A stretch of 43,844 bases of DNA from Promethearchaeota archaeon. GTDB lineage: Archaea > Asgardarchaeota > Thorarchaeia > Thorarchaeales > Thorarchaeaceae. How positions within the stretch are numbered: the first letter of the stretch is position 1; the number at the start of each line of letters is the position of its first letter. This document shows positions 1 to 43,844 of this stretch, piece after piece. Made by a program: the position numbers and the translations under genes. The DNA is taken from positions 1-43,844 of the forward strand of contig WJMJ01000039.1 in NCBI GenBank assembly GCA_014728035.1, written 5' to 3'. The notes below the pieces were generated by a model. It was given only the letters and a program-made list of their open reading frames with translations, did no database searches and was not told the DNA's origin.

Positions 1-1
1 A

Positions 2-511
2 GAAGTTGTTACAGAAGCTCGAAATAGGACTATCATGGAAACTTTGGCAAATATCCAAGATGATGCTTTTCAAATATTAGAAATAAGCTATGGACAAGAA
101 ACTATTGGAAAACATACATGTTCACCACATCTTCATGAGATTAACATCATGCTAAGAGGGTTACGAAATCAACTCAATCCTAATCTAGTAGCTTTTGAGG
201 GCTTAACACCTCTATTAATTGATTTCTCCGCTCGTGATGTGGTTCAATTCTTTAAAGAAAGTGTAGAAGAGAGTATCAAAATGGGCTCTATCGAATTCTA
301 TTTAGTTCATCAAGATACGGCTGATTCTGTTACCATTAACCAGCTGTACTCTCTCGCTCAAGGTATTATTACACTCACTACTTCACGAGGTAAATATTAT
401 CTCACCGTGAAAAAAAGCACAGGCGTGGAACTGCCTTTTAATCCCATAGAATACGTTCCTAGCATGAATACTCCATCAAGATTGGATTGGAAGATTGAAT
501 TAAACTGGTAA
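2..511 (+). CDS. KaiC/RAD55-like RecA-fold protein, C-terminal part (5' partial)
   Basis: The frame is open from position 2 (EVVTEARNRTIM...). Segments LVAFEGLTPLL, LYSLAQGIITL and YLTVKKSTG resemble the C-terminal half of archaeal KaiC/RAD55-like domains. Walker A is not in the window. Confidence 0.55.
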   Translation, partial: EVVTEARNRTIMETLANIQDDAFQILEISYGQETIGKHTCSPHLHEINIMLRGLRNQLNPNLVAFEGLTPLLIDFSARDVVQFFKESVEESIKMGSIEFYLVHQDTADSVTINQLYSLAQGIITLTTSRGKYYLTVKKSTGVELPFNPIEYVPSMNTPSRLDWKIELNW

Positions 512-513
512 TC

Positions 514-1203
514 TTATTCAATTTCTATTTCTTCTTCATCATCATCTGAATCAATTGAAGCCATATTGGAAAACATCTGTTCAAATACCTTCATGATTTC
601 TTGTATCTGAAGAACCCAGTCAGAAATGGTTTCTTTCCTTTCGCGTGATGGAAAAACGGGATTAAGCATGCTTCGCACTTTTTGACAACTCTCTGCATCC
701 CAATTACACTCATCCATGATTTCCTCAATTCTTTGAATGATTCTACCCCGAATTTGAGAAAGCTTGATTGTTTCTTGATCAAGTTTTTGAAGTCTTGTAT
801 TTACTTTATGCAGTTCGTCCAACAACCGTCTAACTGCTTCAACATCGGGAGGTGCTTCCTGTCTTGACTTGGTTTTATCTGCTATTACTCTATCAGTTCG
901 GATAATCCGTATTCCAAATGTATGAGGAAGTATTGTAGTTGATAGGCCAAAACTTACGTCAAGTTTGTAATATACTCGATCAGGTCCTAGTTCACTCTCT
1001 CCAGATTCTCGTTGAACTAATCCTGCTTTTTCTAATGAGTTCAAGTGCTTCAGAACTACTCTTCTATTCAATTGAAGAAGTTTCGATAATTCATAGGGAT
1101 ATCTTGGACCTTGAGCTAAAAGACGTAGTATTTTGCGTCTAGTTAGATGACCTAAAGCCTTGAAGACTCTATCAAGATTTTCTGGGTCTTGTCCACTCAG
1201 CAC
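514..1203 (-). CDS. ArsR-family winged-helix regulator, Phr/HSR1 heat-shock-regulator-like
   Basis: FKALGHLTRRKILRLL...ELSKLL...VLKHLNSLEKAGLV...GPDRVYYKL wHTH, then FGLSTTILPHTFG and a coiled coil as in Phr/HSR1. GGGAGG-type SD just upstream of the GTG start. Confidence 0.8.
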   Translation of the reverse strand: MLSGQDPENLDRVFKALGHLTRRKILRLLAQGPRYPYELSKLLQLNRRVVLKHLNSLEKAGLVQRESGESELGPDRVYYKLDVSFGLSTTILPHTFGIRIIRTDRVIADKTKSRQEAPPDVEAVRRLLDELHKVNTRLQKLDQETIKLSQIRGRIIQRIEEIMDECNWDAESCQKVRSMLNPVFPSRERKETISDWVLQIQEIMKVFEQMFSNMASIDSDDDEEEIEIE

Positions 1204-1296
1204 CTATTCCTCCCTATACATTGAATGAATTTTGCTATTCTACTAGATACTAAGTGGTCCCTAGTTAATATAAGATTTATGACATGTAATCTAGTG

Positions 1297-1599
1297 TTAT
1301 CGCATTTTCTTATCTTCATCGCTTCTGTATTTGGTGAGTAATGATTCTGTCTTATCTGGGACAACTACAGACTTATCATATCGTGGTCCACTTCCTGTAA
1401 TAAAACCTGATGAAACTCCTTCTTTTCTGGAAATTGTTGGACGCGATGCTGTCATGAGAAGATAACGAAGGAATTCAAGGTCTGTCACTTTACAACCCAT
1501 TTTTCGTTGATATCTCATTTTTTCTTCTTCCCAAGTAAGCACATCATGTTCTGTTAGTCCTTTGAATAACTTGTTTTTTGTTCCTTTAACTGGTGCCAC
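1297..1599 (-). CDS. small hypothetical protein, possible ribbon-helix-helix DNA-binding protein
   Basis: 100-aa ORF filling the gap. KNKLFKGL-TEHDVLTWEEEKMRYQRKMG-CKVTDLEFLRYLL has a strand-helix-turn-helix pattern like RHH proteins. Confidence 0.5.
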   Translation of the reverse strand: MAPVKGTKNKLFKGLTEHDVLTWEEEKMRYQRKMGCKVTDLEFLRYLLMTASRPTISRKEGVSSGFITGSGPRYDKSVVVPDKTESLLTKYRSDEDKKMR

Positions 1600-1611
1600 A
1601 TACTCACTCTC

Positions 1612-1641
1612 AAGGTTAACTTGTTAACCTTAGTTACCTTG
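1612..1641. promoter_or_regulatory. operator-like inverted repeat upstream of the 1297-1599 gene
   Basis: AAGGTTAAC-TT-GTTAACCTT (1612-1631) is a perfect 9-bp inverted repeat, followed by a third half-site GTTACCTTG (1633-1641). It lies between a minus-strand TATA-like element (~1650-1655) and the GTG start. Confidence 0.6.
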
Positions 1642-1691
1642 ATGTCCTCTATATTGGTTCGTAATACCTTGATAATACACAGGATGAGCTT

Positions 1692-2840
1692 CTATCCTTC
1701 TTTGTTTGATTCAGTTTCTTTAGTAGTAGAATCTCTGTCTGTTTCAGCTTTTGGAGCTGGCGTGAATTTAGCTACAGGAGTCTGCCCAGCTGAACGACTG
1801 GGTTCATCTTCTCCTCCAGTATGATATAGACTGGAAGTTCTGGTGGGTCTAAAGTCCGTGACTGCTTTCCAAGTAGCTGATTTATCAGATATTGCAGTGA
1901 GCTTTTTGACACGAAACATTGCAATTGCAGAAAGGTCAATGAGTAATATGTTCATGGTCAGTAATGCAAGTGAACCAAAACCAATTCCGACACCAATAGA
2001 AGACCCTGTTAATGCACCGAGAGCAATCATCATTCCAACATTTACTGCGGGAGGCATCAGAGCTGCTGAAATAGCTACTCCGACAAGCGATGCCATATCG
2101 CCTCTCGTAACAGAAACCGCAACTGCTCCACCTGAAACGATTGCAATCATAACATCTAGGATAGCAAAACCTTGTCTTCTTGTTATCTCTGTCATTATTC
2201 CTTCTGACATTTGATACTCTACAAGACTGATCAGAGTTGGAAACTCCACAGAGGGAACATAGAGCAAAGGCATTGCAAAAGCCATGATGATACCAACAGC
2301 AAATGATATTGCAAGGGATATAAGCTCATTAACGGTACCCTTTACAAATAGATCCCTATCTCGCACAACATATCCCAGTGCGACACCAAGCATCGGCCCC
2401 ATTAATGGTGCCAATAACATAGATGCAACAATTATAGCAACGTTGTTTTGAATAAGCCCTATTCCTGACATGATTGCGGCAAAGACAGTAAAAGCAATGA
2501 AATCGAATGTTAAGGCAGATTTTCCTTTGACACTCTCATAGATTTCTTCAACCGCTAAGTTTGCTTCACGAGCAATTCTTTTTTCCTTTGTTTCTTCTAC
2601 TTCACGGGGAAGAGATGCTTTGAGTTCCAGTATGTCAATAAAACCATATTCAACTCCAACACCTCTAGCCTTGAGCTTCTCTACTGTTTCAAGTACTGTT
2701 TCATCAGATACTCTAAATTGGAGAAAATGTGCATTATCAGCATTGAATCTGATGATGTTCTTCACATCAAGGCTATCGATAAGATAATCGTAGACCGATT
2801 GCGTTTTATCGAAAGGTAGCACAATTTGTACTTGTTTCAA
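1692..2840 (-). CDS. TIGR00341/DUF389 family membrane protein
   Basis: IIVASMLLAPLMGP and LVGVAISAALMPPAVNVG motifs, multiple TM helices, soluble N-terminal domain. Confidence 0.9.
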   Translation of the reverse strand: MKQVQIVLPFDKTQSVYDYLIDSLDVKNIIRFNADNAHFLQFRVSDETVLETVEKLKARGVGVEYGFIDILELKASLPREVEETKEKRIAREANLAVEEIYESVKGKSALTFDFIAFTVFAAIMSGIGLIQNNVAIIVASMLLAPLMGPMLGVALGYVVRDRDLFVKGTVNELISLAISFAVGIIMAFAMPLLYVPSVEFPTLISLVEYQMSEGIMTEITRRQGFAILDVMIAIVSGGAVAVSVTRGDMASLVGVAISAALMPPAVNVGMMIALGALTGSSIGVGIGFGSLALLTMNILLIDLSAIAMFRVKKLTAISDKSATWKAVTDFRPTRTSSLYHTGGEDEPSRSAGQTPVAKFTPAPKAETDRDSTTKETESNKEG

Positions 2841-2994
2841 TTGGCAGCATCCTCGAGATTATAAAAAGTGGTGTCTGTGGGTCTATTAAGGTTTGCTCGA
2901 CTGCTATGAATACACCATTTTGTATTACAAATTGCTTTTTTGTCGTATAACTACAATTTTTTTACAATATTGTGAGAGAAATCAATCGAGCATA

Positions 2995-3648
2995 ATGGCA
3001 ATTGCTGAAATTCTTATTGCATGGTTCCTCTTATCTCTAACTGGAGCCTTGGCACCCGGACCACTATCAGCTGCAGTTGTTATGCAGGCGAGTAGACGGG
3101 GTAAACTACACGGTATTCTTCCAATGGTCGGGCATGCAATCGTAGAGATCGGTATTGTTGCAGGAATAGTTCTCAGCGTGAACGCTTTGGTTCTGAATCA
3201 ATTCACAATTGATTTGTTGATTGGATTTGGAGGATTTGTAGTGATTATTTTCGGACTATTAGCCATGAAGGATTATCAATACGAAGAACAAAATTCTGTT
3301 GAAGAATCATCTACTAATACATCAACGGTTGCAGAAGCAACTATTCAGGGAGCAGCAGTCAGTATACTCTCTCCATATTTTCTTCTTTGGTGGTTTGCCA
3401 TTGGCTTAGCTAATGTTACTATGTTGATAGCTGAGCTTCAAGTAGGTATTAGTATCGTATTCATTGCAGCGTTACTAATCTTTTTGACTCATGTTTCCAC
3501 AGATTTCCTGTTTGGAATATTCCTCTCTATTACTGCTGATAAAGCATCAAAACGTGCAAAAGCCAAAGGAATTAATTGGCTAAATGTTGGAATTGGTTTG
3601 TTTCAAATATTGCTAGGTATTTGGTTCATCATTCAGGCTGTTTTCTGA
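2995..3648 (+). CDS. LysE-family translocator
   Basis: LSLTGALAPGPL, GHAIVE and SILSPYFLLWW motifs. Start moved to the ATG at 2995 (MAIAEIL). Confidence 0.85.
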   Translation: MAIAEILIAWFLLSLTGALAPGPLSAAVVMQASRRGKLHGILPMVGHAIVEIGIVAGIVLSVNALVLNQFTIDLLIGFGGFVVIIFGLLAMKDYQYEEQNSVEESSTNTSTVAEATIQGAAVSILSPYFLLWWFAIGLANVTMLIAELQVGISIVFIAALLIFLTHVSTDFLFGIFLSITADKASKRAKAKGINWLNVGIGLFQILLGIWFIIQAVF

Positions 3649-3673
3649 ATTTTATAGACTATTTTATATCTCT

Positions 3674-4273
3674 TTGAAGAAAGTAAATATGATTGCTATG
3701 GAGAAACGGAGAAGTGTATTGGCATATTGTTTTGTAATACTTTCTATGTTCATGATACTCACTGCTAACAGGATAGCTGTTTCATCAGTAGACACGAAGA
3801 TAGCGCAAAATATTAGTCAAGATACCGAGGGCCCAGCTTTTGGTGATTTTCACATCGTACCTGACTATCCGGATTCCTATGAGAGTGTTGCTGTTGGAAT
3901 TGATATCGTTGATGACAATGGTGTAGATGCAGCCTATATTGAGTTTAACATTAGCGAAACTAGAACGAATAAATCGCTAACACATTTCTCAGATGATTTG
4001 TGGGGTACCGATATTCCTGGTACTTCGTACTTGAAAATAATTGTGATACGAGTCTATGCTGTTGATACATTGGGTAACTGGGCCACTTCATCTAGTAGAA
4101 TTATCAACTTTAGAAATCCAAATCCCAATCCTGGACCAGATACTACAGAAACAGAAACCACAACTCAAGATTCACTAGCAATTTCTCCTGATACAATACG
4201 TCTGATTGTTATTGCTGGAACCGTCGGGATTGGAATTATCGCAATCTTAGTAGTAAGAACACGCCAGAAGTAG
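3674..4273 (+). CDS. secreted/surface protein with a beta-rich Ig-like domain and C-terminal TM anchor
   Basis: Signal peptide (KRRSVLAYCFVILSMF), beta-rich domain ending VYAVDTLGNW, Pro/Thr linker, TM helix and basic tail. True start probably ATG 3689 or 3698. Confidence 0.7.
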   Translation: MKKVNMIAMEKRRSVLAYCFVILSMFMILTANRIAVSSVDTKIAQNISQDTEGPAFGDFHIVPDYPDSYESVAVGIDIVDDNGVDAAYIEFNISETRTNKSLTHFSDDLWGTDIPGTSYLKIIVIRVYAVDTLGNWATSSSRIINFRNPNPNPGPDTTETETTTQDSLAISPDTIRLIVIAGTVGIGIIAILVVRTRQK

Positions 4274-4348
4274 GTTCAATAACTACTAATGTCCAAGTTG
4301 AAAACGAGAAAACTTTTCATTTGGTGTACTCAAGAGATATCGTTAATC

Positions 4349-4951
4349 ATGTCTAGAATATTGATAACTGGTTATGAGCCATTTGATGGATTCAAGATCA
4401 ATCCGTCTGCTGAACTAGCAAAGTTTCTTGATGGAAAACACATTGTCACTAATTCGATTATTGGAACTGTATTGTCTCTTGATTACTCCACAGCTTTTGG
4501 ACAATTTCTAGAAGCATTTCTAGATGTATCTCCAGACTTTGTACTCTGTTGCGGTCAAGCAGGAAGAGCTGCGATATCATTTGAGAGAATTGCAATCAAC
4601 GCAGTTGGAAAGAAACCGGATAATGAGGGCAATATTCCAGAGAGTGATCTTATCGACTCAGAAGGCCCAGCTGCTTACTTCTCCTCTATCGAACTTGATA
4701 ATATTGTGGAACTATTGAAAGCAGAAGGAATACCAGCTTATGTTAGTTATCATGCTGGTACTTATGGATGCAACTGGCTGCTGTATAAAGTTCTGCACTA
4801 TATACATAGTCAAAATCTTTCAACAAAAGCGACGTTTGTTCACGTGCCTCCATTGCCAACTCAAGCTATCGACCAAGATAAGATGAGTCTCCCAACTATG
4901 CCTTTTGAAACAGCAAAGGAAGCCATGGAGATCGTCATAAAGAACCTATGA
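4349..4951 (+). CDS. pcp: pyroglutamyl-peptidase I (C15 family)
   Basis: ILITGYEPFDG..INPS, catalytic Glu (FERIAIN), Cys (AGTYGCN) and His (FVHVP). Start moved to ATG 4349. Confidence 0.95.
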   Translation: MSRILITGYEPFDGFKINPSAELAKFLDGKHIVTNSIIGTVLSLDYSTAFGQFLEAFLDVSPDFVLCCGQAGRAAISFERIAINAVGKKPDNEGNIPESDLIDSEGPAAYFSSIELDNIVELLKAEGIPAYVSYHAGTYGCNWLLYKVLHYIHSQNLSTKATFVHVPPLPTQAIDQDKMSLPTMPFETAKEAMEIVIKNL

Positions 4952-4965
4952 CGATTTTTCTCCAT

Positions 4966-5727
4966 TTACAAATAGTCTTTCAATACTTTGATAGCAATTA
5001 TTGCAAGTAATGTGCTTATGATAATAGCAATGGTTCTTTCAATCAGCATGAATGGAAATATCACCAACCCGAAGACAGAACCTGGCAAATCAAGAATGAA
5101 TATTGAACCTAGTGTCATCATCGAAAAATCTGAAAATGTTCCAATTGCTACAAGAGGAATGATATTGGCTTTAGATGTCAAGTCATCTGTGATGATATTA
5201 TTTGAATGATATATTTGAAGAGTTAGTGCACATAAAGCGGCTACGAAATATCCTACCATGAACCACCACGCATCTGGACGCATAACCAGAAATACTGCAA
5301 TCACCACAAACAAATATATTGCAGCTATTAGCGGACCCGGAATTTGCAATTCTCTTATTTTATGAGTGCTCCTCTTAGAAAGTCCGACAAATAATCCAGC
5401 TAAAGCTGGCCCAAAAACAAGATTTGGTAATGCAAGAAATAAACCTCCTATTATAGAAGACACAATGAGACCTATGACTCCAGCAAGAAGTCCAAACATG
5501 AAACCCCATCGGAAGTCAAAAAGTATTCCGAACAACGGAGCTATACAAATTGCAAAACTGATAATACTACCTGCTCCGATGAATGTACTCATAGGTAGTA
5601 ACAAAAAAACACCATAAATGCCTGAAAAAATAGCTCCTAAAGCTATTTTGAAAGCTAAACTAGAACCACCAAATAGAGTCATGTCTTGGGTAGTTTCTTC
5701 TCCTTCAATCAATTTTATACTCCTCAA
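4966..5727 (-). CDS. ECF-transporter S-component-like membrane protein
   Basis: About 7 hydrophobic helices. KIALGAIFSG...IAPLFGILF..RWG pattern is typical of ECF S components. Substrate unknown. Confidence 0.55.
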   Translation of the reverse strand: MRSIKLIEGEETTQDMTLFGGSSLAFKIALGAIFSGIYGVFLLLPMSTFIGAGSIISFAICIAPLFGILFDFRWGFMFGLLAGVIGLIVSSIIGGLFLALPNLVFGPALAGLFVGLSKRSTHKIRELQIPGPLIAAIYLFVVIAVFLVMRPDAWWFMVGYFVAALCALTLQIYHSNNIITDDLTSKANIIPLVAIGTFSDFSMMTLGSIFILDLPGSVFGLVIFPFMLIERTIAIIISTLLAIIAIKVLKDYL

Positions 5728-5829
5728 CTGTCGCGAAATTCATATCCTTATCACCTTTCCGGAAGTTACGGAATGGAATTCCCTATCAGATAATTCATTA
5801 ATGGGCTAGAATTGTCGTGAATCGTTGAT

Positions 5830-6483
5830 GTGGAAATGGAAGAAGTTCTACTTGAAATGCGTGACTTAAAGATGGAATTTGATGATAAAATCCTCTTTGA
5901 GAATTTCAGCCTGAAGCTATGCACGAATGAAGTAATTGGACTTACCGGTCCATCTGGGTCTGGAAAGAGCACTATATTGCGAATAGCTATTGACCTCCTT
6001 ACTCCGACAAATGGTACAGTTGAATTCTTGGGTAGGGAAGTTCATGAATGGGATCCAAGAGAATTGCGTAGTAAAATGGTAATGGTTCCTCAGCAAGCTC
6101 AGATGTTTCCGGGGACTGTAAAGGATAATTTATGCTGGGGCCTCAAAATTCATAATAAATCTGAAGATGAGGAGGACTTGAAAGAAATATTGGAGGAAGT
6201 TACTTTGCCTAGTTCAATGTTAGATAAAATTGCAGATAATCTTTCAGGAGGCGAGAAACAGCGAGTAGCACTAGCGAGGTCTCTTCTTCTTGAACCCAAA
6301 GTTCTGCTAATGGATGAACCCACATCTGCTTTGGATGAAGGGTCCACTCTAGCTGTAGAACAAACTATCCGTGATGTTTTCACTGAACGAGATCTGGGTG
6401 TTATCATAGTTACTCATAACAGAACTCAAGCAGAGAGATTTACCAATAGAATCGTTGAAATCAATGATACTGAGGAGGACTAG
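5830..6483 (+). CDS. fetA: ABC transporter ATP-binding protein (FetA/YbbL-like)
   Basis: GPSGSGKS Walker A, LSGGEKQR signature, LLMDEPT Walker B, H-loop VTH. Adjacent to a FetB permease. Confidence 0.8.
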   Translation: MEMEEVLLEMRDLKMEFDDKILFENFSLKLCTNEVIGLTGPSGSGKSTILRIAIDLLTPTNGTVEFLGREVHEWDPRELRSKMVMVPQQAQMFPGTVKDNLCWGLKIHNKSEDEEDLKEILEEVTLPSSMLDKIADNLSGGEKQRVALARSLLLEPKVLLMDEPTSALDEGSTLAVEQTIRDVFTERDLGVIIVTHNRTQAERFTNRIVEINDTEED

Positions 6484-6486
6484 GAA

Positions 6487-7308
6487 ATGCAAGATATTGT
6501 ACAAATAATAGTAAATTTCGTGATGAATCAACCAGAGGAAGTGGTCAATGCATTTTACAGTTACTTGACAGCAATGGTATTTCTTGTAGCTTTGATTATT
6601 ATCTCAAAATGGCAGGGTGTAGAAATAGCGAATAAACTGGTTGTAGGGACTATTCGCGGTACTATCCAAATTATCCTAATGGCGTTAATACTTATTGAGA
6701 TTTTCAATCTTGAAAATATTCTGATTATTTTCCTCGTATTAACATTCATGTCATTCTTTGCAGCTTATACTGTTCAAGACAACTTAGATGATATTCCTAA
6801 TTCATTCAAGGTTGCTTTACCAAGTATTTTGGTTTCCTCTCTATCTGTAATGGGAGTTGCAGTTCTATTAGGGGTCGTTGAAACAACAGGAGAGTTCATA
6901 GTTCCAATGGGTGGCATGATTATTGGTAATTCAATGGGTCTTACCAGTTTGGTTATAGAGAGAATGTGGTCTACAGCTCAGAAACAAAGAGGCCTTTTAG
7001 AAACAGCACTCGCTCTTGGTGCTTCTCCAGTTCAAGCTACAGAGAATACAATACAAGAATCTATCAGATCCTCTTTACTTCCAAACCTCAATAGGTATGC
7101 TTCACTTGGCGTTGTAAGTATTCCCGGTCTTATGAGTGGCATGATTATAGGTGGATTGAATCCTCTTGCTGCAGCTTTGTATCAGGTCCTAATATTCATC
7201 CTCATCTTCTTATCAGCAATTATCAGCGGAATCATTGTTTCCCGCTTGTTCCTTAAGGAGATGTTCAATGAACGGTTCCAGCTCACTGTTCCACCAGCTC
7301 AAGCCTAA
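6487..7308 (+). CDS. fetB: ABC transporter permease FetB/YbbM (UPF0014)
   Basis: RGTIQI, IVPMGGMIIGNSM, ETALALGASP and GVVSIPGLMSGMIIGG..P..AA.YQ motifs. Confidence 0.9.
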   Translation: MQDIVQIIVNFVMNQPEEVVNAFYSYLTAMVFLVALIIISKWQGVEIANKLVVGTIRGTIQIILMALILIEIFNLENILIIFLVLTFMSFFAAYTVQDNLDDIPNSFKVALPSILVSSLSVMGVAVLLGVVETTGEFIVPMGGMIIGNSMGLTSLVIERMWSTAQKQRGLLETALALGASPVQATENTIQESIRSSLLPNLNRYASLGVVSIPGLMSGMIIGGLNPLAAALYQVLIFILIFLSAIISGIIVSRLFLKEMFNERFQLTVPPAQA

Positions 7309-7400
7309 AATTCATCAAGCTCCTATCGATAATTTCCAGAAGGAAAACGGTTAAAGGTAGGAGCTTTCCACTTCGGCTCAATAGACTTGGAGGTCAGATA

Positions 7401-8717
7401 TTGAGCGACTCGGAGACCTTTGACATCGTTGTTGTTGGAGCAGGTGTTATTGGAGTAGCAACTGCATACTATCTTCAGAAAAATAACCCCGACAAAAGAA
7501 TACTGATTTTGGACAGATTACCCGCAGCTGGACAAGCAAATACTGCTATGAGTGCTGCTGCTGTAAGGAATATGTTCGCTTCTTCGACAAATCAACTCCT
7601 TACTCATACATCAATAAAATGCATTGAACACATTCAGAATGAGATTGGATACGAACTTCTTTTTGAAAAGACTGGATATCTCTGGTTACTTAGTGATGAT
7701 CAATTCAATCATGAATCAGTGCAGACCTGGATGAAACGAATGGAAACTTCAGGTATTCATTACAAAGTTTTCAACAAGGAAGAACTGAAAAATATGATTC
7801 CGGGTCTCAATGTCGATTTCACTAATGACGAAGAGGCAGAACTCATGAATTTGGAAGAAGTGAGCTATGGTCTTTTCGGTGGGGATTGTGGTGTTCTCGA
7901 TCCTACAAGACTAGTCGAGTTCTATCTGGAAGAGTTCAAGAAAATAAGTGATGTCAAGCCGCGATTTGGTGTGGATGTAGAGGAACTTCTTCTCTCTGCA
8001 GACCCTCCTCTTGAACTTCCTGGTGAACCTTATGTCTGGCAAAATAAACTAGTCACTGGTGTGAAGACGAATAAGGGTGTTATTCATGCAGAAACAGTCG
8101 TTATCGCTACAGGAGCATGGGCTAATGAACTTCTTGACCCAATTGGAATGAACAGTCAAACAAAAGCAAAGAAACGTCAAATGTTTGTTCTACATGCGGA
8201 CGAGAAAGAAGGTCTTCATAAGCTGCTTGATTCAAAAGGGTTCAATGAGTTAAATTGTATTCCATTCACAATTCTCCCTTCAGCAGGAGTGTATTTCCGT
8301 CCTCAATTACAGGAGCGTGGATTCTGGATTGGATGTGGAGATAAGCTAGGACGTGCTTATCATTACAAACATACTCCTTCATTTGATGTTGCAGAGAGTA
8401 GTTATTACGAAAATAGTGTCTATCCGGTTCTTTCCAAATACATTCCTGCTTTTGAAGGAAGTCGACCAGTAAACTCCTGGGGTGGCGGATACAATTATAG
8501 TCCTGATGCAATCCCGTTTGTCTACTATGAGAACGGTGTTTTAGTTGTAAATGGAGCTAGTGGTAGCGGAATAATGAAAGCTGATGCTATGGCTAGAATA
8601 GCAGATGCACTTTATCGAGGAGAAGAAGAAGCTGAATTGTTTGGTGGGAAAAAGATTTCATCCTCAGCATTGACTATCAAAGATCGGGATGTTGAGATTG
8701 AGAGCGTAGTGATTTAG
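7401..8717 (+). CDS. FAD-dependent oxidoreductase (DAO / sarcosine oxidase beta / proline dehydrogenase family)
   Basis: VVVGAGVIG Rossmann motif, ATGAW, SPDAIP, GASGSGIM. GGAGG SD before the TTG start. Confidence 0.9.
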   Translation: MSDSETFDIVVVGAGVIGVATAYYLQKNNPDKRILILDRLPAAGQANTAMSAAAVRNMFASSTNQLLTHTSIKCIEHIQNEIGYELLFEKTGYLWLLSDDQFNHESVQTWMKRMETSGIHYKVFNKEELKNMIPGLNVDFTNDEEAELMNLEEVSYGLFGGDCGVLDPTRLVEFYLEEFKKISDVKPRFGVDVEELLLSADPPLELPGEPYVWQNKLVTGVKTNKGVIHAETVVIATGAWANELLDPIGMNSQTKAKKRQMFVLHADEKEGLHKLLDSKGFNELNCIPFTILPSAGVYFRPQLQERGFWIGCGDKLGRAYHYKHTPSFDVAESSYYENSVYPVLSKYIPAFEGSRPVNSWGGGYNYSPDAIPFVYYENGVLVVNGASGSGIMKADAMARIADALYRGEEEAELFGGKKISSSALTIKDRDVEIESVVI

Positions 8718-8854
8718 AATAAGAGGAACCAAGATTTCCTCTTTCATATTCTATTAGTTTCTGCTAATATCTCCACAAACTGTATATAAGGCAGTTTCAG
8801 TATTTCGTGTATAGATGTTACATAGGACCATACAGTCAATGGGGGACTGAATAT

Positions 8855-11800
8855 TTGACCAAAGCTAAAGTGCTAATTGTAGATGATGAACCACATTTAC
8901 TTTCATTAGCAAAGAGATTCCTTGAGCGAGAAAATAGTAATATCGAGGTCGTGACAGTCAAAACTGCAGCTGATGCACTTGATTTGATAGAGCGAACCGA
9001 ATTTGATATCATTGTTTCTGACTATCAAATGAGAGAGATGGATGGGCTTGAACTATTAGAGATAATCAGGGAGAGTGGAAATGATATCCCTTTCATTATA
9101 TGGACTGGACGGTCACGAGAGGAGGTAGCTATTCGAGCTTTAAATTTGGGTGCAACTCATTATGTAAAGAAAGGAGCAGATATCAAGAGTCAATATGTGC
9201 AGCTTTGTCATTTGATTACACAAGCTGTTGAACATCATCGTGCACATTATGCTTTAATTGAGAGCGAAGAAAAATACCGTACTCTTACAGAGGAGTCAAT
9301 CTTTGGTGTGGAGATCTTCCGTGTTGACCCTTTTGAGGTCTTGTACGTAAATAATGCAATGACCAGAATCTTAGGATATCCTACTGAAGAGTTCTATAAT
9401 GCGGATATGCAAGCATTACAGGAAATCATGCATCCTGATGATATGAAGAAATATGCTGAAATTATTGAAAAACTTGCTAAGCGCGAGAAGATTCACTTAG
9501 AAAATATTCGACTAAAACATTCAGATGGTCATTATGTACATATCCAAGTGAGTGTTTCTCAGATTGCGTTTCAGGGAGAACCATGTCATATTGGTTTTGC
9601 AATTGATATAACTGATCTAGTGAAGAAATCCAAGGAAATTGAAGAAAAGACATCGTTACTTGAAGGAATTAATCGAATTCTATTAGAAGCACACTCATCT
9701 AATGACCGTGAAGCAATTGGTAAAATTGCTCTTTCCATTGCTAAACAGATTACAGATAGTAAGTATGGTGCAATTCTAAGTTTATTGGGGAACGAAGAAA
9801 TTGATTTTTGGGTTGTTGCTGATGAAGTAATAAGAGATACCACTGTTTCTCGTCCCGAAGAGGGTTTTCCATATTCAGGGGCATGGGGAAAAGCTATCCT
9901 TGAAGGAAAAAGCTTGTACATCAATGATTATGCTTCATCATTCCCAGACTTTGACCCTCCTGAAGGACATATAGATATAGAATCTGTACTCATAGTTCCA
10001 ATAAAGACAGCAGAAACTCGAAGAGGAGTCATCGGATTAGCAAACAAACCTGGTGGTTATTCATCTTCCGATTTAGAGATGATTGAAACATTATCCATTA
10101 CTATTGCAGAGATTCTAATCACAACACACCAGGAAGAACTATTTCGAAGAATTCAACAAATATCTCCATTATATCTCGACCTTCTTGATACAATCTTTAT
10201 TGCACTTGATGATAGAGGTAGAGTTGTTAGTGCTAACAAGACTGCTTGTAAAGTACTTGATATCTCGCAACATGAAATATTTGGAATGGATTGGTTTAGA
10301 TTTTTTGTACCTCCTGAAGAATCAGATGAAGTTAGACATGTATTTGATTCCATGATTTCAGGAGAAATTGATCCAGTGGAAATATATACAAATCAGGTGA
10401 TAACTACTTCTGGAGAAAAACGATTAATCCGATGGTACAATACATATTATAGGAATTCTGATGGGGAAATTGCTGGTAGTTATTCAACTGGTATTGATGT
10501 TACTGAAGCACACCAAATGGAATTAGAATTATCTAAGAAAGAAAAAATGTATCAGACTCTTTTTGAAGGAGCTGATATCCCTATTATGTTGGTGAGTGAA
10601 GAGGGAAAATATCTTGATGCAAATCCAGCTGCTTTGGAATTTCTTGAGTGCTCACTTGAAGAACTTAAAACAAAATATGTATGGGACTTCTCTGTTGATG
10701 TAGAACAGGATAAATCTGATCATTCACCATTTGTTTCTTCTCGACAAAACATCACCAAATACATAATCAATGGAAAAGTGAAAGTTCTATCACTTACTGT
10801 TCATCCAGTTGAATCTGTTGATGGTACTGTCCTATTTGGAATTGGTATCGATATCACAGACCAGATTGAAGAGCAGGAGGCATTTCTAATCGAAGCAAAG
10901 CAACAGAAAGCTTTTCTTGATTCTCTTAGGGATGGCGTCTGGTATCTTGATTCAGAATGGAAGACACAATATGTTAATCCTATGATGGCTGAAATTCTTG
11001 GTTATTCTGTTGATGAGATGAAAGGAAAAGGGTTGCTGGATTTTGTATTTCCTGAACATCTTGAAGAAACTGTTGCGAAAATGCAAGCTAGAGAAGAAGG
11101 AGAAGTAGAAGATCATGAATTCATATTTCAAAGAAAAAATGGTTCTTCTATTTTTACCGAAGTTCGTGCTTCGCCAGTATTTGATGAGACTGGACAAGTC
11201 ATTGGAGCTATAGCAGCAGTTTCTGACATGACCAAATGGAAAGAAAGTGAACAAAAATTAGTAAAACAAAAAGAAGAACTTAGTGATTTTGCTCACAGAA
11301 TGAGCCACGATTTAAAAGCACTACTTCACAATATTTTGGGATATAACGAGCTAATCGAAGAAGAAAATGAGTCAGCATTTACTGAAGGAATACGAAGACA
11401 GGTAGACCGAATCCAATCCTTGTTAGAACGTTCTGTAGAATTAGCAGATTCCGGTCAAATTATTGGCAAAAAAGAACCACTCTCATTGGAACATCTTCTT
11501 GACGAACTTCGAAGCGAATATTTGTCCGATTCCGTCAGATTAGAAATCGGAGAATTACCTAAAGTGAGAGGGGACCGTTATAAGCTAGACCAAGTTTTCT
11601 CGAATCTGATAAGAAATGCAATTGAACATGCAGATCCGACGACTATTTCGGTCACTTCTGAAGCACATGAAGACTACTCAGATATCCTAGTAAGGAATGA
11701 TGGATTACCAATTGACCCAGAACTACGTCCCCTTCTTCTTACTTCTCAAATAAGTTCAAAGGCCGGTGGGGGCATGGGTCTAGTTATTGTTGAGAGAATA

Positions 11801-11905
11801 ATTCAGGCACATCACTGGAAAATTTCTCTAGATAAAACTGAGAAGACGATATTTAGAATCCGGATACCAAAATCCGATATTGTATCAGAAGGACATATCT
11901 CCTAA
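8855..11905 (+). CDS. hybrid sensor kinase: REC-PAS-GAF-PAS(x3)-HisKA-HATPase
   Basis: N-terminal receiver (IVDDE...VSDYQM...TG...KK), PAS repeats, GAF (PPEGH), H-box SHDLK, N-box NLIRNAIEH, G2 GGGMGL. TTG start at 8855 after GGGGGA. Confidence 0.9.
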   Translation: MTKAKVLIVDDEPHLLSLAKRFLERENSNIEVVTVKTAADALDLIERTEFDIIVSDYQMREMDGLELLEIIRESGNDIPFIIWTGRSREEVAIRALNLGATHYVKKGADIKSQYVQLCHLITQAVEHHRAHYALIESEEKYRTLTEESIFGVEIFRVDPFEVLYVNNAMTRILGYPTEEFYNADMQALQEIMHPDDMKKYAEIIEKLAKREKIHLENIRLKHSDGHYVHIQVSVSQIAFQGEPCHIGFAIDITDLVKKSKEIEEKTSLLEGINRILLEAHSSNDREAIGKIALSIAKQITDSKYGAILSLLGNEEIDFWVVADEVIRDTTVSRPEEGFPYSGAWGKAILEGKSLYINDYASSFPDFDPPEGHIDIESVLIVPIKTAETRRGVIGLANKPGGYSSSDLEMIETLSITIAEILITTHQEELFRRIQQISPLYLDLLDTIFIALDDRGRVVSANKTACKVLDISQHEIFGMDWFRFFVPPEESDEVRHVFDSMISGEIDPVEIYTNQVITTSGEKRLIRWYNTYYRNSDGEIAGSYSTGIDVTEAHQMELELSKKEKMYQTLFEGADIPIMLVSEEGKYLDANPAALEFLECSLEELKTKYVWDFSVDVEQDKSDHSPFVSSRQNITKYIINGKVKVLSLTVHPVESVDGTVLFGIGIDITDQIEEQEAFLIEAKQQKAFLDSLRDGVWYLDSEWKTQYVNPMMAEILGYSVDEMKGKGLLDFVFPEHLEETVAKMQAREEGEVEDHEFIFQRKNGSSIFTEVRASPVFDETGQVIGAIAAVSDMTKWKESEQKLVKQKEELSDFAHRMSHDLKALLHNILGYNELIEEENESAFTEGIRRQVDRIQSLLERSVELADSGQIIGKKEPLSLEHLLDELRSEYLSDSVRLEIGELPKVRGDRYKLDQVFSNLIRNAIEHADPTTISVTSEAHEDYSDILVRNDGLPIDPELRPLLLTSQISSKAGGGMGLVIVERIIQAHHWKISLDKTEKTIFRIRIPKSDIVSEGHIS

Positions 11906-11984
11906 GAGGATTTACATATAATAATGCATAGAATGTAAGCTACGACTTGAATATATTAACTCAGAAATTGAGTAGGGGACAGGA

Positions 11985-14900
11985 ATGAAAGAATCCGAGT
12001 CTACGATACGTATATTGGTTATTGATGATGACGAGGATTTACTGAATATCGCAGAGGTATATCTCAGACGATTAGATTCACAATTCGAGATTACCACTGT
12101 GAATAATCCAAAAAAAGGATTAAGAATGATCCGTAGTGGTCGATTTGACCTCGTCGTCTGTGATTATCAGATGCCAGTACTTAGTGGGTTAGAGATTCTT
12201 AGAACAATAAGAGAAGAAGACAATCAGATTCCATTTATTATCTTTACCGGCCGTTCTCGTGAAGAAGTTGCGATTCAAGCTCTTAACCTTGGAGCAACAA
12301 ATTTCATCAAGAAAGGATCGGATCCAAAGAGTCAATACACAGAATTAGCACATTTGATAAAAAATGCTGTTAGACATAGGAGAGATAGTTTAGCTCTGGT
12401 TGAATATCAGAAGGAACTAGAACTTAGAAATAGGATATCCTCAGTGTTTCTTACCAAGACTGACGAAGATATGTTCTATGAAGTTTTGAATATCTTCATT
12501 GAAGCTCTGTCAAGCAATTTTGGTATTTTTGGTTATGTTGATGAAGAAGGGAATTACATCTGTCCCACGTTAACACGGGAAATTTGGGATGCTTGTCAAG
12601 TAAGTGATAAAACCCTAATTTATCCCCCTGATGAGTGGGGAGGTCTTTGGGCAAAATCAATGAAAGAGAAGAAAATCCAGCACTCCAATGGACCGTTCAA
12701 TCTTCCTGAAGGTCATGTACAGATTAAACGTGTAATCAGTTGCCCAATTATCTATCAAGGTGAATCAATTGGCAATATTCTTGTGGCTGACAAAGAAACC
12801 GAATATGATGAGAATGATATTCGAATATTGGAAACACTGACCAGCGCTCTTGCTCCAATTCTCTATGCATATCTCCAACGTGATCGTAAAGAGCGTCAAC
12901 GACTCCTGGCTGAATCAGCTTTGCGCGAAGAACGGAAGAAGTATCGAGAGTTATACAACAATGCGTTAGTTGGTTTGATTAGAGCAAAACTTAGTGATGG
13001 TATCATTCTTGAATGTAATGACACATTTGCATCGATGATCGGATTTGATAATTCAGAAGCAGTACAAGGTAAAAGAATTGTTAAAGCAATGCATGTAGAC
13101 AAGGAAGATGTAATTCGTGTTGAAAGAGAAATACGAACTGGTTCGTGTATTACTGAGCTTTCCTTGAAATTGCTAAATGGTAATAACATCAGAATTAGAC
13201 TCCAAGCAAAAGCTTACTTTGAACAAGATTTCTTTGAAGCTACCGTCATTGATATGACAGAAGAACAGCGAGCAAGAGAATTACTGAAGTATAGCGAAGA
13301 CAAATTCCGGAATATCTTCGAATTGTCTCCAATAGGTTTGGCAATTCTAGATTCAGATGGATGTATCCTAGAAGCAAACAGCTCTATCCTGAATACATTC
13401 GGTGTGAAAAATTTGCACGACGTTCTTGGTTACAATATTTTCCAAGATCCGAACCTATCTCTTGAAGGGAGAAAGAAAGTTGTGTCGAATGGAGCATATG
13501 GAGCAATTGCTCCATATGATTTTTCATTAGTTCAGAATAGGTCATTATATCACACTTCCAGAAATGATGTAGCATTTTTCGATGCAACATTTATTTCCTT
13601 TGAGAGTATGCTCAATACTCAATTTTACCTCTTTACAGTAAATGAAGTCACTGTTCTGAAGAAAATTGAAATGAAATTGAGAGAATCTGAAGAGAATTGG
13701 AAACGATTGATACAGCATTCTCGGGATGTATTTGTACAAACTGATAAATATGGCGAAATCATATTTGTCAATAGATCATTAAGCGGCATCCCTGCTGAAA
13801 AATTGATTGGCCAAAATGTTTTTGATTATATTAAAACTTCTCTCTATGATGATAAAGAGCTATTAGAAACCGTAACTAAGAATGGTGAGATTGTAGAATA
13901 TCAGTCGAGATATTTTGACGAAGAAGAGTATATTTTGGAAATTACTGCATCACCAACGTTTGAGAATGGACGGATTTCTGGAATGATTTTGAAAGTTTCA
14001 AATGTCACTGAACGAGAAAACTTATTGGAAAAACTGAAAGCCTCAGAATTGAAATATAGGACTTTAGCAGAGAAATCCGTACAAGGTGTTACTCTTTTTC
14101 AAGATAGTAAATGTGTTTACGTAAATTCAGCACTATGCAAATTAGTAGGTTATTCAGCAGATGAGATTCTAGGAGAAAAAGTTGAATCAATTGTTGAGAT
14201 ATTGCACGAAGATGATAGAGAGAAAGCACTCAGAAGATTCTATGAGAAATATTCTGGAAAAAGCAACAGGCAATCTATGGAATACAGGTTTGTCCACAAG
14301 GATGGAACTATTAAATGGGTTGAATTGTTTTCATCCCTAATTCACATAGAAAAAAAACAAATGTTACAAATTCTTGTGATAGATATTTCTGAGAGAAAAC
14401 AATACCAACAAAGACTAGAAAAAGAACGTCAGAAACTATTTGATGTACTTGAAAATATTCCAGCATTTGTATTTATATCAAAACCAGGGGGGATAATTGA
14501 ATGGATGAATCCTATAGCTAAGAGTCTATTCGAGAAAGAATTCATTCTATCTGAAGATGATGATGCAATTATGCCAATGCCTGATGGTATTGATACTAAA
14601 CGAGGAAGTTTAAGAGATATTGAATGGACTACAGGGGACGGAAAAACATTCACAATCCGGTCAAGTCCTTTTATTGATATCACTGGTGAAAGAATGATTC
14701 TACATGTTGGAATAGATATCTCAGAACGTGTTGAATTCGAGAAGCAATTAAGAAGTAAGAAGGCTGAACTTAGTGAGTTCGTTGAAAGAATCGCTCATGA
14801 CCTACGAGGGATGCTCCAAGTTATTTCTGGTAGAGTTAGCTTAATTGAAGGGAAACAAAACCAGGAGAATGTGACTGAGATTCAAGATACCATTCATATG

Positions 14901-15380
14901 ATTCAGACTCTGCTCTCCAAGTCCGTTGCACTCGCAGATGCAGGGCTTATTATAGGCGATTTGACCGATGTTGATTTGAATGAATTAGTCAACAAAATAG
15001 CAAGGACCGTCATACCTGAAACTATCAAATTTGAAAGCGACCATTTACCAAAAGTTTATGCTGATCGTGAGAAATTATCACAAGTTGTGTTGAATTTACT
15101 GAGAAATGCTATTGAACATGGAAAACCTACTAAAATCAGCATTCTATCGGAAGAAACCGAATCACATTCAGATATTATATTTGTAAATAATGGTATACCG
15201 ATAGATTCCAGTATTCGCGATTCAGTCCTTTCACCAAGTTTTACAAGAAAATCAAAGAGGGGTATTGGATTGAAGATTGTTAGTAGGATTGTTTACGCTC
15301 ATGGTTGGGAGATATCTTTAGATGATAAAGAAGATACTAGCTTCCGGATTCGTATTCCAATTCAACATATAATAAAGTAG
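11985..15380 (+). CDS. hybrid sensor kinase: REC-GAF-multi-PAS-HisKA-HATPase
   Basis: Receiver (VIDDD...VCDYQMP), GAF (LPEGH), several PAS domains, H-box AHDLR, N-box NLLRNAIEH. Paralog of the upstream kinase. Confidence 0.9.
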   Translation: MKESESTIRILVIDDDEDLLNIAEVYLRRLDSQFEITTVNNPKKGLRMIRSGRFDLVVCDYQMPVLSGLEILRTIREEDNQIPFIIFTGRSREEVAIQALNLGATNFIKKGSDPKSQYTELAHLIKNAVRHRRDSLALVEYQKELELRNRISSVFLTKTDEDMFYEVLNIFIEALSSNFGIFGYVDEEGNYICPTLTREIWDACQVSDKTLIYPPDEWGGLWAKSMKEKKIQHSNGPFNLPEGHVQIKRVISCPIIYQGESIGNILVADKETEYDENDIRILETLTSALAPILYAYLQRDRKERQRLLAESALREERKKYRELYNNALVGLIRAKLSDGIILECNDTFASMIGFDNSEAVQGKRIVKAMHVDKEDVIRVEREIRTGSCITELSLKLLNGNNIRIRLQAKAYFEQDFFEATVIDMTEEQRARELLKYSEDKFRNIFELSPIGLAILDSDGCILEANSSILNTFGVKNLHDVLGYNIFQDPNLSLEGRKKVVSNGAYGAIAPYDFSLVQNRSLYHTSRNDVAFFDATFISFESMLNTQFYLFTVNEVTVLKKIEMKLRESEENWKRLIQHSRDVFVQTDKYGEIIFVNRSLSGIPAEKLIGQNVFDYIKTSLYDDKELLETVTKNGEIVEYQSRYFDEEEYILEITASPTFENGRISGMILKVSNVTERENLLEKLKASELKYRTLAEKSVQGVTLFQDSKCVYVNSALCKLVGYSADEILGEKVESIVEILHEDDREKALRRFYEKYSGKSNRQSMEYRFVHKDGTIKWVELFSSLIHIEKKQMLQILVIDISERKQYQQRLEKERQKLFDVLENIPAFVFISKPGGIIEWMNPIAKSLFEKEFILSEDDDAIMPMPDGIDTKRGSLRDIEWTTGDGKTFTIRSSPFIDITGERMILHVGIDISERVEFEKQLRSKKAELSEFVERIAHDLRGMLQVISGRVSLIEGKQNQENVTEIQDTIHMIQTLLSKSVALADAGLIIGDLTDVDLNELVNKIARTVIPETIKFESDHLPKVYADREKLSQVVLNLLRNAIEHGKPTKISILSEETESHSDIIFVNNGIPIDSSIRDSVLSPSFTRKSKRGIGLKIVSRIVYAHGWEISLDDKEDTSFRIRIPIQHIIK

Positions 15381-15393
15381 TACTAATGGATAT

Positions 15394-16218
15394 TCATTCT
15401 TGAGTATTGTCCATTATACTGACAGGTACTCTCATCTCTTTATCAAACTTCCATGGAATATCTAGAGTTACTTTGAGCTCAAATTGGATTTTAATTAGGT
15501 CACTTTTGAAGGGAAATGGCCAAGCTGGATAAGTCAACAGAGTGGGCTCGAACCATGTACCTCGTGACATTTCTGAATCTTCAATATAGATTTCTGAAAC
15601 AGTTCTTACGCTTTTTCGCTTTCTCCCTTGAGGTGAGACCTCTTCTATCTGCAAAATTTCCACTCTTACACCACGCATTTTTAGGTCCGGATCGATACAG
15701 AGTTTGATTGGAAAACGTTTTCCTGGGATTATCCTAATATCTGGTACCTCAAGTCTCGCGATGATAATTCCTTCTTCTTCAATGGTAGCATTCTCACTCT
15801 GAATATCGGGAGGTGCGTGTTCCTCTCTCACTCGAACTTCTTGTTTATCAGATTTATCGAACGCCCATGAAATCTCAATTTTTGCTTCGATATGATAACG
15901 AATACTGGAATAGGCTCCTACAAACGTAGCTGGTGAGCCATCTGGGATTTTAAATGAGAAACCATAGATATTTTCTCCTTCCTGCAAAGTGGTCTTTTCT
16001 GCGATGATTTTCTGTTCCTGTACATGGTCTCGTTGTTCTATGATATCATGTTTATGTCTTCCAGAACCAATTGTTATCCGCGATTCTTCCAAACCATGAA
16101 AGGTGATCCATATTTTTTCACAACTGAACTCTTTATTGCTTTTCACAATCAAAGTTCCATCTACTGTTTCTCCAGCTTCATAGAATTTTTTTGGGAGCTT
16201 TATCTCAACCTTCTTCAT
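15394..16218 (-). CDS. arrestin-fold protein (alpha-arrestin/Vps26/SpoOM clan)
   Basis: FYEAGETVDG..., FSFKIP..SPATFVG..SSIRYHIEAKI...WAFD matches the arrestin N-domain. The second domain ends IQFELKVTLDIPWKFD. Confidence 0.8.
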   Translation of the reverse strand: MKKVEIKLPKKFYEAGETVDGTLIVKSNKEFSCEKIWITFHGLEESRITIGSGRHKHDIIEQRDHVQEQKIIAEKTTLQEGENIYGFSFKIPDGSPATFVGAYSSIRYHIEAKIEISWAFDKSDKQEVRVREEHAPPDIQSENATIEEEGIIIARLEVPDIRIIPGKRFPIKLCIDPDLKMRGVRVEILQIEEVSPQGRKRKSVRTVSEIYIEDSEMSRGTWFEPTLLTYPAWPFPFKSDLIKIQFELKVTLDIPWKFDKEMRVPVSIMDNTQE

Positions 16219-16388
16219 AATAGCTCTACTCCTCTCATGGATGATACGATTTTAACAATACCAATTATTGAATGATTCACCTAAATCATATTAAATACTA
16301 CCTTCAATACCTTCGACTTAGGTAAATGAATTCTAACTATCATACACTTTTACATAGTATTTATCAGATATTTTTTGCTAGGTTTCTT

Positions 16389-16730
16389 ATGAAAATAGAG
16401 GATTACGAATTTGGAAAAGTAAAAATCAATGGTAAGAAATATGAAGACGATCTTATCATTATTGATGGGACTATTTACCCGAAATGGTGGAGAAAAGAGG
16501 GACATAACCTTCATCTGGAAGACCTGACTGAAATATTCTCCAGAAAACCAGACACACTGATAGTAGGAACTGGGTTTTATGGACGTATGAAAGTATCTGA
16601 GGAGATAGAAAAAGAATTGGAACAGATTGGATGCAAGCTGATAGTGAAGAAGACAAAGGACGCTGCCAAAATCTTCAATGAAATTTCCGATGATAAGACG
16701 ATCGCTTTAGCTATTCATCTCACCTGTTAG
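16389..16730 (+). CDS. Mth938/AAMDC-like domain protein
   Basis: IEDYEFGKVKINGKKYEDDLII, LIVGTG..G.M and terminal HLTC. Start moved to ATG 16389. Confidence 0.9.
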   Translation: MKIEDYEFGKVKINGKKYEDDLIIIDGTIYPKWWRKEGHNLHLEDLTEIFSRKPDTLIVGTGFYGRMKVSEEIEKELEQIGCKLIVKKTKDAAKIFNEISDDKTIALAIHLTC

Positions 16731-16770
16731 TGGTTTCACTTACTGATTATACTTTCATTCTACTTTCATT

Positions 16771-19149
16771 TTATTTTACAAGTGCATGCCAAATAGCCCA
16801 AATACTAAGCGGTCTCATATACATTGAAGCTCGAAAGTTTCCATCTTTGGTCCATGCTTCTGGAGTTCTGAACCAATATCCTCTATCTCTGTAGACCACT
16901 TCGTAGATTCCTTTGGCAGTATTGAAACCTTCATCAACTAACCCTTCGTAAATCATCTCTGCAGCTACTCCCATTGTTGTTCCGGTCCAAACCTCCGCAG
17001 ACTGCATACTACTATTGTCTATGGACCCGTCTGGTCGCATCCCATTCATCGCACCCATTTTTCCTGAAGCATATCCTAGAACGTTGAATTTGTACACGGA
17101 TTCCATTGCTTTTCTTGCTTTTACGGGTTCAATTATTCCCTCCAAACCGGAGGCATGTAAATACCATTGACCAGCAAGCTGGTCTGCCATAATGCTATCA
17201 CTATGTTTCCCCTCGCTAGAGTCAAAATTAAAGTATTCACCATTCCAGAGTTTTTCTTCATAGACAGATAATCCATTCTTCAAAATTTTCTGATATTTAG
17301 TGACTATCTTTTCATCTCCTAGGATTATAGCCATCTCAATCATGCATTTTACAGATGCAAGATAGAGACCTCCACAATATGCACTGACCCCTTCCATTGT
17401 CCAAGTGTCATAGGTCTGGTCTGGAAATCCCTCATTTTCAATCATACCATCTTGATCTGTATCAAAGTTATCAAGATACTCCATAGCAGCTACTACTGAG
17501 GGCCAACACTCCTTAAGAAATTCTAAGTTTCCAGTCAGATAATAATCTCTATAGACCTGAAGAACGAATTTACTATTGAGATCCTTCCATCGGCCTACAT
17601 CTTGAGCATTGTATGCGTTCAACGCAATCCATGGGTCTTCTTGAGGCATACCTACATCGTGGGGGATGACTCCAAGTGGTTTTCTTTCTGCTTTTCCACC
17701 CTCGAATAGTAGCGTTCTTTCTCTTTCATCTTGCATTGCTACACTTTTAGCATAGTCACGTTGAATGCTAAGTTCAAGTTTTGGCCAATTCATTACTAGT
17801 GCAAAACTCGCGTAGAAATGAACATCATAGGTATTGTAAAATGGATAATCAAAGCATTCCAAATATCCAAATTTTCCTACACCTTCAGTTTCCAGTCCAG
17901 TGTCAATTTCACCTGTTTCCCAAGCGGTTCCACCGTCAACTAAGTAGTATAATTCATTGAATAACATACCCTTCAACCAATCTGGAATATCTGCGTCCAA
18001 GATAGGTTTTTGCCAATCAATAACCTGCTTTTCCCAATTTCTCCAAGAATCCAAAGCTCTGATTGCTATAGCTATTGCATTATCTCCACTCGTATCAAAG
18101 AATCTTGTATATCTTCGATACCACTCTCTTCCGTATCCAAAACGGATTATTGGAATATCCCATGACAATACGAAGACTATCTCTTTCTTCTCATTCGCTT
18201 CCAGAGTTGTTTTTGCACATAGAGCAGCTCCAGTCCGCTGAAGTCCTGCAGGTCGATAGTGTTCTATCTCAGTAAGTCTGCCTTCACGTCTGAAATCATG
18301 CCATACCTCTGTGCCATTATGGTCGGTACTAAACTCATTACAGGCTGAAATATCAATCCCCTCGTTTCCATCAACTCCAATTGCAAAGGATACAGGATAT
18401 ACCTCATCTGTTCTCTCATGTCCTAATTCTATGAGAACCCTGTGTGCACCTCGATTCTCAACATGTGTGTAGTCTCCCTCTTTCGGTCTTCTAGAGGGAT
18501 TGATGGAATTTTCCCAGGTAAACATCAGAGATGTTTCAAGAGGGGTTTCTGAGACATTTTCTACTTCCCATACGAACACTCCAACAGGGAAGGAAGTATG
18601 CTCGTAATTGTGACCAATTACTGGAGAAATCTGTCTGCACGTCATTCTTAGACCTTTATCCGAGAAATCATATCCTGTCCAAGCTCTTGGGAATAGAGCA
18701 TGATATTCTGCACGTCTCGGACTCATTCCCCAGCTCCATTCTTTGAGTCGATCTCCTTCTGGTTTTCGTACGTTCAAGGTCTGAAGAAAAATATCTTCAT
18801 TATTTCTAATTCTCACATGAAACTGGTTTGCTAATGATGGTTCATAATGGTGCTTTCCGATTTCGAGATGCCACCTAGCAAAATCACCCAAGTATGACCT
18901 ACCAATACTACCTGCTCCTATTCCTCCGATGGGTAATCCTTGATTATAACCGTCATCAAGTGCCTTAACGCCTGAAAATCCTGAAGGAGGTTCCCCATCT
19001 ATGCCAGCTCTTTTCGATTGTCCTCTCATACGGAAGTATGTGGGTATCATTTTAAGTATGAATTTCAAGGGATAACCCCTTGGTTTTCCTACTTTTTTAG
19101 GCTTGGATGTAAATGGCATTTTCCAAGCGCATACTGGTATCTCATCCAT
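16771..19149 (-). CDS. GH116 beta-glucosidase / non-lysosomal glucosylceramidase (GBA2-like)
   Basis: GLPIGGIGAGSIGRS, FGYLE (nucleophile), YNTYDVHFYASFAL, WKDLN.KF, DQTYD (acid/base), DQLAGQW, FRTPEA, YMRPL.IW. Confidence 0.95.
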   Translation of the reverse strand: MDEIPVCAWKMPFTSKPKKVGKPRGYPLKFILKMIPTYFRMRGQSKRAGIDGEPPSGFSGVKALDDGYNQGLPIGGIGAGSIGRSYLGDFARWHLEIGKHHYEPSLANQFHVRIRNNEDIFLQTLNVRKPEGDRLKEWSWGMSPRRAEYHALFPRAWTGYDFSDKGLRMTCRQISPVIGHNYEHTSFPVGVFVWEVENVSETPLETSLMFTWENSINPSRRPKEGDYTHVENRGAHRVLIELGHERTDEVYPVSFAIGVDGNEGIDISACNEFSTDHNGTEVWHDFRREGRLTEIEHYRPAGLQRTGAALCAKTTLEANEKKEIVFVLSWDIPIIRFGYGREWYRRYTRFFDTSGDNAIAIAIRALDSWRNWEKQVIDWQKPILDADIPDWLKGMLFNELYYLVDGGTAWETGEIDTGLETEGVGKFGYLECFDYPFYNTYDVHFYASFALVMNWPKLELSIQRDYAKSVAMQDERERTLLFEGGKAERKPLGVIPHDVGMPQEDPWIALNAYNAQDVGRWKDLNSKFVLQVYRDYYLTGNLEFLKECWPSVVAAMEYLDNFDTDQDGMIENEGFPDQTYDTWTMEGVSAYCGGLYLASVKCMIEMAIILGDEKIVTKYQKILKNGLSVYEEKLWNGEYFNFDSSEGKHSDSIMADQLAGQWYLHASGLEGIIEPVKARKAMESVYKFNVLGYASGKMGAMNGMRPDGSIDNSSMQSAEVWTGTTMGVAAEMIYEGLVDEGFNTAKGIYEVVYRDRGYWFRTPEAWTKDGNFRASMYMRPLSIWAIWHALVK

Positions 19150-19385
19150 ATCTCAGACCTCAGATATACCTGAGTAAATCTACTATATGTTTCTTCGTAG
19201 TAGTATTCAAGTAGAAGCTGAAGATTAGTTCTTAATCACTAATATTTCAGATATCCATTGTATTTATTAAATATTACAAACTTTTTCAATTTGAATTGTG
19301 ATACTTCATCTCGTAATACTAAAAAGATTACAATGCTATATCTATACAGAAAATAACCTATCAACCAATTATAGGAGCTTGAATA

Positions 19386-20306
19386 ATGAGGACCTGTCAA
19401 AACTGCGGAAAAGCAAATCAACCAACAAGAAAATACTGTATAAGGTGCGGAAAATCCCTTATCAGAGTGAAACCTGAGAAGAAAGAAGAAAGTCCGAAAA
19501 TTCAAGTTCCAGAGGTAGGAACCGTAACCACAGCTGCCTCATTTCAAGCTGGTCAAGGTACAACTCAGACCTCAGTTAGTAGCAGTCCTCCACCAAGTCC
19601 AACTACAGAAGACAAATGGGTACGTCCAAGTGAAGTATCCCGAGATCGAGTTAGATCCTCCAGAGCTCCCAAAGTCATGTCTGAAATGGAAAAAGCTAGA
19701 CAAGCTTTTGAAAGAGCAAAAGAAGTAGGAATAGAAGAAGATAGTTCTGGAATAGTTGAATCAAGAATGGTACGAGCCAGCGAAGTTCGTGAACTATTAG
19801 AACACCGTCAGGAAATCATGGATGCAGCTATGACACCTGAAGAACCACCACTTCCTCCACAAGAGATACCACATGATTCACTGGATGAAGTACCGAAAGA
19901 CACTACTTCCCTAGAAGAACCAAAGCTTTCTGCTAGAGTATCTCACGAGTTTCGTTCTTCTAGATATGAATCTGATGACCTTGACGAAATCGATTTTGAA
20001 ATTACAGAATCTGAAATTCCAGAGTCAGAAAGTAAGCCCGATATTATTGATAAAGAAAAGGTTGCTACATGCCCTAATTGCGGAACGGTTCATGGTATAG
20101 ATTCCTTTGAATATCCTAATGAAGTGTATAGTGCTATGGGAACTGCTCGCTTGAAACATGCAAAGATGCTAGTAGTGAAAGGGAATGGACAAGAAGCATC
20201 ACGCTTCTTGCAGATTGCAATTAGTCTTTTCATGAAAGCTGAAAATAAGACCAATCTTGAAGAAGCGAGAAGATTATTGGAATCAGTAAGTTTGAGCTGG
20301 GACTAG
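19386..20306 (+). CDS. zinc-ribbon protein with a long disordered Pro/acidic linker and C-terminal helical repeat
   Basis: N-terminal CQNCG...YCIRCG ribbon, low-complexity middle, CPNCG..H, TPR-like C-terminal helices. GGAG SD present. Confidence 0.75.
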   Translation: MRTCQNCGKANQPTRKYCIRCGKSLIRVKPEKKEESPKIQVPEVGTVTTAASFQAGQGTTQTSVSSSPPPSPTTEDKWVRPSEVSRDRVRSSRAPKVMSEMEKARQAFERAKEVGIEEDSSGIVESRMVRASEVRELLEHRQEIMDAAMTPEEPPLPPQEIPHDSLDEVPKDTTSLEEPKLSARVSHEFRSSRYESDDLDEIDFEITESEIPESESKPDIIDKEKVATCPNCGTVHGIDSFEYPNEVYSAMGTARLKHAKMLVVKGNGQEASRFLQIAISLFMKAENKTNLEEARRLLESVSLSWD

Positions 20307-21103
20307 GCTTTTAGCCAGAGTCGCTCAAACTGCTCTCTCTCTGATTCGAATTTTGAAGGGTCTTTACACATCATTAAGAATTTCCCGTCATAAGATACTT
20401 CCTTCAAACTCTTGAAAATCGGCTGGAATTCGATCTTGCCACCCCCAATCGGAAGATGTTCATCATACCGTACAGCGATCTCCCTTACTGTTTCAGGAGG
20501 TACATTTCCCTTTTTCCTGAGTTCTAACACTTCATCAATCATTAATGCTCCTTTATTATCATGAACATTAACCATTGCTATACTATCCTGAAACTCTTGA
20601 ATGATACCTAAAGCTCGATTTCGATGTGCCATAATCTGTGCATGACCGATGTCTAGAGCAATTTTCACCTCAGGACATTTTTCAGAAAGTAACATCAATT
20701 CAGTGTAATATATCCCTAGGGTCTCGACTGCAAGCTGGATTCCATTTTCTTTTGCTGCATCACAAGCAAGTGGGATATTTTCAAGAAATTGATCAATATC
20801 TTCATCATCATAGAATATTGAGGACAATGTAGAATGAAAGGTCACTAAATCCGCATTAATCTGGCTTCCAATATCAATGTAAGGTATTATCTCACGGGCT
20901 AAATCTAGGGGTTTCCAATCTGGACTGCTAGGAAGATGAAGAGTTGGTTTCACATCAGCTTCCAGAAGCATGTGCTTTGTTTCACCAAAATTCAAGCTAT
21001 GATCTAAGTCCATCCTTAGATCAATAAAGTCTGGTTTTTTTGAGAGAGCTTCCTTCACCTGTTCGGTGTTTCGTGCAAATGTTCCTATCTCCATGCGGTC
21101 CAC
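20303..21103 (-). CDS. sugar-phosphate isomerase/epimerase (AP-endonuclease-2 TIM barrel)
   Basis: LAVET, ALDIGHA, VNVHDN and DEHLPIGGG.I metal-binding motifs. Confidence 0.85.
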   Translation of the reverse strand: MDRMEIGTFARNTEQVKEALSKKPDFIDLRMDLDHSLNFGETKHMLLEADVKPTLHLPSSPDWKPLDLAREIIPYIDIGSQINADLVTFHSTLSSIFYDDEDIDQFLENIPLACDAAKENGIQLAVETLGIYYTELMLLSEKCPEVKIALDIGHAQIMAHRNRALGIIQEFQDSIAMVNVHDNKGALMIDEVLELRKKGNVPPETVREIAVRYDEHLPIGGGKIEFQPIFKSLKEVSYDGKFLMMCKDPSKFESEREQFERLWLKA

Positions 21104-21253
21104 CTGTTAATTCTGTGATGCCACATGTCTTTATGGCTTTTGGTCATATTAGATATATTCAAGCTATTCTCATAAGTAAATATTCCCTTTTTCTTATGCT
21201 GTAAGGGACCTAAGAAACAGCGCTAATCACACAATATATGTTACTTTGATTGG

Positions 21254-22282
21254 GTGAGATACTTGGAAGTTACTACAAAATTTATCACTGATAGTGAGGC
21301 TGGAAAAAGATTACTTACTGATGCGGGTTATTCCACGGAACATGCAATAGACGCAGTTGCTATGTTGGGCGAGCTTTGTGTATTATCCACAATTGTCGAA
21401 ACCATGACAGAAAACTATGAACGCGGAGAACTATTACCACCTAGATTTGAGGTGGATTTGGATGTTCCTCCAATGCAACTGTATCGCGGAAAGAATATTG
21501 ACATTTTAGAATATATGGTTAGTAGAAATATCCTTGTTCCGAGAAGAGGTAATACATACCGTGTTATGCTAAGCTCAATGATGAATAGAATTTTTTCATT
21601 AACAGGAAATGATGACAAGGAATCAATTAGAAAAAAAATCAAAAATATTCGTCAGACTGAAGCTTATCTTAATTTTCTGGATGAAGTGGAATGGGAATTA
21701 GTCCAAACGGTTCATGAAAATGTTGATGCTAAGTACCTAGATACTGATGAACTGGAAACGATGTTAACACCAGATAACCTGTTGGAATCATTCAGACAAG
21801 CTCAGCAAGCTCAGAAGAAATTACGAGAAGTTGAATCCGATAAAGAGCTTGCAAAATACAGAACACAATTCCGAGAAGCAATCGAGAGTCTTGCTGAAAA
21901 CATTGAGAAAGAAGCTAGTCGTCAAAGAAAAATAATGGTAGAAACTGCAATCTACCCTCGTTCGTTTATAGGAAGACGGGATGAACCACTGGTGAGGAGT
22001 TCTTGGGCATTAAAACCTGATTTCAAGAATCATCCTCTTATCATTAAATTTCAAAAAGTGATCAAGAACAATCACGATACATTATCCGAATTGGCTGATC
22101 TATATGAGGATTATATTCGTGAAGTTGTGGATGGGTTGGATAGTGTACATCGAGATGAAACAGATTCCGAAATGGAAAAGCACTGGGAGAAGATTGATAC
22201 ACACGCAAAAGCTCTCAAAGTGCAGGCTCTAATGATAGAAAAATCAGTAAGCTCTATGGATTCGCTCTTTACCGAGCATTAG
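21254..22282 (+). CDS. hypothetical helical/coiled-coil protein upstream of the Rab pair
   Basis: 342-aa ORF with a charged helical composition and a possible winged-helix segment ILEYMVSRNILVPRRGNTYRV. Confidence 0.7.
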   Translation: MRYLEVTTKFITDSEAGKRLLTDAGYSTEHAIDAVAMLGELCVLSTIVETMTENYERGELLPPRFEVDLDVPPMQLYRGKNIDILEYMVSRNILVPRRGNTYRVMLSSMMNRIFSLTGNDDKESIRKKIKNIRQTEAYLNFLDEVEWELVQTVHENVDAKYLDTDELETMLTPDNLLESFRQAQQAQKKLREVESDKELAKYRTQFREAIESLAENIEKEASRQRKIMVETAIYPRSFIGRRDEPLVRSSWALKPDFKNHPLIIKFQKVIKNNHDTLSELADLYEDYIREVVDGLDSVHRDETDSEMEKHWEKIDTHAKALKVQALMIEKSVSSMDSLFTEH

Positions 22283-22353
22283 CATAACTGCATAAGAATT
22301 AAAACCACCTAGCGATAATATCCAGATAGTCAAAGAAGCGGAGAGTTGTACAA

Positions 22354-22884
22354 CTGCCAGAAAACGCTGATTACTTGTTCAAACTGGTATTTCTCGGTGA
22401 GGGAGCCGTAGGAAAGACCAGCCTCGTGGGTCGCTATGTATACGATTCATTTGAGGGTGGATATCTCGCAACTATTGGCACTGATATCCATATTAAAATG
22501 GTCAACCTGGAAGATGCCAAGGTGAAATTGGTAATATGGGACATTGCGGGACAGGATAGCTTCGCACAGTTACGAAAAGCTTACTATCAGAATGCTAGTG
22601 GAGCATTTTTCGTCTTTGATACTACGAGACCTGAAACAATAGAACGGGTTGACAAATGGGTGGATGCCTTGTATGGAGTTACTGGTGACATCCCTCTCGT
22701 ACTTGTAGAGAACAAAGTGGATTTACCAACTGAAATTTCTGAAGATGATAAAAAGCAGCTAACAGAAAAACTCGGAGTCAGTATGATTCAAACAAGTGCA
22801 AAAGAAGACACAAATGTTGAAGAAGCTTTCATTACCATGACTAAAGAAATTCTGGAAAAAGCTAGAACAAGAAAGATAATCTAG
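22354..22884 (+). CDS. Rab-like small GTPase 1
   Basis: G1 GEGAVGKT, switch I ATIG, G3 WDIAGQ, YYQNA, G4 NKVD, G5 SAK. The in-frame upstream extension PENADYL gives DYLFKLV. Start is CTG 22354 or TTG 22375. Confidence 0.9.
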   Translation: MPENADYLFKLVFLGEGAVGKTSLVGRYVYDSFEGGYLATIGTDIHIKMVNLEDAKVKLVIWDIAGQDSFAQLRKAYYQNASGAFFVFDTTRPETIERVDKWVDALYGVTGDIPLVLVENKVDLPTEISEDDKKQLTEKLGVSMIQTSAKEDTNVEEAFITMTKEILEKARTRKII

Positions 22885-22934
22885 ACCATCAAGCCGAATG
22901 ACTTAATTCGGTGTTCTCCATCTTCAGGATATAT

Positions 22935-23483
22935 ATGACAAACCTTGAACCAGACTTTGTGCATAAGATTGTCTTCCTAGGAGATTCTGGTGTAGGCAAG
23001 ACCTCCTTGGTGCAGAGATATGTCTATGATAGTCTCGATCCACAAGTTGGACGCACTATAGGTGCAATTTTGCATGTAAAAACAGTAGTCTTTGAAGACG
23101 AAACTCACAAATTGGTGATTTGGGATCTTGCAGGAGAGCAGTCGTTCTCAGAGTTGCGTGAGCAGTATTGTGCAAATGCAACTGCAGCATTCTTTGTTAT
23201 TGATACCACACGTCCAGAAACTCTGGAATCGGTAGATGAGTGGCTAGGTGCCTTATTTTCTGCATCAGGAAAAGTTCCAGTAGTAATGATAGAAAATAAG
23301 ATTGATTTGGAATCAGTATTTAGTCCGGGTCAAGTGGAAGGATTTGCTGAATCGAGAGAGATGAAACTCATAAAAACAAGTGCTACTGAGAACAAGAATG
23401 TAAATCGAGCTTTCCATGAACTTGTTGGTGAGATAAAGCTTAGACTTCGAGCACAGGCATCTGATTCTGGCTCGAAAGTCTAG
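22935..23483 (+). CDS. Rab-like small GTPase 2
   Basis: G1 GDSGVGKT, RTIG, G3 WDLAGE, G4 NKID, G5 SAT. Start moved to ATG 22935. Confidence 0.9.
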   Translation: MTNLEPDFVHKIVFLGDSGVGKTSLVQRYVYDSLDPQVGRTIGAILHVKTVVFEDETHKLVIWDLAGEQSFSELREQYCANATAAFFVIDTTRPETLESVDEWLGALFSASGKVPVVMIENKIDLESVFSPGQVEGFAESREMKLIKTSATENKNVNRAFHELVGEIKLRLRAQASDSGSKV

Positions 23484-23487
23484 TGTA

Positions 23488-24183
23488 CTAATGCGGAGCA
23501 TCTGAAGCGCTACCTTTGTATGCCAATCCTAATTTTTTCCTCTCACCAGTATGCATATAGACTGCACGTTCAGCAATTGCAAATGCGTAATCAGCTGCAC
23601 GTTCACAATAACGACCAATAATGATATAGAACATTGACATTGTTGTGATATCCTGTCTTTTTCTCAGATACTCTACAATTTCTTCAAACATACCCGAAGT
23701 TTCATGGTCGCTTTCGGACTCCATTTTTTCGAGTTCATCTATTCTTGACAAGTCACCTTTGAGAATTCCGTCCATGGCTATTTTCAGAGTTATCATTGCC
23801 AATTCTTCGAGATGGGGAATCGATTCAAGTTCCTTGTAGTGTTCTAAATCCTTACAAAGGATAGTGATATGTGCAATCTTGTATGCATATCTTCCTACTC
23901 TGTATAAATGATGACTAACGTATAGATACGTAGCTAATGCTCTAAGGTCTCGTGCCACAGGTTGTCTTCGAGCGATGGTTTCCAGAACATTGTCTTCGAT
24001 GCGTACAGATAACTCTTCAATATCATCTGACATGTCTTTTACCTGATGAGCGAGATCTGTGTCTAAACCAGAAAAAGCTCTGATAGATTCTGTAAATGCT
24101 AGCGACACGATTTCATGCAATCGTTTTAATCTTCTTGCAGTTTCTTCTATATAAAATTCTAATTGTGTTTTCATATTATCCAC
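23488..24183 (-). CDS. phoU: phosphate transport regulator PhoU
   Basis: IARRQPVARDLR and GRYCERAADYA motifs. Last gene of the pst operon. Confidence 0.9.
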   Translation of the reverse strand: MDNMKTQLEFYIEETARRLKRLHEIVSLAFTESIRAFSGLDTDLAHQVKDMSDDIEELSVRIEDNVLETIARRQPVARDLRALATYLYVSHHLYRVGRYAYKIAHITILCKDLEHYKELESIPHLEELAMITLKIAMDGILKGDLSRIDELEKMESESDHETSGMFEEIVEYLRKRQDITTMSMFYIIIGRYCERAADYAFAIAERAVYMHTGERKKLGLAYKGSASDAPH

Positions 24184-24185
24184 CT

Positions 24186-24947
24186 CTAACCAATTCTTCC
24201 TGTAATGAAAGCTTCAGTTCGTTCGTCCCCAGGAGCTTGAGCAATTCTGCTTGTGTTATCAAATTCTACTAGTTCACCAAGGTACAGAAAGGCTGCTTGG
24301 TCTGAAACACGAAAAGCTTGTTGAACATTATGAGTCACTAAAATGATGGTGTAGTCCTTTTTTAGTTCGGTAATAAGATCCTCAATTTTTCCTGCACTGA
24401 TAGGGTCGAGTGATGAGACAGGTTCATCCATAAGCAGTACTGGTGGGTCAACAGATAGTGCTCTAGCAATACAAAGTCTTTGTTGTTGTCCACCTGATAA
24501 GTTGGGTGCAGGATGTTCAAGATTGTCCTTTACTTCATCCCATAAAGCGGCTTTTTTGAGTGATTGTACTACAATATCTTCTAATTCATCTTTGTCAGAA
24601 ATCCCATGCAATTTGGGACCATATTCAAGATTTGCCCTAATGCTCATCGGAAATGGATTGGGTCTTTGAAATACCATCCCAACTCGTTTTCTGAGATAGT
24701 ATACATCTGCGTCTGGAGCAAGCACATCCTCTCCTTCTACGTAAATGTGGCCTTTTGCCCGAAAAGTTCCTATTGTATCATTCAATCTGTTAATGGTACG
24801 AAGTAGGGTGGATTTTCCACAGCCACTCGGTCCCATAATTGCTGTAACAGAACAATCCTCAAAATAGCATGATATATCTTTGAGTATGTGTTTTTTTCCA
24901 AACCAAGTATTGAGGTGTTCAACCTCTATTTTGTATCGTTTACTCAT
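24186..24947 (-). CDS. pstB: phosphate ABC transporter ATPase
   Basis: GPSGCGKST, GMVFQRPNPFPMSI, LSGGQQQRLCIARAL, C-terminal FITGRIG. Confidence 0.97.
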   Translation of the reverse strand: MSKRYKIEVEHLNTWFGKKHILKDISCYFEDCSVTAIMGPSGCGKSTLLRTINRLNDTIGTFRAKGHIYVEGEDVLAPDADVYYLRKRVGMVFQRPNPFPMSIRANLEYGPKLHGISDKDELEDIVVQSLKKAALWDEVKDNLEHPAPNLSGGQQQRLCIARALSVDPPVLLMDEPVSSLDPISAGKIEDLITELKKDYTIILVTHNVQQAFRVSDQAAFLYLGELVEFDNTSRIAQAPGDERTEAFITGRIG

Positions 24948-25924
24948 TAAACAACCCTTCTTGTTAGTTTTCTTGATAACACATTGGCAATAACATCTAT
25001 TGCTAGTACGATCATCATAAGTGCTAACGCGGTACCGTAAGCTTTCGCTTGTAGGACTGCGTTTGGATTAATTATGTAAAGATAAATTGTATAGGGCATC
25101 GATGCTACCCATGACTCAGGTCCGAATAATCCCTTTGGCTCGAAGAGACTATATCCAGAAGTCAAAATAAGTGGTGCTGTTTCTCCCATTATTCTGCCTA
25201 TAGCAAGCAGAATTCCGGTGATAATTCCTGGAAAAGCAGCTCGTATAGTTACATTCCAAGTAGTTGACCACTTTGTTGCACCTAGAGCAAGTGAAGCTTC
25301 TCGTAAAGAAACTGGTACCGCTCGAAGGGCTTCTTGAGTGGTACGTAATACGGTAGGTATCATCATAAAAGCCAGAGTGGCTCCACCTGTAAAGAGGCCT
25401 CTACCGATATGAAGAAAGTCAACAATGAAAGCCATACCGAAAGCTCCAAACACAATTGAAGGAATTCCCGCAAGAATATCAGCTGCAAATTCAATTATGT
25501 TTCTCAAAGTCCCAGGCGCTAGATATTCTGTGATAAAAATTGCACCAAAAACACTTAGTGGAATTCCAATACTTCCTGCTACTATAACTAACCAGAGAGT
25601 TCCAACTATGGAATTTCTAATTCCTAAAGCTTGTCCTGGTCCCGGATTTGTAGTGAAGAACTCGATACCTCTCCCGGGTTCTGAACTGAATATTATTTCT
25701 GCTCCATTAGATACGACTTGATATAGGACTAGGAAGAATGGTAAGATGACTATTAGAGAAACTACTCCTAATCCAAATTTGAAGATTACATCTGAAAAAT
25801 CTCTTCGAGATCTTGAAGCTCTTCTAAACTGAGATTTTAAGGAACGAAAGTCTTCTTTTATTTTTTCAACAAGTGTGACGTTCTCGCTTGGTTTCTTAAC
25901 TCCAAGTTCTTTTGTTTCTGTCAT
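24947..25924 (-). CDS. pstA: phosphate ABC transporter permease
   Basis: LAGIPSIVFGAFG, REASLALGATKW, GRIMGETAPL. TAATG overlap with pstB. Confidence 0.95.
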   Translation of the reverse strand: MTETKELGVKKPSENVTLVEKIKEDFRSLKSQFRRASRSRRDFSDVIFKFGLGVVSLIVILPFFLVLYQVVSNGAEIIFSSEPGRGIEFFTTNPGPGQALGIRNSIVGTLWLVIVAGSIGIPLSVFGAIFITEYLAPGTLRNIIEFAADILAGIPSIVFGAFGMAFIVDFLHIGRGLFTGGATLAFMMIPTVLRTTQEALRAVPVSLREASLALGATKWSTTWNVTIRAAFPGIITGILLAIGRIMGETAPLILTSGYSLFEPKGLFGPESWVASMPYTIYLYIINPNAVLQAKAYGTALALMMIVLAIDVIANVLSRKLTRRVV

Positions 25925-25930
25925 CTTGGC

Positions 25931-26980
25931 TCACTCCATACCTCTTGTTCTCATGCCCCATCTAACAAACACTTTAGCTATAAGCGTGAAGCATATCGAC
26001 ATTGCTAACAGAACAAGACCAATTGTGAAAAGTGCCGCTCGCCATAGGGGTTCACTTGCTGTTACCCCAAGTTGAACAGTAATGATGCTGGTCATGACAT
26101 AGGTGGGGTCAAATAATGTATATGGGATATTTAGTGCATTTCCAGTAACCATAAGAACAGCCATTGTTTCTCCGATAGCTCTTCCAAGTGACAAGACTAC
26201 AGCAGCACCAACTCCTGGTAATGCTGCTGAAAGTACTACCTTTCTAGCAGTTTCACTTTTAGTGGCACCTAATGCAAGAGATGCCTCCCTGAATGTTCTT
26301 GGAACTGATTGCAGGGCATCCTCCGATACAGCAACAACTGTAGGTAATAGCATGATTGCTAGAATAAGGCCTCCACTAAGAACTGAAAGACCGCTAGAAG
26401 TAGACCCTTGAAACCAGGGCATCCAAGCTGTTATCGGGTTACTTTGTAATGCTGGTGCTAAATCAGCAACCGCGAAACGTAATGTAGTAAAAGCCCAAAG
26501 ACCATAAACAATTGATGGAATCGCTGCCATCATTTCTACAATCATTCTTAATGGGGTACGGAGCCAATCTGGACAAAATTCGCTGAGAAAGATAGCTCCT
26601 CCAATGCCTAAAGGCACAGCTATGATGATTGCTAGGCTTGAACACATCAATGAACCAACAATAAAAATGGCAATACCAAAGGCGTCTTTTGAGTGATTCC
26701 ATCTGGTGTCAAAAATGATACCAGGACCATATTCTGGATTAAGGATGATTGGAGTGGATTCAATCCAGAGCATGGTAAGGATAAGGACAATAATACAAAC
26801 TCCCATGAACGCAGGTATGAAAAGACCCATCCGACCAAACAGATCAACTCTTGCTGGTCCCTTAGCAGTACGCAATTCATGGATAAACTTTTGAGCAGAT
26901 TCCTTGTACTCGGTTAGCTTTCCTTTTTTCTCGAATTCTTCTGGTGAATCCTTGTAGGGATCTGTGTCCTGTACTGTCAA
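25931..26980 (-). CDS. pstC: phosphate ABC transporter permease
   Basis: AAIPSIVYGLW, REASLALGAT, GRAIGETMAVLMV.GN. Confidence 0.95.
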   Translation of the reverse strand: MTVQDTDPYKDSPEEFEKKGKLTEYKESAQKFIHELRTAKGPARVDLFGRMGLFIPAFMGVCIIVLILTMLWIESTPIILNPEYGPGIIFDTRWNHSKDAFGIAIFIVGSLMCSSLAIIIAVPLGIGGAIFLSEFCPDWLRTPLRMIVEMMAAIPSIVYGLWAFTTLRFAVADLAPALQSNPITAWMPWFQGSTSSGLSVLSGGLILAIMLLPTVVAVSEDALQSVPRTFREASLALGATKSETARKVVLSAALPGVGAAVVLSLGRAIGETMAVLMVTGNALNIPYTLFDPTYVMTSIITVQLGVTASEPLWRAALFTIGLVLLAMSICFTLIAKVFVRWGMRTRGME

Positions 26981-27062
26981 TGTTTTTGACCACCAAGTTT
27001 AATCATATGAAAGAATTGTAAGGTTAATTTTGCGAGAATAGTTCTGGTTAATAAATTAAGAG

Positions 27063-27090
27063 GGAAGCGCACAAAAAAATTCGCGCTTCC
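27063..27090 (-). terminator. stem-loop between pstS and pstC (partial terminator or mRNA stabiliser)
   Basis: GGAAGCGC-N12-GCGCTTCC perfect 8-bp GC-rich stem 18 bp downstream of the pstS stop. The loop is a U-tract on the minus strand. Confidence 0.65.
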
Positions 27091-27108
27091 AATCATTTCG
27101 TGCTTATA

Positions 27109-28173
27109 CTATACGCCGGGTGTCATTCCCTGAACAACGCTGATAGCGAAGCTACCTGCTGATGTTCCGGTAATAGGTACATATCCGACATCAGGAACGA
27201 ATTGTTGTCCGGTTGTCAAAGCCCAGTTCAAGAAAGCGATAGTGTACCACTTCAGACCGGTTGGATTGACAAGATAGAATAACAATCGTGCGATTGGATA
27301 GGCACCAGCTTGATCACTATTGAATAGGTTTACACCTGGATCCGTAATCTCTGTTGGGAGTGCCTTGAGAGCATTTGCTACGGTTGGCTCAATGTACTCA
27401 TCGAGTTCAGGATTGTACAACCAAATTGGTTCAAGATCGCCAATAAAAGCAAATCCTACATAGCCAATGCTTGCTTCATCACCACCTATAGCTGAGGCAA
27501 CACCGGGGTTACCATCTACTGCTTGTACATGTGATGGCCAAGCAAGAGCCTCATCATGACCATGGCCCCAAACATAGTTAGCATTGGGATTTGTTGTGTC
27601 ATCTGAGGTTTCTAGCCACTTGGCAAAAGTAGCAGTTGTACCGCTTGCGTCTGAACGCCCATAAACCACTATATCGCCAGTAGCATCAACTTCAACAGCG
27701 AAGGTTGTTTCAAATTCTTCCCAAGTAGTGACATTGCCATTGTATATTGCTACAACCATGTCACAATCCATTTTCAATCCAGAAGTGTTTACTGCTGGAT
27801 TTGCAACGACTGCTAATGCATCAAGTGCAACAGGCAGAATGTGCATATCTGGGTTAGCTGTTCGCCAATCCTCCTTTGGATAGGAAGAAGAAGCTCCGAT
27901 GTCAACCAAACCGAGTGCAGAATCTTCTTGACCCTGTCCACTACCACCGCCAGTTGCACTGAAAGTGAAGGTTGGGTAGTAGGTTCCGATTTGTGATGAC
28001 CACTCTGTTGAGAGGGGCAGGACAGTTGTTGATCCAGAAGATGTGATCGTGTATTGGGCTGGTCCTGCTGCGGGGTTTAGTACAAACATAACACCTGCAC
28101 CAGCAATCAGACCAATGAGCAATCCTGCGATAAGTCCGGTCATTTTATCATCCATTTTATTTGAATGCTCCAT
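27109..28173 (-). CDS. pstS: phosphate-binding protein, N-terminally membrane-anchored
   Basis: SGSTTVLP, GGGSG.G, DIGASS, RSDASGTT, YPIARLLF. Start probably ATG 28173 (track start 28206). Confidence 0.93.
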   Translation of the reverse strand: MEHSNKMDDKMTGLIAGLLIGLIAGAGVMFVLNPAAGPAQYTITSSGSTTVLPLSTEWSSQIGTYYPTFTFSATGGGSGQGQEDSALGLVDIGASSSYPKEDWRTANPDMHILPVALDALAVVANPAVNTSGLKMDCDMVVAIYNGNVTTWEEFETTFAVEVDATGDIVVYGRSDASGTTATFAKWLETSDDTTNPNANYVWGHGHDEALAWPSHVQAVDGNPGVASAIGGDEASIGYVGFAFIGDLEPIWLYNPELDEYIEPTVANALKALPTEITDPGVNLFNSDQAGAYPIARLLFYLVNPTGLKWYTIAFLNWALTTGQQFVPDVGYVPITGTSAGSFAISVVQGMTPGV

Positions 28174-28220
28174 CTGTTTTATTGTGTTCCGACGTTGGAA
28201 CCCCAAGTATAAGAGCTACG

Positions 28221-28441
28221 CATATACATCAAGTACGTAAATGCTTAACATATGATACATATGCTATCTACTTAATATGCTGACTTGTTGGCTAGAAAGT
28301 AGCCAGAAGGCTAAATGACCAAGTAGAGAAGTAATAACATAACTGGATTTTTCTTACGGAGAGATTCTTTCTTCTTCTTTGGGAAAATTCAGAATACGTG
28401 AACTTCGTGCATTTACGACATTTACATATTGGATATGTAAA
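28221..28441. promoter_or_regulatory. divergent pstS / phoU-regulator promoter with CATAT-based boxes
   Basis: TTTACATAT-TGG-ATATGTAAA perfect inverted repeat (28421-28441), CATATG-ATA-CATATG (28249-28263) and further CATAT copies (28221, 28275 reverse). Confidence 0.55.
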
Positions 28442-28472
28442 GATAAACATTTGAAACAAAGGATGACTCTCA

Positions 28473-29483
28473 ATGATCACTACGAGAAAATTGAACAAAG
28501 TACGTAACTCATTCTACGTCTATCTTCCACGTGATTGGTGTGATACCTACAACCTGAATAAGGATAGTGAGGTTAAAATCCAACAATCACCCGAAGGTAC
28601 TCTTATTGTATATCCTCCAGAATTCGAACCTAAAAAAGGTGGATTGCTGAAATTCGTTATTGATGAGAGTAACAAAGATAGTGTTGAAAGTATGCTCATA
28701 GGTGCATACATTGTTGGGTCTGCAGGTATACACATTGAATTTTCAGAAGAATTGGAACTTGAAACGAGAGAGATGATTAGTAGATGGATTCGACGTCTAC
28801 CTGGTTTCGAGATATTGGAAGAACATAGTCAGAGTATAACTATTAGTGAAATTAGCGAGATACAAGTAGTCATGCCTATTCTCAAAAGGCAGTTTGCTAC
28901 AACAAAATATATGCTTGGAGGGCTCATTAGTTCCATGGAATCAGAAGACACTTCCAAGGCATCTAAAATTCTCAATAGAGATGAGGATGTGGACAGGCAC
29001 AGGTATTTTGTTGAACGTCTCTGTCATCTTGCATTACAAGACCCATCATATGCTAGAAAAATTGACATATCACCCCCTGAATGTCTTCATTTCAGTCTTG
29101 CTGCAAAATACATAGAAAGAATTGCAGATCATATTTGTGGAGCAACTGAAGAATTCAAACGACTAAGAAAAATAGATGATACATTGTTTGTCTTAGCAAA
29201 GAAGTTGGCAGAAGTATATAGTGAAACTATGCGTATGTTCTTCAGGGTTGAAGGAATGAAACATTCAACAAAAGATGTGACTGAATCCACTGAAGCGTTT
29301 GATTCTTTACATAATGCAACAGCGATAGCAACGAAGTTATCTAAGCTAGAGAGTTCTAAGAAAGGACCAGAATCCGATATTGTTCTGTTTATCTTGCACC
29401 TACAACGTGTTGCCTCATATTGTGCAGATATTGGAGAAGTAGCCATCAATAGAATAATCCAATCCCAAATCAATGTACGATAA
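28473..29483 (+). CDS. archaeal phosphate uptake regulator (AbrB-like N-domain + PhoU repeats)
   Basis: TRKLNKVRNSFYVYLPRDW AbrB/SpoVT-like start, AKYIERIADH and LQRVASYCADIGE PhoU motifs. Divergent from pstS. Confidence 0.9.
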   Translation: MITTRKLNKVRNSFYVYLPRDWCDTYNLNKDSEVKIQQSPEGTLIVYPPEFEPKKGGLLKFVIDESNKDSVESMLIGAYIVGSAGIHIEFSEELELETREMISRWIRRLPGFEILEEHSQSITISEISEIQVVMPILKRQFATTKYMLGGLISSMESEDTSKASKILNRDEDVDRHRYFVERLCHLALQDPSYARKIDISPPECLHFSLAAKYIERIADHICGATEEFKRLRKIDDTLFVLAKKLAEVYSETMRMFFRVEGMKHSTKDVTESTEAFDSLHNATAIATKLSKLESSKKGPESDIVLFILHLQRVASYCADIGEVAINRIIQSQINVR

Positions 29484-30369
29484 TGCTGTTCTTAGACAGA
29501 CTTATGACTGCTTGGTCAGTATCAAAAATGATGAAACCTTGACCTCTCGAAAAATCAAGAATCGCTTGAATGAGTTGGATGGGAAAGAATGGGTCAAGCT
29601 TACCAAGTCTTGGTTCATAGTTAATCCTCCTGCACGTACAAGGAGACAATTGGAGCATCCTGCGAAATTTCCTGAAAAACTCGTGGAGCGCTTTGTGAAA
29701 TTCTTTACAAATAAGGGGGATTGGGTGCTAGACCCATTCGGGGGTGTTGGGAGTACAGGGCGAGCCTGCAAGAACCTAGATCGAAATGCCTTCTGTATTG
29801 AATTGAATTCGGAATTTGTAGAGATTGGTCAACATGGTCTTGAGAAAAAAGCAGAGTTCAATCAATATCTAGTACGTGGCGATTCTTTGGAGATAGAGTT
29901 TATTCTTGGTGATCATTTTGGACCGGATATTCCTAATTTTGATTACTTGGTCACATCACCCCCTTACTGGAACATGTTAAGGAAATCACGTGGCGGAAAT
30001 GAAACTACTCATAAAGAACGAGGCGAACAGGGTCTAAAACAACATTATAGCGAATCTGACCGAGACCTAGGAAACATCGAGGGTTACCAAGATTATCTTG
30101 ATAACCTGTATGGAATTTTTGAAGCACTATTCCCGTTCTTGCATGACAAAGCATATCTCACTGTTATTGTTCAAAATATGCGTGACGTGGATGGAACACT
30201 CCGGCCTATTGCATGGGACTTGGCAAAAAAACTGTCTGATATCTACAAACTTCAACAAGAGATGATCTGGTGTCAGGACAACAAGCGACTTGGTTGTTGG
30301 GGATTTCCTACCACATATGTATCGAATGTACATCATCACTATTGTCTGATTTTTCAGAAGACTAAATAA
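29473..30369 (+). CDS. N4-cytosine/N6-adenine DNA methyltransferase (orphan)
   Basis: HPAKFP, motif I VLDPFGGVGST before motif IV TSPPYW. Likely true start is TTG 29539. Confidence 0.88.
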   Translation: MYDNAVLRQTYDCLVSIKNDETLTSRKIKNRLNELDGKEWVKLTKSWFIVNPPARTRRQLEHPAKFPEKLVERFVKFFTNKGDWVLDPFGGVGSTGRACKNLDRNAFCIELNSEFVEIGQHGLEKKAEFNQYLVRGDSLEIEFILGDHFGPDIPNFDYLVTSPPYWNMLRKSRGGNETTHKERGEQGLKQHYSESDRDLGNIEGYQDYLDNLYGIFEALFPFLHDKAYLTVIVQNMRDVDGTLRPIAWDLAKKLSDIYKLQQEMIWCQDNKRLGCWGFPTTYVSNVHHHYCLIFQKTK

Positions 30370-30459
30370 TCAGCTTGAAGAAATTAGGAAATCCTAAATA
30401 CAGTAATATGTAATGGCAAAAAGGTACAATTAGAGTCATATTAAGGTACATTTCGGTGA

Positions 30460-33426
30460 TTGAGTTTGAAACTAAAAGAAATTAAAGCAGTTTCATTGTT
30501 GTTTTTGGGAGTGCTTGTTTTTAGCGCGATGCCTCTAGGGTTGTTGCAACCAACTATAGAGACTCCAATAACTCCTATAAGAAATACAAAACCTGCAGCG
30601 TTCAATCTTCAGAGTTACGAAAAGGTCATGAATGTCACAACATTCGTTTCTCCCGATGGGAGTAAGGATGCACTATGGTGGTTCTTGAATGCTGCTGAGG
30701 AAAGCATCTATGTTGAGATTTATGGGGTTAATAATCCCTACATTTTAGATTTAATACACGACCTCCACGACACAAAACCTTCTCTAGACATGAAGTTCCT
30801 TTTAGGTTGGAACAGTCTTGGATACTATTCAGAAAATGACTATGTTGCTAATAATCTAACTTTGTTAGGGTATGAGGTCAAATGGACGAATGATACTGAC
30901 TTCACCTATGCTCATCAAAAGTTTGTTGTTATCGATAATGAAACAACACTGGTCCATTCCGGAAATTGGGCAAAGACATCTTTTCCAGATTTTAAGTACA
31001 AAGCGAACAGAGAATGGTCAATTGCATTGAATGATTCGGATGTCACAAGTTATTATCGATCGGTATTTGATTATGATTGGATGCGTGGAATTGATTATAA
31101 TGCAACAGAACATGGAACTGGGAGTGCTTTGACTTATCCTACCACTACCAGTACTTACGATCATCCTTTCGCTGAAGCTGGCAATTTCTATGAATTAGTT
31201 AATGTGACCCCTGTCTTCAGTCCTGATACTAGTCTGCAAGCGATTCTGTATTGTATCAATTCTGCAAAGTACACTCTGGATATCCAGATTCCCTATTTCA
31301 CAAGCATTGGAGATGCTGGAGAAGTAGACCAAGTCGTTGATGCTATTCTCGATGCTAGAGCACGTGGAGTTACTGTAAGAGTAATTTCAGAAGAAGAGAA
31401 GGATTACTTGGAGATTGCGGAACTGTTCTATAACCACAGTATTCCTGTTGTATGGCACGATACACGCTGGTTTACAGCTGAGCATAACAAAGGAATAATT
31501 GTTGATGGACACATGGTTCTGCTAAGCAGTATCAACTTTTCTGACGGTAGTATTTCAGAGAATCGTGAGGCAGGAGTTATTATTGACAACTACAATATCA
31601 CTCAATGGTACCTCGAAATCTTCGATTTTGACTGGGAGTTGGGTGATGGCGATGAGAATATGGGCGAGGTAAACCTTTACTGGACTCCAAACATTCCAAC
31701 AAGCTCGGATGTCATCAACGTATCTATTTTTGCTCAAAGACATTATAGTGATGTGACTGATGTCAATCTTAGTGTGCAGATTGACACTGATCCTGCAACC
31801 AATTATAGCATAACAACAAATGTCTATCCTTCAATTGAAGGTCAGGATGAGAACTACTTCTATGAGATTTCAGCACAACCCCATGGAACCAATATTACAG
31901 TTCAAGGATTTATCAAAGCTCTAGGTGTTTGGCATAATGGAACTCCTATGGTGATTCATGTGCTTGATTCTACAGATGGTGTGACTTTAGATAGTCCAGC
32001 TGATTTCGAGTATGAATCTGGTTCTACAGGCCATACAATCACTTGGACTGGCTCTGCCGAAAATCCTGACAAATATGAGGTTCTTTGGAATGGTACTCAT
32101 TACACAAGTGGTAACTGGGGTGGAAATACCGTAGGAATCGCTGTGAATGGACTAGCTGTGGGTAAGCATAACTTTACTTGTATCGTTAATGATACCACAG
32201 GAGCATTTGCAATTGACACTGTCTGGATCACAGTTACACCTGCAGAAGCACCGGAAATCACAGGACCAGACGATTTCTTGTATGAAGAAGGGATTTCAGA
32301 ATATGTCATCTATTGGAACTTCACCGACCAGAGTCCTGATACTCTGATAGCCTACTATAACAATGCTCCAATCTTGACACAGAGCTATGCATCCGAAGAC
32401 TCTCTTGTTTATGATGCAGGGAATCTAAGTGAAGGTGACTACAATCTGACAATCTGGCTGAATGATACATTGGGTCTTGAATCGGGTAATACCGTGTTAT
32501 TCACAGTCAATGCCAGTGCTGCGCCAAACATAATCGGTCCAGCTGATGTGGATTACGAATACGGAACGACATCTTATGACCTCAGATGGGATTTTGAGGA
32601 TGTTAGTCCTGATACATACTTGTTATACAAGAATGGTAGTCTCATCAATAGTGGTACATACGATACTGCTGGTATGATAGAGATTGATGTTGGTCAGCTG
32701 GATTTGGGTGTCTATAATTACACTCTGTGGATGAATGACACTTTGGGTCATATATCAACAGATACCGTTTTGGTGACTTGTCAAGATACCACTATTCCGA
32801 CAATCGATCATCCAATAGATAGAACATTAGAATCCGGTCCTGAGAATCAAAGCATTGTATGGAATCCATCTGACCTTGATCCCGACTCTTATGAGATCAT
32901 GAGAAATGGTACTATAGTGCAGTCTGGAAATTGGCTTGGTGGAAGTATCACTCTTGATTTTGTTCCTGCACTCACTGGAGTGTTCAATTTCACCATAATC
33001 GTTAGTGATGGCAGTTCCAATACGATTACAGATACGGTCATGGTAACCATTGAGGATACTACAGAACCAACCATAAGTCATCCCGAGGATTTCGAAGACC
33101 TCATTGATAATATACTCCCAGTAATCAGTTGGGATGTAGAGGATTTCCATCCGGGTAACTATAGCATTTACGTCGATGATCAGCTGGTTGATTCTGGTTC
33201 ATGGACTAACGATGAATCAATAGAGTATCAGGTGAATATTCTTACACCGGGCACCTACGAGATTCGTATTGTTGTATCTGATTCCGATGGAAACACGGTC
33301 CAAGATGTTGTAAATGTAACAATTCGTGAGCCTGGTATCACAGATAACCCACTGTTCTATCCAATTATTGGAGCAGTTGTTGTAGTCGTCCTCGGATTAC
33401 TTGGTTGTCTGAACAAGAAAAAATAG
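30460..33426 (+). CDS. secreted, membrane-anchored phospholipase D-superfamily protein with Ig-like repeats
   Basis: Signal peptide, two HxKxxxxD motifs (HQKFVVID..SGN; HNKGIIVD..SIN), NRE motifs, five Ig-like repeats, C-terminal TM + KKK. Confidence 0.9.
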   Translation: MSLKLKEIKAVSLLFLGVLVFSAMPLGLLQPTIETPITPIRNTKPAAFNLQSYEKVMNVTTFVSPDGSKDALWWFLNAAEESIYVEIYGVNNPYILDLIHDLHDTKPSLDMKFLLGWNSLGYYSENDYVANNLTLLGYEVKWTNDTDFTYAHQKFVVIDNETTLVHSGNWAKTSFPDFKYKANREWSIALNDSDVTSYYRSVFDYDWMRGIDYNATEHGTGSALTYPTTTSTYDHPFAEAGNFYELVNVTPVFSPDTSLQAILYCINSAKYTLDIQIPYFTSIGDAGEVDQVVDAILDARARGVTVRVISEEEKDYLEIAELFYNHSIPVVWHDTRWFTAEHNKGIIVDGHMVLLSSINFSDGSISENREAGVIIDNYNITQWYLEIFDFDWELGDGDENMGEVNLYWTPNIPTSSDVINVSIFAQRHYSDVTDVNLSVQIDTDPATNYSITTNVYPSIEGQDENYFYEISAQPHGTNITVQGFIKALGVWHNGTPMVIHVLDSTDGVTLDSPADFEYESGSTGHTITWTGSAENPDKYEVLWNGTHYTSGNWGGNTVGIAVNGLAVGKHNFTCIVNDTTGAFAIDTVWITVTPAEAPEITGPDDFLYEEGISEYVIYWNFTDQSPDTLIAYYNNAPILTQSYASEDSLVYDAGNLSEGDYNLTIWLNDTLGLESGNTVLFTVNASAAPNIIGPADVDYEYGTTSYDLRWDFEDVSPDTYLLYKNGSLINSGTYDTAGMIEIDVGQLDLGVYNYTLWMNDTLGHISTDTVLVTCQDTTIPTIDHPIDRTLESGPENQSIVWNPSDLDPDSYEIMRNGTIVQSGNWLGGSITLDFVPALTGVFNFTIIVSDGSSNTITDTVMVTIEDTTEPTISHPEDFEDLIDNILPVISWDVEDFHPGNYSIYVDDQLVDSGSWTNDESIEYQVNILTPGTYEIRIVVSDSDGNTVQDVVNVTIREPGITDNPLFYPIIGAVVVVVLGLLGCLNKKK
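31981..33333 (+). repeat. five tandem ~90-aa Ig-like repeats (protein level)
   Basis: Consensus P.I..P.D..YE.G.....I.W...D..PD.Y....NG.....G.W....I.....L..G.YN.T....D..G....DTV.VT occurs five times. Confidence 0.85.
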
Positions 33427-33430
33427 TATA

Positions 33431-33475
33431 CTTGAAGCCGTCCTAAGATGGACGGCCAAGCTTTCTTTTTCTTTT
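33431..33475 (+). terminator. hairpin + oligo-T intrinsic terminator after the PLD gene
   Basis: GCCGTCC-TAAGAT-GGACGGC stem (33437-33456) with flanking CTTG/CAAG, followed by CTTTCTTTTTCTTTT. Confidence 0.75.
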
Positions 33476-33720
33476 ATCATTCTGTGTTTTGTTAATCTAC
33501 TACTAATATAATTCAGTTACCAAGAGAAATAAAACGCAGATGCTGAGATGGTCTATCTTTGATTTGCAGAATCAAATAGATAACTATCAGATTTTTTTCA
33601 AATTAAATCAATAATAAGAGTAGAAATTAGATTTTCATAACATTGTACATTAGAGAACTTTTTACGGTATGAGTTTTTTCACAAGGTGACTCTTATTAGG
33701 TACGACTCGCAATCTAACTT

Positions 33721-34602
33721 ATGTCATATTCAACTAGACTATTGACAATCGAAGATAAGGAGCAAGTTGAGGCCATCAGTGCAACAATCTGGGACGGACA
33801 TGATTACGTTGGAAGAGTGTTTCCCAAATGGGTTGAAGATGAAGATAGTGTTCCCGTTGGTGTGTTTGATGATTCTAAATTAATAGGGATAATCAATATC
33901 CAATTTAGAAAACTAGGCATCGCATGGGCTCAAGGATTGAGAGTTCTTGATGACTATCGTGACAAAGGTGTCGGAACAAAACTAACGAAAGAAATAGTAA
34001 AGATTGCAAAAGAGAAGGGTGCTAGAATACTCCGCTATTGTACTAGCTCTCGAAATGAGGCTTCTATCCACGTTGCCAAAAAAGCTGGTTTCTATCAAGC
34101 AAATAGAGTAGGGTATTTGAGGCTATATCCTCCATATCCTGATCACCCAAAACCAAGTCCACTCATTCATCCTGTAAAGCTTGACTCTGATAGAATGATG
34201 ATATTATTGAATCAAAATCCTGATTTAGTTCCTACTAAGACATTACCTATCGCATGGGAGTTTGAAACAAAGGACATGACAGGAATAGAAAAGATTGCAG
34301 ACATGGCAGAAATCAAGGGAATCGTCAGTCATAATGGAATCCTAACATCATTTTATTATTCATACGAATTCACTAGAGATGATGAAAAACAATGCGCTTT
34401 CACAGTTTATTCGATAGACCGGTCCGAATTCGTTGATATCATCTCCCGAATCCTCGATACAGCTGAAACGAAGGGATACAAGCGAATTGTCTTCTTTCTA
34501 GGTCCAAATGGAACAGAATGGATGGACCGAATGGATCTGATTCCTGAAGAATATGAAGGACGAAGATTCATTTTGTTTGAGCTTATTCCATCTGAGCATT
34601 AG
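33721..34602 (+). CDS. GNAT-family N-acetyltransferase
   Basis: GLRVLDDYRDKGVGT acetyl-CoA motif A, N.ASI....K.GF motif B, N-terminal IWDGHDY. Confidence 0.88.
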   Translation: MSYSTRLLTIEDKEQVEAISATIWDGHDYVGRVFPKWVEDEDSVPVGVFDDSKLIGIINIQFRKLGIAWAQGLRVLDDYRDKGVGTKLTKEIVKIAKEKGARILRYCTSSRNEASIHVAKKAGFYQANRVGYLRLYPPYPDHPKPSPLIHPVKLDSDRMMILLNQNPDLVPTKTLPIAWEFETKDMTGIEKIADMAEIKGIVSHNGILTSFYYSYEFTRDDEKQCAFTVYSIDRSEFVDIISRILDTAETKGYKRIVFFLGPNGTEWMDRMDLIPEEYEGRRFILFELIPSEH

Positions 34603-34645
34603 TTCTCTCCGAATATCAATCAGGAAAAATTATGTTCATTACAAG

Positions 34646-35170
34646 TCAGAGTTCCTCATAATATCCTTCCTCGTACTGGTCAAGAACGGACCAATTAGGT
34701 GCATATTGTATTGGTTCATGATCTTCTGCTGGGAGTTCGAGACCCTCTATCTCTGCAATCTTTTTTCGTAGAGTGTAAGACTTGGCTCCGTCCCAGTGAA
34801 AGTAATCTTTGAGGTCTTGGGAGAACTTGCCTTGATATCTTCCGCATTTACCTGCACAGAACACTCGGGTATCGCGAATCTCTAAGGAATCTGAGCACCA
34901 ACGACAGAATGCCTCTCTTCCATGGGCGTGAATTCTTCCGTTGATGAGTTGCACGAAGAGTACAGTTCCGTCAAGGTCTACTACTGCCCAGTCTTCATGG
35001 TTGATAAGGGTCTTTTTCCATAGCTGGCTTGGGTGCCGTTCTTTGCGACTCAGTCGACGGGGACGCGGTATGTCAGAGGTTGAAGTCTTTTTCTTCTTGG
35101 ATTTGGATGTAGGGGTTTTACTCTTTTCTTCAAAATCGCTCAAGGAAGTCTGGACTGTCTTGTGCCTCAT
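34646..35170 (-). CDS. hypothetical C4 zinc-finger protein with an N-terminal PIP-box-like motif
   Basis: QTSLSDF at residues 7-13, Lys/Arg-rich linker, CRWC-x12-CAGKC. TTTATC promoter-like element ~25-30 bp upstream of the ATG. Confidence 0.7.
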   Translation of the reverse strand: MRHKTVQTSLSDFEEKSKTPTSKSKKKKTSTSDIPRPRRLSRKERHPSQLWKKTLINHEDWAVVDLDGTVLFVQLINGRIHAHGREAFCRWCSDSLEIRDTRVFCAGKCGRYQGKFSQDLKDYFHWDGAKSYTLRKKIAEIEGLELPAEDHEPIQYAPNWSVLDQYEEGYYEEL

Positions 35171-35202
35171 ATATCTTAGTTATGTCAAGAGTAGATAAAC
35201 CC

Positions 35203-38200
35203 CTACGAATCTTCAGCTTTTAGTTTCTCTGCTCTTTCAAAAGCCTTTTTTGCTTCTTCCAGTCTTCCAGTTTTCTCATATAAAAGTCCTAATTCATACC
35301 ATGACTGGTCCCAATCAGAATCAATTTCAAGAGACTTTTTGAATTGTTTTTCTGAATCTTCATACAATTCCATCGAGCTCAAAATCGAGGCCAATGTAAA
35401 CAAAGCAGATGTTGATTCTGGATACATATCTACCGTCTTTTCTGCGACTTCTCGTGCTTCTTGGAATTTCATTTTGTCTCTGAGAATCAGAGCAAGACTA
35501 GCAAGTGCGGATTTTTCTTTGGGGTTAACTTTCAATGCTTGCTTGATATAGTGTTCAGCTTCATCTAATGCACCTTGTTGATGAAATAGAATTCCAAGAT
35601 TAAGATGGCATGTAACATTATCAGGGTCTATCAATGTAAGTTTGACATAGATTTGAATCGCTTTGTCTAGTTCACCCATTAGTGAGTAGATATATCCAAG
35701 ATAATACAATGCGTCTGTATAGTACTCGTCTATTTCGACTGCAGCTTTGAAAGCTTGTGTTGCTTCTTCTAAGTTTTGTTGATTTAATAGATGAATTCCT
35801 AAATCATACCATCCTCGTGGATATCTTGGATAAAGTTCGATAACTTTTCGCATAGCCTTTTCCGCTTTATCTATTTGATTCAATTCCAAAAGGAAAGAAC
35901 CAAGATTCAGCCAAGCTAAAAGATGTTTGGGAGAAATTTCTATGACTTCCTCAAGTAATTCAACTGATTCTTGTGTTCTATCATTATCATGGAGATGTAG
36001 AGCAAGGAGAATAAGTGCTTCAACGTGATGGGAGTTCTCTCCTATTATTTCCCGGAGAATAGATTCAAGTGTTCCTAGATAGGTAAGCCTGTCATATTGT
36101 TCAAGCACCACTCGTTCAATCTCCGGGTTTCCTGGTTCAAGTTCTCTTGCTCTAAGAAGTGCTTCCAAAGCTTCTTTGTCATTACCGATTTCAAGTAAAA
36201 TTGTACCAAGACTGAATAGCATACTTGAATCATCTGGTTTCAGTTCTATTGCTCTTCGAGCGATATTTTCAGCTTCATCTAGATCTCCTTCTTTGGCTGT
36301 TAATACCGATAGAAGATTAAGTAGATCAGCATTATCAGAATCCATCTTGAGTAATTTTTCCAAGACCGCTTTGCCCTTTGCTATTTCATCCTGCATAGAG
36401 GCCTCTAGTGCAACGAAATATCCCTTTTCAATGTATTTTGGATCAATTTCTAGAATTCTTTCAAAAGCTTCGTGAGCCTCATCATGAAGATCAAGCTCCA
36501 ATAGTACTTCACCATAATTCAACAATGTCAAAGTTGAGTCCGATTTGTACTCCAACGATTTTTCAAATGCGTCCTTTGCCTCCACCAATTTGTTTTGTCG
36601 CTTAAGAATCACACCTATACTATTCCAACTAGAAGCATCTTCAGGAACGAGTTCTAACAGTTTCTTAAAAGCTGCTTCTGCCTCTTCTAAATCGCTTAGA
36701 TAGAGCAAGGTCGTACCATATTGAAACCAGCCTAAAGCGTCATCTGGTTTGATTTCAATTACTAATCGAAATGATTTCGCAGCTTCCTCGTATCGTTTTA
36801 GATATACATAAGACATTCCTAGATGGTACCATGTATCATACTGATTTGCATCTAGATTAGTTGATTTTCTGTATGCATCAATAGCAGCGGGATAATCCTT
36901 GTATTTTTCAAATATCTCTCCTAGGAGGTTCCAGTGAGAAGGGTATTGATCATCAATCGAAATTGCTTTCTCAATGGACTCTAGAGCATCATCCAAGTTA
37001 TTTTCATGAATAAATACAACCGCGAGTCGAGCTAAGCTAATGTCGTCTTTATCGTCCAAACTCAATGCCTTTTTGAATGCAGATATTGATTCGTCATACT
37101 TTTCCATCTCAAGATAGAGTGTTCCGAGTTCTCTCCAAGATTCAGGATCATTCGATTCAAGATCAATTGCTCTAAGAATATCCTTTTCCGCCTCTGGATA
37201 TCTTGAAGCTAATCTAAGATTCATTGCTTTTAGTTTCCAAAGCTCGTATTTTTCAGGTCGAATTCCTAATAATCGTTCGAGAGCAATATCTGTATTTTCT
37301 GACTTCATATGAACTCCATAGTAAATAGAATAGACAAAGAAACAAGTGGTAAGCCATTTTTGCGTTTCAGCATCTTCTGGATACGAACATATAATTTCGA
37401 AAAATAGGTCTGCTATATTCTCAGAATCTATCACAAATACATGAGTAGCAATTCTAAGAAGGAAAGACTCATAGGTTGACCGGCCTAAATCTGTTGGGAG
37501 CTCATTGAGAAATCTGTGATACTTTTCAAGAAGATGTTCGGTGATTTCTATCTCATTGATTTTGAAGTATGATCTAATATCATTATAGCTGCCCTTGTAG
37601 ATGAATTCAGCAATTGATGAGTGCGGGAGACCGATAAATTGGTGATATGATTCATCTATCTGCTTTCTCCAGATTTGTTGATCATCTACTAGAATATCGA
37701 TTATTTGTAACACTTCTTTACCAAGAAGCTCTCTTAGAAATTCTTGATTAACTGGCATCTCGATTCGTGAATACGCACCAATTGCACCCAATGCAATTGC
37801 TCCAAGATGTTTGTTTTTTACACCTTTGATTCTTCTGTCAAGAATGTACTTCGGAAGTTGTTCAAAGGGGTCAAATTCATCACATCCTTTTCCGTACGAT
37901 TCCTCAGCTAGTCTGCGAACAACTTCACAAAAGGTAACCATATTCCTTGAAACGTTCAAAAGATATTCTGCTGTGAAGTCTTCATTGATTCGATGTTCTG
38001 TTCCTATTCGTTCTAAGAATGTTTGAGCCGTCGACTCCTCTGTTTCTATTGAGATTGTATTCTTCTCCTTAAACAAATCTAGAATGGGCTGAAGAGTATC
38101 ATTTTCAACACCCGAAGAGGTTCGCGAAATACAGATAATTCGAATATCTGACCTCATCAGTCCCTTATATTGACGAATATGTTCTATCAGGTCACGTGTA

Positions 38201-39237
38201 TAAGCTGGGAGTATATGAGTATCTTCTAAAATAATTAAGGTGGGTTCTTTCTGGTCACTCAGAAACTCAACAAGATTTGTACTTGTATTATGGCGATCAA
38301 TGGTTAACACATCAGTGACATAGGCGTGCCACCCTTTTTGAATTAGTTGATAGCATATGGAAAGGGAGAGCCATGTCTTGCCCTCTCCAGCTGAACCCAA
38401 TATTAATACATCATCATAGGTTGGTTCACTAACTGTCTGGTCAGTGGATTCCTCTGAGGGTATATTCAGAAAATCTATCACATCGGATATCTGTGGTGGG
38501 GCTACTACATATCCTGCATCGAAATCTACCATTCTTGGTCTACCATCTTTAAGACCTCTGAATGGATCAGGCTTATCTTCTGGTTCTTCAAGGACTATGG
38601 TTCTGAAAGTCTTGAAACCAACCAGCTTCGCAGCATTTAGTAATCTCCTCCGTTCAAGGTCATCACGCAGTATGTCCCTGCGGAGTTCCTGAAGTGTAGC
38701 GAGAATCTCAGAGCTAATTTCTAGTGTCTGAAGTCCTAATATTTGTGGTTCAGAAGTTATTCTTTCACTCAATGCAATTGAAAACGCATATCCGATGTTT
38801 TCAGCTAACTCTTCATCAAAATCATCGGTAGTTTTTTCGATTAACCAAGAAGCAATACCCTTCTGAAATGACTTATTCTTATCAATTGATACAACTACCG
38901 AATCATCCCATGTCAGAATTGGGTCAATCAATTTCCTCTGCTGTTTGGATAATACAATTGATTGGTTGGAAAGGATACGTTCGACCTCTTCAATTATCTT
39001 TCTTCTAGTTGACCGCTCTTTTTGAAAATCAAGAAGTGCAGATATTATTCCAGATGTGTCAGCGATAAACCCTGCACCTTCTGCTACCTTAGATACTATC
39101 TCCTGATGAGCGATGACATCCGCGATGATACATCCAAATCGATCCCCTATATATTGAGTTCCTTGTTTTCCAATCTCAAGGGCTCTATCTATTGTGACCT
39201 GGATACCTGAAATCCAACTACGAAATTTCTCTAGCAT
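35203..39237 (-). CDS. STAND-like P-loop NTPase with a large C-terminal TPR array
   Basis: Walker A ILGSAGEGKT, Walker B LIILED, sensor IICISR, helical/WH region, then roughly 19-20 TPRs (W..LG.......Y.EA...F.KA....P). Confidence 0.85.
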   Translation of the reverse strand: MLEKFRSWISGIQVTIDRALEIGKQGTQYIGDRFGCIIADVIAHQEIVSKVAEGAGFIADTSGIISALLDFQKERSTRRKIIEEVERILSNQSIVLSKQQRKLIDPILTWDDSVVVSIDKNKSFQKGIASWLIEKTTDDFDEELAENIGYAFSIALSERITSEPQILGLQTLEISSEILATLQELRRDILRDDLERRRLLNAAKLVGFKTFRTIVLEEPEDKPDPFRGLKDGRPRMVDFDAGYVVAPPQISDVIDFLNIPSEESTDQTVSEPTYDDVLILGSAGEGKTWLSLSICYQLIQKGWHAYVTDVLTIDRHNTSTNLVEFLSDQKEPTLIILEDTHILPAYTRDLIEHIRQYKGLMRSDIRIICISRTSSGVENDTLQPILDLFKEKNTISIETEESTAQTFLERIGTEHRINEDFTAEYLLNVSRNMVTFCEVVRRLAEESYGKGCDEFDPFEQLPKYILDRRIKGVKNKHLGAIALGAIGAYSRIEMPVNQEFLRELLGKEVLQIIDILVDDQQIWRKQIDESYHQFIGLPHSSIAEFIYKGSYNDIRSYFKINEIEITEHLLEKYHRFLNELPTDLGRSTYESFLLRIATHVFVIDSENIADLFFEIICSYPEDAETQKWLTTCFFVYSIYYGVHMKSENTDIALERLLGIRPEKYELWKLKAMNLRLASRYPEAEKDILRAIDLESNDPESWRELGTLYLEMEKYDESISAFKKALSLDDKDDISLARLAVVFIHENNLDDALESIEKAISIDDQYPSHWNLLGEIFEKYKDYPAAIDAYRKSTNLDANQYDTWYHLGMSYVYLKRYEEAAKSFRLVIEIKPDDALGWFQYGTTLLYLSDLEEAEAAFKKLLELVPEDASSWNSIGVILKRQNKLVEAKDAFEKSLEYKSDSTLTLLNYGEVLLELDLHDEAHEAFERILEIDPKYIEKGYFVALEASMQDEIAKGKAVLEKLLKMDSDNADLLNLLSVLTAKEGDLDEAENIARRAIELKPDDSSMLFSLGTILLEIGNDKEALEALLRARELEPGNPEIERVVLEQYDRLTYLGTLESILREIIGENSHHVEALILLALHLHDNDRTQESVELLEEVIEISPKHLLAWLNLGSFLLELNQIDKAEKAMRKVIELYPRYPRGWYDLGIHLLNQQNLEEATQAFKAAVEIDEYYTDALYYLGYIYSLMGELDKAIQIYVKLTLIDPDNVTCHLNLGILFHQQGALDEAEHYIKQALKVNPKEKSALASLALILRDKMKFQEAREVAEKTVDMYPESTSALFTLASILSSMELYEDSEKQFKKSLEIDSDWDQSWYELGLLYEKTGRLEEAKKAFERAEKLKAEDS

Positions 39238-39410
39238 ATCTCATTTCCCATTAGGCTGCTAATTCTACGAGAGCATGAAACAATATAGTGTTTACTTAGT
39301 TCTTGTATTTCAATAGCATCACTCTGTTTTTAGAGTACTCTGCCTTAAGATATAGATTAACGAACTCTCAGTGTGGAATCTTTCTCTATTTATTGCTGGA
39401 AAAATTGACA

Positions 39411-39635
39411 ATGGATAATTACTCAAATATTGATACAGCTGAAAAACATCATCTAATCACTAAAGAGTCTGCAAATATGTTGCGAGAAGTAAACGGCTTA
39501 CGAAATAGAATCGTATCTATTTACAATGATATCGATTATAATCAACTTATTTCGAGTATCAACCGAACGCTTCCCTTGATTGATACGTATATTGAGGAGG
39601 TAGAAAATTGGCTATCCCAACAGTATCAGAGATAA
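39411..39635 (+). pseudogene. HEPN (DUF86/HepT) toxin remnant
   Basis: DNYSNID...LREVNGLRNRIVSIYNDID is the C-terminal half of HepT. The catalytic RxxxxH His is replaced by Ser and no recognisable N-terminal half is present. Confidence 0.75.
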
Positions 39636-39990
39636 AATCAGTTTTTGCTCCTATCTTTGACATTGATACAGTAGATGCAATTCTGATTTACGGTTCATAT
39701 GCTAAGATGCCTTGACGAGTCAGAGTGATGTTGATATATGTGTTGTATCTCCAGCATCCAAGACTGCACAACAGAGAGCGGATCTATTAGGTATAATTTG
39801 GCAACAAGTCAATGCTGATATCTACGATGTGCATCTCTTTGAAGAGCTATCGTTGTACATTCAGATAGATATAATCAGAAATCATGAAATTCTCTTTTGT
39901 GATGATGTTCCTGCTCTATTCGAGTATTTCTACTTCTATCGAAAATTATGGGCTGATCAAGAACACAAACAGAGCTTACAATTCACCTGA
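39608..39990 (+). pseudogene. MNT (MntA-like) nucleotidyltransferase antitoxin, frameshifted
   Basis: From TTG 39608 (GAGGAGG SD): LAIPTV...AILIYGSYAKMP* (TGA 39713). The SDVDICVV and FEELSLYIQ motifs continue in the -1 frame from ~39706. Confidence 0.8.
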
Positions 39991-40020
39991 ATAATAATTT
40001 TTCAAATATCCAATTTTTTG

Positions 40021-40629
40021 TTACTGTTTTATTCTCCCCTCCTCAATTTTCTCCAAGGTTATCAAAGCACCTACATAATCCTGCAGAGTCTGCTCTCTCT
40101 CTTTGTATGACAGGTTTGGGTCGAGTATTCTTCTTCTAAGCATACTAAGATACTTGTTTTCTAGCTTCTCGATATAGAGCGAATTCCCCATCTTTGTCAA
40201 TTTGATCATTGGTTGATTCTGAATATATTCGATCAGTTGTAACCATTTCTCAGCTGACGATGGATTCAAACCAATCTTTTGAAGTTCTGATTTTGCAAAT
40301 GGTTCCGGTTGCATCTCAATGAATTCAAATATTGACTCCACACGTTCTGTTAGTGTCCTTCGTCCCTTTCCTCTCTTCTTTGATTTTGTTTTCTCTTCTA
40401 CCTTTTTGGAGAGTTGGAACTTTCTGAATCCAATAATCCAATCTTTAGTGTCAAAATCAGGAAAAACACTCCCCATAACTATCTCATTAGAAAGAGGAAA
40501 GTAGATCTTCTTTTTCAATCTCACAATCTTTCTTTCGTCATCTAATAGACTCAATTCTGAGAGTCTCTCTCTAACTTTCTGTTCCAAGTAACGAGGCACT
40601 GATAGAAATGGGGTCTGTTCCACTGACAT
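40021..40629 (-). CDS. Trm5 N-terminal-domain-like / winged-helix fusion protein
   Basis: FLSVPRYLEQKVRERLSELSLLDDERKIVRLKKKIYFPL resembles archaeal Trm5 domain D1. A Lys-rich linker is followed by a wHTH-like module (KSELQKIGLNPSSAEKWLQLI). Confidence 0.6.
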   Translation of the reverse strand: MSVEQTPFLSVPRYLEQKVRERLSELSLLDDERKIVRLKKKIYFPLSNEIVMGSVFPDFDTKDWIIGFRKFQLSKKVEEKTKSKKRGKGRRTLTERVESIFEFIEMQPEPFAKSELQKIGLNPSSAEKWLQLIEYIQNQPMIKLTKMGNSLYIEKLENKYLSMLRRRILDPNLSYKEREQTLQDYVGALITLEKIEEGRIKQ

Positions 40630-40659
40630 TGATTACACCTGATTCTCGTTTCAACAAAC

Positions 40660-40675
40660 AATACATTAATGTATT
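40660..40675. promoter_or_regulatory. 16-bp perfect palindrome in the divergent promoter
   Basis: AATACATTAATGTATT is self-complementary and lies 30 bp upstream of the wHTH gene start, next to TATA-like elements. Confidence 0.55.
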
Positions 40676-40753
40676 TTTTAGTATATTAACATTTCTTTTA
40701 TATGCACTGATTTGACAGTATGATTAGAAATTTCCTCCAAATGATGATGAATA

Positions 40754-42784
40754 ATGAAGATTGAAAAAGTTGAGAATATGCGGTACTACGTACAGGAGAC
40801 TGTGACACGATTCATCGACAAACATTTCCCTGAAAGGTCTGAAGAGATGAATGCTGATTTTGAAGAGAAGTTCAGTGAATTGCAGCAGAGTTATGAATCA
40901 GAAGTAGAAGGTCTCCAAAAACTGATGAAATCTATTAATCCCGCAGTATCATCAGTACTTGGAATGTGCGAGGAATATGATATACTCATGGCAATGATTG
41001 TTTCTCTTTTCAAAGCGACTTGGGAAGGGGCTCAACGAAGAAAGAAGAAGCCACCTCCAAGACCAAAACTAGTTCTCCCAGGGAGTGATCAATCAATAGA
41101 TCTATCCTTTCATTGTTCTGCCTGCAGACAAGAGATAGAGGTCTCTTATGAAGACAAAATGAGGATACTGAATTCTGATGGAGATGTTCCACTTCCTGTT
41201 CACTGTGGCGAACAAGCAAAACTCAAGATTACAAAAGCTGATGAAGAATTAGCTGAGGTGGAGGAAACCAAGCCTGATGATCAGACCATTCCCGTGGAGA
41301 TGGTTATCGGATATATCCCGTCAGATGAAGTTGAATATCGAACTGTGTTGAGTGTTGGAATAGACATTGGTTCATCGACTTCTCATCTCATATTTTCTCG
41401 ATTGACATTGAAACGTGAAACTGGCTTCTTAAATATGACAAACAGATTCAATCTAATCGGAAGAGAAATCATCTATAAGAGCGAAATTATCTTCACACCC
41501 CTGATAGACAAGTATACCATCGATGTTGATGCGGTTGTCAAGTTCTGTGAAGAAGAATATCAAAAAGCAGGAATCAGACCAGAGATGGTTGAGACCGGTG
41601 CTGTTTTGGTAACGGGTGAAACTGCCAAAAAACAGAACGCAGCTGAGATTGTGAAACGTCTCTCATCAGAGTCAGGGAAATTCGTGAGTGCCGCTGCAGG
41701 TCCTAATCTGGAATCTATGTTGAGTGCGATGGGGAGTGGAGTGGTAAATCAATCCCTCTTACTTGGACAGACTATCCTTCATATCGATATCGGGGGTGGT
41801 ACGAGCAATATGTCGATTGTTTCGTCGGGAAAGGTTCTCACGACTGCATGTATCAATGTGGGTGGAAGACTTCTTGGAATTGACAAAGATTACAAAATAT
41901 GGAGAATCGATGGTCCAACTCAATTTGTTATGCAAAAGTTGGGAATGCAATATGCCATTGGCGATACAATCTCTGAAGAAGATGCGATGAGTATATCCAC
42001 TGCATATGCAGAGGCACTGCTAGAAGTAATGCAGGGAAAAGCAACAAATGTGATTGCTAAAGAACTGTTGATGACTAGTGACCTTGATTTCTCAGTTCCA
42101 ATTGATGCATATTCTTTCTCGGGAGGTGTAGGGGAGCTGATTTATGGAGGAGATGAAACGTTTGATGATATTGGGCTCATGCTTGCTAATGATATCAAAC
42201 GACTTCTACACGAACAGGAACTAAGAGTCATCGAACCTCCAGCGAAGATACGAGCCACTGTCATTGGTGCAGGCGCTTTCTCATTATCAGTTTCAGGTTC
42301 GACAACTTTTGTTGATAATAGAATAGAATTCCCCTTGAAAGACATTCCAGTTCTTCCAATTAATTTAGATGAAAATTTCTCACCAGAACAAGTTGTTGAA
42401 TCAATTCAACGAGCTTACTCTACATTCGATAAGATTGAAGGGAGTGACGTTGTTGGATTGTATTTCGAACAGAGAATGCGTTCAACGGAATTTTCTGCTG
42501 ATGAGATACTGGTAGAGTTCGCCAAGGCAATCGAGAGAGCCCTTCCGGTTTCTGTCAGAGATGAGAAACTGATCATCTTGTTATTATCCTATGATGTTGG
42601 AAAACTACTCGGAATCGCAATCAGAGATCACACATCGATTAAGGGTAATTTCATGTGTCTTGATGAATTGAAATTGGAGGCTGGAGACTGGATAGATATC
42701 GGGACACCAATTGGTGATGCTGAATCTACATTTCCGGTAACTGTCAAGAGTCTTGTCTTTAATGAGAACAAAGAATACGAGTAG
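40754..42784 (+). CDS. eutA: EutA-like reactivase (ASKHA ATPase) with a ~195-aa N-terminal extension
   Basis: LSVGIDIGSSTSHLIFSRL, VTGETAKKQNA, FVSAAAGPNLES, IDIGGGTSN, INVGGRL, FSGGVGE, IRATVIGAG, GDWIDIG.P, PVTVKSLVF. Confidence 0.85.
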   Translation: MKIEKVENMRYYVQETVTRFIDKHFPERSEEMNADFEEKFSELQQSYESEVEGLQKLMKSINPAVSSVLGMCEEYDILMAMIVSLFKATWEGAQRRKKKPPPRPKLVLPGSDQSIDLSFHCSACRQEIEVSYEDKMRILNSDGDVPLPVHCGEQAKLKITKADEELAEVEETKPDDQTIPVEMVIGYIPSDEVEYRTVLSVGIDIGSSTSHLIFSRLTLKRETGFLNMTNRFNLIGREIIYKSEIIFTPLIDKYTIDVDAVVKFCEEEYQKAGIRPEMVETGAVLVTGETAKKQNAAEIVKRLSSESGKFVSAAAGPNLESMLSAMGSGVVNQSLLLGQTILHIDIGGGTSNMSIVSSGKVLTTACINVGGRLLGIDKDYKIWRIDGPTQFVMQKLGMQYAIGDTISEEDAMSISTAYAEALLEVMQGKATNVIAKELLMTSDLDFSVPIDAYSFSGGVGELIYGGDETFDDIGLMLANDIKRLLHEQELRVIEPPAKIRATVIGAGAFSLSVSGSTTFVDNRIEFPLKDIPVLPINLDENFSPEQVVESIQRAYSTFDKIEGSDVVGLYFEQRMRSTEFSADEILVEFAKAIERALPVSVRDEKLIILLLSYDVGKLLGIAIRDHTSIKGNFMCLDELKLEAGDWIDIGTPIGDAESTFPVTVKSLVFNENKEYE

Positions 42785-42792
42785 GTGAGGTG

Positions 42793-43844
42793 ATGAGTAG
42801 CATACCAATCAAATGGCAAATAGTTGATATCCTCCAGTCTAACTTTGAAATCCTATTTGGCAAGGATGCCGAAACGGTACTAAATGAGTTCATCCGTGAG
42901 TTCGACAAGCTTGTTTTAGACCAAGCAGAAAAGAGTTCAGATGGTTCTATCACAATTATAAACTTCATCACAGCCTTCAAACCTGCACTTAATCTTGTTA
43001 TTCCTCTTGGTCAAGACTTTGATAGGATTGTACGTCAGGTTAGTCCGGTTCTCAATGCTGCACTATCAAAGGACAGTCACAAGGAAATTCAAGCAGAATT
43101 AAGTTCACAGGTTCAAACGAGATCGCATGATTCTCCCACTGGCCAAATCATTCCTCGATATGATGCCCCAGAGAATATGACTCTGATGAGCGTAGGTATC
43201 GACATTGGTTCATCAACGTCTCATCTTGTGTTTTCAAAACTTGTTCTCAAACGAGAACGGAACTTTCAGAATCCATCCTATCGATTCATGCTGGTTGATA
43301 GAGAGATTGTATACGAGAGTGACATCATCTTTACACCGCTTCTTGATCAGTACACGATTGATATAGAGGCAGTTGTACAATTCTGCGAGGAAGAATATCG
43401 AAAAGCAGGTCTAACCCGAGAAGACATAGATACTGGTGCAGTTGTAGTGACGGGTGAAACTGCTAAGAAACAGAATGCTGCAGAGATAGTTGAAAGAGTT
43501 GCATCAGAATCTGGAAAATTCGTTAGTGCCTCTGCGGGTCCCAACTACGAATCTGTTCTTGGTGCTATGGGAAGTGGTATCATCGATTTATCTGCCGAAA
43601 CTGGTAAGATAATCATGAATATCGATATCGGAGGAGGTACGAGTAACATTGCAGTCTGCTCCAAGGGAAGAGTCCTCAGTACATCATGTATCAATGTCGG
43701 TGGGAGACTTCTTGGAATAGACTCAGAATTCAAGATATGGCGTATTGACCAACCTACTAGATTCATTATGCAACATCTTGGAATGAGCTATGAACTTGAC
43801 GATATTATTTCTGAATCAGATGTCAAGCTCATCGCAGAGACCTA
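42793..43844 (+). CDS. eutA: second EutA-like ATPase with a ~128-aa N-terminal extension (3' partial, not in ORF track)
   Basis: ATG 42793 after GGTGAGGTG. The frame is open to the window end: MSSIPIKW...MSVGIDIGSSTSHLVFSKL...VTGETAKKQNAAE...IDIGGGTSN...INVGGRLLG. Confidence 0.88.
   Translation, partial: MSSIPIKWQIVDILQSNFEILFGKDAETVLNEFIREFDKLVLDQAEKSSDGSITIINFITAFKPALNLVIPLGQDFDRIVRQVSPVLNAALSKDSHKEIQAELSSQVQTRSHDSPTGQIIPRYDAPENMTLMSVGIDIGSSTSHLVFSKLVLKRERNFQNPSYRFMLVDREIVYESDIIFTPLLDQYTIDIEAVVQFCEEEYRKAGLTREDIDTGAVVVTGETAKKQNAAEIVERVASESGKFVSASAGPNYESVLGAMGSGIIDLSAETGKIIMNIDIGGGTSNIAVCSKGRVLSTSCINVGGRLLGIDSEFKIWRIDQPTRFIMQHLGMSYELDDIISESDVKLIAET

Follow-up and report, generated by a model that had tools for sequence, protein, structure and literature searches.

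A long-form branch of EutA-family ATPases in Asgard archaea with an N-terminal helical head, a zinc-type module and a divergent partner gene

Biochemically, the EutA family is known in one role only, the reactivation of ethanolamine ammonia-lyase (EAL) (PMC9426561). EutA of E. coli (b2451) and Salmonella is 34% identical, across its whole 467-aa length, to the first of the two tandem genes described here, gene A. The E. coli protein has the same ASKHA core, C-terminal domain and nucleotide-binding motifs as A and its neighbour, gene B. The difference lies at the N-terminus: a first-pass annotation of this locus had remarked that bacterial EutA begins almost directly at SVGIDIG, and in E. coli EutA this motif indeed stands at residue 4, whereas A adds a 196-aa extension and B a 130-aa one. 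Closer relatives are the Asgard short-form orphans (~480 aa), which have the same core (43% identity to A), are likewise found without eutBC, and form the sister or ancestral group to the long forms in our tree, but have no head, no zinc module and no partner gene c1. The third paralogue of the source genome is such a short form, located on contig C5 and followed by a GNAT gene. More distantly, the diol dehydratase reactivase DdrA, MutL of glutamate mutase, HgdC (the activator of 2-hydroxyacyl-CoA dehydratase) and RACo are actin-fold ATPases that restore a partner enzyme by means of ATP; they belong to other families, with other accessory domains than those of A and B, and HgdC and RACo appeared among our structural matches at the generic ASKHA level only (E about 1e-8, TM 0.2–0.5). 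A sequence search of the PDB for an experimental EutA structure returned none, with a weak MreB match only. A literature search found nothing on ‘EutA-like’ or PF06277, and EutA together with Asgard only within an actin-superfamily listing.

The window, i.e. the whole stretch of DNA analysed, is the entire contig WJMJ01000039.1 (43,844 nt) of a Promethearchaeota archaeon (Thorarchaeia; GCA_014728035.1), whose genome measures 4.3 Mb and is 97.9% complete. ORF calling identified two co-oriented reading frames, A then B, at the 3′ end of the window (Table 1). They had been described as tandem paralogs 8 bp apart, which is the distance obtained with an ATG start of B at 42793; a GTG start at 42790 leaves 5 nt past the A stop codon. 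The reading frame of B has no stop within the window, its 3′ end being cut by the contig end. The final 141 nt of the window (contig C2) exactly match the reverse complement of contig C89, and the B protein completed from C89 (L003:1501-2403:-) reaches position 475 of the 475 in the EutA model.

A matched PF06277 (EutA) with E = 3e-131 (439 bits, cut-off 27), the window part of B (aa 131–350) with E = 3e-73 (248 bits, cut-off 27), and the C-terminal piece of B on C89 with 207 bits, up to model position 475. The cores of A and B are 66% identical. The phosphate-1 (DxGxxT), phosphate-2 (DxGGGT) and adenosine (GG) motifs are intact and align with those of E. coli EutA; in the alignment, D204/G206/S207/T209/S210, D345/G347–349 and G457/G458/E461 are invariant in A, B and the short forms. 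We assign both proteins to the EutA family (PF06277, ASKHA superfamily) as full-length members. Orthologues of A in 21 loci are 676–735 aa long. A was modelled by AF2 with a mean pLDDT of 80.9, and a Foldseek search with its core yielded generic ASKHA matches (Ppx/GppA, HgdC, PilM, MreB), in which MreB and PilM had E-values similar to those of Ppx/GppA, HgdC and kinases. Pfam matches to MreB and FtsA (22–28 bits) fell under the cut-offs of those families.

Table 1 Features of the long-form EutA locus at the 3′ end of the window
Feature	Position (residues)	Strand	Description
c1	40021..40629	-	202 aa; divergent from A; conserved core of ~113 aa
c1 conserved core	40024-40362 (aa 90-202)	-	no Pfam family
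Palindrome	40660..40675		AATACATTAATGTATT; 16-bp, perfect; c1/A intergenic; candidate operator
TATA-like elements (n = 2)	40679..40704		TAGTATATTAAC, reading TTTATATA-like towards c1; CTTTTATATG towards A
Gene A	40754..42784	+	long-form EutA-family ASKHA ATPase, 676 aa; ORF and PF06277
A head	40757..41047 (aa 2-98)	+	four-helix bundle common to B; AF2 and homology to B head
A zinc module	41096..41236 (aa 115-161)	+	small beta/alpha module, C121-x2-C124 ... H150-C151; probable zinc site; missing from B
A EutA-family core	41342..42763 (aa 197-670)	+	PF06277 positions 2-475 of 475; nucleotide-binding motifs intact
Gene B	42790..43844	+	second long-form paralogue; open at contig end; ~605 aa once completed by C89
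B head	42793..43089 (aa 1 to ~100)	+	four-helix-type, homologous to A head; then linker without zinc module

For the head of A, the AF2 domain model predicted helices at residues 2–24, 26/29–42, 50–69 and 73–98 (pLDDT about 86–98). The first-pass annotation had aligned the A and B extensions by eye and proposed that they form a novel N-terminal helical domain common to both proteins. The register of that alignment was correct: when profiles of Thor A heads and of B heads were aligned with each other (hhalign), the probability was 99.5% and E = 3.4e-23 over 98 columns, and a search with the A head also picked up B genes from other genomes (E 1e-5 to 4e-8). Pairwise BLAST of the two extensions returned the same pairing, but with E = 0.11. 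The heads are homologous and not unrelated linkers. The claim of novelty was likewise borne out, as the head gave nothing significant in Pfam and, against the PDB, no Foldseek match at E ≤ 1e-3 and with VIA only generic helical bundles (Z ≤ 8.2). Searched against 1.84 billion representatives, a profile built from the head recovered only 65 clusters, and each of the nine full-length matches checked by Pfam was fused to a EutA core.

The zinc module of A, which went unremarked in the earlier annotation, was modelled by AF2 with strands at residues 115–120 and 156–161 and a helix at 132–140. The A orthologues all retain the CxxC pair and the histidine, with either C or H as the fourth ligand, and this CxxC...H[C/H] pattern probably constitutes a zinc site. 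The module also occurs, in one to three copies, in another unnamed protein family (P0055-like), which was not found in the source genome, is essentially confined to family f10 and offered no functional lead. What is known here is the EutA family; what is new is the domain architecture with head and zinc module.

The first-pass annotation had seen no eutBC in the window and took the pair to be repurposed. The former observation extends to the whole genome: searches for EutB and EutC (PF06751, PF05985), with E. coli as positive control, returned no match in the source genome, and eutB was found in 0 of the 400 genomes of the phylum, 183 of which encode PF06277 proteins. A position of eutBC directly downstream of B, in keeping with their usual place in the operon of EutA, was excluded by the contig join, beyond which lies a convergent split TPP decarboxylase instead, together with an MFS transporter and toxin–antitoxin genes. 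When compared with the NCBIfam EutA equivalogs (NF007991–NF007994), the best score, 381 bits, stayed below its cut-off of 598, and the remainder were 237–288 bits against cut-offs of 769–952. Because eutB and eutC were not found and the scores lie under every equivalog cut-off, A and B are best regarded as something other than ethanolamine-lyase reactivases, as repurposing would have it. As eutBC was not found in the source genome, nor eutB in any of the 400, their client must differ from that of EutA. Missing eutBC alone is not unusual, since many Asgard genomes (183 of 400) have orphan EutA-family genes, which occur also in bacteria without EutB. The automatic label ‘ethanolamine utilisation protein EutA’ is nevertheless misleading for a family present in nearly half of the searched Asgard genomes, because none of these genomes has the lyase.

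Long forms were detected in about 80 of the 400 phylum genomes (A in 78), most of the 400 being incomplete MAGs. On the profile searches they are limited to Asgard archaea, and named relatives were labelled Thorarchaeota, Hermodarchaeota or Promethearchaeota. In the tree, the long forms fall into a single clade (100/100), which lies among the short forms of Asgard archaea, and the B clade (97/97) is nested within the Thor A sequences. By this topology the tandem pair arose through a duplication specific to Thorarchaeota, with B as the copy of A, and the ancestral, phylum-wide unit is placed as a single long-form gene with the divergent small gene c1. The short forms are more widespread, accounting for most of the 183 genomes with PF06277, and their neighbourhoods differ by family: gamma-glutamyltranspeptidase and a peptide ABC transporter in f8; nitroreductase, GNAT and PAS kinase in Thor. 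Besides c1, no conserved neighbour of the long forms was found in the loci examined, and a conserved enzyme partner was absent from both the long-form and the short-form neighbourhoods examined. The long form is an Asgard-only unit of helical head, zinc module, ATPase, small partner gene and candidate operator.

The partner gene c1 is adjacent and divergent to A in 16 of 21 loci (families f1, f8, f21 and f22). It occurs in 87 of the 400 genomes, including 66 of the 78 that carry A; the other 12 have no detectable c1, in a genome set made up mostly of incomplete MAGs. The copy in the window has an extra N-terminal extension with a PF18093 (Trm5_N)-like match at aa 11–49 (E = 9.8e-6). The conserved core matched no Pfam family at E ≤ 5 except for chance-level rows, and among Atlas clusters its look-alikes were MarR, TrmB and HTH_24, with weak scores of only 0.77–0.79. 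Regulation of the pair by a divergent winged-helix gene, as first proposed, therefore stands in part: the conserved partnership and a palindrome fit local regulation, while the winged helix itself found no Pfam family and no Atlas score of 0.8 or above. Paralogues resembling c1 are divergent beside unrelated genes, such as those for an ATC-hydrolase/HEAT protein and PolX, a pattern as would fit a regulator family.

The palindrome in the c1/A intergenic region is the only match in the window, where 0.03 would be expected, and the full 16-mer has no second copy in the 4.3-Mb genome. In 10 further loci of Thor and f8, AATACAWTAWTGTATT likewise lies next to the start codon of c1 (11 loci in total), and Loki-type loci have two copies of a related site. 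A wider palindrome regulon was considered and rejected as a signal: a genome-wide count of the loose pattern gave 14 matches, with about 12 expected, and thus no sign of further sites. Both TATA-like elements correspond to conserved columns in the intergenic alignment, and we take them to be promoters by their likeness to the archaeal TATA consensus. This arrangement fits c1 acting as a local regulator through presumed binding to the palindrome at its own promoter, although the palindrome could be the site of some other factor.

Weighing these observations, we lean, with somewhat more confidence than doubt, towards an Asgard-specific long-form EutA branch of ATP-driven remodelling chaperones that serve a client other than EAL and have c1 as autoregulator. 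An Asgard EutA-like ATPase of the ordinary 480 aa would have acquired a four-helix bundle at its N-terminus, together with a small zinc module, giving rise to gene A; in Thorarchaeota, A would then have duplicated in tandem, the copy B keeping the helical head and losing the zinc module. Most likely, A and B are EutA-type remodelling or ‘reactivase’ chaperones, in which ATP binding and hydrolysis would open or release a partner protein, one that by the genome searches could not be ethanolamine ammonia-lyase. The head, joined in A by the zinc module, is the likely partner-binding or assembly part, and A and B probably act together, presumably as a complex. Most likely a local DNA-binding autoregulator, c1 would bind the 16-bp palindrome that separates its TATA box from its start, and thereby set expression from the common promoter region. 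As the known EutA mechanism is limited to a cobalamin enzyme and no EutA structure was found in the PDB, a ‘reactivase’ for another client is an extrapolation.

One possible client is actin. In two Loki-type genera, proteins of 831 aa (P0015) and 896 aa (G163) resemble A in their head, zinc module and EutA core but carry in addition a conserved C-terminal tail of ~130 aa, whose nearest Atlas clusters are all profilin families, ‘Thor profilin’ included (score 0.87, 186–192 features in common). EutA itself is an actin-fold protein. The long forms might have Asgard actin as their substrate or working partner, for instance by chaperoning, loading or regulating its monomers, and the head and zinc module would then mediate cytoskeletal contacts. 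We consider this role unlikely but plausible enough to be weighed. The tail has no Pfam or PDB sequence match to profilin, and the fusion is rare, being found in P0015/G153 and G163 only. A stops 6 residues past its core (aa 676) and B ends alike, so neither has the profilin-like tail. Actin, gelsolin and profilin are not conserved neighbours in the loci examined, and a fusion in few lineages speaks for an association, not for the function of the entire clade. Less probable still is the fuller version, in which the long forms are a component of the Asgard actin system through the head, the zinc module and, in some Loki, a fused profilin, with the Thor A/B pair as a hetero-oligomer under a dedicated regulator. 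If the profilin fusions mirror a function of the whole clade, the long forms would be an ATP-driven player in the archaeal precursor of the actin cytoskeleton of eukaryotes; if not, they would still exemplify the recruitment of a cofactor-repair chaperone scaffold for a new client.

We place lower again, as a doubtful proposition, a role of A and B as reactivase for another cobalamin enzyme, for example of the methylmalonyl-CoA-mutase type, in which damaged cobalamin would be exchanged in the way that EutA exchanges it on EAL. This would stay nearest to the known role of the family, and the source genome encodes two MM_CoA_mutase large subunits, a 132-aa B12-binding subunit, a B12-binding sensor-like protein and B12 radical-SAM enzymes. 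However, none of the EutA-like genes, long or short, adjoins an AdoCbl isomerase or other cobalamin enzyme in ~40 loci. Glutamate mutase E was not found in the search of the source genome; lysine aminomutase and diol dehydratase gave no match there either, in searches that had no positive control and do not imply absence. Acyl-CoA mutases are normally served by MeaB-type G-proteins, and known reactivases have no counterpart of the helical head and zinc module.

Very improbable, finally, is a ParM/ParR-like DNA-positioning system with c1 as the adaptor tethering the actin-fold ATPase to a palindromic centromere-like site: an ASKHA ATPase, a small putative DNA-binding protein and a conserved palindrome are all present, and there are weak Pfam similarities to MreB and FtsA, but the core aligns with EutA over its full length, C-terminal domain included, rather than with polymerising actins, the palindrome is one 16-bp site at a promoter and not a repeat array, c1 and A are divergent and form no operon, the c1-like paralogues adjoin unrelated genes, and the locus is chromosomal and kept across classes. 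The long-form module is also carried by two genomes that each consist of a single contig (about 6.0 and 4.3 Mb) and probably belong to the Loki family.

Genes A and B, two EutA-like genes at the 3′ end of the window (the entire contig C2 of genome G000), form a co-oriented tandem, as the first-pass annotation had stated, with a spacing of 8 bp when the ATG at 42793 is taken as the start of B. The Pfam EutA family (PF06277) matched residues 197–670 of A (E = 3e-131) and residues 131–350 of the window part of B (E = 3e-73), and the two cores share 66% identity. The final 141 nt of C2 are identical to the start of reverse-complemented contig C89; the two contigs can be treated as one locus, with the assembly break inside gene B. 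Completed by C89, B encodes ~605 aa and reaches position 475/475 of the EutA model. Just downstream of B, eutB and eutC are missing and C89 carries convergent genes, namely those of a split TPP-dependent decarboxylase and of an MFS transporter as well as toxin–antitoxin genes.

Features of the A/B locus, domains of protein A, and EutA-like genes elsewhere
Feature	Position	Strand	Remarks
TPR-like-repeat-rich protein	35203-39237	-	1344 aa; upstream of A/B locus
HepT-like RNase (PF01934)	39303-39635	+	
Minimal nucleotidyltransferase (PF01909)	39712-39990	+	
c1	40021-40629	-	divergent from A
Perfect palindrome AATACATTAATGTATT	40660-40675		c1/A intergenic region
Gene A	40754-42784	+	ORF, 676 aa
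Gene B	GTG 42790 or ATG 42793 to contig end (open)	+	ORF
Four-helix bundle (head)	A aa 2-98		AF2
Basic linker	A, between head and small module		AF2
Small beta/alpha module	A aa 115-161		AF2
Acidic linker	A, between small module and core		AF2
ASKHA core + C-terminal alpha/beta domain	A aa 193-667		AF2
Third EutA-like gene, short form	G000:C5:48726-50132 (L002:1477-2910)		477 aa
GNAT acetyltransferase	L002:2907-3803		298 aa; histidine-N-acetyltransferase-like C-terminus; downstream of short-form gene
Long form with profilin-like tail (P0015/G153)	L117:1294-3789		831 aa
Long form with profilin-like tail (G163)	L118:1842-4532		896 aa
EutA-like protein of G051	L105:1208-3133	-	642 aa

A and B are true EutA-family proteins. 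E. coli EutA aligns over its whole length, at 34% identity in each case, with the core of A and with the short paralogue of the same genome, and an alignment of A, B and the short forms, which lack the N-terminal helical domain (head), shows no variation in the phosphate-1, phosphate-2 and adenosine motifs. The two proteins cannot be ethanolamine-lyase reactivases. No eutB or eutC was found in the 97.9% complete genome when E. coli served as positive control; across 400 genomes of the phylum, eutB was present in 0/400 and PF06277 in 183/400; and all NCBIfam EutA equivalog models scored far below their cut-offs (best 381 versus 598 bits). The suggested repurposing away from ethanolamine lyase is thus borne out. 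Orphan EutA members are not unique to archaea, because PF06277 also matched four EutB-less bacteria among the control genomes. In the window's genome the short-form and GNAT genes overlap by 4 nt, a pairing that recurs in at least one other Thorarchaeota genome (L092) but is not general.

AF2 models of A (mean pLDDT = 80.9 for the whole protein, 86.6 for the N-domain) resolve the domains listed in the table. The small module, present in A and missing from B, contains an invariant CxxC followed ~25 residues later by H plus C or H, a probable zinc site. Structural matches of the A core were to generic ASKHA proteins only (Ppx/GppA, HgdC, PilM, MreB and RACo), and a PDB search by sequence found no EutA structure. 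The head has no Pfam family and no Foldseek match at E ≤ 1e-3, while VIA returned only generic helical bundles (Z ≤ 8.2, below the level that is meaningful for helical folds). Pairwise BLAST recovered exactly the by-eye pairing of the A and B extensions on which their kinship had been proposed, with an E-value of only 0.11. A profile–profile comparison of eight Thorarchaeota A heads with five B heads gave a probability of 99.5% and E = 3.4e-23 over 98 columns, and the joint alignment contains the common motif FKPALSSVL-PG--FD-L. The heads are homologous, and the proposal of a new helical domain common to both proteins holds. Used as a query against the 400 genomes, residues 1–196 of A matched long ORFs in ~80 genomes, and residues 5–100 also matched, on the same contigs, a second ORF of 610–640 aa located 1.5–2 kb downstream (E = 1e-5 to 4e-8).

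A search of 1.84 billion representative proteins with a head profile returned 65 clusters only. Named relatives are MAGs of Candidatus Thorarchaeota, Hermodarchaeota and Promethearchaeota, and the window itself belongs to a Thorarchaeota (Asgard) genome; all nine full-length matches checked by Pfam (9/9) were fused to a EutA core. The long form is a new domain architecture within the known EutA family rather than a system of a new kind. A maximum-likelihood tree built from 49 cores groups every long form in a single clade (100/100), itself nested within the Asgard short forms, and places the B clade (97/97) inside the Thorarchaeota A sequences. The only root of this tree is the E. coli branch, which is very long; from the nesting we infer that head and zinc module were gained once, and that B is a Thorarchaeota-specific tandem duplicate from which the zinc module was lost. 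The G051 protein clusters with the long forms, and a c1-like gene lies divergent beside its gene; its 174-aa N-terminal extension was undetected by the A head query, so its head has either diverged or been replaced. The zinc module alone occurs in 1–3 copies in a second protein family, which has no Pfam family, occurs almost exclusively in one Asgard family and was not found in the window's genome. In its members (P0051, P0053, P0055, P0058, P0061, P0068, P0070 and one on G046:C575, L107) the copies follow a conserved N-terminal domain and show the motif [YF]CxxC..F.IP.E.K..L.S....LP.HHGKEM.I.I. P0054 (1549 aa) carries 17 zinc-finger-like stretches matching the module.

In 16/21 compared 20-kb loci, drawn from four Asgard families, A has a single conserved neighbor, the small divergent gene c1 (core ~115 aa). 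At E < 1e-10, the c1 core was detected in 87/400 genomes and in 66 of the 78 that carry A, with neither gene in 301, although these genomes are related and not independent. A perfect palindrome is present in the c1/A intergenic region; its 14-bp core pattern is matched once in the window, where 0.03 matches would be expected, and the complete 16-mer has no second copy in the genome. In 10 other Thorarchaeota and family f8 loci, AATACAWTAWTGTATT recurs immediately next to the start codon of c1, with a pair of conserved TATA-like elements after it, one towards each gene, while Loki-type loci have a related TATATTATTGTATCT-like site in two copies. Archaeal repressor operators classically sit between the TATA box and the gene start. 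A thus has a conserved divergent partner with a candidate operator, and c1 may bind the palindrome at its promoter. The divergent-regulator part of the original wHTH proposal fits these data; as to the winged helix, no Pfam family matches the core of c1, and the Atlas gave only weak winged-helix look-alikes, with scores < 0.8.

Paralogues of c1 lie beside unrelated genes, as is typical of a family of local regulators: in one family divergent from the gene of an ATC-hydrolase/HEAT protein (658 aa) that precedes one for a 950-aa protein, in G051 divergent from the EutA-like protein with its different N-terminal extension, and in Thorarchaeota just downstream of PolX and URO-D genes in the same direction. 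Family f11 loci (L094–L099, L104) have a c1-like gene divergent from a conserved pair encoding an ATC_hydrolase-like/HEAT protein of 656–711 aa and then a 930–956-aa protein with no Pfam family, a further conserved module of Asgard archaea. The c1 of the window bears an extra Trm5_N-like segment (aa 11–49; PF18093, E = 9.8e-6, 25.7 bits versus a cut-off of 22.7) in an N-terminal extension of ~75 aa, and a similar extension aligns in G329 (L028). The open frame is also longer in a few other Thorarchaeota relatives; in most orthologues the extension is missing and the gene starts right at the palindrome.

A and B are best read as an Asgard-specific, long-form EutA-type putative ATP-driven remodelling ATPase with a client other than ethanolamine lyase, duplicated in Thorarchaeota and under a putative dedicated local regulator. 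The first-pass interpretation is supported in part; as it proposed, A and B may form a heteromer and the head may be a targeting domain. No conserved enzyme neighbors either long or short forms in the loci compared. Genes for two methylmalonyl-CoA-mutase-type large subunits, for a B12-binding subunit of 132 aa and for several B12 radical-SAM enzymes are present in the window's genome, with no linkage to its EutA-like genes. The Loki-type P0015/G153 and G163 proteins match A in head, zinc module and core (P0015 versus the head profile, E = 3.8e-56), share 51% identity with each other over their whole length, and end in a common conserved C-terminal tail of ~130 aa terminating in WSWDL[IV], which A and B lack. 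The nearest Atlas clusters of this tail are all profilin families (0.87; 186–192 shared features), and Pfam and PDB sequence searches with it gave no match. We regard the profilin-like tail as a real but unconfirmed lead that may link the long-form clade to actin. The G163 protein has an extra low-complexity linker of ~40 aa before the tail.

Elsewhere in the window, the TPR-like protein is not conserved beside the EutA-like module in other genomes, and the adjacent PF01934 and PF01909 genes look like a HepT/MNT toxin–antitoxin pair. Judged from its ORFs and sequence alone, C89 seems to carry another nucleotidyltransferase-like pair as well as a PIN-like gene.
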